64,000 nt of DNA, from contig CAWCKJ010000006.1 in the NCBI GenBank assembly GCA_963796105.1, forward strand, positions 128,001 through 192,000, read 5' to 3'. This DNA is from a candidate division FCPU426 bacterium (GTDB lineage Bacteria > Oederibacteriota > Muellerivitia > Muellerivitales > Muellerivitaceae). This document shows positions 1-64,000 of this stretch, in pieces. Under the pieces are notes generated by a model, which was not told where the DNA came from, ran no database searches, and worked only from the letters and a program-made list of their open reading frames with translations. Made by a program: the position numbers and the translations under genes. The stretch's first letter is position 1. Each line of letters begins with the position of its first letter.

Positions 1-2
1 AT

Positions 3-686
3 CTCGCTCTCCTGGGCTGGTCCTTGGACGGGAAATCGGAGATCTTTTCAAAGGATGATTTGATCCGTAAATTCAGTCTTGAGAGGGTGGTGAAAAGCGC
101 GGCTTGTTTCGATTACGATAAATTGCAATGGCTTAACGGCCAATACATACGAGCCGCGGATGACGAGAGAATCTACCAGCTTTGTCTTGAAACCCTTTGG
201 GACACTGACGCAATCAATGAGGATTTTATGCGATTTGGGGGGGGCGCGTTGAAACGCATGATAGGGACCGTGAAGAACAGCCTGAAAACCATATCGGAGG
301 TTGGGGATCAAATTACTTATTTCCTCGGGGAGGTGCATATCTATGATTCCGAGGGGCTGACCAAATGGCGGAAAGCCGATACTCTTCAGGTTTTACAGCA
401 GGCAATCTTCATTCTTGAGGAAACGATGGATTTTAACGCGATGACACTGGAGGAAAAACTCAGGAATGCAGCGGCTCAAACAGGCCGAAAATTTGGGGAT
501 TTTGTACATCCCATGAGGTTAGCCATCACGGGGAGAACTGCCAGCCCAAACCTGTTTGAGCTTATTCAAATCCTTGGAAAGGGTCGTTGCATTGTCCGAT
601 TGCTGAGGTTTGTCAGTATCCTCAAGTCTGATATCGCGAAGGAATTGTCGAATAGCGGATTGCCAAAAGGGGAGGTTTTGGGATAA
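3..686 (+). CDS. gltX: Glutamate--tRNA ligase, C-terminal part (5' end outside window)
   Basis: Frame is open from position 3 (LALLGWS). Contains FSLERV..SAACFDYDKLQWLNGQYI and the anticodon-domain motif PMRLAITGRTASPNLFE typical of GluRS. Confidence 0.92.
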   Translation, partial: LALLGWSLDGKSEIFSKDDLIRKFSLERVVKSAACFDYDKLQWLNGQYIRAADDERIYQLCLETLWDTDAINEDFMRFGGGALKRMIGTVKNSLKTISEVGDQITYFLGEVHIYDSEGLTKWRKADTLQVLQQAIFILEETMDFNAMTLEEKLRNAAAQTGRKFGDFVHPMRLAITGRTASPNLFELIQILGKGRCIVRLLRFVSILKSDIAKELSNSGLPKGEVLG

Positions 687-761
687 CTTGTGATTGCCAC
701 GATTGATTGTGGATTGTCGCATTAAAGGGAAGAACCATCATTCGGAAAAAGGGGAGTTCAA

Positions 762-1319
762 ATGGATCACATCGATTTTGTTTTCAAGCGAGGCGAGAAA
801 AAAGGGCGTTTAAGGTCCGTCAACCGCAAGGATTGGGGACAAATCGTGGGATGGTGGAATGACCCGGAAGTTCGAAGGTTGTTCGACGTGCATTTTGTAG
901 ACCAAACTTTTTCAGATGCTGAGAAATGGTTCGCTAAATCGGGGTCCCCGGAGGATGAAAAACTTCCTCGATCCTTTGTGGTCGAGGTAGAAGATGGCGG
1001 GAAGTGGGTTCCGGTCGGCACATGCGAGTTCTATAACGAAAGGCCCTCCCATAAGACAGCTGATTTTGGGTTTCTCATCGGGGAAAAGAAATTTTGGGGC
1101 ATGGGAATAGGAACTGAGGCCGCCGCGCGGATGGTGCGTTACGGTTTGGAACAGCTGGGATATAAGAGAATCGGGGCTGTTTCCGCGGCCTACAACGTTC
1201 GTTCCCTGAACGCCTTGCAAAAGGCTGGATTCCAGATTGAAGGGATCCGAAAGAGTTATGTACTGCGCGACGGGGAATGGCACGACCAGACCATGATGTC
1301 GGTTGTTCGTCCCGAATAG
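762..1319 (+). CDS. GNAT N-acetyltransferase, RimJ/RimL-like
   Basis: FWGMGIGTEA acetyl-CoA motif and N.RS...LQKAGFQIEG; RBS GGGGAG upstream. Confidence 0.85.
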   Translation: MDHIDFVFKRGEKKGRLRSVNRKDWGQIVGWWNDPEVRRLFDVHFVDQTFSDAEKWFAKSGSPEDEKLPRSFVVEVEDGGKWVPVGTCEFYNERPSHKTADFGFLIGEKKFWGMGIGTEAAARMVRYGLEQLGYKRIGAVSAAYNVRSLNALQKAGFQIEGIRKSYVLRDGEWHDQTMMSVVRPE

Positions 1320-1454
1320 CCGGGACGAGTCAAGCCACGCGGAAATTTCTTACTCTTATGTTGTAGCGCTATGAGCCGGTTGAAATTGGGTTTTTGCAGC
1401 TTAGGACTTGTGTTACAATCCTCCCTCTTCCGCAAGCCATTCTTTTTAATTTTT

Positions 1455-1528
1455 TGGGAGATCGTCTAATGGTAGGACAGCAGATTCTGGATCTGCTTAT
1501 CTAGGTTCGAATCCTAGTCTCCCAGCCA
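1455..1528 (+). tRNA. tRNA-Gln (anticodon CTG)
   Basis: Acceptor stem TGGGAGA/TCTCCCA, anticodon arm GCAGA-TTCTGGA-TCTGC, T arm CTAGG-TTCGAAT-CCTAG, encoded CCA end; 74 nt. Confidence 0.97.
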
Positions 1529-3046
1529 TTTCTCGTTTAAGCCGTTGGCTCCCACGCTAACGGCTTCTTTATTGGAGTTTCCCAAGTTCGAAACCGCAAT
1601 CAGCTCAAAGGGTTGGCGGAAATTAACTGATAATTTCCCCTCTTTCCAGGAACTTTGCGCAAAGAAAGACGAAACCAACCGCCTTTTCTCGATTGGGTTT
1701 TGCTCCATGAATGTTTTATGGGACTTGGAAGCCATTTCCAAAAGCTTGATTCCTTCGTCCAGGTAGTTATAGTTTGCTTTTTGGTGGGCGTGAATGGTTT
1801 CCATGATTTTTTCCATTTCCGCTTTCCAATCCTTCGATTTACGGTCAAAGAATTCTTGGGTTATCTTTCCATCCAGTTTGTCCTCGTACATGGTATCTAT
1901 ACGGCCTTGAATCTTGGTTGATTCGGCTTGTAGGCGGCTTATTGCCTCGTTATGGAAGGTTTTTTCGTCCTTGTGGCTTGATTTAAGGGCATTAACGATT
2001 AGTTCCAATACCTTGTCATCAATCTCCAAGGCTTTAAGGCTGGTTACGAATTCCTTTTCGAGGGTTTCTTCCCGTGTGTAGGGTTCAGGGCATTTACCTT
2101 TCCAGCCCGTGCAATGGTAATAAACATATTTACCTTTCTTGAGTTCTCCCACCATTAAACAACCGCAATGACCGCAAGTAACAAGCCCGGCATAGCAAAA
2201 GTTATGCTTGGATTTTTTAGACTTGCTTTGGTTTCGTTTATCCAAAATATTTTGAACTTGGTTCCATAGTTCCTTGGAAATGATAGGTTCATGGTTTCCC
2301 TTGTAGGTAATCCCTTTCCAATCGAAATCCCCGCAATAGGTTCTCGTTCGAAGCATTCTATGGATGGAGGAAACGGGTAAAGGTTTCTTGCTTCTTCGAA
2401 ATACCAATCCCGAATTTTTGAATTCCTGGGTTATTTCTTTCAAAGAATAATCCCCGGTAGCGTATTCTTGGAATAGCTTGGCGATTATTGGGGCGTATTG
2501 GAGGTCTATTTCGATGATCTTCTTCCCATTTGCCCCTGTTATGTTTTTAAACCCAATAGGGGCAACGGAAGGCCAAATTCCTTCTTCCGCTTTTTCCTTT
2601 AAGCCTTTCTTGGCTTCCTCCGAAAGGTTGTCTATATAGTGCTTTGCCATTACCACCTTGATTCCATGAATGAGCTTTTCATTAGACCGGGAATTGGGGG
2701 AAATAAGGGTGTTTTCCTTTACTAGGTAAATTTCCAAGCCTAGTTCATCCAAAGTAACCCAATCTTTCAAATTCCGGTAAAGGCGGTCTGTTTTTTCGAC
2801 TAAGAGGGTTTTATAGGAAGGGTTTTTCTTGAAGAAGGTTATTAAGCTATCGAAACCTTCCCGGCCTGATACCTTGGCGGTTTCTACGTCTCCGAATTCC
2901 TGAATGATTTCATAACCGTTATTAAAGGCGAAATCCCTTAATAGCTTGTATTGGGCTTGAATAGAGAAACCTTCCTTTTCCTGTTCCTTGGAAGAAACAC
3001 GGACATAGAGGACGGCTTTCTTGGGGGAGTTACTTGGAAGGTTCAT
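1514..3046 (-). CDS. Large serine recombinase (resolvase + recombinase + Zn-ribbon + coiled coil)
   Basis: Catalytic YVRVSSKEQ, DRLYR, GNHEPII, and CGHCG...YYHC...C zinc ribbon; 510 aa. Confidence 0.93.
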   Translation of the reverse strand: MNLPSNSPKKAVLYVRVSSKEQEKEGFSIQAQYKLLRDFAFNNGYEIIQEFGDVETAKVSGREGFDSLITFFKKNPSYKTLLVEKTDRLYRNLKDWVTLDELGLEIYLVKENTLISPNSRSNEKLIHGIKVVMAKHYIDNLSEEAKKGLKEKAEEGIWPSVAPIGFKNITGANGKKIIEIDLQYAPIIAKLFQEYATGDYSLKEITQEFKNSGLVFRRSKKPLPVSSIHRMLRTRTYCGDFDWKGITYKGNHEPIISKELWNQVQNILDKRNQSKSKKSKHNFCYAGLVTCGHCGCLMVGELKKGKYVYYHCTGWKGKCPEPYTREETLEKEFVTSLKALEIDDKVLELIVNALKSSHKDEKTFHNEAISRLQAESTKIQGRIDTMYEDKLDGKITQEFFDRKSKDWKAEMEKIMETIHAHQKANYNYLDEGIKLLEMASKSHKTFMEQNPIEKRRLVSSFFAQSSWKEGKLSVNFRQPFELIAVSNLGNSNKEAVSVGANGLNEKWLGD

Positions 3047-3236
3047 TTGGTTTTACCTCGGAAACTTTCATTTTAATTTTCGGTTTCCTCAAACCATTTC
3101 GAATAGTGGAAACCGTCCAGCTTTGAATGGTGGTTTGTAATTCAGCTACCCGGATTTTAAGCCGGGAATGGAGTTTAGGGGAAAGCCTAATGTGAATAAG
3201 CTTTCCTTTTTTTCTCCAAAAATTCACATTTCGCAT
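3030..3236 (-). CDS. Small ribbon-helix-helix-like DNA-binding protein
   Basis: IHIRLSPKLHSRLKIRVAE..TTIQSW pattern (alternating beta strand then two helices); overlaps the recombinase start. Confidence 0.55.
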   Translation of the reverse strand: MRNVNFWRKKGKLIHIRLSPKLHSRLKIRVAELQTTIQSWTVSTIRNGLRKPKIKMKVSEVKPNEPSK

Positions 3237-3597
3237 ATTTAACCTTTACTAAGGCCAAAAACGGAAAGTCTTGGCTATAAATGTAGCCATTTCTTTCTTT
3301 TTTCGGCCTACTTGCAGGGGTTTTGAGGTGTTTTTGATTGTTCCCAATCCTGGAGGACGTGGAAAAAGTTCACGAGGTTGTCCACGATCTGCCTACCGTC
3401 CTCCCTGGTTAATTTCCGGGAGGTACGGGGCTGGAAAACCCCTAAAGCTTGGTCAATGAGTTGTTCTTTCGTGAAAACTTTTTCCATGACGCACCAAGAA
3501 TTAAAATTATTTCTTGACGCAAGGATACGGCAAGCAGGGGGGAACTACGGGGGGTAAAAAGGGGAAAGTTAGGGGAAAATGAAATGAGTAGGAAAGG

Positions 3598-4095
3598 TTA
3601 GGACAAGTTCAAACTGTAATAACCTTTACCGATAGGAACCACCAATTTTTTCCAAGCCGGGGATTTCTTGAATACGTCTTTCAGCTTTTTGCTACAAATA
3701 CCTAAATCCTCAAGAAGAATATCTTGGTGAAGTTTGGTTATTCCTTTCTTGAGGTTTTCCCATAGCCTGTTAATTACACGGCCTTGGGTAAAGGTACAAA
3801 GATATTCGGTGTTTTTGGTTTTAACCGTTCTAAAGTCCTCGGATTGGAAGAAAACAGGGCTTAAGGCAGATTCTTTGGAAACGGGAGGTTCAGGGGTTAC
3901 ATCAATAACCGGTTTTTCCGGTTTCTGGTTGGAATTTGAATTTAGTTTTTTTGTAATCTCATCTAAGGTTTCTTGAAGATGGTAAAGTTTGTAAATTAGA
4001 TAGGCAATACCCCCAATAATGGCTAATACCCCAGCTATTATTCCTGCTATTAACCACCCATTAATGTTTTTGCTTTGTATTGCAATTGCTGGCAT
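3598..4095 (-). CDS. Hypothetical single-pass membrane protein with a basic, winged-helix-like C-terminus
   Basis: ATG at 4095 follows RBS GGAGGTG; TM segment WLIAGIIAGVLAIIGGIAYLIY; C-terminus LKDVFKKSPAWKKLVVPIGKGYYSLNL. Confidence 0.6.
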   Translation of the reverse strand: MPAIAIQSKNINGWLIAGIIAGVLAIIGGIAYLIYKLYHLQETLDEITKKLNSNSNQKPEKPVIDVTPEPPVSKESALSPVFFQSEDFRTVKTKNTEYLCTFTQGRVINRLWENLKKGITKLHQDILLEDLGICSKKLKDVFKKSPAWKKLVVPIGKGYYSLNLS

Positions 4096-4496
4096 GGAAA
4101 ACACCTCCCCAAATGATATTAATCGTGCAGAGAACAAGCGTATACCTTTGGGTGTTTTGTGTCAAGTTTTGAGCCCTAAGAATTTATTGGATGGACTTTA
4201 AATGAACTGTTAAACAAAATGCCGGTGTTTGAGTTTTGATAACTCATGGGGGAGTTATTCTTGTGGGGGGATTAATAGCTTGGGAAGTTATTCATAGGGG
4301 GGAGTTATTAATAGGTCTGATGCCCTTTTAACTAGGTGGTTAAGCTATTTTATATATGCAAATGATATATCATTTGATGCAAAATTCTGTTTTTGAATAT
4401 CGAAATCAAACAGTAAATACCTTAGAAGCTATTGAGTAACTCTTTTAATAACTAAAAGAGGTAATAGATAGGTGATGAACCTCTTTTGGATGTGAT

Positions 4497-4816
4497 AAAC
4501 CCATCAAACCCATTACCCATAAACCCATAACCCACCCTAAACCCATTCTTAGAATCCCATTCTTAAGAATGCCATTCTTAAGAATCCCATTCGGTATGGC
4601 TTAAAAGACTTTATTTATAGGTTTATTAACCTATAACCCACCCTAAACCTATTCTCAGAATCCCATTCTTAAGAATCCCATTCTTAGACACCCATTCTTA
4701 AGAATCCCATTCGGTATGGCTTAAAAGACTATATTTATAGGTTTATTAACTCATAACCCACCCTAAACCCATTCTTAGAATGCCATTCTTAGAATCCCAT
4801 TCTCAGAAACCCATTA
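4497..4816. repeat. Nested tandem repeat: 14-15 bp CCCATTCTT(A)AGAAT units inside 106-120 bp higher-order units
   Basis: ATAACCCACCCTAAACC starts at 4527, 4633 and 4753; the block CCCATTCGGTATGGCTTAAAAGACT.TATTTATAGGTTTATTAAC occurs twice. Confidence 0.9.
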
Positions 4817-4979
4817 CTCACCGATCTATTTAGATTGGTTAGGGGAGGTTTGAGGGGGAAAAAAGGGGGATTAAAGGGGGAATATTCGGGGAATTTCATC
4901 ATGATATGGCCGTAATTTAACAATTCACTTTGTTATAATGATCAAAAGCTATCTAGTTATCTTTCGATGGGATAAGGAA

Positions 4980-5282
4980 ATGCCTACTCAAATCGCAATT
5001 AACAAACAAATAATCACTGATTTTTGCCGCCGAAATCATATTCTTAAACTTTCCCTTTTTGGGTCGGTTTTGACCGGCCAGTTTAAGCCGGAAAGTGATG
5101 TTGACGTATTGATGGTTTACGACCCCCAATTTCCGGTTGGTTTTCGAATTTTCAGGATGGAAGAGGAACTTTCGAAACTGTTTGATGGCCATAAAGTGGA
5201 TATTGTGAATGAAAAATACATTAATCCCCGGATGAGGGAACAGGTTTTGACGGAGGCTGAAGTTCTCTATGCCCAAAAATGA
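4980..5282 (+). CDS. Minimal nucleotidyltransferase (MNT/MntA-type antitoxin)
   Basis: FGSVLTGQFKPESDVD = GS-x10-DxD; ATG at 4980 follows AAGGA. Confidence 0.9.
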   Translation: MPTQIAINKQIITDFCRRNHILKLSLFGSVLTGQFKPESDVDVLMVYDPQFPVGFRIFRMEEELSKLFDGHKVDIVNEKYINPRMREQVLTEAEVLYAQK

Positions 5283-5601
5283 AAAAATATATTTGGGTCA
5301 TATGTTGGATATGGCGCAGAAATCCATCGATGCTTTAAAAGACAAATCACGTTCACAATTCGATCAAGACGAAATTCTAAAGACGGCTGTTTCACATTTC
5401 ATTCAAACGATTGGGGAAGCGGCCTCAAAAGTGTCAAAAGAGTTCAAGGAACAAAACCCCGGTATTCCTTGGGATGATATTATTGGGATGCGCCAAAAGA
5501 TTGTTCACGACTATATGGCGGTTGACTTTGATATTGTTTGGGATGCCGTAAAGACAGAACTTCCTTCCCTTTTGGAAAAACTCAAGAAAATAGCTGTTTA
5601 A
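5269..5601 (+). CDS. HEPN/HepT (DUF86) RNase toxin
   Basis: IPWDDIIGMRQKIVHDY contains the R-x4-H-x-Y motif; overlaps the MNT gene. Confidence 0.9.
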   Translation: MPKNEKIYLGHMLDMAQKSIDALKDKSRSQFDQDEILKTAVSHFIQTIGEAASKVSKEFKEQNPGIPWDDIIGMRQKIVHDYMAVDFDIVWDAVKTELPSLLEKLKKIAV

Positions 5602-5651
5602 TTATCCTGTGTTTTTCCCACCTCTCTTTCTTAAATGTTAGAATGTTGGTC

Positions 5652-8549
5652 ATGTCAGCCCCAAAAGAAATCCTAGACCTAGTAGAACGGTTCAACCGCA
5701 ACCGGGAAGAATACCAATCCGGGAAATACAACGAAACGCAATTAAGACAAGAATTCCTTAACCCGTTTTTTAAGGCTTTGGGGTGGGATGTCACCAACGA
5801 AAAGGGCTATTCCGAGGCATACAAGGAAGTTATTCACGAGGACGCTATTAAGATAGGGGCGGCCACCAAAGCCCCGGATTATTGTTTCCGTATTGGTGGA
5901 ACTAGAAAGTTTTTCGTAGAAGCCAAGAAACCTTCCATCAATATCAAGGATGATTTTAACCCCGCTTTTCAGCTTCGCCGTTACGCTTGGTCCGCCAAAC
6001 TTCCCTTAAGCATTTTGACAGACTTTGAAGAATTTGCCGTTTACGATTGCCGCATCAAGCCCCATAAAACCGATAAGCCTACTACAGGCCGAAATCTTTA
6101 TTTCACATTCGATCAATATTCCGAAAAATGGGAAGAAATCGCCGCTATTTTTTCCCAAGATGCAGTCCTTAAAGGTTCATTTGATAAGTTTGCCGATTCC
6201 GGCAAGGGTAAAAAAGGAACTACAACGGTTGACGAGGCTTTCCTGGAAGAAATCGAAAAATGGCGCAAGGAACTAGCTAAAAATATAGCCGTTAAGAATT
6301 CAAAACTTTCCGTTCAAGAACTTAATTATTCCGTCCAAAAGATTATAGACCGGATTATTTTCCTTCGAATTTGTGAAGACCGGGGTATTGAGCAATATGG
6401 AAAACTTTTGTCCCTGATTAATGGGGCAAAAGTTTATGACCGCCTAACCCAAGTTTTTCAAAGGGCAGATGAAAGATATAATTCCGGCCTATTCCATTTC
6501 CAAAAAGAAAAAGACAGGCCGGAACAACCGGATGAACTGACTTTAGACCTAAAGATTGATGATAAAATTTTCCAAGACATGATCGGGGGTCTTTACTACC
6601 CCGAAAGTCCTTACGAATTTTCAGCACTTCCGGCAGATATTTTAGGGCAGGTTTATGAGCAATTTTTGGGGAAGGTTATCCGCCTAACGGAAGGCCACCA
6701 AGCCAAGGTGGAGGACAAGCCGGAAGTTAAAAAAGCCGGTGGAGTCTATTACACGCCTACTTATATCGTTGAATATATCGTAAAAAATACCGTTGGAAAA
6801 CTTTGTGAAGGTAAAACCCCCAAACAAGTTTCAAAGCTTCGGATTTTAGATCCTGCTTGCGGCTCGGGTTCTTTTCTTATTGGGGCTTATCAATATCTTT
6901 TGGATTGGCATAGGGATTGGTATGTAAATGACAATCCACAAAATCACCAAAAGGAGCTTTACCAAGGCCCTGGTGGTGATTGGCGTTTAACAACAGATAC
7001 CCGTAAGAAAATTCTTTTAAATAATATTTTTGGCGTGGATATAGACACGCAAGCAGTTGAAGTCACCAAGCTTTCACTTCTTTTGAAAGTTTTGGAAGGA
7101 GAATCTGACCAAACCTTAAAGAAGCAACTAGAGATTTTCCATCAAAGAGCCCTTCCGGATTTAGGAAGTAATGTTAAATGCGGAAATAGTTTAATAGGTC
7201 CGGATTATTTTTCGGGGCAATTATTAACGGATGTAAATGACATGAGACGAGTAAATCCATTTGATTGGGATGCTGGATTTTCAGAAATTTTAAATTTAGG
7301 TGGGTTTGATTGTGTAATAGGTAATCCCCCCTATGGAGCACTCCTTGATAACTATGAAGAAGAGTATTTATCAAATATTTATGTCACAACAGGTAAGGAT
7401 GTCGATACTTATTCCTTGTTTATTGAAAAAGCTACGAGGTTGATAAAAAGCGATGGAATGATATCAATGATCGTGCCAACGGGCTGGTATAGCAGTGAAA
7501 AATACCACAAGCTAAGACAATTTATCATATGCGAAACTGACCCGAAAGTTTTTGTGAACTTACCATATGATGTTTTTAAGGCATGGGTTGATACAAGTAT
7601 CTTTGTACTAGAGAAAAGAAAATCAAGTCTCCAATGGCCGAGAAAAGAATCTGGAATTGTTTCTATTAAGACATTTCCTAAGCGTTTAAAAATCAGGAAT
7701 ATTATTGAATTTGAGGAAAATATAAAAGAGGTAGATATAAAAAATTGGTTTGAAGATGGAAATGATTCTTTTCTGACGTTTGTTGATAATTTTGAAACGG
7801 AATTGATGAGTAAAATTCTTAAAGCTAGTAAACCATTGTCAGAATTTGCCGACGTTCAAAGAGGTGTGACACCGTTCGCGCTTACCGATAAACCGACCCA
7901 TAAAAATAGTAAACCTGCTTTTGATGGCACTGTCCGACGTTATAAAGTTGCGAAAGGCAAGAATAAATTCATCAGATTTGATGAAACATTAGCCGAATTT
8001 AAACCGGAAAGATATTTTAAGGGTGAGAGAATATTGTTAAGGGAGTTAATAAGTCGTCAATACCGGATACAAGCGGTAATGGTTAAAAAAGATTTTATTA
8101 CGAATAAGTCAATGCAAAGCATTTTGCCAATAAAAAGCGGACCCGATTTAAAATATTTATTGGGAATAATTAACAGTAAGCTGATTTCATGGTTTTTCTT
8201 AAATCGTTCTCATGTGGCGCAAAGAGATGACTTCCCTAAGATAGTATTAAAAGAAACGCGATCATTGCCAATACATGAAACATCATTTTCTGATGGAATA
8301 TTTGTACAAAGATATAAAGTGTTAAATGGCCAAGTTGAAGAATTATTATTTTTGAATGATAAATTGTTAGTTGCAAAAAGCTCCGAAGAAAAAGAATTAT
8401 TTCTTAGGAAAATAGATTTGTTGGAAAGCCAAATTAATGAGATTGTTTTTAAAATATATGAGTTATCTGAAAAAGAAATAAGTTTGATTAATTGTTTTTT
8501 TGATTCCTTGTTGAAAAAGGATACTAAGTTGAATATTAAAAGGGTTTGA
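5652..8549 (+). CDS. Fused Type IIG (Eco57I-like) restriction endonuclease / N6-adenine methyltransferase
   Basis: N-terminal PD...EAK nuclease motif, GVYYTP, LDPACGSGSFL (motif I), GNPPY (motif IV), C-terminal TaqI-like target recognition region; likely start MSAPKE at 5652. Confidence 0.9.
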   Translation: MSAPKEILDLVERFNRNREEYQSGKYNETQLRQEFLNPFFKALGWDVTNEKGYSEAYKEVIHEDAIKIGAATKAPDYCFRIGGTRKFFVEAKKPSINIKDDFNPAFQLRRYAWSAKLPLSILTDFEEFAVYDCRIKPHKTDKPTTGRNLYFTFDQYSEKWEEIAAIFSQDAVLKGSFDKFADSGKGKKGTTTVDEAFLEEIEKWRKELAKNIAVKNSKLSVQELNYSVQKIIDRIIFLRICEDRGIEQYGKLLSLINGAKVYDRLTQVFQRADERYNSGLFHFQKEKDRPEQPDELTLDLKIDDKIFQDMIGGLYYPESPYEFSALPADILGQVYEQFLGKVIRLTEGHQAKVEDKPEVKKAGGVYYTPTYIVEYIVKNTVGKLCEGKTPKQVSKLRILDPACGSGSFLIGAYQYLLDWHRDWYVNDNPQNHQKELYQGPGGDWRLTTDTRKKILLNNIFGVDIDTQAVEVTKLSLLLKVLEGESDQTLKKQLEIFHQRALPDLGSNVKCGNSLIGPDYFSGQLLTDVNDMRRVNPFDWDAGFSEILNLGGFDCVIGNPPYGALLDNYEEEYLSNIYVTTGKDVDTYSLFIEKATRLIKSDGMISMIVPTGWYSSEKYHKLRQFIICETDPKVFVNLPYDVFKAWVDTSIFVLEKRKSSLQWPRKESGIVSIKTFPKRLKIRNIIEFEENIKEVDIKNWFEDGNDSFLTFVDNFETELMSKILKASKPLSEFADVQRGVTPFALTDKPTHKNSKPAFDGTVRRYKVAKGKNKFIRFDETLAEFKPERYFKGERILLRELISRQYRIQAVMVKKDFITNKSMQSILPIKSGPDLKYLLGIINSKLISWFFLNRSHVAQRDDFPKIVLKETRSLPIHETSFSDGIFVQRYKVLNGQVEELLFLNDKLLVAKSSEEKELFLRKIDLLESQINEIVFKIYELSEKEISLINCFFDSLLKKDTKLNIKRV

Positions 8550-8552
8550 AAC

Positions 8553-9053
8553 TTGCGTAATAAATATGAATGGAAAAGTTCTAGTATCAAAGTTTTTATA
8601 AGTTCTTCAATGAAGAATGATCTTCATATGGAACGTCGTGCTGCCGTTCATGCTTTTTTTGAACGCATGCCAATGTATGAATGTTTTGTAATCGAAGAAA
8701 CGGCGAGCCCTGATGATGTTGAAACTCGATATACAGATAAAGTTTTATGGGCAGACATAATAATATTAATTCTATCGGATACTTTAAGTAAGGCAGTCTG
8801 CCAAGAATATCAAACCGCTTTAACTCAAAAGAAACGAATATTTACTTTTATTAATAATGGCATAACTGACCCGGAACTTAATAAATTTATTAAATCGGAA
8901 ATCGAAAAAACTGTTACGTACACAACATTTAACAATTTACGTGATTTGATCGACAAAATTGAAAAAAGTCTTTTGGATGATTTGGCACTTTCGTACAGAA
9001 AATGGATTGCCTTTGAAGCTGGAAAAAATAAACCATATGTTGATCCGGTTTAA
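8553..9053 (+). CDS. DUF4062-like (TIR/NDT-like fold) protein
   Basis: IKVFISSSMKNDLHMERRA, V..ADIIILIL and EYQTA....KRIF follow the DUF4062 pattern. Confidence 0.7.
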   Translation: MRNKYEWKSSSIKVFISSSMKNDLHMERRAAVHAFFERMPMYECFVIEETASPDDVETRYTDKVLWADIIILILSDTLSKAVCQEYQTALTQKKRIFTFINNGITDPELNKFIKSEIEKTVTYTTFNNLRDLIDKIEKSLLDDLALSYRKWIAFEAGKNKPYVDPV

Positions 9054-9062
9054 GGAAAACAA

Positions 9063-11333
9063 ATGATGGTAATAATTCCGAAATCAATAATTAAAAATGT
9101 GGCCAAACAAGTAGCAGACACATATTTTGCAAATAATGAACGGTTTCAACAAGTGAAAGGAGCGGAAGAGAAGAAACTCGAAGATTTTCTATTTCTTTCT
9201 GTGTGTTCTTTCCTGGCGGATGATATCGAAGGTTTGGGTTTGTTCGTTTATAAATTAATTGATTTTTTGCCAGTGGAAATAAAGGATGTATTGATAAATC
9301 GTTGGAATGGAAACATCGCTTCCTTTAATGATGATTTTTTATCGGCAAAAAAATATTTGGAAAATGCTTATTCAATAGCAAGAGAAAATCAAATTGAAGA
9401 ATGGTTAATTCGAGATATTTTATTGGATTTGCGTAATTCAACATTTCGTCTGGCTGAAAAAAATAAAAATTATGGGCGCAATACAGAATTTCTTGATTCG
9501 TTAGAAAATTTAGAAGATTGGAATTTTACGCCATGCCTTGATAGAAGTTTATTGGACGGTATGGAAGATGTTCAAAACATACTTTTTAAAAAATTCACTG
9601 ATTCCCCAAATACAATTTATATTACCGATCAAAGTATTCCACAAACATTAGAGCATGTAGTAGAAGCTATTTGTTATGGAATGTGTTTTGGTTCTTATAC
9701 ATATTTAAGAGTTATACGAGATCGATTAGCACAAATATTCTATATTTACTCTAAAAACTATAATTCTTTTGATTTGTTAAGAGAAGCGTTACGGCTTTTT
9801 GCTATGGAAGCAAGTATTGGCTCGATTAAAAAGATTTTGGAAACGGACAAAGAACGATTGTATGCAGGGGTTTCAGGAAGCCCCGAAAAATTAATAAATT
9901 ATATTGTGCCAAAAAGAGAAGGTGACCTTAGCAAAATTATTAGGTGTGTTCTAATTGAATCTTTAGGTGAATATCTTCCTGATGAAAAAATTACCGATAT
10001 AGAAAAATACTTAATGGTTTGTTTAGAAGGCCAATTTTCTTTAAGTGAAACTCTAGACCTGAAGAGATCGGCTTTACGTTCGCTTTCCAAAAATGTAGAA
10101 CGCATAAATATGAATCAAATTATTTCAAAATTACTAGGTTTGATAAGCAACAATCGCTTAGTTAATGATGAAATATTGGAATTGCTTGCGAGAGTTTCTT
10201 GGAAAAACATTACAAAAGAAGTGGCATTTAATGTTGCGAAGAAATTAGTGGAAATTAAAACATTATTTCATAGTTCAAATAAACTTTATGAAATCCTACT
10301 TGAAATCAGAAATGATTATGGGCCTTATAATCCGGAATATGAAAGTTCTCTTTTAAAGGAATGCGAAAATTTAAAATCTTTAGATGCTGTATATTATTTT
10401 TCAAAATTAACGGGTGAAGATTATCAACAAGAACGACAAAAAATAGCATTAGAAATATTAGAGAGATTGGAAAAAGGCAATTCTGTACTTCATGGCCAAA
10501 GTCCGGTTATAGTTTCATCTTTTGGTGGATACAACATTATTTATATATATTTCCAGTATGCATCCAATGGAATCTTTGGAAATATTCAGAGAGCTGCGGA
10601 AATCTATAAATCAATATTAGAGAATCCTAATCATTATGTTTCTGCGAAATACGCAACTTTAAACATGATTTCGGTACTTTTTCATTCTGGTAATAAACTT
10701 GCTGTGGAATATGGTCCGAAAATTGTTGAGAGTTGTTATAACGATCAAAAAAAAGTTCTTAAATATACTGATGACGATTTATTTAAAGAAGGCTACAAAG
10801 AGAGGTTGGAATTAAAACTTCACCAAATGTATTTGGCCTTTTCAAAAAAGCTTACTTTCGATGAAATAGTTGTAAAGTCATCAGAATATTTAATGAATGG
10901 CTTAAGAGACATTAGGTTAGAAGCAGTAGAGTTTTTGAAAGAGGCCTTAAACATTTGTTCGGATTCTGAAAAGAATGCTTTATTCGAATTGTTATATATG
11001 AAAACATTTGATAGTTCGGAAACGGTAAGACTAACGGCTATCACTGCGTTAAATGATGCAACAATGAATAAAACTAACTGGTCCGAGATTTGTATTAAAC
11101 GTATGAAAATATTGGTTAAGGATAGCAATGATCTTGTCAGAAATTCTGTTGTGATTTCTGCTCGAAAAGGATTAATGAATTCTAAAAACGAAGGATATGT
11201 TTCGATACTTGAATGGGCAAAACTCGATGCGCATTATGCAATTCGTAATCGAGCAAAGAAAGCTTTAGAGGAATTCCTACAACCCCCCAAAATTTCAAAA
11301 AGGGAAGAATTAAAACCTAATTCCGAAAACTGA
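9063..11333 (+). CDS. Large alpha-helical protein with C-terminal HEAT-like repeats
   Basis: DSSETVRLTAITAL, DSNDLVRNSVV and DAHYAIRNRAKKAL; 756 aa; no NTPase motif seen. Confidence 0.65.
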   Translation: MMVIIPKSIIKNVAKQVADTYFANNERFQQVKGAEEKKLEDFLFLSVCSFLADDIEGLGLFVYKLIDFLPVEIKDVLINRWNGNIASFNDDFLSAKKYLENAYSIARENQIEEWLIRDILLDLRNSTFRLAEKNKNYGRNTEFLDSLENLEDWNFTPCLDRSLLDGMEDVQNILFKKFTDSPNTIYITDQSIPQTLEHVVEAICYGMCFGSYTYLRVIRDRLAQIFYIYSKNYNSFDLLREALRLFAMEASIGSIKKILETDKERLYAGVSGSPEKLINYIVPKREGDLSKIIRCVLIESLGEYLPDEKITDIEKYLMVCLEGQFSLSETLDLKRSALRSLSKNVERINMNQIISKLLGLISNNRLVNDEILELLARVSWKNITKEVAFNVAKKLVEIKTLFHSSNKLYEILLEIRNDYGPYNPEYESSLLKECENLKSLDAVYYFSKLTGEDYQQERQKIALEILERLEKGNSVLHGQSPVIVSSFGGYNIIYIYFQYASNGIFGNIQRAAEIYKSILENPNHYVSAKYATLNMISVLFHSGNKLAVEYGPKIVESCYNDQKKVLKYTDDDLFKEGYKERLELKLHQMYLAFSKKLTFDEIVVKSSEYLMNGLRDIRLEAVEFLKEALNICSDSEKNALFELLYMKTFDSSETVRLTAITALNDATMNKTNWSEICIKRMKILVKDSNDLVRNSVVISARKGLMNSKNEGYVSILEWAKLDAHYAIRNRAKKALEEFLQPPKISKREELKPNSEN

Positions 11334-11641
11334 CCTCAATGTAAAAACTGTCTTATGTTTGAAGGAGATTAAGAAATTAATGGTCAAATTGTATCCATGA
11401 AGGCCCAAAGTTCTAGCTGTCAATCTCTGGGAGCCGCTTTAAAAGTGGGAAAAGGGGAATTTCGGGGGAACTTTCGGGGAATAAATAGGGAAAAAAGGAA
11501 TTAAGCGGAAATTCCTTGTATCAGAAAAGTTCGAAATGTATCCATGAAGGCCAGCCATTTTTTCCTATAAAGCTTTAAAAGAGAAAATGACTTGCCCTTC
11601 TTTCATGAGATGGGTTATAAATGCATTCATGAAGGGTAGCC

Positions 11642-11682
11642 AATAAAGTCCAATCTTCAAGTGCGGAAGATTGGACTTTATT
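11642..11682. terminator. Perfect 17-bp inverted repeat, probable intrinsic terminator
   Basis: AATAAAGTCCAATCTTC-aagtgcg-GAAGATTGGACTTTATT followed by ATTTTT. Confidence 0.6.
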
Positions 11683-12051
11683 ATTTTTAGGAGCAAAAAT
11701 TTGTTAATTTGTTAGTTGTTCTAACGCTATCAAGTAGACTGGTCGAAGCCTAGGATTCCGAAATAACAGGAAATACAGGGTTAATTTAAGAATCCGAGAT
11801 GTGACTTGCTTTAAGCAATTCTTCCATAAGAATTCCTTTCGGTTTTTGATTAATAATGACCTGATTCGAAACCGAAGAACCTAATCATTTTTATGGGTGG
11901 TTGAAGCGGGGTTGTCTGTATTCCCTGAGGGGACGCACCGCATCTTTAGGGTTCAGAACGTCAAAAGATCTATTGGGGTGCCTTAATTAATAAATAACGA
12001 CACATTCAGATTTTGGGGAAATATTTGGTATTATGGCGACGTGAAAAAAGC

Positions 12052-12855
12052 ATGAAAAAGTCATATTTTCTTCTGTTTCTCAGCAGCGTGGCGGTTCCCC
12101 TTTTTGGGGGAACCGACCTTCGAGCCCACGTGGAAAGCTTGTCTTATAAGGATGCCTGGGTGGATGTGGCGGTTTCCATTGCTGATGGACACTTGAGGTT
12201 GGACTTCCAAGGTCCCATTTCGCACGGGTCGTTGATCTATGACCGCGAAACATCCCAGGTGACGGTTGTCGATGATCTTCACAAAACTGTTCTGACTCTC
12301 TCCCAGGGTGACCAGACCGCCCTCAAAATCATGGGCGCCATCTCTTCCGGCAGGCTCAAAGGCGGGGCAGCCGGTTTTCCGCTTAGCGTTCAGAAGACCT
12401 ATGCCATCGTCCAGGAAAACGCGAAAGCTTTTTTTAACGGGATACCGGTTTTAAAGGGTAAAGGTGCACGGATAGGAGGGTTTACCTGCGATGAGTACCA
12501 GACCGATTTTGAGGGGATTAAAGCCCGCGAAGTATGGGTGACCCTTCCCGAGAAAGTTGGCATGAGCGGGGAAGACTACAATACATTGAGGGGTATGGTC
12601 CATTTGGCGGTGGATTTTTGCGGAGACGAATTGACTCAATTAGGTGCGGATACTTCTTCTTTTCAACAAAGTCTTTCAAATCCCCAGCTGCCGGTTCGCG
12701 CGGTTCTTTACGCCCAGAATAAGCCCTCTGGCCGGTTTAAAGTCCGTAGTGTCCGTACCCGGACTTTTGACGCGACGACCTTTATTCCTCCTGCCGGTTA
12801 CCGTAATTTAAGTTTGATAAGTCTTGGTAAAAATTGGATCAACGGAAATCCTTGA
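12052..12855 (+). CDS. Secreted protein, DUF4412-like
   Basis: Signal peptide MKKSYFLLFLSSVAVPLFG; motifs IGGFTCDEY..EVWVT and F.PPAGY. Confidence 0.6.
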   Translation: MKKSYFLLFLSSVAVPLFGGTDLRAHVESLSYKDAWVDVAVSIADGHLRLDFQGPISHGSLIYDRETSQVTVVDDLHKTVLTLSQGDQTALKIMGAISSGRLKGGAAGFPLSVQKTYAIVQENAKAFFNGIPVLKGKGARIGGFTCDEYQTDFEGIKAREVWVTLPEKVGMSGEDYNTLRGMVHLAVDFCGDELTQLGADTSSFQQSLSNPQLPVRAVLYAQNKPSGRFKVRSVRTRTFDATTFIPPAGYRNLSLISLGKNWINGNP

Positions 12856-12888
12856 ATTACCCATGAGGCTTCCCGCTTTTGGGAATGG

Positions 12889-14904
12889 TCAATCGAGAGC
12901 CCCATCCAAGGTTAAGCCCTCCTGCGAGGCCTGTATATCTTCCTTAGAAACCTCCACCGTCAATACGTCGATACCGTTTCGAGGGTTCTTAATCGAACCC
13001 CAGATGGCCCTGGGGTAAACCTGATGTAACTTTTCCTGGAGTTCCGGGTATTCCCAGGGCGGAATAATAAATAATACGTTTTTAGACACATTTTTCCGGA
13101 TAGGCACCTCGAAATGATCCCCCATTTGGTTGAAGGTGAATAAATCATGAGTCAGCACATATACTGTACTCGAGCTGTAAACGAAATCCAGCAACGCGTG
13201 GCAGCGGGGGCATTGGGTTCTCAGATATTCGGCGACTTGTATATGGTTGAAGCCCAGCAAATCCCAATAGTTGGGGCCCTCAGCCTTGAAATTCCGGAAG
13301 GAAAAATAGTAGGTGAATATATTCCAAACTAAGGCCGCCGTTACTAGTAAGGTTAATAACATTTTGCCTGTTCTTTTCATGGCCAAGGTCAAAGCGGAAA
13401 AAATCCCGATAACCCGATCCAAGGTCCAAGCAGCTACGAAAAAAAGGAATGGGACCACTAGAAAGTAACGCTGGCCGTTAACGGAAGTTGGATCCGGATT
13501 GGGACCTTGTATGGCGAAGGCGTTAGCCACAATGCCGAAAAATAGGCCGCCCAAGGATATCCAACAGGCTCTTTGCCTCCAATGAAGGACTGCCCATAGG
13601 AGGCCGAATGCCATCAAGCTTCCCGAAACCGGATCCAGCTGAGGCGCGTTGGCGCAAAAACGGGGGTCCAGCCCGTCATTGCGGTTGAGAAAGGAAAGGA
13701 AAGTCCAAGCCATTCTTTTGAAAATAAGGGCGTAATGTCCCGTCCTTTGAACTTCCGCGAGAAGGCTTAGTTCCTTAGCGCGGCCAAGTATCGTGTAGGG
13801 TTCCTGGAAGGCGTAAATGATAAAGGGGCCAGCCAGCCACAGCATGGAAAGGGCGCCCAAGGGTAGGTATCGGGAGTGGTTTCTCCAAAAAGGTCTACCT
13901 TCCACGGCCCAGATCCCTAAAACCGCGAATCCGGCCATGAATACCACAAGCCGGCCCGGCAAATATTCCAATTCGCAAAAGGCGATGAAGAGGCCTGCCC
14001 AAAAATAATCGGATTTCCGGCCTTGTTTCAAGGCCTTAGAAAGGAAATAAAACGCCAGGATTTCCCAAAAGGCCACCAGCATGTCTTGGAAAGGGGAAAG
14101 ACTATAAAAAAGGTACCACCAACCAATGGACATCAAAAAGACGGACAGAATTGAGGGAAGGAAAGCGAAGAATAGACGGCACCAAAGGTAGAAAATATAT
14201 AGGGCTCCCAAAGAAATGAGAGCGGAAAAAAGCCTGGCTGAACCACAAGACGTGCCGAAAATCCTCATGAATAGGGATAACCACCAAAAATGAAAGGATT
14301 CATTTCCTCCCCAGCTTGCGATAAAAGGGGACTTGAGTGAGCCATTCAGAAAGCTATAAGCGTCCCGAATACAGTTCGCTTCGTCGATTTGAAAGCCGGT
14401 GATATGCTGGCCGATGAAGGGCAATCTCATGGCCGCGGCAATCAAGAGGACCAAAGCGAGAAGTTTCTTTTCAACATCAGGTCCAGGGGACCACGCTTTT
14501 TCAGGGCTTGCCAGGGAGATTTGAGTAAACATGAAAAAAGCAACAGCCCAGGAGGCAAAAGCCAGGGCGTATAAGCGGGCTGAAAAGAAAAATTGTCCCA
14601 TCCCCGCGAAAAAAATAGCCGCGCCCAAGGGGAACAAATCATCCCATTTTGGGCTGGATCTGCCTTTTTTAATTAAGGGTTTGGGGGACATGGATTCCCG
14701 GTTTTCAGGAAGGAGAGGTATCCGCTTGGGAAAAGCTTTCCATATCATGAATAGGGACAAAATCTGGAATGGAGCGCCGGAAAACCAACGCTGATCCTGG
14801 GATCCTGACCAAAGATAGGCTCCGACCGCGCCCGAAAGGATACCAACGAGACAATAGAGCCAGTTGAACTTATTTTTTCCTAAGGGGTTGGTTTTTTTTC
14901 TCAC
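12889..14904 (-). CDS. GT-C fold glycosyltransferase (ArnT/PMT-like)
   Basis: Many TM helices; periplasmic DE motif (GFQIDEA), SARLFSALISL and GQRYFL. Confidence 0.75.
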   Translation of the reverse strand: MRKKTNPLGKNKFNWLYCLVGILSGAVGAYLWSGSQDQRWFSGAPFQILSLFMIWKAFPKRIPLLPENRESMSPKPLIKKGRSSPKWDDLFPLGAAIFFAGMGQFFFSARLYALAFASWAVAFFMFTQISLASPEKAWSPGPDVEKKLLALVLLIAAAMRLPFIGQHITGFQIDEANCIRDAYSFLNGSLKSPFIASWGGNESFHFWWLSLFMRIFGTSCGSARLFSALISLGALYIFYLWCRLFFAFLPSILSVFLMSIGWWYLFYSLSPFQDMLVAFWEILAFYFLSKALKQGRKSDYFWAGLFIAFCELEYLPGRLVVFMAGFAVLGIWAVEGRPFWRNHSRYLPLGALSMLWLAGPFIIYAFQEPYTILGRAKELSLLAEVQRTGHYALIFKRMAWTFLSFLNRNDGLDPRFCANAPQLDPVSGSLMAFGLLWAVLHWRQRACWISLGGLFFGIVANAFAIQGPNPDPTSVNGQRYFLVVPFLFFVAAWTLDRVIGIFSALTLAMKRTGKMLLTLLVTAALVWNIFTYYFSFRNFKAEGPNYWDLLGFNHIQVAEYLRTQCPRCHALLDFVYSSSTVYVLTHDLFTFNQMGDHFEVPIRKNVSKNVLFIIPPWEYPELQEKLHQVYPRAIWGSIKNPRNGIDVLTVEVSKEDIQASQEGLTLDGALD

Positions 14905-15228
14905 GGGAAGTCATTATACTTAGAAACGAAAAAACGAGGTGGTTTTTCGTCGGTGTCAGTTTTCTTAATCCGTGAATTTTTGGAAGGCCAAGAGAGAATT
15001 TTTTCATGCAGAAGATCTAAAAACCGGAGGAACCAGACCTGATGAGATGGAATCGATTATTAAACCAAAGGGGTTTGAGCTTCCTGGAGATCCTTGTTTA
15101 CGGGGCGCTTTTGGTATTCGTGATATACGCAGGGATGAAATTTTTCACCAACTCGGACAGCCAGAGTCCCGTCAGGGCCTATGAAAACCCCCTCACCAAG
15201 TAACGAGCAAACCGGGACGCAGGTATTT

Positions 15229-15749
15229 TCAAAGGTTCTTGAAGAAATCCAGGTAAAGTTTATGCTTCAAGTACATATGTTCAAATAGGGCGTCGTGCAG
15301 GTCGTAATCAGCCTCGGAACCGAACCAGTGCAGGGCTTCTTTAGCGCAGTAATAACGCGGTCCCGGGCCCGACCCTTGAGGGTCATCCTCCTCGTTCCAA
15401 AGTTTTTGGAATTCTGCGACGACATCTATGACAGCTAATCTTCTTTCCTCTATCTCGATCTCGCTTTTGAATTTCACCAGGTCCTGATTTCGGTAGATCT
15501 CTAGGATATATTCCCCAAGAATGGAATCCCGTTTCTCCTGGGATAGCTTTTTGGTGATAAAATCCGCCTTCATAGTTTGAGCCAAGTTGCAGGCGCTCAT
15601 CCCAAGGACGATCCGGAGCATTTCCTCGGTCAAGTCAAGATCGTGTCCTTTTTTTTGTGGAGAATTTCCAGGAGTTCCCGTATCTCGCTGATCTTTATGA
15701 GCTTTTTTGAGATTTCCTGGTCTTCGCTTTTCGTCCTGAAAAACAACAT
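15229..15749 (-). pseudogene. Hypothetical protein split by a -1 frameshift at an A8 run (15649-15656)
   Basis: A 39-aa ORF from ATG 15749 stops at 15630; the 134-aa ORF 15633-15229 is in the -1 frame and stays open upstream across the A run. Confidence 0.5.
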
Positions 15750-16049
15750 GGCGGAAATTATCCTTTTCGGCCTATGACAGTCGGTATATTACTGGAGAAA
15801 CCAATTGAGCCTTTCGACAAGACCTTGTATCAAATGGTTCATTGGGATTTCCCTACTCTGTTAAGAAAATAATAACCTTTTCCCCAAAAAACCATCTACA
15901 CCTTTCTGCTAAAGGGCCTCGAAACAGGGTAAAATGAGTTAGATCATGTTTTATTGACCGGCTGATTTCAGGCCTCGGTTTCGGCCGGGAACAAGCTGAT
16001 TATGGAAATTAATTCGGATTGATCTAAAAAAGGGGCGGGAGGGCGCGAT

Positions 16050-17012
16050 ATGAAGGCTATAAGGGTACACCAATTCGGCGGTCCGGAAGTCATGAAATGG
16101 GAAGAAATTCCCGACCCGAAGCCGGGACAGGGCCAGGCCCTCATCCTGGTCAAGGCAGCCGGAGTCAACCCGATAGAGACTTATATTCGGGCTGGAGTCT
16201 ATCCCGTTTTGGTCCCGCTTTCCTACACTCCCGGCGCCGATGGAGCGGGGATAGTCGAGAAAATAGGGAAAGGGGTACGCGGCATCAAGCCGGGGGAAAG
16301 GGTTTATTTCAACGCGGCCCTGAGAGGTTCCTACGCCGAGAAAACGTTAGCGGCCTCGGATAACGTCCACCTGCTTCCAAAGAAAATATCCTTTTCCCAA
16401 GGCGCGGCCATGGGGATTCCTTATGCCACGGCCCATCGGGCCCTTTTTGGAAGAGGAAGGGCGAAAAAGGGAGAAGTGGTCCTGGTCCATGGGGCTAGCG
16501 GGGGAGTGGGGACGGCCGCTGTCCAATTAGCAAAAAGGGCGAAACTCTTTGTCGTTGGAACTGCTGGTACCGAGGGGGGGCGGGCCTTAGTGAAGAAACT
16601 GGGCGCGGACCAGGTTTTGGACCATCACGATCCGGAATTCGGGAACAAGCTTTCAAAATTCACAGAAGGAAGAGGAGTAGACCTTATCCTTGAGATGCTT
16701 GCCAACGTGAATCTTGGGAAAGACCTGACTTATCTCGCCAAGAGGGGAAGGGTGGTCGTGGTAGGAAGCCGCGGCCCAGTGGAAATTAATCCCCGGGAAA
16801 CCATGGGCCGCGACGCTGAAATCCTTGGAATGACCTTGGCCAATACTAATCCTGCGGAGATTTCTAAAATCCATGCTGACCTGGTCAAGGGTCTGAAAAG
16901 CGGTTCGCTGGTGCCGGTGATCGGCCGTGAGTTCGCGCTCAAGGACGCGCCCCAAGCCCATGTCGCTGTTATGACTCCGGGCGCATATGGAAAGATTGTT
17001 CTCATTCCATGA
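16050..17012 (+). CDS. NADPH:quinone reductase (zeta-crystallin-like MDR family)
   Basis: MKAIRVHQFGGPEV, AAGVNP, VLVHGASGGVG and terminal GKIVL. Confidence 0.92.
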   Translation: MKAIRVHQFGGPEVMKWEEIPDPKPGQGQALILVKAAGVNPIETYIRAGVYPVLVPLSYTPGADGAGIVEKIGKGVRGIKPGERVYFNAALRGSYAEKTLAASDNVHLLPKKISFSQGAAMGIPYATAHRALFGRGRAKKGEVVLVHGASGGVGTAAVQLAKRAKLFVVGTAGTEGGRALVKKLGADQVLDHHDPEFGNKLSKFTEGRGVDLILEMLANVNLGKDLTYLAKRGRVVVVGSRGPVEINPRETMGRDAEILGMTLANTNPAEISKIHADLVKGLKSGSLVPVIGREFALKDAPQAHVAVMTPGAYGKIVLIP

Positions 17013-17755
17013 GGGCGAGCCCATCCAAACCTCGGAAGATCCTGTTTCTGCTGGACTATGACGGCACCCTCACGGATTTTACCCGTGACCCTGAGTGTTC
17101 CAACCTGACGAGCCGGGAGAGGGGTCTCCTGAAAAAATTGATAGAAAAGTTTCCGGTCATTTTTATCAGCGGACGCCATGCCGAGGGTCTCAGGCGGGTT
17201 TCCCGCCTGGGTGAAATAGCCATCGTGGGAACCCACGGATTCGAAGCTAGCCGGCTTCCCCGTGGAATCCTCTTGGCATCCCCTGCCCTACAGCGGAGAT
17301 ATAGGCGGGAAGCGGATAGATTATGGAAAGCCATTCAAATCCTACCGGCCAGCTATCCTGGAATCCATATCGAGAGAAAACCTTTCTCCTCAACACTTCA
17401 TTATCGGGGAATAAAACTGTCCCCGAAGCGGGAAAAGTTACTTTTCCGGGATTTTAAGTGGTTGTACCGCAAGGCAGTCACGGAAAGGTTGTGGACAATT
17501 CAATTGGGGAAAAAGATGATCGAGGCCATGCCAAAGGGGTACACAAAGGGAAAAGCTGTCTTGAAAATACTGAGAAAATTTCCGGGTTATATGCCCATCT
17601 TTGCCGGCGATGACACAACCGACCTCACGGCATTCGAGGCTCTCATGAAAAGGGGATTGAAGGTGGCGGTCGGGAGCCGTATCCCAGACCGATATTGCGA
17701 CCTGCGTTTCAAACATCCCGAGGCTTTCTTGGATTGGCTCCGGTTGTTCATTTGA
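17009..17755 (+). CDS. otsB: Trehalose-6-phosphate phosphatase (HAD IIB)
   Basis: LDYDGTL, ISGR, GTHGFE, LHYR, KGKA and AGDDTTD motifs. Confidence 0.85.
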   Translation: MRASPSKPRKILFLLDYDGTLTDFTRDPECSNLTSRERGLLKKLIEKFPVIFISGRHAEGLRRVSRLGEIAIVGTHGFEASRLPRGILLASPALQRRYRREADRLWKAIQILPASYPGIHIERKPFSSTLHYRGIKLSPKREKLLFRDFKWLYRKAVTERLWTIQLGKKMIEAMPKGYTKGKAVLKILRKFPGYMPIFAGDDTTDLTAFEALMKRGLKVAVGSRIPDRYCDLRFKHPEAFLDWLRLFI

Positions 17756-18023
17756 GCATGAAATATGTTCCTCCTTATTTCTAAGCTATAAATCCCACTA
17801 ACTCGTTCGAAAAACCGGTTTCATGGAATGGTACTTTTTCACTCCGAACTTTGTCAGATTAGATTACTCATGAACTGAATTTATGCGGTTCTTTCAGGCG
17901 CAATGTTTGTCCGAGGGGTTGATTGCCGATTTATGGTTTCACAACATAAGGGCTGGTTTTTGCGTTAAAATTAAAGGGATTAATGGCAATTCAATTTCCA
18001 GGTTTGTTTCGGCGGATTCACCC

Positions 18024-20813
18024 ATGCTGATTCCAAAATTCAATTTACGTTTTACTGTTCCACTTATCATTGGGGCAGTACTATTTATTTTTCTGGGCCC
18101 TCCGACTCTTAGGGCCGATGTGGGAGTCACCATCCCATCCATTGGGATAAATGGAACGACTTATACAGCGACATCGGGTGGAACCATCTCCAGCTCTGTG
18201 ACCTTTTGCGCGGGCGATACAGTTCAAATCTTCATGACTCTCTGTAACGACAACCAGTATTACGCCCCTCCCGGCGACATTGTCATAGCGCTGGAGGATA
18301 CGACTCTCATCCCCGCTGCGTCTGCGAGTTTCGGCAATAATAATGTCATAAACAACGGCTCCTGGATTCTTGTCTCGGCGCCTGGTGTCTATAATCCTCC
18401 CACTACCAACTGGCCCAACGACGGCGGATACGCCACAAATCCCCTTGAGGCGGTAACGGACGGTGTAAATAACTGCAAGTCCGTTACCCTTAACCTCGTG
18501 ATGCCGACGACCGGGCTCAAATACGGTACTGCATATCGAATCCATATCGGGTACACGGACAACTACTGCGGTTGGGTGCCCAACAAGGATTATTACATCA
18601 ACCTCACCAGCTGCCTGCCACCCCATAACGCGACAGTCCGCAAATACGCCGACGGGGTGGCGAATCCTGGGGACCCGATCCTCTATTGGCTCAATTATGA
18701 CGTGACCAACTCCACGGGAGTGACCTTGATCGACCCCCTTCCGGCAGGAGTGATTTTCCTGGCGGCGGCCCCGGGAGCATCCGCTCCATCCTCTGGGACA
18801 GCCTGTCCCTGCAATGTCACCTGGAACCTCGGCAACGCAGACAATACCGCCAATCCCCCCTTTTACCTCTCCGGTAATGAATGGGTCGAGGTTCAGGTTC
18901 CTAACAGTGCGTCAAGCGGTTCCTGGGTCGTCAACCAGGCTCAGATCAGCACCAATGAGCAGGGGACTATCAACGCTTCTCCCGTGAGCCTTCAGGTGTC
19001 TTCCGGCATCAACCTCTCGCTAAACAAACAGCAACTGGACGCCCAAGGCCTTGATCCCATCCTGTCGGCCGCCAGCGGCCAGACCGTCACCTACCGCCTG
19101 CATTTCACTCTTTCCGGCCTAGGGCTCAAGTGTTTCGAGAGTTTCGACGAGTTGACGACTGGAACCACGAGCACGAACCCGGGTTTAAGCAATTGGACGG
19201 CTGTATCTGAGGACAATCTGGGAAGCGCGTGGGCCACTTGGCAAGTGGACACGGACTCATCTGGTAATAAGTACATCAAAGCCACCACTAACAATTACGG
19301 ATATCTAGAGTATGACTGCCCGAATATGCTCAATGCTCAGCAGAATTACTGCGAGGGGACAATCCTCACGGACGCCTTTATGGGTAGCACCGCGACGGAT
19401 ATAGGGATCCTCGTCCGTTGGAAAATAGGAAGCACGGGAACGGGCGCGAACGGTTACCGGGCGGTTTGGGTCATCCTTTCCAAGGACACTAATTTTGGAA
19501 CCGCTAACGGACCCGTTTGCGGGGGTAACTTCGCGCTCCAATTCAACTGGGGTCAGGGAGGCGCGGGGGCCAACCGTGACGTCGTGGCTTGTTACACCGC
19601 AGGAACAGCTCCAGACGATTTACAGTGGTACACCATCAAAATTGTGACATCCCAAAGCGGCTGCAACATGCGCTATCAAGCCAAATATTGGGTCCGGGGG
19701 ACGCCCGAACCTCCTAACTGGATGATCGACTACACGGACGGGCCAGGGAACACCCTAGGTGGGGATCCCACCTCACCCCATGACTATTGCGGATCGGATT
19801 GGGGATGCGAGGGCGCCAGTGCGCCGACCAACGTCTGGCGTCCTGGCGTGGGGAACCAGGGCGATTTGAACGCCTTCGACAATTTCCGGGTATTTTCCAA
19901 TAATTATTTGCAAAACGGGGTATTGACGGACAAGGTTCCAACGGGAATCAATTTCCAAAGTGTTTTAACCGGAACCGGGGCCAACAATGCGGGAACAGTG
20001 GAATGGGATTTTAATAACAACTTGAACGGTGCGACTGGGAATAATATTTATGACGCTTCTGGATACATGGACTGGACCGGAACGGTCAATTGCTCGGGGG
20101 GGGCTGCGGCCACCAACCAGGCCACCCTGACGGGCCAGAATCCACTTGGGTTCAGCGCAGGGAATTATCTTTCCAATCAGACGATCCTGACTTTAAACTG
20201 TTATACTTCCACTGCCACTTCTTCCCCTACGAACAGTCCCACTGTGACGCCCACCCCGACCCAGACGAATACCCCGACTCCAACCCCTACATCCACATTC
20301 TCCAACACCCCCACTAATTCGCCCACTCCAACCATGACTCCCACTCCGACCTCGAGTCCGACCCCCACTTCCACCCCGACGGATACGAATACACCCACCC
20401 AGACCCCGACACCCACATCCACTCCTACTCCGACTAACACACCTACTATTACTCCAACCCCAACCAATACATCCACTCCCACCCAAACACCGACTCCAAC
20501 TGAAACCTACACACCTATTCCCTATTTTGATGAGTTCTATGTCGGTAAGAACGTCTTTATCCCAAGCCAGGGTTCGGTTTCCATATTCGTCGCCAATTCC
20601 GCCTATCCTGGCCCCTATTCCTTGAAAATTTACAACTCGGCTGGGGAGCATATTAAAACCCTGGACGACCGCCACCTCGATTATTCTTATATTCAATCCT
20701 ACTCTTGGGACGGGACGAACAAGAACAATGACAAGTGTGCCAGCGGGATTTATATATTCAAATTGACTGAGCCCTATGGAAGCAAATTGAAGCGGATCAT
20801 CCTCATCAGATAG
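18024..20813 (+). CDS. Secreted multidomain protein: DUF11-like repeats, Thr/Pro linker, FlgD-Ig-like C-terminal domain
   Basis: Signal peptide from MLIPKF (18024); [11 protein letters not shown] and LTDKVPTGI (DUF11-like); C-terminus [27 protein letters not shown]. Confidence 0.75.
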
Positions 20814-21482
20814 CTGGTTATCAAGCCAAAAACCCACATTGAATTATTGGAATATAAATGAATGTAACCAGGAGTAGTATCTGGTTTTTTTTTGTTAGTT
20901 TTTTTAGCTGTTTTACCATTCTTTTCGGAATGGGCTTAGCAGTCCCTGACCAGTCTATCCCAACACATAAAATCAATACCATCTTCCGACCTGATTGGCT
21001 TAATACTTCTAAAATTAAATCACAGCAATCTGAAATATTGAAAATCAACCGGGCTTACGGGCAAATCCCGTTGTATTTCGAACCCAACGAAGGACAGACC
21101 GATCCCCAAGTGAGATTTCTTTCTAGGGGGAAGGGCTACTCGCTTTTTATCACCCCCGCCGAGGCGGTGTTTTCGCTGAAACGAATTGAGGCGAAGCATT
21201 TACCACAGGAATCCGGAGACGCGGCTAAAGCTTTAAGTTTTAAAGAATTCCCTAATTCAAAACCCGCAGAAGTGTTGAGGTTACGATTTGAAGGAGGGAA
21301 TCGGAAAGCTAAGTTGGAAGGGTTGGATAAAGTGGAGGGAAGAAGCAATTACTTCACGGGAAATGACTATTCCAAATGGCGCACCAACATTTCAAATTTC
21401 GGAAAGGTGAGGATGAGGGAAGTCTATCCCGGGATTGACTTGGTGTATTACGGTGATCAAAGGAAATTCGAGTACGATTTTG

Positions 21483-22470
21483 CATGCCTATCCGAACAAC
21501 GCTTGCGCAGTAATGGGTTTTGCCAAAGCGCAAGCGGTTAAGGCCCGGTGAAATAAGGAATCTGGGTCATGGCGACGATTGAACCGATAAGTATATTCGC
21601 TCAAGTATCCAGGCAGATATTTCACGTTGACTCCATGATGGGTTCCTAGGATCCAAGCCTTGGCGTTGGAAATGAATCGGTGGACCCAAGGTAACCAGTG
21701 ATTTAACACCACTGGGTCATTGGCTGTTACCTGGTACTCCACATCCACGTTTTCCAAGTTTCTCAAGCTGGGACTGGCATCCGTGTTTATCATGGCGCCT
21801 TTCTGGATTGCTTGATCGACGAATGCTTGGGCTTCCCACTTGGTTTCTGCGGTCACCTTTATCTTTGCAAAACCCGCTTTCTCTTTTTTGCGCCCTTTCT
21901 CATCTATCCATTCTTTGCTTTCAACCGCCACCAGCACTTCAGCCTGGTTTTCCTTTTCTCTCTTGCCGAATACAGCCCCATCCAACTCAATGATTTCCTT
22001 GAGTTGGTAATTTTCATCCCTTTGTCGAAGACTTTCCCGAATCTTATGCAACATCCTCCAAACGGTATCGTAGGAGGGCATTCCCAATTGCCGCTGAAGT
22101 TCCAGGGCTGAAATGCCCCTTTTCCCTTGCATCACCAATCCAATCATCCTCAACCAGGTTAAGATTGGGATCTTGGATTTCCGGAAGATCGTTCCGGCTC
22201 GAAGCCGTATTTGCTTTCGACAATAGTCACATTCCCGCACTTCGGGGCGGTTTTTGTGTTGCCAGAAACTTTCTCCTTCACATTGTGGGCAAACAAAGTC
22301 TTTTCCGGCAAAACGGCTCTTCCACACCCATTGACGTGCCTTTTCTTCTGTATCGATTTCCTTGAAAATCTCAATCCCCTTCATCCGTTGGTAGTTCATA
22401 ATTTGCCCCTCCAACAATGAGTATACTCCTGTATTCCTTTATTTCAACAGGTACCGTTTGGAGAGGCATT
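21483..22470 (-). mobile_element. IS1595-family insertion sequence, 988 bp
   Basis: Terminal inverted repeats ATGCCT(A/C)TCC(G/A)AAC; 8-bp target duplication CGATTTTG at 21475-21482 and 22471-22478. Confidence 0.93.
21488..22417 (-). CDS. IS1595 transposase
   Basis: Zn ribbon CPQC..CDYC; motifs IELDG, INTDA, GTHHGV and YLSEYTYRFNRR. Confidence 0.93.
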   Translation of the reverse strand: MLEGQIMNYQRMKGIEIFKEIDTEEKARQWVWKSRFAGKDFVCPQCEGESFWQHKNRPEVRECDYCRKQIRLRAGTIFRKSKIPILTWLRMIGLVMQGKRGISALELQRQLGMPSYDTVWRMLHKIRESLRQRDENYQLKEIIELDGAVFGKREKENQAEVLVAVESKEWIDEKGRKKEKAGFAKIKVTAETKWEAQAFVDQAIQKGAMINTDASPSLRNLENVDVEYQVTANDPVVLNHWLPWVHRFISNAKAWILGTHHGVNVKYLPGYLSEYTYRFNRRHDPDSLFHRALTACALAKPITAQALFG

Positions 22471-24919
22471 CGATTTTGAGATGAATGCAGGGGCGGATCC
22501 AGGATTGATTTCTTTAGGATTCACGGGCGCCAAAAGCATCGAATTGGACGTCAAAGGGAACTTGGCTTTTCACATGGACAAGGGTGATTTTGTTTTCAAA
22601 GCGCCGGTGGTCTACCAAAAGAGAATGAAAAATGGAGAATGGACAATTGGAAATGAAAAGATAGAAGGGCGGTATTCAATAAAGTTGGATGGGAAAATAG
22701 GGTTTGAGATAGGGAAATATGACAAAACCCTTCCCCTGGTGATCGACCCTGTTTTGGATTATTCAACTTATTTGGGCGGAGCCGGGTACGAGTACGGCCA
22801 AAGTATCGCGGTGGATGGGGCGGGAAACGCTTATGTGACAGGGTATACCGATGGAACTTTTCCTATGGTAGGCGGAAGCTATCAAACTAATTTTGGGGGA
22901 ACCGAGGATGTTTTTGTGGTGAAACTGAATCCTTCGGGAAACACCCTGCTTTACTCGACTTATCTGGGCGGGACGGGGGACGAATGGGGCAACGGCATCG
23001 CGGTGGATGGGTCGGGGAACGCTTATATTACCGGTTCCACTTCCGGGAATTTCCCGATAACCGGCGGAGCCATCCAGACAGTTTTCGGGGGCGGTAATTC
23101 CGACGTTTTCGTGGCGGAACTGAACTCATTGGGAAACAACCTGGTCTATTCAACCTACTTGGGGGGAGGAGGAAACGACCAGGGCCAGGGTATCGCTTTG
23201 GATGGGTCAGGGAACGCCTATGTGACGGGGTTTACCACCGGTGAATTTCCTACCACCGGCGGCGCCTACCAGACGGTATTCGGGGGAAGTAATAATGCCT
23301 TCGTGGCGAAACTGAACTCCTCGGGTAGCGTCTTAACCTACTCGACTTACCTGGGTGGAAGCGGCTGGGATAATGGCCTGGGGATCGCCGTGGATGGGAC
23401 GGGAAACGCCTATGTGACCGGCTATACGGAAGGGGCCTTCCCAACGACCAGCGCGGCTTACCAAAAAAATTATGGCGGGGGCGGGGCGGATGCTTTTGTC
23501 TCGAAATTGAACCCGTCCGGCAGCGCCTTGGTTTATTCAACATTCCTGGGAGGGAATGGAAACGATTACGGCAATGCCATCGCCATCGACGGATCTGGAA
23601 ACGCCTATATCACCGGATCAACTTCCGGCAATTTCCCAGTGTCAGGTGGGGCTTACCAGACGGCCTATGGGGGTGGAGGCTCGGATGTTTTTGTGGCGAA
23701 ACTGAATGCCACTGGAAGCGCGTTAGCCTATTGCACTTACCTGGGAGGAAACGGCGACGATGTCGGCTTTGGAATTGGGGTGGATGGGGCTGGGGAGGCT
23801 TATGTGGCGGGGGAAACCGGCGGAAATTTTCCGGTGTCGGGCGGGGCTTACCAGACGCTTTACGGCGGCGGTACTTATGACGTGTTTTTAACCAAACTGA
23901 ATGCGGCTGGAAACGGGTTGGCCTATTCGTCCTACTTGGGGGGAATTGGGAACGACTCCGCTTATAGCATGGCTTTGGATGGATCAGGGAACGCCTATGT
24001 GACGGGTTACACCACCGGGAATTTTCCGACTTCCAGCGGAGCCTTTCAAACGGACTATGGTGAAAACGGGGATGCTTTTGTGGCGAAGTTTGACGCGATG
24101 ACTTTTAATACACCTACACCAACGGACACCCCGACAAGCACATCCACCAACACAGCTACAGCCACTCTTACGAACACCTTAACGCCAACAGCGACGAATA
24201 CACCAACTATAACCAACACTTTCACTTCAACAAATAGCCCCACTATTACGCCTACTCCGACAATAACGAATACTCCTACTCAAACTTACACACCCACCTC
24301 CACCGCTACGCCCACGGCTACACCCACAATCACCCCGACACCGACCATCACGGATACTCCTACAGTGACCTTTACCCCGACCGTGACCAACACACCACTG
24401 CCTTATTTCGATGTTTTTAGCGTCGACAAGAATTTTTTCCAATCAAACCAGGGTCCGGTTTCCATATATATTGGTAATTCTTCCTATCCCGGCCCCTATT
24501 CCTTGAAAATTTACAACTCGGCTGGGGAGCATATCAAAACACTGGACGACCGGTATTTGGAGAACTCGATCACCCAGTCTTACCTTTGGGACGGGACGAA
24601 TAAGAGCGATGATCCCTGCGCCAGCGGGGTTTACCTGATTAAACTTTCTGAGCCTTTTTCAACCAAGTGGAAGAAACTTATATTGATTAAGTGATAGAAT
24701 TTTTCGGGTCATTGTGTCGCATACCTAAGAAATAACAAATATTTGGAAACATTAGCTATGATGCTTGCATAAATGAGATGAAAAATAATTTATAAACGCC
24801 TGCCTTCCCTTCGGATTTAACAAACATCTGACATTTGATTCGCAATAAATGTTTTAACATGACTGTAGTCATAAAAAAATAAAGAATTTTAACGCATCAT
24901 ATGCGAACACTGGACCAGG

Positions 24920-27900
24920 ATGAGGCCCATGGAAACTAAAACCAAAAGAGAAATTCCTTACAACTATACCTCAGCGGATGACGAGCAGGTCGTCCGCATC
25001 CTTTTCGGCGCCCAAGTTTGGGAAGCCCTCGAGAAACTCCGTGCCCGCAGGAAAACCGGCCGTTCCGCCCGCCTCCTCATGCGATTCATCGGCGACATTT
25101 TCATCCTGCGCCGGAATCCCTTTCTCTACCAGGAAATGGTCGATTCGGCATCCACCCGGCGCCAATTCCTGAACGCCTACCAGGAAGACCTGGACATCCT
25201 GAACAAAAATTCCGGGGGAGACCCGGATGTGTTTTGGGTCCTGGGTCAATTCCAGGAATACCTTGACCGTCTGAGGTCCGAGTTGGTTTCCGCCCTTGGC
25301 CATCGTTCCCGCGTTCGTTGGGAATTAGGCCAAATTGTTGGAGAATCCAACGTCCTTTTCGACCCATTCTCGCTCATTAGCCACGTCACGGACGGCACCG
25401 ACTGGCGGCTATACATGCCAGTGGCGGTGGTTTTTCCATCCGAGGAAGCCCAAGTTGGGCCTCTCTTGGTCGCCATCGAGAAATTAGGCCTCAAGGCAAT
25501 CCCGCGTGGCGCGGGAACAGGCCTGACCGGGGGAGCCATTCCCGTGACAGGCGACTGCGTCATGGTGAACCTGGAAAAACTTAACAGAATCCGGGGCTTT
25601 TCCGATAAGGATTTCACCTTGGACGACGGAACGAATTTCAAAGGCAAGGTTTTGGAGGTGGAAGCGGGCGTCGTGACTGAGGACGCCATCCATTACGCCG
25701 CCAAGATCGGGTGGGTCTTCGCCACAGACCCCACAAGCGCTTGGGCTTCGACTATCGGCGGAAACCTCTCCGAGAATGCCGGTGGTAAGACCGCCGTGCT
25801 ATGGGGAACCGCCATCGATAACGTGCTTTCGTTCCGCATGGCTCTACCGGGCGGGAAAACGGTGGTGGTGAAGCGTAAGGGGCATCCACTGCGGAAGATT
25901 CTCCATTCGGACAAAGTGGTTTTCCTGGTCCGGGATGGGGAAACCAACTCCATCTTAAGGACGGTGGAACTGGGTGGGCTGGATATCCGCAAAAAGAACG
26001 TTTGGAAGGACATCACCAACAAGACCCTGGGGGGCTTGCCGGGCCTCCAGAAAGAGGGAACCGACGGGGTCATCACCTCGGCCAGGTTCGTTTTGTACCC
26101 GGCCTATGAAAATATGCATACCGCCTGCCTGGAGTTTTTTGGGGAAAATATGGAAGAGGCGGGCAAGGTGATCCTGGATCTTTCCAGGGAGTTCGAGAAC
26201 AAGGGCCGTGAAACCCTCATGGCCCTAGAGCATTTCGACGAGGAATACGTCAGGGCCATTGGTTACAAGACCAAGGCCGCCCGGAGCGACAGGCCCAAAG
26301 CGGTCCTTTTGATCGACATCGTGGCCCATAATCTCGCGGACTTGGCCTTGGGAGAGAAGCGGCTCAAGGACCTGGTGGACCGCTACCCCAATACCGACAT
26401 TTTCATGGCCCGAGATGCCCAGGAAGGCGTCAAGTTTTGGTCGGACCGGAAGCGCTTGGGAGCCATCGCGAAGCACACCAACGCCTTCAAGCTCAATGAG
26501 GACATTGTCCTGCCCCTGGAATCCCTGGCCGGATTCGCTTCCTATATTGATGATTACAACACGAAGGAAGAACGCCATAACCAAACCCGGTTTGTTGAAG
26601 AAGCTTTGAATTACCTGGAACTGGCGGGAGAAGCCGAGGACTCGGAATGGCTGGCGCCTAAGCGTCCCGCCGCGGAAAAACTTTGCCGCAAGGCGCTTGA
26701 GGAAATCAAAACCGCGGACAAGAAACCCCTGCGGGAAGGGAAGCCGGTCCAGGGCCTACTCAAGAACCTGTTGGATTTATTCCGGGGCTACGCGGAGGCC
26801 TCTAGGGACGTGGAACGCGTCTTCAAGGAAACCCGCTCTCGCTTGATCGTCATCGCCACCCACATGCACGCGGGCGACGGCAACGTACACGTGAACATCC
26901 CCACCTTCTCCAACGACCAGGAAATGCTGAGAAGGGCCTTTACGACCGCCGACACCGTTATGCGCCATGTGGTGACTTTGGGCGGGGTGGTGTCAGGTGA
27001 GCATGGCATAGGCGTTACCAAGCTTAAGCACCTGGAGAAAGACCGCATCGAGGCCCTGGCGGATTACCGAGCCCAAGTGGACCCTGGGGGATTGATGAAT
27101 CCCGGAAAGCTTTCCGACATGACTGTTCCCGACAAGGTTTTCACCCCTTCCTTCAATTTGCTGGAGTTGGAAGCCCGTATCCTTCAGAACGACTCGCTAT
27201 TCGAACTGGCAGAAAAGATTTCCAAGTGCATCCGTTGCGGTAAGTGCAAGCCCGACTGCTGCGTGTTCCATCCCGGGAAGAACATGTTCTACCATCCCCG
27301 CAACAAAAACTTGGCCATCGCCGCGGTCATCGAGGCCCTTCTTTACGACGCCCAGAGGGCCCGCTCCACCCGTTTCGAGTTCCTGAGGGAGCTGGAAGAG
27401 ATCGCCGACCACTGCACCATCTGCCACAAGTGCATGAAGCCCTGCCCAGTGGATATCGACACGGGCGAGATCTCCATCTTGGAGCGCCGGATTCTGGCGG
27501 CCAGAAAATACAAGCATACGGCCATCGCCACCCAAATGTCCCTGGGGTATTTGAAGAGCCGGTCGCGTGCCTACAACGCCCTGTTCCGGCAGGCCGTTCT
27601 AGTTTGGGGCCTCTTTTTCCAGCGCCTGGGCGCAAAGGCCCTGGCTTTTGTGCCCAATTTCAGCGATTGGAAGGCTATTTGGCCCTTTAATATGCTCCGG
27701 ACCCCCAACATGCCCCCCCCAGGGAAGGGAACGTTGCACAGGATCCTTCCTAAGCTGGAACTCCACCAGGCCCTCATTCTTTCCCCCGAGGGGGAGCCGG
27801 GCAAGACGGTTTTCTATTTCCCTGGATGCGGTTCCGAAAGGCTCTTTTCGGACATTGGAAAGGCTTCCCTCTACATGATGCTCAAGGCAGGGGTGAGGGT

Positions 27901-28552
27901 TGTCCTGCCGCCGCCATTCCTGTGTTGCGGGTTTCCCATTAACGTGAACGCTCAAGTGGGGGACAACAACCGGCGGGTGCTTGGCGACACCATCATCTTC
28001 AGCCAGATCCGCGAGATGTTGAGGCACCTCTCTTTCGATGCAATTGTGGTTTCCTGCGGGACCTGCCGCGAGGCCCTGCAGACCATGGGTATCGAGGGCA
28101 TCTTCTCGGCTCCCCTGGAGGACGTCAGCCGTTTCGCGGTCCAGGCAGGTTTGAAAACAGGCCCAGGCGGGGACTACCTTTACCATCGGCCCTGCCACGA
28201 TTCCATGAAGGAGACAGGGCTGGAATTTTTCAAGAAAAACTCCGGGATTAAAATGACTCTTGTGCCCCATTGCTGTTCGGAAGCAGGGACCCTCGCCATG
28301 AGCCGGCCCGACATCGCATTCAATATGCTGGACCGAAAGACGGAGGCCGTGAAAAAAGCCATGCAGGGGCGAAAAAATGACGGGGTCATGCTGACTAACT
28401 GCCCCAGCTGCCTGCAAGGTCTGGGAAGAAACGCTTCTATGGGCCTCAAGCCACGCCACATGGGAGTGGAGCTGGCGCGGCTCGCGGGTGGTGAAAAATG
28501 GGAGTTCGAGTTGAAGGGGCTACTTAAAAACGCCGAAGTCGTTAATTTTTAG
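24920..28552 (+). CDS. Fused FAD-binding / Fe-S oxidoreductase (GlcD-like FAD oxidase + 4Fe-4S dicluster + CCG domains)
   Basis: PRGAGTGLTGG, HAGDGNVH, SGEHGIG, CIRCGKC, CTICHKC..PCP and CCG motifs. Confidence 0.88.
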   Translation: MRPMETKTKREIPYNYTSADDEQVVRILFGAQVWEALEKLRARRKTGRSARLLMRFIGDIFILRRNPFLYQEMVDSASTRRQFLNAYQEDLDILNKNSGGDPDVFWVLGQFQEYLDRLRSELVSALGHRSRVRWELGQIVGESNVLFDPFSLISHVTDGTDWRLYMPVAVVFPSEEAQVGPLLVAIEKLGLKAIPRGAGTGLTGGAIPVTGDCVMVNLEKLNRIRGFSDKDFTLDDGTNFKGKVLEVEAGVVTEDAIHYAAKIGWVFATDPTSAWASTIGGNLSENAGGKTAVLWGTAIDNVLSFRMALPGGKTVVVKRKGHPLRKILHSDKVVFLVRDGETNSILRTVELGGLDIRKKNVWKDITNKTLGGLPGLQKEGTDGVITSARFVLYPAYENMHTACLEFFGENMEEAGKVILDLSREFENKGRETLMALEHFDEEYVRAIGYKTKAARSDRPKAVLLIDIVAHNLADLALGEKRLKDLVDRYPNTDIFMARDAQEGVKFWSDRKRLGAIAKHTNAFKLNEDIVLPLESLAGFASYIDDYNTKEERHNQTRFVEEALNYLELAGEAEDSEWLAPKRPAAEKLCRKALEEIKTADKKPLREGKPVQGLLKNLLDLFRGYAEASRDVERVFKETRSRLIVIATHMHAGDGNVHVNIPTFSNDQEMLRRAFTTADTVMRHVVTLGGVVSGEHGIGVTKLKHLEKDRIEALADYRAQVDPGGLMNPGKLSDMTVPDKVFTPSFNLLELEARILQNDSLFELAEKISKCIRCGKCKPDCCVFHPGKNMFYHPRNKNLAIAAVIEALLYDAQRARSTRFEFLRELEEIADHCTICHKCMKPCPVDIDTGEISILERRILAARKYKHTAIATQMSLGYLKSRSRAYNALFRQAVLVWGLFFQRLGAKALAFVPNFSDWKAIWPFNMLRTPNMPPPGKGTLHRILPKLELHQALILSPEGEPGKTVFYFPGCGSERLFSDIGKASLYMMLKAGVRVVLPPPFLCCGFPINVNAQVGDNNRRVLGDTIIFSQIREMLRHLSFDAIVVSCGTCREALQTMGIEGIFSAPLEDVSRFAVQAGLKTGPGGDYLYHRPCHDSMKETGLEFFKKNSGIKMTLVPHCCSEAGTLAMSRPDIAFNMLDRKTEAVKKAMQGRKNDGVMLTNCPSCLQGLGRNASMGLKPRHMGVELARLAGGEKWEFELKGLLKNAEVVNF

Positions 28553-28796
28553 AAGGAACCCCTAATTATTCACAACGGGGACACAGAACCCCAGAGTAGG
28601 TTTATTTTTTGATTTTAACAAATCCATGCATCGTACGATTTAAGTCTGCAATATAAAGCGTATATAAACTGTGTCTCTGTCCCACATCTCCATAAATCAG
28701 TAGAGGATATGTGGGACTATACCGACATCAATAATAGTTTAATAGAACGTCGGTATGTGTGGTGCGAAGCACCGCTGTGGTAAATTAGAACTTGAA

Positions 28797-29534
28797 TTAA
28801 AGTATTCCCTCATAGCATTCCAAAATCGGGGCGTGGATCGGCATGAATAAAAGGTTCCCTCCTTTTTCTTGCGCCATTTCAAGCATTTTTCGGGAGAAAG
28901 CCCGGTTCCAATCCAGGGTGGGCTTGAAATCCGTTGGAAAGACCGCTTTGACCTTGTCGTTCCAAAATTGCCATGCGTTTTCATCTAGGACAGGGGACAC
29001 CCCCCAAAACACCTCATGAGGTTTTAAGAGGTTTGAGTAGGTCTCGAACAATTCCAGGTCAAAAAAGGCCTGGGTGATAAATCCGTCGGCTCCCGCTTCC
29101 AACTTAACCCGCGCGTATTCCATCTCCTTTGGCGCCGCTTTCCGATAGGGGTCCAGCCCCACTAAAATCTTAAGACCTGAAACTTCGCGTTTTAATTTCC
29201 GGATGACTTCCAGGAGTATCTCGGATTTGTGAGACAATGGGGCGTTCTTGGGAGAGTCTCCTGTCACCAAAGCGATTTCCTTGAAACCTTTTTCAACGAT
29301 GAGGGAAGCCTCGGGCCAAGGCTTTGCCAAGTTGATTTCCAAAGCCCGGAAGCAGGGAATGACGTTCGGAAAAAGATGGGTAGCGTATAGTGAAGCGTCG
29401 AGGCTTCCCATATCAGAGTTTTGCAGGTCGGGGATTGTCAGGGTGGTGACGCGGCTCAAACGGGTGTTGACTTCCTGGATGGCCGTGGATAGGAATTCAG
29501 GGCTTCTCGGCGCGATTTCCAAGGCAATCCTCAT
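28797..29534 (-). CDS. Methylenetetrahydrofolate reductase family protein
   Basis: LVTGDSP and KLEAGADGFITQAFFD; short and divergent. Confidence 0.75.
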   Translation of the reverse strand: MRIALEIAPRSPEFLSTAIQEVNTRLSRVTTLTIPDLQNSDMGSLDASLYATHLFPNVIPCFRALEINLAKPWPEASLIVEKGFKEIALVTGDSPKNAPLSHKSEILLEVIRKLKREVSGLKILVGLDPYRKAAPKEMEYARVKLEAGADGFITQAFFDLELFETYSNLLKPHEVFWGVSPVLDENAWQFWNDKVKAVFPTDFKPTLDWNRAFSRKMLEMAQEKGGNLLFMPIHAPILECYEGIL

Positions 29535-29624
29535 TCGTGAAGACCCCCTCTCGTTTCGTTGTTTCGACTATTTTGATAATATAAACCCATTAGAACACTG
29601 GGAATTAAAAATAAAGGGAAACTT

Positions 29625-30770
29625 TTGAAACACTCGCTAATTTTAGTTTTGACCTTTTGCCTGGCATTGTTGGAGTGTTCGGCCAATGCCCAGGAATTCT
29701 ACCGGTTCCGTATCCCTGAGGGATGGACCGACCTTTCACCCGGTTCCCAGCCAGTAAGCCTAGTATTACCCAAATTACTCGAGGATATGCGCAAAACGCA
29801 GGTTTATCCCGTTCTCGCCTTGAATCCCCGAACCCTTCGCAACAAGGTGGTTGAGTACATGGATGTGGCGCTTTTTCCCATACCCCCTGATATAAGTTTC
29901 CAGGATTTTCTGGGCAAAATCGCGGATGACCTTTCGACTGCGTCAACGGGCGCGCCTGTGGGTATGAAACTGCTGGATAGCAGACCCGCCACATTGGAGG
30001 GAGAGCCGGCCTTGCGGTTGGTGCTTGGACAGCAGAACGGGAGTTATAAAACCGACAAATGCCTGAGGTATTTTCTCCCCGGGGGGAAGGATTTTTGCGT
30101 TCTGGTGACCTTTGTCGCTTCCGCTTTCAGGTTTGACCTGGAATCGCCGGATTGGGACGCTTTGGTGGAACAAACTGTCCTGGATGGTTATTTGAGAAAT
30201 CCCCAGGCTTTTCCATGGGGGAGATGCCTAGGCCTGGTTTTTTTCTTGGCCGCCTTGTTATTTCTCATCCCCTTAGTTTTCCCACGCCAGGTGGTTCCGG
30301 GAACTGACAAGCCAAAACTCATGCCCTGGAGCGCGCGGATCGCTATTTTTGGAACGGCTTGGATTCTGGCCATGCAAATTTGGCCTTTTTTAACCAGCCC
30401 GGAAGGATCACCGGGGGTCTCGACCTTAGGGGTGATCCCGGTCGCCCTTTGGGTGGTGTTATTGGCCGGAACCCTCAGGGGAAACAGGCTCGCCTGGTTT
30501 GCCAACCGCCTGTTGTGCCTGCTGACGGGTGCTTTGATAATATTTCAAATCCTCCAACCTGTTGTGAAGGGCGCGGGAAATATTTCCGAGGCTCTCCAAC
30601 TTTTGCTTGTCCATGTCATGGATCTGGCGGTTGTTTTCTTGATTTTAGGTTCTCAATCAGCCAGGCGTTTTTACGACCTGGCCTGCCTGAAATGCGGATC
30701 GACCAAAGTATGGCCTGCCGATTGGATTTTCAGGAAGATTCGCTGCGGAAAATGCGGCAACATTCAGTGA
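29625..30770 (+). CDS. Membrane protein: signal peptide, periplasmic domain, ~5 TM helices, C-terminal Zn ribbon
   Basis: Hydrophobic segments and terminal CLKCG...CGKCG. Confidence 0.6.
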   Translation: MKHSLILVLTFCLALLECSANAQEFYRFRIPEGWTDLSPGSQPVSLVLPKLLEDMRKTQVYPVLALNPRTLRNKVVEYMDVALFPIPPDISFQDFLGKIADDLSTASTGAPVGMKLLDSRPATLEGEPALRLVLGQQNGSYKTDKCLRYFLPGGKDFCVLVTFVASAFRFDLESPDWDALVEQTVLDGYLRNPQAFPWGRCLGLVFFLAALLFLIPLVFPRQVVPGTDKPKLMPWSARIAIFGTAWILAMQIWPFLTSPEGSPGVSTLGVIPVALWVVLLAGTLRGNRLAWFANRLLCLLTGALIIFQILQPVVKGAGNISEALQLLLVHVMDLAVVFLILGSQSARRFYDLACLKCGSTKVWPADWIFRKIRCGKCGNIQ

Positions 30771-30794
30771 AAAAACCGAAGTTGGGTTTTACTT

Positions 30795-30983
30795 TTACGA
30801 ATGGCACTTCACGAAATTCCTGATGGAACGGTCGTACGTGCCCTCGGACTTGGCGTCAAAGAAACAGCCTGGAAGTTCACCGTTGCGCCTGTGATAGGCG
30901 ACGCAATCGCAGCATTTCCCCCGCCGTTCGCAGTCGTAGGTGCAGGTGCAGTTCTTCAGGTTCGCCTTTTGGGTGCATTCCAT
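30795..30983 (-). CDS. Small Cys-rich protein (DUF6485-like)
   Basis: CTCTY.CERRGKCCDCVAYHR..ELPGCFF...E.TYDRS; RBS AAGGAG before ATG 30983. Confidence 0.75.
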   Translation of the reverse strand: MECTQKANLKNCTCTYDCERRGKCCDCVAYHRRNGELPGCFFDAKSEGTYDRSIRNFVKCHS

Positions 30984-31015
30984 AATCATCTCCTTCGTTA
31001 AAAGTTCCGGGTGGT

Positions 31016-31816
31016 TTACCCTAACACGGCTTCCGGCAAATCCCTTTTCGGCTTGCCCACCATTTCCAGGGCCTCGTTCATGACCGCCAAGTGTTTGGAA
31101 GGCACGGGCCATCTTTCCCTCACGCCGTCCCCGAATTCCATAGCGCCGACTTTCAGGCCTGGGGAAGTATAGGTCAGATGGAGAATCTGCTTGTGGTCGG
31201 GAGCGCTTAAGACCTGGGGGTTTTCAAGGAAGTTCCATTTTTCCCATTCCTTTTTACCGGCCCACTTGATCCGGTAAACAGCCACTTGGACCGCCTTATT
31301 TCCGCTGTTATAGAGGGTGAAATCCAGGAAAACGCTTGTGACCAGGTTGGAATTGGACAGGTTTTGCTGTCTCAATAAAAAAGTGACGACGGACCGGGAC
31401 CTGTGCGTGTATGTCCAAAAGAGGGTCCAAACGAGGGTGAGGATGGAAACGGCGATGGAAACGAAAGCCAATTTATCCCGGAGGGAAATGGAGCCGGCCG
31501 GGATCCAGGGGCTGGAAGACTCGATGCGCTTGACGAATTTCTTGAGTTCGGGATTGTCGGGGTGGAGCGCGAGGCTTTGTTTCATAGCCACCAGGGCTTC
31601 GGTGCGGTTGGAATTCAGGAAATAGGTCTCGCCCAGGTACTCATAGGCTTGCCAGTAATCAGGCTGCACTTTCAGCGCCGAGTTGAAGTAACGGATGGCC
31701 TTGTCGTAATCCGCCTTTTTAAGCATCGCCAGTCCGCCATTGAAGTAATCCTGCGCCGCGGCACAGAAGGCAAGGCCTGGAACAAGGAGAAAGGCGGTGA
31801 TAAGAATTCTTTTCAT
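31016..31816 (-). CDS. TPR-repeat protein with signal peptide and one TM helix
   Basis: YDKAIRYFNSALKVQPDYWQAYEYLG TPR pattern. Confidence 0.7.
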   Translation of the reverse strand: MKRILITAFLLVPGLAFCAAAQDYFNGGLAMLKKADYDKAIRYFNSALKVQPDYWQAYEYLGETYFLNSNRTEALVAMKQSLALHPDNPELKKFVKRIESSSPWIPAGSISLRDKLAFVSIAVSILTLVWTLFWTYTHRSRSVVTFLLRQQNLSNSNLVTSVFLDFTLYNSGNKAVQVAVYRIKWAGKKEWEKWNFLENPQVLSAPDHKQILHLTYTSPGLKVGAMEFGDGVRERWPVPSKHLAVMNEALEMVGKPKRDLPEAVLG

Positions 31817-31917
31817 GGTTTCCTCAAGGCTTTTTTAGAGGTTGTTATTTTACAACCGGAGCAGAAATGTTGAGGTCATTTGTTTTTTAGTTTATTACGT
31901 TATTCCATGATCGTGGA

Positions 31918-32940
31918 TTAATGGTATTTTATTGGATTTTTTAGGATTTTCCGGGGTTGGTTAAGTGGCTGAAAACGATCCATTGATTGGACGATGGCAT
32001 GGATTCCATGGGGATCCAGAATCAGGCCTACGTGGCTTAATTCTGGGACAAGGGTGATTTGGACATCACTTTTTTTCGAATTAAATTCCAAGGAGTATTT
32101 ATCCGACTGAACGACTTCATCGGCTATTCCCGCCAGGACACTCATGGGGCGTTTCGCGCTTCGAATATCCCCCCGGTAATCATCGTGGGGCCTGAAGTTG
32201 GACCAAAGGGCGAAGGAATACTGGGGAGTCATGAAATTCATATCCCTTTCCGCCAGGGCGAAGGCAAGTACGGGAAGATGGTTGAGGGCCTTAAACCCGA
32301 AACGGTTCAAGAGAAGCAAGGCGATGAGGCGGGGAAGGCCGAGACCGACCCAGCCGTTGACGTTTTTACGGTAGGTGGCCGAATCCTGGTGGAGAAAAGG
32401 GGAAAGTAAAACATAGCCGTCAAATAGGTCTTGCCGCGTGCTCCCGGCGAACCGCAAGGCGAATCCACCGCCTGATGAAAAACCCGCCAGAACTTTTGGC
32501 TCCCGGAAGTTGGATGACTTCATGAAATCCTCCAGGTCATCCTCCAGCTGGCCAATATATGTAATGTTTCCTCTCGCGCTTGAGTCCCCGTGGCCCCTGA
32601 CGTCCAGGGCATAGGCTTCCCACCCGGCCCCTGAAAGGCCCAAGGCCAGGGGGTGCATGCTATGGTTTCTGGTGGATGAACCGTGCAGGAGCACGACCGT
32701 CCCGCGCGATTTACCATTTTGCGCGGGGTAATGACGGTAGGCAAGGGGGGTTTCGTCGCGGGCATGGAAATTCCGAACGGGAGGGATATTGGAAAAATTG
32801 GCCTTCTGGAATGGTCCGAGGATGCTTTCCATCGGGGGCGGGGCTTTGGGTTTTCCGAGCCATAACATGATGCCAAGGGTTAATCCGATAAAGGAAAAAA
32901 ATATTATTGCGGGGATCAAGATCACCTTCCTATAAGCCAA
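31918..32940 (-). CDS. Alpha/beta hydrolase
   Basis: LLHGS, DVRGHG and nucleophile elbow GFSSGG. Confidence 0.85.
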   Translation of the reverse strand: MAYRKVILIPAIIFFSFIGLTLGIMLWLGKPKAPPPMESILGPFQKANFSNIPPVRNFHARDETPLAYRHYPAQNGKSRGTVVLLHGSSTRNHSMHPLALGLSGAGWEAYALDVRGHGDSSARGNITYIGQLEDDLEDFMKSSNFREPKVLAGFSSGGGFALRFAGSTRQDLFDGYVLLSPFLHQDSATYRKNVNGWVGLGLPRLIALLLLNRFGFKALNHLPVLAFALAERDMNFMTPQYSFALWSNFRPHDDYRGDIRSAKRPMSVLAGIADEVVQSDKYSLEFNSKKSDVQITLVPELSHVGLILDPHGIHAIVQSMDRFQPLNQPRKILKNPIKYH

Positions 32941-32981
32941 TCCGAATTATTCAGTCTGTTCAACGGAAAAATCACCTGGGC

Positions 32982-35030
32982 TCAATGCATCCAGAGCACA
33001 CGAGAGAGTTTCTTCTCGTCGGGGGTAGCCAGGTAAATGATGTAAACCCCGCTCGCGCAGGTGTCGCCGTACTTGTTTTTCCCATCCCAGGGATAGGATT
33101 GGGGTTCGCCTGAGGGTGGGAAGTAACCGTCAGACAGGGTTTTGATATGTTCCCCGGCCGAATTATAAATCCTCAATGAATAATTGCCCCCGTTGGGACG
33201 GCAGAAGGTGATGGTCACGGGGGATTGGCCCGTTTGAAAAATATTCTTATCGACATTAAAGCAATCGGTGATAGGAGTGCTGGTCGGGGTCGGGGTAATC
33301 GTGAAGGTTAAGGTGTTGGTCAGGGTTGAAGTGGCCGTGGGGGTAAGGGTATTGGTCAAGGTAGGGGTAGGAGTGACGGTGGGAGTGGAAGTAGGCGTAA
33401 AAGTGATGGTCGGTGTGCAAGTGAGGCCGGGGAAACCGCAGGGGGTGTCGGTGATGGTGGGTGTATAAGTGTTGGTTGGGGTAAACGTCTGGGTGGGAGT
33501 GGGGGTAATCGTAGGAGAATTCGTCGGGGTAGGCGTGGGTGTCTGGGTCGGTGTGAGAGTCGCTGTCGGAGTGGAAGTGAAGGTTCTTGTTACGGTAGGG
33601 GTTGGAGTGGGCAGGTTGGAAACAAGCTGGAGACCTCCCGGGTAGCTATAAGCATCATAGCCGTTTACAGTCATGGCATTGTCAAAGACGCCGAAACCGT
33701 AACAGACTACCCCGAACTTGGTCACGCCATCCCCAATCAACTGGTGGGGTCCGGCTGAAACCGGAACAACGGCTTTGTAAAAGCCGTTTGTAATGGGTGC
33801 GAAATTCGAGGCGGGTATGAGGCTTCCGTCCAGGTATAAGGAACCAACTAACGCTGAAGGGGCAATAATGTTCTCATAGGCGGTGAAAGTGGCTGGCGGG
33901 GAAACAACGGTTTCGGGTCCAGTCGCGGCTACAAGATAACCGGTGTCATAATCGGATGTGGGTGGAATGGACATCATACTGGGGTCAGGATTTTGATTTG
34001 AATTTTGATTTGGGTAAGTGTCATAGGTATCACTGTTAGCAAATTGCATCACGTAAATTGCATTGTTGGAAATAATTTGGGAGGCCACGCTGACTTCCTG
34101 CTGGTAAACCTGGCCTTGGTTTAAGATAGGCAGTGCCGTTCCATTTAGAAGGACACTGGTATTGTTTGCTGAGGCTGTGATTTTAATCAGGTCCCCATTG
34201 GATCGAGTGGCTAAAGGCGCTGTATAGAAAGTCACCCCCCAATCGGAAAGAGGCCAAAGCATTTCGACGAGGCTGTTGGCGGCTGAGACGCTATGGTCAG
34301 GAATGTAGGCCGCCACATTGCCGGAGAACACAGCAACGGGGTTTTGCGATTGGATCATAGTCCCGCTTAGATCGGACCCTAAAACCGTAACGGCCAGTTG
34401 GTAGGTATCCCCCTGGTTTAAAGTAATGACATAGGGAACCCCGGCAGTCCTTGAGCCCGCGGTCACTGATGGGGTAATGGTTACGGAAGTGGAATCGACG
34501 GCACCCACGATCGTGAAAACCGCGTAACCGTTATCAGTGGGATCGAGGTCATCCACTTGGAAATCCGAAACCATATAGCTGACTCCGAGGGTATCCGTGG
34601 GCAGGGCCAGGTATCCGTCGGTGGCGGCTTGAATGTAATTCAATCCGAAAACCGCGACATTGTTGGAAGCTATTAAATGAATACCCTGTTGGGAAATACC
34701 GTCCAATTGGGTGACACTCGCGGGGGATATTGTTACACCTGCGATAACAGTGGTAGGAAGAGTAACCACAGTCATGCCCCCTGCCGCTACCGAAAAAGGT
34801 ATGGAAATACCAAGACCCGGAACTTGGACAGTTCCTGTGGCCGCGTTCAAACTTGTGATCAACAATTGTTCGGCGGTGGCATCGGTCGTATCGTTATAAC
34901 TGTCCGGGAAGGCCAGCCAGAAATCCGTTCCCTGACTGCCGGTCTTGACAGCCCAACAAGGTCTTCCGGAAAAGGCCACTAATATAAAAAGAAATAAAAT
35001 AGATAGGGGTCGGTTTTGGATTATCGGCAT
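32982..35030 (-). CDS. IgGFc-binding-domain surface protein with Thr/Pro linker and FlgD-Ig-like C-terminal domain
   Basis: GTDFWLAF, DGYLALPTDTLG, DLSGT.I.S..PVAVFSG, AYSYPGG; signal peptide from ATG 35030. Confidence 0.8.
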   Translation of the reverse strand: MPIIQNRPLSILFLFILVAFSGRPCWAVKTGSQGTDFWLAFPDSYNDTTDATAEQLLITSLNAATGTVQVPGLGISIPFSVAAGGMTVVTLPTTVIAGVTISPASVTQLDGISQQGIHLIASNNVAVFGLNYIQAATDGYLALPTDTLGVSYMVSDFQVDDLDPTDNGYAVFTIVGAVDSTSVTITPSVTAGSRTAGVPYVITLNQGDTYQLAVTVLGSDLSGTMIQSQNPVAVFSGNVAAYIPDHSVSAANSLVEMLWPLSDWGVTFYTAPLATRSNGDLIKITASANNTSVLLNGTALPILNQGQVYQQEVSVASQIISNNAIYVMQFANSDTYDTYPNQNSNQNPDPSMMSIPPTSDYDTGYLVAATGPETVVSPPATFTAYENIIAPSALVGSLYLDGSLIPASNFAPITNGFYKAVVPVSAGPHQLIGDGVTKFGVVCYGFGVFDNAMTVNGYDAYSYPGGLQLVSNLPTPTPTVTRTFTSTPTATLTPTQTPTPTPTNSPTITPTPTQTFTPTNTYTPTITDTPCGFPGLTCTPTITFTPTSTPTVTPTPTLTNTLTPTATSTLTNTLTFTITPTPTSTPITDCFNVDKNIFQTGQSPVTITFCRPNGGNYSLRIYNSAGEHIKTLSDGYFPPSGEPQSYPWDGKNKYGDTCASGVYIIYLATPDEKKLSRVLWMH

Positions 35031-35352
35031 TGGTAAAGCCCTCACTCCTCGCCCAAACAATTGATGGATATATGAAAATATCTCACAAATCAGGGAAAAA
35101 ATCCCATAAACGACCTGCGTTAAATAGAGTGAAATCATTATAAAAGCAATATTGTATTGAAAATGCGGGAAATTGGGCGGGAGAAGAAGGCCATTCGGCC
35201 CGCCGGTGGCCAAACTCGTCACTTCCCGCCGTAACAGGAAAGCCGGTTCAAATTGATTCGGGCATTTGATTGCGTTCATAACCTGGGCAGTGACTGATAA
35301 AATAATTTTGTTATTCGAAAAGTTATCCAAAGTGGTTTAACTCCGGGAGGAC

Positions 35353-35934
35353 ATGATGCCGCAACTAGAAAAAATTTTATCCAAGGGCGAGGAAAAAACC
35401 CTTTTAAGACTGGCCCGCCATGTACTGGAGAAATTCGTGGGTGATGGAGTGAACCGTTTTCCGGACAAAGACCTGGGTGAATTCGACCTGACGGAAAGCA
35501 TTAAAAGACCCTCAGGTGTGTTCGTGACCCTCAACGAGGGGGAGCGGCTCAGGGGATGCATCGGAAGCATCCAAGCCCGTGAACCTCTCTACCGGGGCGT
35601 CATCGAGAATGCCATGAACTCCGCCGCCCGCGATCTCCGGTTCGGAAAAGTCCGGAAGGAGGAACTTCCGGACATCGAAATCGAGATCTCGGTCATGTCC
35701 CCCCTGGTGAAAGTCCAATCCCTCGAGGACATCGTGGTAGGCAGGGACGGGCTTGTCCTTCGGGCTGGTTGGAACTCCGGGGTTTTCCTTCCCCAGGTGC
35801 CGGTTGAGTGGAAGTGGGAAAAAAAGGAATATCTAGAACAGCTTGGACAAAAGGCTGGATTGGATTCCGAGGCATACCAACGCAAGGACGCGGAATTGTG
35901 GAAATTCACGGCCCAGGTGTTTTCTGAAAAGTAA
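35353..35934 (+). CDS. amrA: AMMECR1-domain protein (AmmeMemoRadiSam protein A)
   Basis: GVFVTL..LRGCIG, IEISVMSP, GRDGL and FLPQV. Confidence 0.9.
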   Translation: MMPQLEKILSKGEEKTLLRLARHVLEKFVGDGVNRFPDKDLGEFDLTESIKRPSGVFVTLNEGERLRGCIGSIQAREPLYRGVIENAMNSAARDLRFGKVRKEELPDIEIEISVMSPLVKVQSLEDIVVGRDGLVLRAGWNSGVFLPQVPVEWKWEKKEYLEQLGQKAGLDSEAYQRKDAELWKFTAQVFSEK

Positions 35935-35999
35935 AACTTGTTTAGGCGAAAGTTCTTCGGCCCTTCAAAATCAATGTTTGGAATTTGCGGGAAATCAGG

Positions 36000-38900
36000 C
36001 TAATTGAGGATGAGAAGCTTACCGACCCAGTGGTTTTGCCCGGATTGCACATAGATATAGTAGATGCCGTTGGCCAAGGGTTTGCCCCACCTATCGGCAG
36101 GATCCACCGTTACAAACTGTCCCGAAGGAACATCCTTGTATTCCTGGTCCTGGACCTTGCGGAAAGCGGTCGTGAAAATTTGAACCCTGAAGTTTGCGGT
36201 GATCCGGATGGGCACGATAATTTGGATAGAACCCGGTCCTCTGTGGGGATTGGGATAGATCACCAGGGTTTGAGGCGCCGTTGGGGTTGGTGTAGGGGTT
36301 CGGGTCGAGAGGCCAGTCGGTGTCAAGCTGGGCGTGTTAGTCGGGGTTTGAGTAGAAGTGTTAGAAAGGGTCGTTGTCGCCGTGAAAGTGGAGGTTGGTG
36401 TGTTCGTGTAAGTTCTGGTGGAGGTCAAGGTGGGTGTGTTGGTGGATGTAAAAGTCCAAGTCCAGGTGGAGGTGTAGGTGGGCGAGGGAGTTGAGGTGTT
36501 TAAAGGGGTGGGGGTGTCAGTTGGAGTGCTGGTGAGTGTCAGGGTCGAGGTATGGGTAAAGGTCAGAGTCGGCGTATTCGTCGGGGATTGGGTTCCGGTG
36601 GGTGTGTCAGTCGGGGTGGGAGTGAGCGTTGGAGAATTCGTGGAGGTCGGTGTCAGGGTAAAAGTATGAGTGGGTGTCGGCGTGAATGTGGCGGTGTTGG
36701 TGGAGGTCCAGGTCAATGTGGGAGTATCGGTTGGGGTAAGAGTCGGTGTGCGTGTAGGTGATGGAGTGGCTGTCGCGGTGCTTGTGGGAGTCGAGGAAAA
36801 GGTGCTGGTGGATGTATTCGTTTGGGTCATGGTGGGAGTGTTGGTTGAAGTCGGGGTAAAAGTTCGTGTGGGTGTGGCGGTTGAGGTCGATGTTGAAGTG
36901 GAAGTATTGGTGAGAGTCGCCGTCAAAGTTGACGTTGGAGAACTGGTCGGGGTGTGAGTCGATGTATAAGTCAGGGTGATAGTGGGGGTGTTTGTGGGGG
37001 ATTGAGTTCCGGTGGAAGTAGAAGTCGGGGTTGGGGTGATAGTTGGGGTATTCGTGGCGGTCGAAGTCGGGGTATTGGTGCGAGTGGATGTCGGGGTGGA
37101 TGAGGATGTATTGGTCAAGGTAGCGGTGGAGGTCATGGTGGATGTGTTGGTTGAAGTTGGAGTCGGCGTGCGGGTGGATGTGGCGGTTGGGGTCGCCGTG
37201 AAAGAAGGGGTTGAAGTGCTGGTGGAAGTCATGGTTGAAGTCCATGTAGGGGTGCTGGTCGGAGTGGGAGTCGAGGTCCGAGTGGGGGTATAGGTAGTGG
37301 TGGGGGTGGATGAATAAGTCGGGGTGGAGGTTGTTGTTGGGGAATTAGTCGAGGTGGGTGTCGAAGTTCGAGTCAGGGTATTAGTTAGTGTATTCGTCGG
37401 GGATAGGGTGCCGGTGGGTGTGGCGGTCGGGGTCGGGGTGATGGTTGGGGTGCTCGTGGCCGTGGGTGTCGGCGTATTCGTTCTGGTGGGGGTCGGGGAG
37501 AAAGATGCGGTGTTGGTTGAAGTTGAGGTCAAGGTGGGCGTGTTGGTGAGGGTAGGAGTGGAAGTCCGGGTAGATGTACTCGTTCCAGTCGCGGAGGCCG
37601 TGAATGTCATAGTGCTCGTGGAAGTGGAAGAAGGAGTTGACGTGTAGGAGGGGGTGGGGGAGGAGGTCCGGGTAGGGGTTGACGTTGTTGTGGCAGTGGG
37701 GGTCGAGGTGACGGTATTTGTGGAAGTTACTGTTGGGGTAGGAGTATTGGTCCTGGTTGCGGTGGGTGTGAATGTCGAGCTGTTGGTGGAAGTCGCAGTT
37801 GAAGTATTGGTTGTTGTTGGCGTCGATGTCCTGGTGAACGTAGCGGTTGCAGTAGCCGTTGAGGTTGCGGTACTGGTAAAGGTGAAAGTCGGCGTAGGGG
37901 TATTGGTCCTTGTCGCGGTGGAGGTGGGGGTTGCGGTATTGGTTGAAGTGGCAGTTAAAGTCGATGTGAGAGTATTGGTAAGAGTGGGTGTTGATGTCCG
38001 AGTCATGGTATTGGATGAAGTCGGGGTGGCAGTTGTTGTGGAGGTGTTGGTTTGAGTCGCGGCCGGGGTTGGGGTGGCCGTATTGGTCCTTGTCGCGGTG
38101 GAAGTGGGGGTTGCGGTATTGGTGGAAGTTGATGTCATTGTCGCGGTGGGGGTACTGGTAAGAGTGGGGGTGGATGTCCGGGTCAGAGTATTTGTGGGGG
38201 TTAAAGTGGCGGTTGGGGTGAAGGTGTTGCTTTGAGTCGCGGTCGGGGTTGGGGTGGCCGTATTGGTCCTAGTCGGGGTGGGAGTGGAAGTGGCGGTAAT
38301 GGTAGAGGTGTTGGTCGCGGAGCTCGTAGGAGTGGGGGTATTGGTTCGGGTGCTGGTGGAAGTGGGCGTGCTGGTCCTGGTGGGTGTTGAAGAGAAAGTT
38401 GCGGTATTGGTGAGGGTCGCGGTTGTTGTGGGTGTGGGGGTCTGCGTCAGCGTATTAGTCGATGTCGCCGTGGTTGTTGGGGTAGGGGTCGCGGTCGGGG
38501 TGGAGGTGGCTGTGTTTGTACGTGTGGCAGTTGAGGTCGAAGAGTTTGTGGCTGTTTGAGTCGGGGTTCTGCTTGGAGTGCTGGTCATGGTAGGGGTGGC
38601 GGTATTGGTGAAAGTGGGGGTGGATGTTCTTGAGGCGGTATTTGTGGGGGAGCTAGTGGAAGTACGGGTCGGCGTGCTTGTAAAGGAATACGTGTATGTG
38701 TAAGTAGGAGTGTAAGTAAAGGTATAAGTATGGGTCGGAGTATAGGTCGGTGTATAGGTTTGGGTGTAGGTGTGTGTAAAAGTCGATGTAATCGCCGGGG
38801 TATAAGTATGGGTGAATGTCGGAGTGGAGCCTCCCCCTGTGCATCCGGAATTGACCGAGGCCGAGAAAGCGCTGGTGGTGAATGGAACCCCGCCCGTTCT

Positions 38901-39653
38901 TAACTCGATACCCGCCTCGATCGCGGCCAGGTACCAGGTGGATTGGATATAACCTCGGGATACGGAATCATTGATGAAACCCATGAGGTTTTCATTGCTG
39001 AATGAGGTTGTCGTGGGGTTGGCCAGGTAAGCGATGTAGTTCCAGCCGACATTTCCCTCCCAAAGGGTCCAACTCGCCCCGTTGACCGTGACAGTCCCAA
39101 CCTGGGTTCCTGCTGGTAAAGTGCCTGAGCCGGTATAATCCATCCAAATCATCAATTCCGCGCCGCCGTTGTATCCGCCGCTCGTGTTGGTGCCGGTGCT
39201 GAACCAGATATCGTAACCGGCGTCCCAGCTGTCACTACCGCTCTCAATGGTGGGCGTAAAACTGAAACTACTCGTGACGCAGGTGAGGCTGCTGACAAGC
39301 ATCGGAAGGTTGGTGCCGGGACTGCAGGAACCATAATGACAGCCGTAGTAGATATCAGGCCAAGAGGCGACTGTGCTCTGGCACGCGTTGGGACCTTCGG
39401 TGACGCTGAAATTTCCGGTTGAGTTGTCTATGTTCATGCACTGGGTGCCGCCGCAAGTGCCCTGGTTCCAAAAGTCGGTTTGCACAATATAGGATCCGAC
39501 CGTGACGCTTTGGTATTGGGTGCAGGTGTTGACATTAGCGCTTAACGCGGGTCTGGTTGAGGTATGCAGGACTGCGACCATGAATGCGGTCGTAAGGATG
39601 TAGCGGATGATGGGAAAATGCCTCAAAGAAATTTCACTTTCTTTAATCGACAA
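36000..39653 (-). CDS. Secreted GH12-like endoglucanase with ~850-aa Thr-rich linker and T9SS-like C-terminal domain
   Basis: [23 protein letters not shown] and IEAGIE (the two catalytic Glu); C-terminus [21 protein letters not shown]. Confidence 0.88.
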
Positions 39654-39741
39654 AAAACGATTTTATTTTTGCCTGTTTCACAGGCGAATGTTTATTCATC
39701 CACAGGCTTCCAAGCGCCTGTAAATGAACTATATGAAAATT

Positions 39742-41153
39742 CACTCTTGTCCTAAATAAAGGCCTAAAAAAAGACGCCTCCGATTGAAGTAGAATTGGGT
39801 TTGATGACAGCCCAAAGCAACGGTTACCAGCCGTCGCTACTTCAAACATACGGAGGCGCTTTTTTATGGTACCACCAACCAGTCTATTTGCCCAAGTGTT
39901 GAAACTCGTAGACCGAACCGCTTTTGAGCGAATCGTGCGAGAGATTGAAGCCGAAAAGCACTCCAAGGGATTCAGTTGCTGGGATCAGTTTGTTTCCATG
40001 CTTTTCTGCCAGATGGGAGCAGCCCATTCCTTGAGGGAAATCTGTGGCGGCCTCAGTACGGCCCTTGGGAAATTGACCCACTTGGGTCTTTGCAAAGCTC
40101 CCACTAAATCCACCTTGGCCTATGCCAACACCAAGCGTTCTTGGCGGGTTCAACAAAAGCTTTTTTACCATTTATTATCGAAGTGCCAGTTGTTGGCGGC
40201 CACCTCAAAAAGAAAATTCAGGTTTAAAAATCCTCTTTATAGCCTGGATTCCAGCACCATCGACCTTTGTTTGTCAGTGTTCGACTGGGCGAAATTCCGT
40301 AGAACCAAAGGGGCCATCAAACTCCATCTTCTGCTGGACCATCAGGGGTACTTGCCCTGCTGGGGACTCGTAACGGAGGGAGGCACGCATGACGTGAAGG
40401 TGGCCCAAAAGCTCGATTTTCCAGTGGATTCAATCGTGGTGATGGATCGGGGGTATGTGGATTTCTTTCTTCTGGCCCGATGGACATTCCAAGGCGTGTG
40501 GTGGGTGACCCGGGCCAAGATCAACATGGCCTACGAGGTGGTGAAAAGCCTGACGGTTCCGAAAACGGGCAACGTCCTGAAGGACCAGGTGATACGGTTG
40601 ACGACGTTTCGGTCACATGAAGCCTACCCTAAAGAGATGCGACGGGTGGTGGTATGGGACGAAGACCAGAAGCGGGAGTTGGTGTTCCTGACCAACCACA
40701 TGGGTTTTGCCGCCTCGACGGTGGGTGCCATTTACAAGGAACGTTGGCAGATCGAGTTGTTTTTCAAGGCTCTCAAGCAGAACCTCCGGGTAAAAACTTT
40801 TGTGGGTACCACTGAGAATGCCGTTCAGACGCAGATTTGGACAGCATTGATTGCCATGCTACTGTTGAAGTTCCTTCAATTGAAGAGCCGGATCGCCTGG
40901 AGTTTATCCCACTTGGCTGCCATGCTACGGATGAACCTGTTGACCTATCGTGATTTGTGGGCCTGGTTGGATGCACCGTTCCTAGTGGCGAGACTGGAAC
41001 CCTTGGAAAAGCAGATGGAATTAATACATTCTTAATTTGGACAGCATCAGGACGAAAGAGGGGGGCTTATCCCAGAAAATTCACGAGCCTGTCCTAAATC
41101 GCTTGTTTTCCTGGGAGGTTCAAAGACAAATAGGTTTATCTAGGACAGCAGTG
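39742..41153 (+). mobile_element. IS4-family insertion sequence, 1412 bp
   Basis: Inverted repeats CACTCTTGTCCTAAATAAA / CACTGCTGTCCTAGATAAA; 9-bp target duplication ATGAAAATT at 39733-39741 and 41154-41162. Confidence 0.92.
39866..41035 (+). CDS. IS4 transposase
   Basis: LDSSTI, MDRGY and YKERWQIELFFKALKQ (YREK signature). Confidence 0.93.
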   Translation: MVPPTSLFAQVLKLVDRTAFERIVREIEAEKHSKGFSCWDQFVSMLFCQMGAAHSLREICGGLSTALGKLTHLGLCKAPTKSTLAYANTKRSWRVQQKLFYHLLSKCQLLAATSKRKFRFKNPLYSLDSSTIDLCLSVFDWAKFRRTKGAIKLHLLLDHQGYLPCWGLVTEGGTHDVKVAQKLDFPVDSIVVMDRGYVDFFLLARWTFQGVWWVTRAKINMAYEVVKSLTVPKTGNVLKDQVIRLTTFRSHEAYPKEMRRVVVWDEDQKRELVFLTNHMGFAASTVGAIYKERWQIELFFKALKQNLRVKTFVGTTENAVQTQIWTALIAMLLLKFLQLKSRIAWSLSHLAAMLRMNLLTYRDLWAWLDAPFLVARLEPLEKQMELIHS

Positions 41154-41159
41154 ATGAAA

Positions 41160-41252
41160 ATTATATCATTTAATTAAGAAGTGTTAGGTTTAACGCCGGG
41201 AAATTGTGTTTCTTTATTACGAATTGAAACCGGTTTCTTGGAAACGCTCTCA
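41160..41252 (-). promoter_or_regulatory. Extended -10 promoter (TGATATAAT, 41168-41160) and LacI-type operators at 41225-41238 and 41239-41252
   Basis: TGAAACCGGTTTCT and TGGAAACGCTCTCA; same layout as upstream of the other two GH12 genes. Confidence 0.6.
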
Positions 41253-41386
41253 TTATCGAAATGAAGCCGTGTTTGGAAGGAAAACCAGTCGAACCAATCT
41301 GGAGTAAATGTTTTAGCGCATGAAAGTAATTCGTGAGAATTTAACTGGGCAGGGAATTTGGTTCCCGAGAATTGAGAGGGGATGGA

Positions 41387-44300
41387 TTAATTCAGGATAA
41401 GAAGTTTGACGGCCCAGCGGCACGGCCCAGCTTGGACGTAAAGATAATAAATGCCGTTGGCCAAGGGCTTTCCTGATTTGTCAGCGGGATCCACGGGAAC
41501 AAATTGCCCTGGGGAAACGTCCTTGAATTCCTTGTCCTGGACTTTGCGGAAAGCCGCCGTGAAAATCTGAATCCTGAGGTTGGAGATTGTTAGGATTGGC
41601 GCAATGACTTGGATGGGATCTGGTCCGCTATGGGGATTGGGATAAATCCTCAAACTAGTAGGCGCCGATGGAGTGGAAGTCGGGGTGATGGATGGGATGC
41701 TGGTGGAAGTGGAAGCAGGAGTAAAGGTAGTGGAAGGGGTATTCGTGCTCGTATAGCTTGGGGTGGTAGTCGGCGAGGGTGTCTTGGTCGCGGTCAAAGT
41801 GGATGTCGTAGTCAGAGTGAAGGTTGGTGTGTTTGTTGGAGTATATGAATTCGTCGGTGTCGGAGTGGGCGTATTGGATGGGGAAAAAGTGACCGTTGGG
41901 GTTTGAGTGGAAGTAAGTGTCGAAGTCGGCATTGGCGAAGCCGTAGGCGTAGCGGTGAAGGACACCGTGGGTGTCATTGAAACCGTAGGGGTATCCGTGG
42001 GGGACAGGGTTCCAGTGGGCGTGTCTGTCGAAGTTGGAGTGATCGTCAAAGTATTTGAATTTGTCGGAGTCGTGGTCAGGGAGGGAGTATTGGTAGGTGT
42101 CGGGGTTGAAGTATAGGAAGGAGTAGTCGTCGCCGTGAAAGTGGAGGTTGGTGTGTTCGTGTAAGTTCTGGTGGAGGTCAAGGTGGGTGTGTTGGTAGAT
42201 GTAAAAGTCCAAGTCCAGGTGGAGGTGTAGGTGGGCGAGGGAGTTGAAGTGTTTAAAGGGGTGGGAGTGTCAGTTGGAGTGCTGGTGAGTGTCAGGGTCG
42301 AGGTATGGGTAAAGGTCAGAGTCGGCGTATTCGTCGGGGATTGGGTTCCGGTGGGTGTGTCAGTCGGGGTGGGAGTGAGCGTTGGAGAATTCGTGGAGGT
42401 CGGTGTCAGGGTAAAAGTATGAGTGGGTGTCGGCGTGAATGTGGCGGTGTTGGTGGAGGTCCAGGTCAATGTGGGAGTATCGGTTGGGGTAAGAGTCGGT
42501 GTGCGTGTAGGTGATGGAGTGGCTGTCGCGGTGCTTGTGGGAGTCGAGGAAAAGGTGCTGGTGGATGTATTCGTTTGGGTCATGGTGGGAGTGTTGGTTG
42601 AAGTCGGGGTAAAAGTTCGTGTGGGTGTGGCGGTTGAGGTCGATGTTGAAGTGGAAGTATTGGTGAGAGTCGCCGTCAAAGTTGACGTTGGAGAACTGGT
42701 CGGGGTGTGAGTCGATGTATAAGTCAGGGTGATAGTGGGGGTGTTTGTGGGGGATTGAGTTCCGGTGGAAGTAGAAGTCGGGGTTGGGGTGATAGTTGGG
42801 GTATTCGTGGCGGTCGAAGTCGGGGTATTGGTATGAGTGGGTGTCGGGGTGGATGTGGAAGTATTGGTAAAGGAGGCGGTGGAGGTCGGGGTGGGAGTGT
42901 CAGTTGGAGTGGGAGTCGATGTCCGGGTGGATGTGGCGGTTGGGGTCGCCGTGAAAGAAGGGGTTGAAGTGCTGGTGGAAGTCGTGGTTGAAGTCCATGT
43001 AGGGGTGCTGGTCGGAGTGGGAGTCGAGGTCCGAGTGGGGGTATAGGTAGTGGTGGGGGTGGATGAATAAGTCGGGGTGGAGGTTGTTGTTGGGGAATTA
43101 GTCGAGGTGGGTGTCGAAGTTCGAGTCAGGGTATTAGTTAGTGTATTCGTCGGGGATAGGGTGCCGGTGGGTGTGGCGGTCGGGGTCGGGGTGATGGTTG
43201 GGGTGCTCGTGGCCGTGGGTGTCGGCGTATTCGTTCTGGTGGGGGTCGGGGAGAAAGATGCGGTGTTGGTTGAAGTTGAGGTCAAGGTGGGCGTGTTGGT
43301 GAGGGTAGAAGTGTAAGTCCGGGTGGAAGTACTGGTTCCAGTCGCGGAGGCCGTGAATGTCAAAGTGCTCGTGGAAGTGGAAGAAGGAGTTGACGTGTAG
43401 GAGGGGGTGGGGGAGGAGGTCCGGGTAGGGGTTGACGTTGTTGTGGCAGTGGGGGTCGAGGTGACGGTATTTGTGGAAGTTACTGTTGGGGTAGGAGTAT
43501 TGGTCCTGGTTGCGGTGGGTGTGAATGTCGAGCTGTTGGTGGAAGTCGCAGTTGAAGTATTGGTTGTTGTTGGCGTCGATGTCCTGGTGAACGTAGCGGT
43601 TGCAGTAGCCGTTGAGGTTGCGGTACTGGTAAAGGTGAAAGTCGGCGTAGGGGTATTGGTCCTTGTCGCGGTGGAGGTGGGGGTTGCGGTATTGGTTGAA
43701 GTAGCAGTTAAAGTCGATGTGAGAGTATTGGTAAGAGTGGGTGTTGATGTCCGAGTCATGGTATTGGATGAAGTCGGGGTGGAAGTTGTTGTGGAGGTGT
43801 TGGTTTGAGTCGCGGTCGGGGTTGGGGTGGCCGTATTGGTCCTTGTCGCGGTGGAAGTGGGGGTTGCGGTATTGGTGGAAGTTGATGTCATTGTCGCGGT
43901 GGGGGTACTGGTAAGAGTGGGGGTGGATGTCCGGGTCAGAGTATTTGTGGGGGTTAAAGTGGCGGTTGGGGTGAAGGTGTTGCTTTGAGTTGCGGTCGGG
44001 GTTGGGGTGGCCGTATTGGTCCTAGTCGGGGTGGGAGTGGAAGTGGCGGTAATGGTAGAGGTGTTGGTCGCGGAGCTCGTAGGAGTGGGGGTATTGGTTC
44101 GGGTGCTGGTGGAAGTGGGCGTGCTGGTCCTAGTGGGTGTTGAGGAGAAAGTTGCGGTATTGGTGAGGGTCGTGGTTGTTGTGGGTGTGGGGGTCCGCGT
44201 CAGCGTATTAGTCGATGTCGCCGTGGTTGTTGGGGTAGGAGTCGCGGTCGGGGTTGGGGTGGCTGTGTATGTGCGAGTGGAAGTCGAGGTCGAAGTATTG

Positions 44301-45313
44301 GTAGGCGTGCTTGTAGAGGTTCGAGTGGCTGTATAGGTAGTAGTGGACGTATTGGTCGGAGTCGGCGTGGGGGTCGAACTTCGGGTGGGAGTAGGGGTAT
44401 TGGTGCGGGTCAATGTCGGGGTGAAAGTCGGGGTGTTTCCCGGGGTGAAAGTGCGCGTAAAGGTCGGTGTGGAACCCCCGCCTGTGACACAGCCGCTGTT
44501 GACATAGGCGTTGAACCCGCTTGCGACGAAGGGAATTCCCAGGGTTCTTAATTCGATGCCCGCTTCAATCGCTGCCAAATACCACGAGGTATTGACATAG
44601 CCCCTGGAGACGGAATCATTGATGAACGCCAGAAGGTTCAAATTGGACACGGAAGTGAAAGTGGCAGGGTTTCCCGCGGAATCGGCCGCTTGGTAGGACA
44701 TATAAGTCCAACCCAGGGTCGCGGATGGGGTTTCATAGAGGTTCCAGTAATTGCCGGCGAGAGATAATCCTTTAACCACCGTAACCGAATTCGCGGGTAA
44801 TGGCGTATCCCCCATGTATCCAAGCCAAAGCATGATTTCGGCGCCGCCGGTGTAGCCGTTGGTTGTATTGGTGGAGGTGCTGAACCAGACATCGTAGCCC
44901 GCGTCCCAGCTTCCGGTGTAGGTGGGGGTGAAATTGAAGCTTGTGGTGGCGCATGTGACGGCGCTGACCAACATGGGCAGGTTCGTGCCGGGACTGGCGG
45001 CTCCATAATGGCTTCCGTAATAGATATCCGGCCAGGTGGCCACATTGGGGTCACAGGCATTAGGGCCTTCCGTGACGCCGAAGTTCCCGGTGGTAGTGTC
45101 AAGGGTCACGCACTGGGTGCCGCCGCAGGTAGTCAAGTTCCAGAAATCGGTTTGCACGATGTAATTGTTACTGCAGGTCCAACTCGTGTATTGGACACAG
45201 CTTGATGCGGCGGCGCCATCGGCTGGGTGGGTGGAAAATTCAAGGAAGACCGCTAAAAACGCGGAAGCGAGAAGAAGCCTAAAGTTAAACGATTGGATGT
45301 AAGAATGTTTCAA
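41387..45313 (-). CDS. Secreted GH12-like endoglucanase with ~935-aa Thr-rich linker and T9SS-like C-terminal domain
   Basis: GAEIMLW and IEAGIE; C-terminus [23 protein letters not shown]. Confidence 0.88.
42129..44267. repeat. ~2.1 kb near-identical direct repeat of 36376-38514 (linker-coding DNA)
   Basis: Constant 5753-bp offset; identical antisense shadow ORFs (36478/42231, 36552/42305, 36670/42423). Confidence 0.92.
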
Positions 45314-45434
45314 AGAGAGTTCACTCGCTTGAAATATTTAGGTAATGAAAAACGTTTTAAATGCCCCTGTTTTATAGCAAAAGTTTTAGTTAAAACTTTG
45401 TTTGTTAATTGAAATCGATGTAATGATTGAAGGA

Positions 45435-45523
45435 ATTATACCATCAAAACTCACATACTTTTATTCGCTGAAGGAAATAGTCCGAAATTGGAAATTTTTC
45501 ATGACAACCTGAAACCGGTACCA
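45435..45523 (-). promoter_or_regulatory. Extended -10 promoter (TGGTATAAT, 45443-45435) and operator TGAAACCGGTACCA (45510-45523)
   Basis: Motifs read directly upstream of the GH12 gene that starts at 45313. Confidence 0.6.
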
Positions 45524-45624
45524 TGAACCGCGATTTATTTCGATTTTTCGTTAAAACGAATTGAAAAACGGGGATGATTTTAGCAGGGTCTTTTTTGCCG
45601 GAAAATTATGGAGAGTCAGAGGGG

Positions 45625-47679
45625 CTACTTGTTGTTAACTCCACTCAAGGACTTGGCTTTGTTTGCGTATTGTTTGGCCAAGTCGGATAACCCCGCTTTT
45701 TTAAATGCGTCAACAAGTTCCTCTATGACTTTGGGTTTAACCGGATTTAAATTCGAGGCGGTCCGCAAAAGCTCAATAGCCTTGGATTTCATCCCCTTGC
45801 TCAGGTAAATCTCACCCAGTTTCAAATAATAAACAGGCTCTACGGGATTGAGAGTTGTCGCCTTTTGGAACCACTCGATCGCCTCATCCGGTTTTCCCTC
45901 CTGGCTGCAGACCGTCGCGAGATTGAGGAGGTAATCGGTGTTTTGAGGCTCCAGGGTGAATGCGGTCTTGAAAGCATCCTTGGCTTCCTCCCATTTTTTC
46001 AAAGACCAATAAGTCGCCCCCAAACTGTTGTGGTTTTCTGGAGCGTCTGGGTCCAACTTGACCACCGCGAGGATTTCCGCCAGAGCCTCCTGGTAGCGGC
46101 CCTGGTTCTGGTAGGCGTACCAAAGGTTACGGTGGGATGGGATATATTCGGAGTCCAGCGTCAAGGCGTATTTAAATTCCTTGACCGCCTCCTCGGCGCG
46201 GCCCTTGTAAAAAAGAACAGTCCCTATGCCGTTATGAGTCAGGGCCAGGGGCGGGGGTATGGCCGTGGCGCGGTTGAACTCGTCCATTGCTTCGTCCATC
46301 TTTCCGCTCTTGACATCGATGAGACCCAAATTCGTGAGGGCAAGGCCTGAATCATTCGGGTAGACACTCACCACGCATTTCCATAAGGAAAGTGAGTCTT
46401 TCCAAACGCCGATTTGCTTGACAGTCCCAAAGCCAAGCAATAGGACCAAAAGCGCCATTGCGGCCGTGAAATAAACCCGGCGGGGTGAAAGCCATTTCCA
46501 GAGTCCCGCTGACAAAAGAAGAAAGGGGCCAAGGCAGGGAAGGTATGTATAACGGTCGGCGGCGGTTTGGCTCCCGACTTGAATCAAACCCAAAACGGGA
46601 AAAAGGGTCGCGAGGAAATACAACCAGGCCGAGGAGAAATAAGGCGCTTTTTTCGCGTAACGATAGCAAAAGAAGCTGATCAGGCCAACAGCCAGAATCG
46701 CCAGGAAATCCTCGGCGAAATAAAAGGCGTCCATGTTTCGGGGGAAGGGATACAAAGGCACGAGGTTAAAAGGCGCGATCATTTTGTAGAGGTAAAAAAC
46801 AATGGAACGGCAGCAATTCATCAGCCAGAAGTGCTCCGGGATGTATTCCGGCGCCCGGCCCTTGACATGGGAAATCATGGTCACAAGTCCCGCCGGCAGG
46901 GTGAGGATGAAGAGGGGTATTTTCTCAACCAGGCTTTTGCGGGGTTCGGTTTGAAAGCGTCCCAGGGGCCAGAAGTCCAAAACCAAGAAAACTAGGGGCA
47001 GGGTCACGGCCATGGGCTTGGCCATGAAGGATAAAACGTATAGCCCCGCGCAGGCCCATAACAACGTCCGCTTCCTGGCGGGCGCCTGGGCGTACTTCAA
47101 ATAAACGAGAATCCCCAGGAGATAGAAGGGGGCGTAAAGCACGTCTTTCCGTTCGGTCGCCCAGGCGACGGATTCCACGTGGATGGGATGAAGGCCGAAA
47201 AGCAAGGCGGTCAATAAGGCAACCTGCGTTTCAAATGTCCGGTTCCCGGCGGTTTCAGGGTCTGGTGTTTTGCCGGCGGCCAGCCTCAGGATTTTCCAGC
47301 AAACCAGGAAAACCAGGAAAGTGTTGGCCGAGTGAAAAATCGAATTGGTGAGATGGAAGATTTTGGGGTTGAGCCCTCCCATCCGAAAGTCCAGGGCCAA
47401 GGACAACCAGGTCAGGGGAAGCCAATTGCCCGTGTAGAAGGTCGTCAGCATCCATTTGAGATTTTGAAGGCTCAAGGCGCGGATGTGGATGTTGCTGATG
47501 ATGGATTCCGAGTCGTCCCAATTCACGAGGCCGTTGTTGATGACAGGCAAATAAAACAGGAAGGCCGCAAGCGCTGGAAGGAGGGCGTAAATCCAAGGGA
47601 TGGGGGTTTTCACTGTCGGAACATTCATGACAGACGGGACTGGCGTTTTATTTACTGCATCGAAATTGGTTTGGTCCAT
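45625..47679 (-). CDS. TMTC-like GT-C membrane glycosyltransferase with C-terminal TPR array
   Basis: VNWDD acidic motif, LHPIHVESVAWATERKDVL, ADRYTYLP, ~11 TM helices followed by ~6-7 TPRs. Confidence 0.8.
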   Translation of the reverse strand: MDQTNFDAVNKTPVPSVMNVPTVKTPIPWIYALLPALAAFLFYLPVINNGLVNWDDSESIISNIHIRALSLQNLKWMLTTFYTGNWLPLTWLSLALDFRMGGLNPKIFHLTNSIFHSANTFLVFLVCWKILRLAAGKTPDPETAGNRTFETQVALLTALLFGLHPIHVESVAWATERKDVLYAPFYLLGILVYLKYAQAPARKRTLLWACAGLYVLSFMAKPMAVTLPLVFLVLDFWPLGRFQTEPRKSLVEKIPLFILTLPAGLVTMISHVKGRAPEYIPEHFWLMNCCRSIVFYLYKMIAPFNLVPLYPFPRNMDAFYFAEDFLAILAVGLISFFCYRYAKKAPYFSSAWLYFLATLFPVLGLIQVGSQTAADRYTYLPCLGPFLLLSAGLWKWLSPRRVYFTAAMALLVLLLGFGTVKQIGVWKDSLSLWKCVVSVYPNDSGLALTNLGLIDVKSGKMDEAMDEFNRATAIPPPLALTHNGIGTVLFYKGRAEEAVKEFKYALTLDSEYIPSHRNLWYAYQNQGRYQEALAEILAVVKLDPDAPENHNSLGATYWSLKKWEEAKDAFKTAFTLEPQNTDYLLNLATVCSQEGKPDEAIEWFQKATTLNPVEPVYYLKLGEIYLSKGMKSKAIELLRTASNLNPVKPKVIEELVDAFKKAGLSDLAKQYANKAKSLSGVNNK

Positions 47680-47792
47680 GGGGCATCTATGTTACCAATT
47701 TTGACGGCTCATACGCCATTCCTGATCAACGCAAAGCCCTGCCAAAAAAGTATTTCAGGGAGAGTGCATTAAAGCGTGTCTCTATTTGGGGT

Positions 47793-49235
47793 TTAACGGA
47801 AGATAAGCCATTTCAAGACGATTTTATCCGCGGGAGTCGTCACAACAACGTAGTAAAGCCCGTTGGCGAGGGGATTGCCTCCTTGGTCCTGGCTGTAAAT
47901 CGGAATCCCATTTCCAAGCGTCCATGAGGGATAATTCCATTCCGCGACTTTCCTGAAGGCCAGGGAGTAAACGGACACTTGGAGGTTTTCAATGAAGGAT
48001 GGATTCGTGGGATTGATGTTGATGTAAGAAGGCGCGGAAGGATTTCCCAGCCCCGTCCAGGGATTGGGGTAGATGATAGGTTTGTTGATGACAGCCGTTG
48101 GGTTGGTGGGTGTCGCGGTTGGAGGTGGGATTGGGGTGTTCGTGAGAGTAGGGGTCGCGTTGGGCGGGGCTGTGTAAGTATCCGTGGGAGTGAAAGTAGG
48201 CACGTCGGTCGGCCAAGGAGTTGGGCTATTAGTGATGGTGGGGGTAGCCGTTGGAGTCGGGGTCGATGTGAAGGTTCCCGTGAAAGTTCGCGTGAAGGAT
48301 GGGGTGAAACTGTGAGTGATGGTGGGTGTATAGGTGATGGTCGGTGTGTTGGTTTGGGTTTTGGTGGCTGTAGGGGTTGAAGTGGGCCCTGTGCCGCATC
48401 CGTTGTTGACATAAGCCGAGAAACCGGAACTGGTGTAGTTGAAAGTAGAACCGCCAGAGTGGATCTCAACTCCCGCCTCAATCGCAGCCAGGTACCAGGA
48501 TGTGCTGATATATCCGCGGCTAACCGCGTCGTTGAAAAAATTCAAAAGGTTCAGATTAGTAACACCTGCTCCTATAGTTGAGACAATGGGTTCATAGGCG
48601 ATATAGGTCCAGCTGGGGTTTCCGACCGCGCCCTCCCAAACATAAAAGTTGTATCCATCGATAGAGACGGTGGTTTTCTCTGCGCCGGCGGGGCTGGCGT
48701 TGTTATAATTCAGCCAAATCATCATTTCGGCGCCGCCGGCATATCCATTGTTGGTATCGGTGGAGGTACTAAACCAGATGTCGTAGGCCACGTCATAGTT
48801 TCCCATGTTAATGGTGTAATTCCAGCTGGAGGTGGCGCAGGTGACGGCGCTCACCAGCATCGGCAAGTTGGTGAAATTACTGCAATTCCCGAAATGGCAG
48901 CCATAGTAGATGGAGGGGTAAGTAGCCACATTGTTGCCGCAACTGGAAGTGAATTCCGTAACGGAAAAATCCCCGTTCGCGGTATTGACGTTCATGCATT
49001 GAGTGCCTGGACAGCCGGTATTCCAGTAATTTTCCTGCACGGTATAGGATGGGGAATTTGTGGTGTACCAAGGGTATTGACCGCCCTGTGTGACACACAT
49101 ATTGGATATTTGCGCTTGAACCGGTTGGTAAGAAACCCCAATAAGTCCTGCTATTAAGAAGAATCCTATGAAAGCTCTTAAGAAAGTCCTGGAAATCGTT
49201 TCGGCTAATAAAACAACATTCATTCTCATGTTCAT
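47793..49235 (-). CDS. Secreted GH12-like endoglucanase with short linker and T9SS-like C-terminal domain
   Basis: YPSIYYGCHFG, YDVAYDIW, GAEMMIW and IEAGVE; C-terminus IYPNP..GNPLANGLYY. Confidence 0.88.
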   Translation of the reverse strand: MNMRMNVVLLAETISRTFLRAFIGFFLIAGLIGVSYQPVQAQISNMCVTQGGQYPWYTTNSPSYTVQENYWNTGCPGTQCMNVNTANGDFSVTEFTSSCGNNVATYPSIYYGCHFGNCSNFTNLPMLVSAVTCATSSWNYTINMGNYDVAYDIWFSTSTDTNNGYAGGAEMMIWLNYNNASPAGAEKTTVSIDGYNFYVWEGAVGNPSWTYIAYEPIVSTIGAGVTNLNLLNFFNDAVSRGYISTSWYLAAIEAGVEIHSGGSTFNYTSSGFSAYVNNGCGTGPTSTPTATKTQTNTPTITYTPTITHSFTPSFTRTFTGTFTSTPTPTATPTITNSPTPWPTDVPTFTPTDTYTAPPNATPTLTNTPIPPPTATPTNPTAVINKPIIYPNPWTGLGNPSAPSYININPTNPSFIENLQVSVYSLAFRKVAEWNYPSWTLGNGIPIYSQDQGGNPLANGLYYVVVTTPADKIVLKWLIFR

Positions 49236-49345
49236 CCAAAATTCTCCGCTCTCTTAAGTTTTATTCCGGGTTATATCAGTCGGGGCAAGCCCGCGGTGGG
49301 AATAATGAGAAACGAATTATAAATAAATCATCCGTTTCTTACATC

Positions 49346-49400
49346 ATTATACCATTCAATAACGGAAATCTCGGGCAAGGTATTAATGAAACCGTTTCCA
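49346..49400 (-). promoter_or_regulatory. Extended -10 promoter (TGGTATAAT, 49354-49346) and operator TGAAACCGTTTCCA (49387-49400)
   Basis: Lies between the divergent GH12 and GH74 genes. Confidence 0.6.
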
Positions 49401-49656
49401 CGGCCGCTTGAGTGTTCTAAGCCGAAATGACAAAACCATTCAATCCCTGTTCATACTCCGGATTTTTGTCGGTTACTTATATAAATTAGATAGAGGCCTA
49501 CCTGGTGGAATATGAATTTCATGGTTCCACGGGTATAATCCCGCGGTTATCATTCGTCTTTATTCCTCGTTGTCTTAACGCCTGGGATTTAGACGGGAAC
49601 AACAGGAAATTGAATCGGTCACATTATCCGACAACTTCATTAAAGGCTTTAATGCT

Positions 49657-52284
49657 TTGCGATCCTACAATTTTAAAATCTTTAAAATTTTCGTTCTTCT
49701 CCTCTCGATGGGTTTGGGATGTTCCGATGTCCTGGCTCAAAGTTATACCTGGAACAATGTTGTCATCCTGGGGGGAGGGTACGTGTCCGGGGTGGATTAC
49801 AGCCCCGTGTCCCAGGGACTTCTTTATGCCCGAACTGACATGGGGGGACTCTACCGATGGGATAACTTCCACCAGGTTTGGATACCCCTCACGGACTTTC
49901 TCGGCGATTGGAACCTCTACGGGGGGGAAAGCATCGCCCCGGACCCGGTGAACGCCGATAACGTCTATGCGGCCGTCGGCGAGACTTACAACAACACGGA
50001 TGGATACATCCTCGCCTCCTCCAACCAGGGCGATAGTTGGACCCAGTATTCCATTCCGGTTTTTATCGGCGGGAATAACGACGGGCGCAACGCCGGGGAA
50101 CGTCTGGCCGTTGACCCGAACTCGAACAACATCCTTTATTTCGCCTCCCGGAGCAACGGCCTTTGGAAAAGCACCGACTCCGCGGCCGTTTGGAACCAGG
50201 CCGCCAGTTTCCCCGTGAGCGGGGACGCGGGTTACGGCTTGAGCTGGGTGATTTTCCTTCCGGGGGGGAACCCCTCATCCGGGGCCGAAACCCTTTTCGT
50301 GGGCGCGGAGGCCATGAACTCGGGAAACAGCAACCTCTATTGTTCCGTGAACGCGGGGGTCAGCTGGGCTCTCGTTCCTGGCGGTCCCGTCGATATGGTC
50401 CCCCCTCACGCGTCCCTCGGGACCGACGGGAACCTGTGGATTGCTTATGACGGAGGGGGATACGGCCCCAACGGTGTCACCCGTGGCCAGGTTTGGAAGC
50501 TGAACACCTCCACATTGGCTTGGACCCAGCTCACCCTGCCCGGACCTCCAACCGGGAAGGGGGGATACGGGGGCATTTGCGTTGATCCCGAAAACGCCCA
50601 ACATGTTGTGGTCTCCACTTTGGATTGGTGGAGCGGCCCAGACCATATCTACATGACCTCCAACGGGGGTGTCAGCTGGTCCGTCATCGGCAATATGGAT
50701 TTGGGATGGAACTCGGGACCCTACGAGAATTACGACCCCACCAGCGCCCAGTGGGCCTATTTCTGCGGGTCAAGGGTATCGGGGTTAGGCTGGGAATCCG
50801 ACGTCAAGATCGACCCCTTCAATTCCAACAACGCCGTCTACAACACGGGAGGGGGTGTTTGGGCCAGCGCGAATATTAACGCCTCGGCCGTGACCTGGAC
50901 CTTCACCAACCAGGGCCTGGAGCAAACGGCCCAGACCGACATGACCTCCTCGGCGGCGGGAGGGGTTCTCTTCAGCGCGATGGGGGACATCTCCGGGATG
51001 CGCCACACGAACCTCGGACAATCCCCCTCGGGGGGAATGTACTGTAACCCGGAAATGAGCACCACTGACGCCATTGATTACGCGGAGCTCAACCCCAATA
51101 TCGTGGCCCGGGAGGGACACGGCCTGTCGGTGAGTTCCCAAGCCGGCGGCTATTCCACCAATAATGGGGTGAGTTGGACGCCTTTCGCCACAAATCCCAC
51201 CGGATATTCCACGGGCAATCCCAACGGTGTGATCTCGGTGGCCGCGGATGGGAGCGCGATTCTCTGGGCGGTACCAGGGTATCCACCGGCTTATTCCACC
51301 AACTACGGCGCGAGTTGGACGGGAAGCACGGGCCTGTCCACGGGGGTGACCTACCAGACCGCCTCGGACCGGGTGAACGGGAATATTTTCTACTGCGTTT
51401 CCAAATCGGGAAACACGCTTTACGTGAGCGCCAATGGCGGGGTGAGCTTCTCCGCCGCGGGAACTTACGCGGGGAGATTATCGTCCAACCGGCCCAGGGC
51501 CGTTTTTGGGATCGCCGGGGAAGTCTGGGTGCCGACCCAGAGCGGCCTTTACCGCTTCACGAACGTGGGCCTTGGGCCCGTGACCACCACTCAAATCGCC
51601 AATGTCTCAGGGGCCTCCGCCGTGGGTTTCGGGATCTCGGCCAACGGCGCGCCCCCGGCCTACCACCCGGCCGTCTATTTGGGGGGAACGGTGAATGGGA
51701 CCTATGGTTTCTACCGCAATGACGATGGAACCGGGGCCTCTTGGACCCGGATTAACGACGCCAATCACCAGTACGGCGGGGCTGAATTCGCGGAGGGGGA
51801 CGAAACAGTTTATGGCCGCATGTACATCGGCACCAATGGCCGGGGTATTTTATACGGGGACATCTATATGACACCCACCAGCACCCCGACCCCGACCCCC
51901 ACCCCTTATCCCTGCGGGTATCCCGGAAACACCTGCACCCCGACGCCCACGCACACTTTCACGTCCACCCCCACGCCCACGAAGACTTTTTTACCCCTGC
52001 CGGACTCAAGGCATCCCTTGATCTACCCGAATCCCTTGAGGGACCAAAGCCCCCTGCAAATATTCGTGCCTTTCACCGGCACGGCGGATGTGACGGTCAA
52101 GGTATTTACCACCACCTTTAGGATGATCGGGGAAAAAACGTTCCGGGCTGTCCCGGCTGGTGAAAGCGTGGAGTTGAGCACGAATGACTCGTGGGGCAAA
52201 GCGTTATCCAACGGGCTTTATTACATCGTTGTCACGACGTCCCAGGGGATCAAGTGCCATGGAAAATGGCTCGTCTTGAGATGA
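49657..52284 (+). CDS. Secreted GH74 xyloglucanase-like enzyme with T9SS-like C-terminal domain
   Basis: GGGYVSG, YARTDMGGLYRW and SAMGDISG (catalytic Asp), GERLAVDPN, BNR boxes, YIGTNGRGILYGD. Confidence 0.9.
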   Translation: MRSYNFKIFKIFVLLLSMGLGCSDVLAQSYTWNNVVILGGGYVSGVDYSPVSQGLLYARTDMGGLYRWDNFHQVWIPLTDFLGDWNLYGGESIAPDPVNADNVYAAVGETYNNTDGYILASSNQGDSWTQYSIPVFIGGNNDGRNAGERLAVDPNSNNILYFASRSNGLWKSTDSAAVWNQAASFPVSGDAGYGLSWVIFLPGGNPSSGAETLFVGAEAMNSGNSNLYCSVNAGVSWALVPGGPVDMVPPHASLGTDGNLWIAYDGGGYGPNGVTRGQVWKLNTSTLAWTQLTLPGPPTGKGGYGGICVDPENAQHVVVSTLDWWSGPDHIYMTSNGGVSWSVIGNMDLGWNSGPYENYDPTSAQWAYFCGSRVSGLGWESDVKIDPFNSNNAVYNTGGGVWASANINASAVTWTFTNQGLEQTAQTDMTSSAAGGVLFSAMGDISGMRHTNLGQSPSGGMYCNPEMSTTDAIDYAELNPNIVAREGHGLSVSSQAGGYSTNNGVSWTPFATNPTGYSTGNPNGVISVAADGSAILWAVPGYPPAYSTNYGASWTGSTGLSTGVTYQTASDRVNGNIFYCVSKSGNTLYVSANGGVSFSAAGTYAGRLSSNRPRAVFGIAGEVWVPTQSGLYRFTNVGLGPVTTTQIANVSGASAVGFGISANGAPPAYHPAVYLGGTVNGTYGFYRNDDGTGASWTRINDANHQYGGAEFAEGDETVYGRMYIGTNGRGILYGDIYMTPTSTPTPTPTPYPCGYPGNTCTPTPTHTFTSTPTPTKTFLPLPDSRHPLIYPNPLRDQSPLQIFVPFTGTADVTVKVFTTTFRMIGEKTFRAVPAGESVELSTNDSWGKALSNGLYYIVVTTSQGIKCHGKWLVLR

Positions 52285-52404
52285 GAAATCCTAGGCTCTG
52301 ACCATCCTGCCTCCCGCGATCCCTTATTTATTTTCCAAACCCTGCCAAATAAAAGCCGGTATGATGGTATTGATTCCCCCACTATTCTTAATGGAGAAAT
52401 ATGA

Positions 52405-53142
52405 ATGAGCACACCCCTCTGGAATAAAAAAACGAAATGCCCATTTTGCCGCGCGGAATTCGAGACCACCCGAATGCGCGCCTCGGTCATCAAGATCAAG
52501 GAGAAGGAAACGGATTTCGGGAATATTTACGAGGATGAATGCGCCTATTTGTACGCCATCACCGCCTGCCCGAATTGCACCTACGCCGCCCGCAACGAGG
52601 AGTTCGAGAAAGTCCGGGTGGAGTACGAGCCGAAGATCATGGAAGCCACCAAAAAGATCAGGAGTTCCGGAAAGAAAAAACCGGATATTTTCCAGCTGGG
52701 TTCCAGTACCCCAGCGGTGGCGGCCGTCCGCCACGAACTGGCCATCGCCTTTTTAAAAAGGCGGAATTTCCTGGACCGGGGCGCAATGGCCGGCCTTTGC
52801 ATGCACCTGGTCTGGATTTACCGCCTGGCCAAGGACCGTGAAAAGGAGATGGCCGCCATGGCCGAGGCCGCCAAGGCTTACCAGGATTTCCATGAGAACG
52901 GGGGAGACCTGCCGGAGAAACTCGGGGAGCCGGGAATCCTTTACCTGATCGGGGAATTGAACCGCCGCCGGGGCTTGTTCAAGGAAGCCAGGCGCTTTTT
53001 CGAGAGGGCCCTGGCCAGCAGGGATATCCGCAATTACCCCCGCATCGCCAACATGATCCGCGACATGATGCTGATCGCCAAGCGCCAGATGGAAAATGAG
53101 GCCATGGCGGCCTCCGAGGCTGAAATGGAAGGGACCGCGTAA
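52405..53142 (+). CDS. DUF2225-like Zn-binding / TPR protein
   Basis: CPFC..F, CPNCTYA, WIYR and YLIGELNRR.G. Confidence 0.75.
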   Translation: MSTPLWNKKTKCPFCRAEFETTRMRASVIKIKEKETDFGNIYEDECAYLYAITACPNCTYAARNEEFEKVRVEYEPKIMEATKKIRSSGKKKPDIFQLGSSTPAVAAVRHELAIAFLKRRNFLDRGAMAGLCMHLVWIYRLAKDREKEMAAMAEAAKAYQDFHENGGDLPEKLGEPGILYLIGELNRRRGLFKEARRFFERALASRDIRNYPRIANMIRDMMLIAKRQMENEAMAASEAEMEGTA

Positions 53143-53169
53143 TCCGGCGGTCGGAAAACCGCGGGTAAA

Positions 53170-53634
53170 ATGAACTCATCGTCAGTTGAAAAAATCATTT
53201 CCGGGGGACAAACCGGCGCGGACCGGGAGTCGCTGGATTGGGCTATCCTTCACAATATTCCGCATGGGGGATGGTGTCCCAAGGGACGAAAGGCGGAGGA
53301 TGGAAGGATTCCGAACAAGTACCTGCTCCAGGAAACCCCCTCGGCTGATTACGCGGAAAGAACCGAAAGGAATACGCGGGATTCGGATGCCACGATCATC
53401 CTGACTGTTTTTCCGGTCTTGACGGGCGGGTCGCTCCTGACTGCCAGGCTCGCTTCCGAACACTTCAAGCCCTGGATTCAACTATCCTGGGGAGGGGACA
53501 GCCTTCGATTGTTCCGGGAATTTTTAGCCTTCCACCAGCCCAAAATCCTGAATGTGGCGGGACCCAGGTTGAGCCAGGCGCCGGAGATCGGAAGATGGGT
53601 TCGCTTAGCCCTGGACCACGGCCTGGGAAGATAA
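53170..53634 (+). CDS. Putative molybdenum-carrier (SLOG family) protein
   Basis: KIISGGQTGADR, GGWCPKGR.AEDG and LNVAGPR.S. Confidence 0.85.
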   Translation: MNSSSVEKIISGGQTGADRESLDWAILHNIPHGGWCPKGRKAEDGRIPNKYLLQETPSADYAERTERNTRDSDATIILTVFPVLTGGSLLTARLASEHFKPWIQLSWGGDSLRLFREFLAFHQPKILNVAGPRLSQAPEIGRWVRLALDHGLGR

Positions 53635-53932
53635 ATTTTTATGCATAAATACAAAGCATCTGTGGTCTATTGATTTTTTTAATCTTCCCCCTCTGAAAGA
53701 GGGGGATAGAGGGGAAGTTAGCCTCTGGGTGTTACTCAACAAAAGCTAATACTCCCCGCCCAAAGGCGCTCATAGGGAAAACCCCCTATGGTACCCTCAA
53801 ACCGCAAGGCCCCTTTTTCAAAGGGGGGATATCTTTGTAAACATCGAATCGGATAAGTACTTGCCGAACCTGATTAAATCCCATGTATCCCATGCATCTG
53901 TGGCTAAAGTCTATTTTAGACTGGTGTGACTT

Positions 53933-54625
53933 TTATTGAAGCATTCCCCTGAAGGGGTCCACGTGGGCCGTGTCCAGCATGATCTTGAAACCAACCCTAA
54001 TGGAATAGACCTTGGTCAAACCCTGCCAAAAAATGAAATGATCCATGCCTTCCGCGTAGAGGAACCATTGTTTCCTGTCCCAAAGGGGAAAGTCCATCCC
54101 CACTCCCACATTGGCTGATAACAACACGTCCAGGGGATTTCCGTAAAAATTGCCTTTGTCCGGCTTGGGGTATGGGTCCACCACCATATCCATCCCGATC
54201 CCGCCGACCAGGTAAGGGGCGGTGTTGAAGTGATGGCGGTTGAAATCATATTTGTCGTTTAAATACCACCGCGCGTTCACGGTGAGGGCGAAGTCATCGG
54301 TGGGCTGGACTTGGATGATAGTGACGGGATTGGGGTTGGAATTGAGGTTGAGGTTAATGTCGTGGTTGGGCATGGTGATGACCTGGCTCGGCATGGAGTT
54401 GTAATCGAAACCCCACAAGCCGTCCCAGCGGTTGGAGAGGCCGATCCCGAACCAAAGCCCGCCCTCGGGATAGGGAATTCCATTTCCCAGGAACCCGGTG
54501 CATTCACTTCCGCCCAGCTGGCCCAAGAGGCTGAAGTTGGGGATTTCCAGATCCTCCGAGGCTCCCGCGGACCGCGAAACGGCGAATAGCAATATAAAGA
54601 GGACAGGTAAAAGGAAATTTTTCAT
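53933..54625 (-). CDS. Putative outer-membrane beta-barrel protein
   Basis: Signal peptide; amphipathic strands PYLVGGIG, ANVGVGMDF and SIRVGFKI. Confidence 0.6.
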   Translation of the reverse strand: MKNFLLPVLFILLFAVSRSAGASEDLEIPNFSLLGQLGGSECTGFLGNGIPYPEGGLWFGIGLSNRWDGLWGFDYNSMPSQVITMPNHDINLNLNSNPNPVTIIQVQPTDDFALTVNARWYLNDKYDFNRHHFNTAPYLVGGIGMDMVVDPYPKPDKGNFYGNPLDVLLSANVGVGMDFPLWDRKQWFLYAEGMDHFIFWQGLTKVYSIRVGFKIMLDTAHVDPFRGMLQ

Positions 54626-55273
54626 GGGTTTATTTTACGTTGAAAGACGTTTTTTTGCAGGATAAAGGACCGATGCCTGTGAAGAAGGCATTAAGCATGG
54701 ATAAATTCTTATGTCTTTCGCTTGATTGAAGACTTGGAAAACAACCCATAGCTGCCCAAATAAAACAAAATCAATGGAACAAAGATAATCAAAATCAAGT
54801 TTTTGGCCACAGATTCAGGGGATGTGCTGATTCAACCCTGAAGCATTTAAGGAAATCGGCACTATACCGAACTTTCATTGAAGGCTTTAATGAGGTTCGG
54901 CATGCAGGGGGATGAATACAAATGAACAATTCAAAAATGTCTCAGATCATGACAAGAGCATGGCTCTTGCGCCCGATGGGCGTTATGGTCAAGCCTACAG
55001 ACCGTGGAAAAATTAATTTTTCCATCGGCTGTCAGCTTAACCATAGAACATGATCAAAATGCGTTTTAATTCCCATGAATCCCATGCATGCCGGCCTTCC
55101 TATAAGTAATCAAAGAGGAAATGGCTTTGCCATTTCAGGGGGTATCGTACCAATCACCCTATAAGCTTTATGGTAGATTGGCACATCCGTGGCTAGAAAT
55201 TATTTTGGAGAGGTGTAACAATAAACATTATGTTTGCCTGGAATCCGGGAATCCATGGGTCAAGGAGCTGGTG

Positions 55274-56254
55274 ATGAAAAAAGTAATGTTGGGACGCCAA
55301 GGTTTGAAAGTCTCCCGGCTGGGGCTGGGATGCATGGGGATGTCCGATTTTTACTCCGGGAGGGATGAAAAGGAATCTATCGCCACCGTTCACCGGGCTT
55401 TGGAACTGGGGGTGGATTTCCTCGATACGGCCGACATGTACGGGCCTTTTACCAACGAGGAATTGGTGGGGAAGGCCATCGCGGGCAAAAGGAACCAGGT
55501 GGTTTTGGCCACCAAGTTCGGGAACCAGCGCTCCCCTGAGGGGAAATTCCTGGGGGTCTGCGGGAAGCCCGAGTACGTGTTCCAATGTTGTGACGCCTCC
55601 CTCAAGCGCCTTCGCGTTGACACCATCGACTTGTATTACCAGCATCGGGTGGACAATACCGTCCCCATCGAGGAAACCGTGGGCGCCATGGCCCAATTGG
55701 TCAAGCAGGGGAAGGTCAAGTACCTGGGGCTCTCGGAAGCCGCCCCCGCCACGATCCACAGGGCCCACAAGGTCCATCCTATTTCCGCCCTCCAGACTGA
55801 ATATTCCCTTTGGAGCAGGGACCCGGAAGTGGAAATATTAAAAACCATCCGGGAGTTGGGGATCGGGTTCGTTCCTTACAGCCCCCTGGGCAGGGGATTC
55901 CTCACGGGGTCTTTCAAGAAATTAGAGGACTTGCCGGAGGATGATTGGAGGCGGTTCCACCCCCGTTTCCAGGGAGAGAACTTCGCGAAGAATTTGGAGC
56001 TGGTAAAGGAGGCCCAAAAGCTGGCTTCTGAGAAGGGATGCGCCCCGTCCCAATTGGCCTTGGCCTGGGTCTTGGCCCAAGGGGAAGACATCGCGCCCAT
56101 ACCTGGGACCAAGAAAAGAAACCGCCTGGAGGAAAACCTGGGAGCCTTGGAGGTGGTCTTGACCCCCGCCGATTTGAGCCGGCTGGACAAGGCCTTCCCC
56201 AGGGGAGCGACGTCCGGAGCGAGATATGCCGACATGAGCACGGTCAACCGTTGA
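55274..56254 (+). CDS. Aldo/keto reductase
   Basis: [47 protein letters not shown] before 55271/55274. Confidence 0.93.
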
Positions 56255-56399
56255 GGATGGCAGTTGACTTGTTTGGCGGACGAGGCGCGCAGGCAAAACC
56301 GGAAGGGAACCGCTGAAACTTTCACGGAGTAATGCTCATTCCAACATGGATTTGTCCAATCAGGATCCCCATCATGGACAAGTTTCAATCATCCAGAAG

Positions 56400-57248
56400 T
56401 TAATTTGAATCAAAGTCCGTTTTGTTCACCAACTTCCCCGTTTGAACGTCGATCACCGAAAACCAGTGGCGTGTCAAAACTAAAAAAGCTTTTTCACTCA
56501 ACCAAAACCCATGAAGCCAAAAATAGCCATTTGGTGGCTCCTCAAAATGGAACGCGGAAACGTTGTCAACCAAAAGGTCGAAATCCTTATTGGGACCTGC
56601 CAGCCGGAAAGAGGCGTTATGCTTCCCGGAAGGGGACGGTTTTAATTTTAAATAATCATTGCGTTCTTCGGCCTGGGAAGACGCGAAAGTCTCAAATTCA
56701 GATTGGGTCATAAGACGGTATTCATTCATCTTAAAGTCAAAACAATAATTACCTTCGTTTTTTAGGGTTTCAGTTACGGTTGGGTCTGGGGTCGGTATAG
56801 GCCGGGGCAGCAAATCACCCTCCGGCTTCAAACGGCTACCGATGAAAAAAGAAAATTTCGTGTCCTCGGGGTTCCAAATACGGTTTCGATCCCCGTTAAA
56901 GAACATGTAGTAATATTCCCGGGACCCGAATGGACACTGAAATATCTTTTTTTGAATTCCATCATCAACGCCATAAAGCCATATGGAATTATCCCACCGC
57001 GTTATGATGATTCGCTTTTGGTCGTTTGAGAGTGCGAAATCCCCTATTCGCGCAAATTGACTTTCATCAAACTTAACTTTTTTGGTTATGACGGCACCCG
57101 ATGGATAAATTTTGTAGAGATCCATGGAATACTTATAATCCGAATGGATCAAAAGCTTATAACTTTCAGTGGGCACCCCGATTGATAAAACGGGAATAAA
57201 TAACAAGGTTAAAAGATAAATATACTTTTTAATTTTACGCCTCCCCAT
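56400..57248 (-). CDS. Exported hypothetical protein, possibly TolB-like beta-propeller
   Basis: Basic then hydrophobic N-terminus; LSNDQKRI, WNPEDTKF and PSPSGK blade-like motifs. Confidence 0.55.
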   Translation of the reverse strand: MGRRKIKKYIYLLTLLFIPVLSIGVPTESYKLLIHSDYKYSMDLYKIYPSGAVITKKVKFDESQFARIGDFALSNDQKRIIITRWDNSIWLYGVDDGIQKKIFQCPFGSREYYYMFFNGDRNRIWNPEDTKFSFFIGSRLKPEGDLLPRPIPTPDPTVTETLKNEGNYCFDFKMNEYRLMTQSEFETFASSQAEERNDYLKLKPSPSGKHNASFRLAGPNKDFDLLVDNVSAFHFEEPPNGYFWLHGFWLSEKAFLVLTRHWFSVIDVQTGKLVNKTDFDSN

Positions 57249-57344
57249 CGTAGACGAGCCATTTAATTCAAAACTTAAAATTCAAAATTCATAATTGGTT
57301 TACTACCCTCCCCGTCAGTGGACAATATCTTCTGACCTTAAATT

Positions 57345-57572
57345 TTAGACAATGACTTTTTTTACCGTATCCGTTTTTAAAATCACTTCTCCAGCTTCGT
57401 TTTTAATTGAAAAGTTATAGCCGAATTTGGCGCCGTCGGCGCTTTTGCCTCTGATAACATCCCCCACTTTATAACGACCGGCGGGATTGGCGACACGGGT
57501 GACCGTAGCCGCCACGTGGACCGGGTCAAATTCCAATGTGATCATTGGGGTTTCGATAATCATAATAGCCAC
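57345..57572 (-). CDS. Small hypothetical protein (75 aa)
   Basis: Single ORF filling the space between two repeat sites. Confidence 0.55.
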   Translation of the reverse strand: MAIMIIETPMITLEFDPVHVAATVTRVANPAGRYKVGDVIRGKSADGAKFGYNFSIKNEAGEVILKTDTVKKVIV

Positions 57573-57749
57573 CTTATTCAGGTCTCCAAGTTATCAAGCT
57601 ATTCCTCATTTTTCATTGTCCACTCCCACTGCGTCACGCTGCGGAGCGTGGCGCTCCCCATCGTGGACAACTATTATCAATGTGGAACGAGGATCTCCCC
57701 GTCGTGGACAAAAAATGACCTCAATTTTGAAGGGAGTTATGGCTCCTTT

Positions 57750-58115
57750 TTAATGTGCCGTGCGGATTTTAACGCCTAATGAGCGGCTGACGGCCCACAA
57801 CGCCTTATCCCGGGTCCAAAATTCAGATTGATCCGAGGAACAGGAAAATAATAAATGAGCGTCCACCCAATTGATGCCTTTGCCGTAAAGGCGGTGCTTC
57901 TCAACCCAGTCCATGACTTCCGGATTTAAAGCGGGAAACACGCGGGGCAGTAATTGGAGGTCGTGCAGGATTTGGCTTCTGTTTTTAAAATGTCCCAGGG
58001 CCAATTCGCCAATGATAAAAGGGTGGGTAAGGGCCTCGTCCTTTTCCAAAAGGGAAATGAGAAACGCGTCCGGGGAATGGAGGTGGTCGATCCACACTGA
58101 AGTATCGACAAGCAT
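57750..58115 (-). CDS. vapC: VapC PIN-domain toxin
   Basis: LVDTSVWIDH, HPFIIGELALG, VDAHLL and WTRDKAL. Confidence 0.9.
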   Translation of the reverse strand: MLVDTSVWIDHLHSPDAFLISLLEKDEALTHPFIIGELALGHFKNRSQILHDLQLLPRVFPALNPEVMDWVEKHRLYGKGINWVDAHLLFSCSSDQSEFWTRDKALWAVSRSLGVKIRTAH

Positions 58116-58315
58116 TACGCTTTAACGGCTCGCCGCCTGCGGGGAGGCGCGGAAGCGCGGGGATCGGTTCCGCCCATGGCCGCAAGCCGCTTGGCGGCTT
58201 CCCGGCGGATGAGGGATTCAAGACCCATGCGGACCAGGGAGGTCTTTTCGGCCACGCCCGTCATTTGACCGGCTTCTTTTAATAGATGGTCATCGATGTT
58301 CAATGTTGTTCTCAT
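58115..58315 (-). CDS. vapB: VapB antitoxin
   Basis: MRTTLNIDDHLLKEA..TG..EKTSLVR.GL; promoter TTGACA(58351-58346)-17-CATATT just upstream. Confidence 0.88.
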   Translation of the reverse strand: MRTTLNIDDHLLKEAGQMTGVAEKTSLVRMGLESLIRREAAKRLAAMGGTDPRASAPPRRRRAVKA

Positions 58316-58454
58316 ATGCATCAATATGCAATTTTGATATGCATGTGTCAAGGGCCGATTTCGGGGATCTTAAAAGCGATCAATGGGGACTGACCCGGGA
58401 AAAGGCCTCTCAAATGCCGGAAGGGGAATTTTTGGCAATAGAGGCTTGCTGTAG

Positions 58455-58572
58455 CGGGCCACGATTCAGGGGTACCCCGTAGCGTGTTGCCGGACTTGCC
58501 CTGTAGCGTATCGCGAAACGATTCTGCTAACAGGGAGGCAATCCCGCAACTGGGGTCCCCGTCATGGACAAG
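58455..58572. repeat. 118-bp non-coding repeat, second copy at 61821-61938
   Basis: CGGGCCAC..TTCAGGGGTA.CCCGTAGCGTGTTGCC..CTTGCCCTGTAGCGTATCGCGAAACGATTCTGCTAAC.GGGAGGCAA; both copies end in the array motif. Confidence 0.92.
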
Positions 58573-58761
58573 CCTTTCACATGATTTTACCCTTTTGATT
58601 AAAAAAGACGAGAACACCCGCCGCGAACCCTCAAGCCTCTGTGCTGAGGCTTCAAGCCGAACCCTATGGTTTGAGTTAGTTGGAGCCCCCTTCAAAAAGG
58701 CCATAGGCCGGAGAAAAGTGGTGCGCTTGACCGAATGTCTCATTTGTGAGACTATAATCAA

Positions 58762-59079
58762 GTGATATCACCGCTGCCACAATGCGTGAAAGAGATCGCG
58801 GAATTCCCCCAAGAGGTACGGGAAGATCTCGCTGACGCTTTAGCGCGTTTGGATGAAGGTCACACGCTTTCCATGCCCTTATCCCGGCCGATGCCTTCAA
58901 TTGGAAAGGGTGTTCATGAATTAAGATTCAGGGATCGCGCGGGAATTTACCGGGTGATCTATGTTTTGGTTGGCGCAGGAATAATTTATTTGGTTCATGC
59001 TTTTGCGAAAAAAGACAAGAAGACGCCGATGCCGAATATTGATTTGGCGAAAAAACGCTTGAGGGAAGTGAAAAGATGA
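58762..59079 (+). CDS. RelE/ParE (HigB/Gp49-like) toxin
   Basis: GVHELRFRDRAGIYRVIY and VHAFAKKDKKTP..IDLAKKRL. Confidence 0.88.
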   Translation: MISPLPQCVKEIAEFPQEVREDLADALARLDEGHTLSMPLSRPMPSIGKGVHELRFRDRAGIYRVIYVLVGAGIIYLVHAFAKKDKKTPMPNIDLAKKRLREVKR

Positions 59080-59363
59080 AACATAAAAGTACGGCGGTTG
59101 AAATTGCGAAATTGGCGGGTATTTCTCCAGCGAGAGGAATGGAAGCTATTATCAAAGCACAACTGATAACAGCTGTTTTGCAAGCCATTCAAGTTAAGAA
59201 AATAACTCATCTGGAACTCGCGAAGCGCGCAAAGCTCCCGAGGAGCGCCGTGACGGGTATTCTTTCGGGCAGTTTACGGAAGGTAACCATTGATCGGGTT
59301 CTAAGGCTTATTGAAGCGGTGGGTCTTATCGCGGAGATACGAATTAGGAAATATGCCGCTTAA
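59076..59363 (+). CDS. XRE HTH antitoxin (HigA-like)
   Basis: ITHLELAKRAKLPRSAVTGILSG helix-turn-helix; 4-nt overlap with the toxin. Confidence 0.85.
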   Translation: MKHKSTAVEIAKLAGISPARGMEAIIKAQLITAVLQAIQVKKITHLELAKRAKLPRSAVTGILSGSLRKVTIDRVLRLIEAVGLIAEIRIRKYAA

Positions 59364-59461
59364 AGAAAGTTCCGGGGAAACATTTTCAAATAAGATAGTC
59401 AGTACTACTGACTGTTCACGCTGGGTCCCCGTCGTGGACAAAAATTTCTAACATTGGTCTT

Positions 59462-60544
59462 TTAAGGGTTGTACTTCATGACCGTAATCTTGCCGCCGTG
59501 GTTCGAATCCGCGAAAGCCACGTAAGGGATGGAGCCATTGAGGGCCATCGAGGTGTAAAAAGCTCCCTCGGGAGAGAACCCAGGGCTCCCCACGTTCACC
59601 CATTTGGTTCCGTTGAAGGTCATCACCGTGGATGAGCCGTTATTCCCCCCATCCTGGTAGGCCACATAAGGCGTGGACCCGTTGAAGGCCAAGTTGATGT
59701 ACCAAACCTGCCCGGCGGAAAAACTCGGGTTTCCCACGTTCACCCAACTGCTCCCGTTGTACGACATGACCGTGGTTCTCAGGTTCTCGTCTTGAAAAGC
59801 CACATAGGGCGTGCTTCCGTTGATGGCGATGGCGTTATAAAGGATATATCCGGAAGCAAAGCTCGCGCTCCCCACATACCACCAACTTCCCCCGGTGTAA
59901 TCCATCACCGAAGAACCGAAAGTCACATAGGGCGTGCTTCCATTGAAGGCCAGGGCCGGGTAAAGGCCCGAGCTAAAGCCAGGCGTCCCCACGTACTGCC
60001 AACTGGTCCCGCTATACATCATGACCGAATTCCCATTGCCATAAGCCCCGTCTATAAAAGCCACGTAGGGCGTGGAGCCGTTAAAGGCCAAAGACATGTT
60101 AACGGCATTCGCGCCGTTGAAGCTCGCCCCGCCTACTGTCACCCAGTTGCTCCCGTTAAAGGTCATCAGCATGCCGTAGTTGTAGTATCCCGAATCCGCG
60201 TAAGCAACATAGGGGTAGCCCCCGTACATGGCCATGGAGATCCAGGAGGGCCCCCCGGCGGAAAACCCCGGGCTCCCCACGGATGTCCAGGCGCTCCCGT
60301 TGTACATCATGACCGTGGCCTTGCCCCCGTTTCCCCCGTCCCCATAGGCTACGTAGGGCGTGGTACCGTTGAAGGCAATGGAGATATAAGTGACGGGTCC
60401 GGCTGAGAAACCAGCGCTTCCCACGGTCACCCAGTGGGTGTTAACGGGGCCAGTCGGGTTGGTGGTATTATTGGAACAGCCCCCCAGCCAAAACGCGGTT
60501 AATACCGCCCCCAGCGCCATCGCCCATGATTGAACTCGGTTCAT
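59462..60544 (-). CDS. Lipoprotein with seven ~46-aa repeats (probable 7-blade beta-propeller)
   Basis: Lipobox LGGC; repeat W..VG...FS.G.....LAFNGSTPYVA(Y/F).D seven times. Confidence 0.8.
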   Translation of the reverse strand: MNRVQSWAMALGAVLTAFWLGGCSNNTTNPTGPVNTHWVTVGSAGFSAGPVTYISIAFNGTTPYVAYGDGGNGGKATVMMYNGSAWTSVGSPGFSAGGPSWISMAMYGGYPYVAYADSGYYNYGMLMTFNGSNWVTVGGASFNGANAVNMSLAFNGSTPYVAFIDGAYGNGNSVMMYSGTSWQYVGTPGFSSGLYPALAFNGSTPYVTFGSSVMDYTGGSWWYVGSASFASGYILYNAIAINGSTPYVAFQDENLRTTVMSYNGSSWVNVGNPSFSAGQVWYINLAFNGSTPYVAYQDGGNNGSSTVMTFNGTKWVNVGSPGFSPEGAFYTSMALNGSIPYVAFADSNHGGKITVMKYNP

Positions 60545-60832
60545 GCCAGCCTCCCATGAAGAATTAAAAGAGGCTGGTATCGTACCGATTTCAAAATCCG
60601 GTTTATGGTTAATCGGTACATGTCAATTTCCTTTCCTGTTTAGATTCTTAGCCGGCATTTTACAAAACATTTATTGAGGTGGATATTAATATGCTGCGAA
60701 TTGAACAGCCTAATAACAAGGTAAATCGATCTTTCGCCTGTCCACGATCCCTGCGACAAGCCGGCCTGTCACCAGAAGCCAATGGGCGAAGGGGGAGGGC
60801 TTGACGCTCCCCGTCGTGGACAACAAAAGAAT

Positions 60833-61051
60833 CTACGACCAATTTTCAAGGGGGATACCGCTGCCTTCGATGATGCTTTTGAGAGTGCCAAGAGGGAGGT
60901 CTCTTCCCTTATGAAATGGCACGATGACCTGTTTTTCGGTTTGGGAGTTACGCCACTTTTGATGGCTCCCCTTGCTTGCGGCAAGGGAAAAACCATTATG
61001 CCGGAGTATTCGGATAATTTCATTCGGCTTAAGGCGGGGATATTTGGAACC
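60833..61051 (-). pseudogene. hicA: HicA mRNA interferase lacking an in-frame start codon
   Basis: A frame not in the ORF track reads GSKYPRLKPNEIIRILRHNGF...KGSHQKW...VIVPFHKGRDLPLGTLKSII; the TTG at 61053 is out of frame. Confidence 0.8.
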
Positions 61052-61055
61052 AAGG

Positions 61056-61259
61056 TTAAAGGGCTAGTGCTTTGACTTTTGCGTTTTTGGCGAAATGGAT
61101 TTTCGGGGAAGGCTCAAGATATAGCTCAATGGCTTCATGGATGTTCTTCATGGCCTCTTTTTCCGTATCTCCGCAGCTTGTACAGCCAGGAAGTTCGGGG
61201 CAATAGACCGCGTAGGATTTCGTTTGTTTGTCGTATTCTAAAACAACCCGAATTTGCAT
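61056..61259 (-). CDS. hicB: HicB antitoxin (short form)
   Basis: YAVYCPELPGCTSCGDTEKEAMKNIHEAIELYLE; RBS GGAGG. Confidence 0.9.
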   Translation of the reverse strand: MQIRVVLEYDKQTKSYAVYCPELPGCTSCGDTEKEAMKNIHEAIELYLEPSPKIHFAKNAKVKALAL

Positions 61260-61454
61260 GGTTACCTCCGGAATTCAAAACATTGTATTACATAGGCATG
61301 CAAACTGTCCGAAACCGTTTGGAATGTCTATGTATTTGTTTGCCCCTTCGGTTCCCAGTCGTGGACAAGTCTATAAATTCAAAATTTAACATTCAAAATT
61401 CATAATTGTTGTACAATCCTCCCCGTTGTGGACAACCTATTCCTCAACCCCTGA

Positions 61455-61709
61455 TCATTTGAACCTGACGCAGAGAACGTTATAAAGCCAGGCTAGAACG
61501 ACACCGCCCACCCCTCCATCCACCAGGCCATAAGCAGCCCCGATCAAACTTCCGGCGGGGCTGATGTCATAACCCCGATAGATGTGTCCAAGCAACATCA
61601 GGTCGTGGGTTGACCCCTCGAAAAGGATGACCCACCAAGTCAAGCCTAAGACTCCCAGGCCCCACAACAAACCACAAGTCAATCCGAACGCTTTGATGTT
61701 TATCTTCAT
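61455..61709 (-). CDS. Small 2-TM membrane protein (resembles proteins annotated as putative holins)
   Basis: MKINIKAFGLTCGLLWG...GY.ISPAGSLIG..YGLVDG..GG...AWLYN. Confidence 0.65.
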   Translation of the reverse strand: MKINIKAFGLTCGLLWGLGVLGLTWWVILFEGSTHDLMLLGHIYRGYDISPAGSLIGAAYGLVDGGVGGVVLAWLYNVLCVRFK

Positions 61710-62095
61710 CACAACCCCCTTTTTATTTACCACTGTCAAACCTTCTCCCTTTATCCATGAAAGGTCCCCATCATGGACGCGTTTATCAATGCGACCATTT
61801 GAAGTAGAGGCCCGTAACAACGGGCCACACTTCAGGGGTATCCCGTAGCGTGTTGCCGAACTTGCCCTGTAGCGTATCGCGAAACGATTCTGCTAACCGG
61901 GAGGCAACTCTGCTACTGGGATCCCCGCCGTGGACAAGTCATTTAATTCGAAACTTTAAATTCGAAACCCATGCTGAAATTGCCGAAGTATTGATTTTTT
62001 ATCCAGTTTTAATTTATACCTTCATTCATAATTCGAAATTCAGAATTTAAAATTGTGTTTAACCTTACCCTCCCCGTCATGGACATTACTTTTTT

Positions 62096-62506
62096 TCAAG
62101 ACCAGGGATTTAAAAGCTTCAATCCGGTAAATGAAAAGTCCTGGGTATTACGGGTGACCAAGGTGAGATTGTGGGTAATTGCTGTTGCGGCTAGAAACGC
62201 GTCCACTGTCGGCAAGGGGCGATTGGCCTGGGCTTCTAAGAGACCCCAAACTTCGGCAACTTTGAGATCAACCGGTAATATCCTTTCCTCAAATTGAATC
62301 GGAATATCCTTTTCCAGGAATTGAACAAGCTTGGTTTTTCGGGAACCGTGTTCCATTTTTTCAATTCCTTTGCGGATTTCTCCCACGGTCAAAACGCTCA
62401 AGTAAAGCGAGGCCTGGTCCGCGCCCCTCAGCCAATTTGATACCTTGGGTTCCGGATGTTTCTTAAAGAGTTCGGAAAGGACATTAGTGTCCAAAAGGTA
62501 TCTCAA
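62096..62506 (-). CDS. vapC: VapC PIN-domain toxin
   Basis: YLLDTNVLSE, SVLTVGEI, DAFLAATA and LVTRNTQDF. Confidence 0.92.
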   Translation of the reverse strand: MRYLLDTNVLSELFKKHPEPKVSNWLRGADQASLYLSVLTVGEIRKGIEKMEHGSRKTKLVQFLEKDIPIQFEERILPVDLKVAEVWGLLEAQANRPLPTVDAFLAATAITHNLTLVTRNTQDFSFTGLKLLNPWS

Positions 62507-62751
62507 AGCTTCACCTTGCGGGAGACGGATTTATTCCTTCGAAACTGATGGTCCAGGCCGTGAAAAGGAGAATCCCTGAAAAACTCAACCAGGTTGGGTT
62601 TGGCTTTTCTCAGGCGCTCATAGTCCTTTTTGGAAATCACAACAGCTTCCTCACGGCCATGCAATGTAATGGATTGCGGGCCGTTGTTTTTCACTGTTCG
62701 AATTAGTTCGCTGAACCTGGCCTTGGCGGTTTGCAGTTGCCATGAAGTCAT
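62503..62751 (-). CDS. Phd/YefM antitoxin
   Basis: WQLQTAKARFSELI...GPQSITLHG..AVVIS...Y. Confidence 0.9.
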   Translation of the reverse strand: MTSWQLQTAKARFSELIRTVKNNGPQSITLHGREEAVVISKKDYERLRKAKPNLVEFFRDSPFHGLDHQFRRNKSVSRKVKL

Positions 62752-62774
62752 AGATGGCCCCCCTTAGAAAATAA

Positions 62775-62820
62775 CTGACTATTCTGACTAGATTCTATAT
62801 AAGCCCGGGCGTTTTGTCAA
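62775..62820 (-). promoter_or_regulatory. Sigma70 promoter of phd-vapC with direct-repeat operator
   Basis: TTGACA(62820-62815)-17-TAGAAT(62797-62792); CTGACTA occurs twice at 62775-62790. Confidence 0.7.
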
Positions 62821-62993
62821 TTTTCGCCGCTCATCATTGAATCCGCGCCTGATAACGAACGGCATCATAATATTGAATCGGCAACTTTTCTTTTTCCCCA
62901 TTGTCTATTGCACCTTTTCATCGGAAACAAAAAGGCCATTTCGAAGTTTCAACCCAAAATGCGATGGGGAAGCATCAAGGGCAGGGAACCGTC

Positions 62994-64000
62994 TTAAGAT
63001 TTCATCATGCGCTTGTAAAAGGCGTTGCGCCGGGCTGAGGCGGGGGACTTGTAGACCTGAACCCTGCCTTTCTCGATCACCATCACCTGGTCAGCGCCCC
63101 GGGCCAGGGCCGGGTGGTGGGTCAAGGCCAGGATGGTGCAATGTCCCCGCAAACCCTTGAGCGCTTTCAAGATCAGGTCCTCGTTGGCCTTGTCGAGGTT
63201 GGCAGTCGCCTCATCCAATACCATCAACCGGGGTTTCGCCAGCAGGGCCCGGGCGATCTGGAGACGCTGGCGCTCGCCGAGTGACAAGGGGCCGTGCCCA
63301 TCGACCAGGAAGGTGTTCAAGCCCAGGGGAAGGCCCCGGACGACATCCGCCAAACCAGCCGCCGACAAGGCCTCCCAAGAGCGGCGTTCATTCGTGCCAG
63401 GCACCTGGTATAAAAGATTCTCCCTCAGGGTTGCGCTGAACAATACGCCGTCGGCCGAAACCAGGGACGCCGCCTGGCGCAGGTCTTCCTCGGCAAGGTC
63501 ATGGATGTCCTGGCCGTCCAGGAGGATTTTCCCGCGGGTCGCCGGCCTCAGCCCCAGGATCAACTCGGCCAAGGTGCTCTTGCCGGACCCGGAAGGCCCC
63601 ACCAAGGCGTTCAACTTTCCGGGAAGAAGGGAGAAAGAGACTTGGCGCAGGACCTTGGCTCCATGCCCATATTGGTAGTCCAAGCCCTCGACACTCACTA
63701 GGCCCGGGCCCGGCTTCAAGGGATGATTGCCGAAGTTTTCCGGCTTGCGGACCGCCAGCCGAAGGCCCCGGCGGAAAGACCCGATATGTTCCTGGATCAC
63801 GACCGCCATTCCCGATAGCGAATCCAAGGGGTCGTAAACCTGGTCGATATAGGCTACCAACATCACCACATCCCCCGGGGTCAACTGTCTTTCAAAGGCC
63901 TTCCATCCGCCCACCAGGAGCACGAGTGCCTTGCTCACCTGGACCAGGAACTCCTGGCCGAAAAGGGACCAGGAACCCAAACGGTCCTTCTGGACGGCTC
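62994..64000 (-). CDS. ABC transporter permease/ATP-binding fusion (5' end outside window)
   Basis: Walker A GPSGSGKS, signature LSLGERQR, Walker B LDEATANLD, preceded by TM domain. Confidence 0.9.
   Translation of the reverse strand, partial: AVQKDRLGSWSLFGQEFLVQVSKALVLLVGGWKAFERQLTPGDVVMLVAYIDQVYDPLDSLSGMAVVIQEHIGSFRRGLRLAVRKPENFGNHPLKPGPGLVSVEGLDYQYGHGAKVLRQVSFSLLPGKLNALVGPSGSGKSTLAELILGLRPATRGKILLDGQDIHDLAEEDLRQAASLVSADGVLFSATLRENLLYQVPGTNERRSWEALSAAGLADVVRGLPLGLNTFLVDGHGPLSLGERQRLQIARALLAKPRLMVLDEATANLDKANEDLILKALKGLRGHCTILALTHHPALARGADQVMVIEKGRVQVYKSPASARRNAFYKRMMKS

Follow-up and report, generated by a model that had tools for sequence, protein, structure and literature searches.

Gene cassettes exchanged at the center of a 30-bp palindrome, likely by a shortened serine recombinase

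Close examination of a stretch of DNA of 64,000 nucleotides (here called the window) points, in our assessment with good confidence, to an array of gene cassettes, one of many in an uncultured bacterial family, in which cassettes have been exchanged at the center of a short palindromic site. The enzyme responsible is likely a shortened serine recombinase, which would excise the cassettes as circles and re-insert them. The integron-like, cassette-capturing nature that the original prediction, made from the letters of the DNA, had assigned to this array is supported by the analyses described below.

Organization of the cassette array

The 13 repeats in the same orientation that had been noted in the array were recovered. 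Twelve copies with at most one mismatch (eight exact, four with one mismatch) lie on the plus strand between positions 56366 and 62071, with 2.1 expected by chance in the entire window when up to two mismatches are allowed, and the 13th, near position 57310, carries a one-base insertion. Minus-strand genes indeed end just before the sites, their stops being located 10 to 39 nt from the end of the right arm (Table 1). The 14-mer proposed as the recombination site is a real repeat but only half of the site: the full site is an imperfect palindrome of 30 bp (14-2-14 architecture, core TC) in which the 14-mer is the conserved right half and the left half is degenerate. Family scans confirmed the predicted cargo of toxin-antitoxin (TA) modules, a holin and two proteins without a family, except that the HicA frame has no in-frame ATG, GTG or TTG start. 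Furthermore, the rightmost Phd-VapC unit has no significant upstream site, since the best candidate (62901 to 62930) does not outscore 5.6% of genome positions and was rejected as a terminal site. Two of the array's sites, the long variants, contain a hairpin insert at the core, and an Rfam scan of the array returned nothing at gathering level.

Table 1. Features of the cassette array (positions refer to the window)
Feature	Position	Strand	Basis or remark
Leftmost 30-bp site	56352..56381	+	Both arms good
Cassette gene, 282 aa, no family	56400..57248	-	Family scan
Site, right arm only, left arm degenerate	57228..57257	+	
Site with one-base insertion in the right arm, closing a 68-bp gene-less unit	57296..57325	+	
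Cassette gene, 75 aa, no family	57345..57572	-	Family scan
Long-variant site; a 25-bp hairpin insert separates the left arm from the core and right arm	57616..57670	+	
Site whose left arm is the truncated end of a long variant	57682..57711	+	
VapB-VapC cassette	57750..58351	-	PIN and VapB; sigma-70-like promoter match 58351-58323
Site	58542..58571	+	
Inverted RelE/Gp49-like toxin and XRE antitoxin	58762..59363	+	Gp49/RelE-like and HTH in family scans
3' stump of short serine recombinase gene and 13-bp palindromic linker	59366..59411	+	Alignment, blastn
Site of recombinase-proximal type	59412..59441	+	
Repeat lipoprotein-like cassette gene, 360 aa	59462..60544	-	Weak Rax2 propeller match
Long-variant site, 56-bp insert	60738..60823	+	
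HicB-HicA cassette	60833..61259	-	HicB and HicA domain in family scans
Two sites around a 67-bp gene-less unit	61339..61435	+	
Holin-family cassette	61455..61727	-	Holin NF037947 above cut-off
Site	61751..61780	+	
Two units without genes (157 and 149 bp, measured site to site), split by site 61908-61937	61781..62056	+	
Rightmost site	62057..62086	+	
Phd-VapC unit	62096..62751	-	PIN and Phd; promoter match 62820-62792

The site is abundant and tied to gene ends

A search of the genome and its relatives, as had been suggested, found approximately 85 copies of the site in the source genome and the site in all 24 family genomes searched. A short serine recombinase linked to the site was also found. 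The 30-bp form accounts for 483 of 562 sites, and the TC core is present in 542 of them, a conservation that is overstated because the patterns used for site selection contain the core. Left arms are frequently very degenerate. The site lies about 20 nt beyond the stop codon of a cassette: a stop was found within 60 nt of 321 of 450 sites, compared with 50 of 397 in a mirror control. Most cassettes (187/210) are encoded on the strand opposite to the motif, and neighboring sites are co-oriented in 343 of 352 pairs. With a median cassette length of 0.84 kb, the cassettes form many short arrays per genome.

Site orientation showed no relation to local GC skew (22 positive, 25 negative). A role of the left arm as supplier of a -35 box was rejected, with no excess of -10 boxes at 16 to 18 nt across 454 sites. 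Viral contigs yielded 1 and 55 single motif matches and no arrays; one recombinase relative (55% identity) was found in them, with no site alongside.

Cassettes are exchanged within the core of the site

The content between sites is not fixed; fixed content was an outcome that the original prediction had named as speaking against itself. Identical cassettes occur beside unrelated neighbors, with the break inside the site. In 96 site pairs the likeness is limited to the right flank and in 115 to the left, and seven of the right-flank pairs are 100% identical, yet with unrelated sequence on the opposite side. Copies of the holin cassette are 95% identical in a second array of the source genome (C5) and 94% identical in another genome (L071), and their neighbors differ. 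The crossover was located in pairs at least 95% identical, excluding arms split by introns or IS elements. Thirteen left-sharing pairs match at 92 to 100% across the left arm, while 14 right-sharing pairs match at 85 to 100% from the core to +15 and are near background in the inner left arm. The left arm moves with the left DNA and the right arm with the right DNA, and the crossover therefore falls in the invariant core, in an interval between -1 and about +4 that a tyrosine recombinase or plain homologous exchange would also fit. A cassette thus bounded begins with the right arm of a site and ends with the left arm of the following one, and its gene points to the right arm.

In two close strains (L164 and L198), both the cassettes and their order agree across five sites. 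Between panB and panC, the source genome has a 1,125-bp insertion with a site; as the gap in relatives is at most 51 bp in 21 of 28 loci and a full site occurs in none, this comparison provides no clean empty allele. One public DNA run contained 7% of the array's words, but its contigs, at a depth of 2 to 3 and without joints, give no evidence either way. No public RNA run was listed with the array's words. Neither a cassette circle nor an empty site was observed.

The palindrome might be a REP-like or RNA-stabilizing element at gene ends that is shuffled by homologous or micro-homology recombination of the host, the recombinase gene being a passenger. Such an element would suit a hairpin-capable site just past stop codons, the group II introns inserted in sites (which also enter other hairpins, according to the available part of PMC7923331) and the lack of an intact recombinase gene in most array-bearing genomes. 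We consider it improbable, however. The arms of 214 short sites do not covary (11.08 complementary positions, compared with 11.09 ± 0.04 after shuffling), and a terminator U-tract is missing (at least five T in eight positions in 26 of the 214 sites in coding sense and 21 of 214 in the other sense). Breaks are confined to one 5-bp core rather than spread along 30 bp, and the recombinase, a conserved protein, is invariably encoded next to a site. In addition, the REP-associated transposases of the source genome have other repeats nearby, and a Y1 transposase was not found in 7 of the 24 family genomes with sites, including one with 127 copies. With the association to stop codons described above, the motif is also not a REP or terminator unrelated to gene boundaries, a possibility raised in the original prediction.

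A short serine recombinase gene adjoins a site in some genomes

Proteins of the site-linked recombinase clade (19 clusters) are 275 to 283 aa long and harbor only the Resolvase (PF00239) and Recombinase (PF07508) domains, the zinc ribbon and coiled coil being absent in all 19 clusters. Identity to the query ranges from 74 to 100%, with the next matches at 61% or less. The catalytic motifs are invariant, and dN/dS is 0.05 to 0.16 in 11 of 15 pairs, the other four being saturated. In a quick tree, the short clade forms one side of a branch with an SH-aLRT of 100, beside island integrases; the structure model is weak (pLDDT 65). A site or left arm was located 7 to 35 nt past the recombinase stop in all eight loci fetched by protein, and none of 14 full-length relatives has a site. 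These sequence features indicate that the short serine recombinase is likely the cassette enzyme. Of 32 genomes of the order, only five have an intact gene, and the source genome has no intact copy. ArdC adjoins the gene in two of six intact loci, with RadC nearby. The recombinase gene is directed into the array, against the cassette genes, and hence there is no Pc-like arrangement; it could in principle be one more cassette.

The window retains a 47-bp remnant of the 3' end of this gene (blastn against the whole genome: 47 nt, 83%, E = 7e-7). The last ten codons, with the stop at 59396 to 59398, are followed by a 13-bp palindromic linker that is the sequence between recombinase gene and site in intact loci. 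Stump and adjacent site are placed behind the inverted RelE-XRE pair, which has the orientation and position of the recombinase gene in intact loci, and the XRE-stump-site junction is shared with locus L045 (89% identical over 354 nt). The predicted involvement of a different recombinase acting in trans is therefore borne out in part: a short serine recombinase is pointed to, but not a purely trans-acting one, as its gene abuts arrays elsewhere and has left a 3' stump here.

The single housekeeping Xer-type tyrosine recombinase of the family could instead use the sites as dif-like 11-6-11 or 11-8-11 sequences. It is the only recombinase present wherever the sites occur (23 of 24 family genomes and an order-level genome, 0 of 15 others, at E 1e-30), is the sole PF00589 match in two genomes and has intact catalytic residues. 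Yet such a co-distribution is expected of any lineage gene. The Xer promoter contains a separate AT-rich dif-like palindrome (20/22 loci), which is single copy in the source genome and bears no resemblance to the cassette site, and a cassette site was found within 1.5 kb of the Xer gene in none of 28 loci. Canonical dif-like motifs in the source genome gave poor matches only. We regard this alternative as unlikely, to the same degree as a REP-like element.

A divergent integron, in which an IntI-like or other enzyme acts on folded single-stranded sites and the long hairpin variants are the true substrates, would agree with the cassette layout. These variants (54 to 55 bp, some longer; 17 of 562 sites), for which the fixed 14-2-14 geometry does not account, fold like attC, with an outer stem, an unpaired spacer and a variable inner stem. 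This is nevertheless very doubtful, given that the 30-bp form prevails, that the arms of short sites do not covary and that the crossover is central rather than in the distal arm. As predicted, intI and attC cores are absent: none of 41 genomes has IntI above the TIGR02249 cut-off, RYYYAAC occurs in 0 of 562 stop-proximal arms and GTTRRRY in 8 of 562, and no site among the 562 has both.

Solo Cas1-Cas2 or IS110 elements are the least plausible cassette makers and largely refuted by distribution and crossover pattern, for although several arrays have a cas1-cas2 unit attached to a site and IS110 transposase genes adjoin sites in some loci, cas1 of any type was found in just 5 of 24 family genomes and IS110 in none of 5, the cas1-cas2 unit carries its own 37-bp repeat, and repeat duplication would not yield arms that segregate with opposite flanks.

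Two other candidates were rejected, namely, the window's own 510-aa serine integrase (1514 to 3046), which is located at tRNA-Gln with no site near, and a recurring 662-aa neighbor, a membrane-type protein without a Pfam or Atlas match. When the 1,236 proteins encoded within 3 kb of sites were clustered, the enzyme did not emerge.

Proposed mechanism and significance

We propose that the short serine recombinase cuts both strands at the central TC and that cassettes leave and re-enter as circles. Since the zinc-ribbon and coiled-coil part is missing, the enzyme would presumably read only the inner arms of the short site and, lacking directionality control, recombine any two sites, with the non-palindromic TC core keeping arrays co-oriented. 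The recombinase gene may travel on a mobile element bearing ardC/radC that enters at a site; its product would act in trans on all arrays before the element decays and leaves orphan arrays such as the one in the window. The TA cassettes would slow cassette loss. More broadly, the system is probably an independently evolved integron, if somewhat less surely so than the exchange itself: a minimal serine recombinase, compact (about 277 aa) and reversible, would derive from an island integrase that lost its directionality module, and the 30-bp symmetric site would be the family-wide currency for capturing, reordering and exchanging genes. According to the available part of a study on LI integrase (PMC3783163), the coiled coil confers site selectivity, its deletion makes excision promiscuous and abolishes integration between molecules, and deletion of the zinc domain weakens binding about 25-fold. 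The natural short enzyme must therefore differ, or insertion must be rare.

To our knowledge, no well-described platform other than integrons stockpiles and shuffles single-gene cassettes, and integrons rely on folded single-stranded sites and a tyrosine recombinase. As the likely enzyme here is a serine recombinase, this would be integron-like gene capture built from unrelated parts. If true, the same design evolved more than once, here with a serine recombinase acting at a short double-stranded site, and integron surveys overlook a whole cassette pool. The structural basis of site binding and pairing in a natural serine integrase that lacks both coiled coil and zinc ribbon would become testable, and a small, reversible recombinase that uses a site of 30 bp could be a useful tool.

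Comparison with known systems

Literature searches turned up no such serine-recombinase cassette system. Sedentary chromosomal integrons and CALINs, as described in the available parts of PMC8618304 and PMC9024848, likewise have tandem, mostly single-gene, co-oriented cassettes with the site just past the stop, TA and gene-less cassettes, enzyme-less orphan arrays, and sites invaded by group II introns and IS elements. In contrast, the arrays described here are without IntI, attC cores or a Pc-like arrangement, are many and short in each genome, and usually have a 30-bp palindrome crossed centrally, likely by a serine recombinase.

Large serine integrases (LI/A118, Bxb1, phiC31, SPbeta), to which PDB matches were obtained, share the catalytic and recombinase domains and a site adjoining the gene (available part of PMC3783163), and the nearest relatives of the short enzyme are island integrases, including the tRNA-Gln-targeting one of the window. 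The short enzyme differs by the missing zinc ribbon and coiled coil and by a single 30-bp site type in place of distinct, longer attP and attB, and dozens of site copies per genome bound passenger cassettes. SCC elements (CcrA/B/C) are also cassettes driven by serine recombinases, with possible tandem pile-up at repeated sites. Ccr enzymes are full length, however, and SCC elements span tens of kilobases at one locus, whereas the cassettes here are below 1 kb in the median and lie at many loci; the short recombinase scores far below the cut-offs of the Ccr NCBIfam models. In the pdif/dif modules and single-Xer systems covered by the available parts of PMC9455709 and PMC5357621, accessory and TA modules are similarly bounded by short bipartite sites, of which one arm is conserved and the other variable. 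There, pdif sites are inversely oriented and XerC/XerD dependent, whereas the sites described here are co-oriented and differ from the host's own dif-like site.

The cassette site and its distribution

Thirteen motif copies in one orientation had been claimed for the array, and the search recovered 12 with at most one mismatch, all on the plus strand, together with a 13th near position 57310 that carries a one-base insertion. The chance expectation is 2.1 copies per whole window even at two mismatches. Alignment of exact copies from across the genome revealed a 30-bp imperfect palindrome, TTGTCCACGAYGGG-TC-CCCRTCGTGGACAA, of which the 14-mer forms the right half; the right arm is conserved and the left arm very degenerate, and no covariation between the arms of a site was found. 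At loose thresholds the genome contains 85 distinct sites, whereas a single shuffled genome gave 5 and 2. Stricter thresholds left 61 sites, grouped into 24 clusters, of which 13 hold at least two sites.

The original prediction also called for a motif search in the genome and its relatives. All 24 family genomes were positive with 9 to 127 copies each, compared with 0 to 7 for the reversed motif in the same genomes. The single genome from another family of the order has one small array, 15 genomes elsewhere in the phylum gave scattered matches, only two exact among those listed, and a record titled Candidatus Firestonebacteria bacterium (L049) contains two full sites.

For pooled analyses, 562 sites from the studied genome (G000), regions of five relatives, and GTDB and metagenome loci were used after removal of exact duplicates; six GTDB loci from unrelated taxa had been dropped beforehand, while two other such single-match loci were kept. 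Since the site-picking patterns include the core, its conservation is inflated. The site is not attC, in line with the cores and intI reported as missing from the sequence: RYYYAAC occurs in none and GTTRRRY in 8 of the 562 sites, and IntI scored above its cut-off in none of 41 genomes. A function of the site as terminator was rejected, with a U-tract in only 26 of 214 sites. Seventeen long-variant sites carry a hairpin of 24 to 72 bp at the core (usually 24 to 25 bp, sometimes 56 to 72 bp) that varies in sequence but keeps its pairing. Two of the left ends from such sites differ in their right neighbors, so these sites may still recombine.

Positions of features in the window, in contigs (C) of the studied genome and in fetched loci (L)
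Feature	Window	Studied genome	Loci
Motif copies (at most one mismatch)	56366-62071
Recombinase stump	59366-59412
Second possible stump		C3:748280-748351
Long-variant sites	57616-57670, 60738-60823		L126, L138, L141, L143, L161, L204, L239, L244
Gene-less units	57258-57295, 61369-61405, 61938-62056
146-bp direct repeat	58432-58577, 61798-61943
Palindromic repeat family	54790-55215
Stacked tandem repeats	4500-4820
tRNA-Gln and 510-aa serine integrase	1439-3046
Cassette between panB and panC		C3:300.4-301.4 kb	L003 5308-6430
Xer promoter palindrome		C3, about 369.9 kb	L032 upstream of 7842; L097-L118
Left-arm insertions			L004 about 9950-10650 and 13860-14560; L065, L076, L394
cas1-cas2/37-bp repeat		C5:44.4-49.4 kb; C6:78.4-82.7 kb; C4:3.4/7.4, 828/830, 1339.6, 1471.8/1478.7 kb; C3:497.7 kb	L043, L061, L153, L195

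Cassette organization and exchange

The DNA enclosed by two adjacent sites measures 842 bp at the median, and in 187 of 210 such segments the coding strand is the one opposite to the motif. Within 60 nt of the right arm, 321 of 450 sites have a stop codon (at a median distance of 21 nt), versus 50 of 397 in the mirror-side control, and 343 of 352 neighboring site pairs share one orientation. Family scans of the window array returned the cargo described earlier, namely four toxin-antitoxin units, genes for a holin-family and a repeat lipoprotein-like protein, and two proteins that match no family; the HicA reading frame lacks an in-frame start codon.

The holin cassette recurs as a 95% copy in another array of the same genome and as a 94% copy in a relative's locus (L071), each time with different neighbors; gene content between sites is thus not fixed. 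Across the data set, 96 site pairs are alike in the right flank only and 115 in the left flank only, including seven right-flank pairs with 100% identity on the right and an unrelated other side. For a crossover map, arms split by an intron or IS were removed and pairs were required to be at least 95% identical on the shared side. The 13 left-sharing pairs match at 92 to 100% across the left arm, falling to 38% at +15. The 14 right-sharing pairs match at 85 to 100% from the core outward and at 35 to 64% at -7 to -4, against a background of 42 to 52%. These alignments therefore place the exchange point within the core, from -1 to about +4. Cassette content and order agree between two close strains (L164 and L198) over five sites, which counts against rapid turnover. 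The gene cassettes form a real, family-wide system, with mobility evident from sequence comparison; exchange by the candidate enzyme described below is strongly indicated, and we consider this reading probable.

A short serine recombinase as candidate enzyme

A recombinase unlike IntI had been postulated. Searches (limited to proteins of 152 to 487 aa) with the window's 510-aa serine integrase revealed shorter relatives whose genes run to a stop of their own immediately ahead of an array's first site. These proteins fall into 19 clusters (275 to 283 aa) with Resolvase and Recombinase domains, without a zinc ribbon and with invariant catalytic motifs; the next matches are at most 61% identical. 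In a quick tree they occupy one side of a branch (SH-aLRT 100) beside island integrases of the same lineage. Among six intact genes, dN/dS was 0.05 to 0.16 in 11 of 15 pairs (four pairs were saturated), so the genes are not decaying fragments. A weak AlphaFold model (pLDDT 65) matches serine integrases.

In all eight loci fetched by protein (five intact, three partial genes), a site or left arm lies 7 to 35 nt past the recombinase stop, in one case split by a group II intron. Two further loci, fetched by site, contain a broken and an intact gene, the latter with its site 108 nt away and reversed. None of 14 full-length relatives has a site. The short recombinase is strongly indicated as the best candidate for the cassette enzyme. 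Five of 32 genomes from the order have an intact gene for it, and no intact copy was found in the studied genome. ardC adjoins two of six intact genes and radC is nearby, which suggests a conjugative-type element. The 510-aa integrase itself lies beside tRNA-Gln, groups next to the short clade and has a 71% identical counterpart at that position in the order-level genome.

A trace of the recombinase exists in the window array. Behind the inverted RelE-XRE pair, 47 nt match the last recombinase codons plus the 13-bp palindromic linker that stands between the recombinase gene and its site (83%; E = 7e-7 in a whole-genome comparison), and read KVPGKHFQIR-stop versus KVLGKHFRIR-stop. The XRE-stump-site junction recurs in another locus (L045; 89% over 354 nt), and L146 and L195 have stumps of 26 to 42 codons ahead of sites. 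The inverted unit therefore resembles a gutted recombinase-bearing element, its interior replaced by the toxin-antitoxin pair. A long-variant site precedes a second possible stump (72 nt, 72%, E = 3e-7), which is not itself followed by a site.

A competing candidate was the family's single Xer-type recombinase, whose distribution equals that of the site and whose catalytic residues are intact. In XerS/difSL and XerH/difH, the site adjoins the recombinase gene (PMC5357621, available text). Here, the Xer promoter has its own AT-rich dif-like palindrome (20 of 22 loci; single copy in the studied genome), which is unlike the cassette site, and the resident Xer was excluded. Comparison with XerD showed no IntI-type insertion; an invariant insertion of about 10 residues is present. 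Y1 transposases, IS110 and Cas1 were dismissed, being not found in several site-rich genomes.

Proposed mechanism and relation to known systems

The 28- to 30-bp size and central dinucleotide of the site recall resolvase and invertase crossover sites. For the short serine recombinase, without the zinc ribbon/coiled-coil module, a short site would be enough and any pair could be recombined, while exchange at the nonpalindromic central dinucleotide would keep orientation. Cassettes would be excised as circles and integrated by recombinase acting in trans, and toxin-antitoxin cassettes may have a stabilizing role. According to the available text of PMC3783163, the recombinase domain and zinc ribbon of large serine integrases bind the att half-site, the coiled coil within the zinc ribbon sets which sites may pair, its deletion leads to promiscuous excision, and only parallel alignment gives efficient exchange. 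The main objection comes from the same source: loss of the zinc domain weakened binding about 25-fold, and a coiled-coil deletion gave no integration between molecules.

The system works like integrons and CALINs as portrayed in the accessible parts of PMC8618304 and PMC9024848, but differs in their defining features, attC cores and IntI. It is neither a pdif module, as far as PMC9455709 outlines these, nor a standard large serine integrase system. Full-text searching, mostly of nonsubscription journals and judged by result lists and the beginnings of abstracts, returned no description of a serine-recombinase cassette array.

Associated elements

At least two kinds of group II intron are inserted at fixed left-arm positions in either orientation, using the site as they use attC (PMC7923331, available text); an IS110 element is probably inserted likewise. 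A cassette with degenerate sites has entered between panB and panC, two genes that adjoin each other in most relatives. The gene-less units of the window share an AT-rich element that recurs in the genome away from sites and has a sigma-70-like plus-strand match in two copies. A 146-bp direct repeat (84%) without an Rfam match supplies two different cassettes with their 5' region and ends in a site. A multicopy palindromic repeat family, unrelated to the site, has copies near REP-associated Y1 transposases whose C-terminal domain is DnaA-like (the genome has 16 Y1 matches), and an AT-rich intergenic stretch contains stacked short tandem repeats. Finally, a solo cas1-cas2 unit, 97 to 98% identical between genomes, adjoins a 30-bp site, and a 37-bp CRISPR-like repeat follows the unit. 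This repeat, found in 4 of 41 genomes, has 14 copies in the studied genome (control, 0), mostly 1 to 7 kb apart, with array-specific variants and often nested inside cassette arrays; the arrangement looks like kilobase-spacer acquisition.
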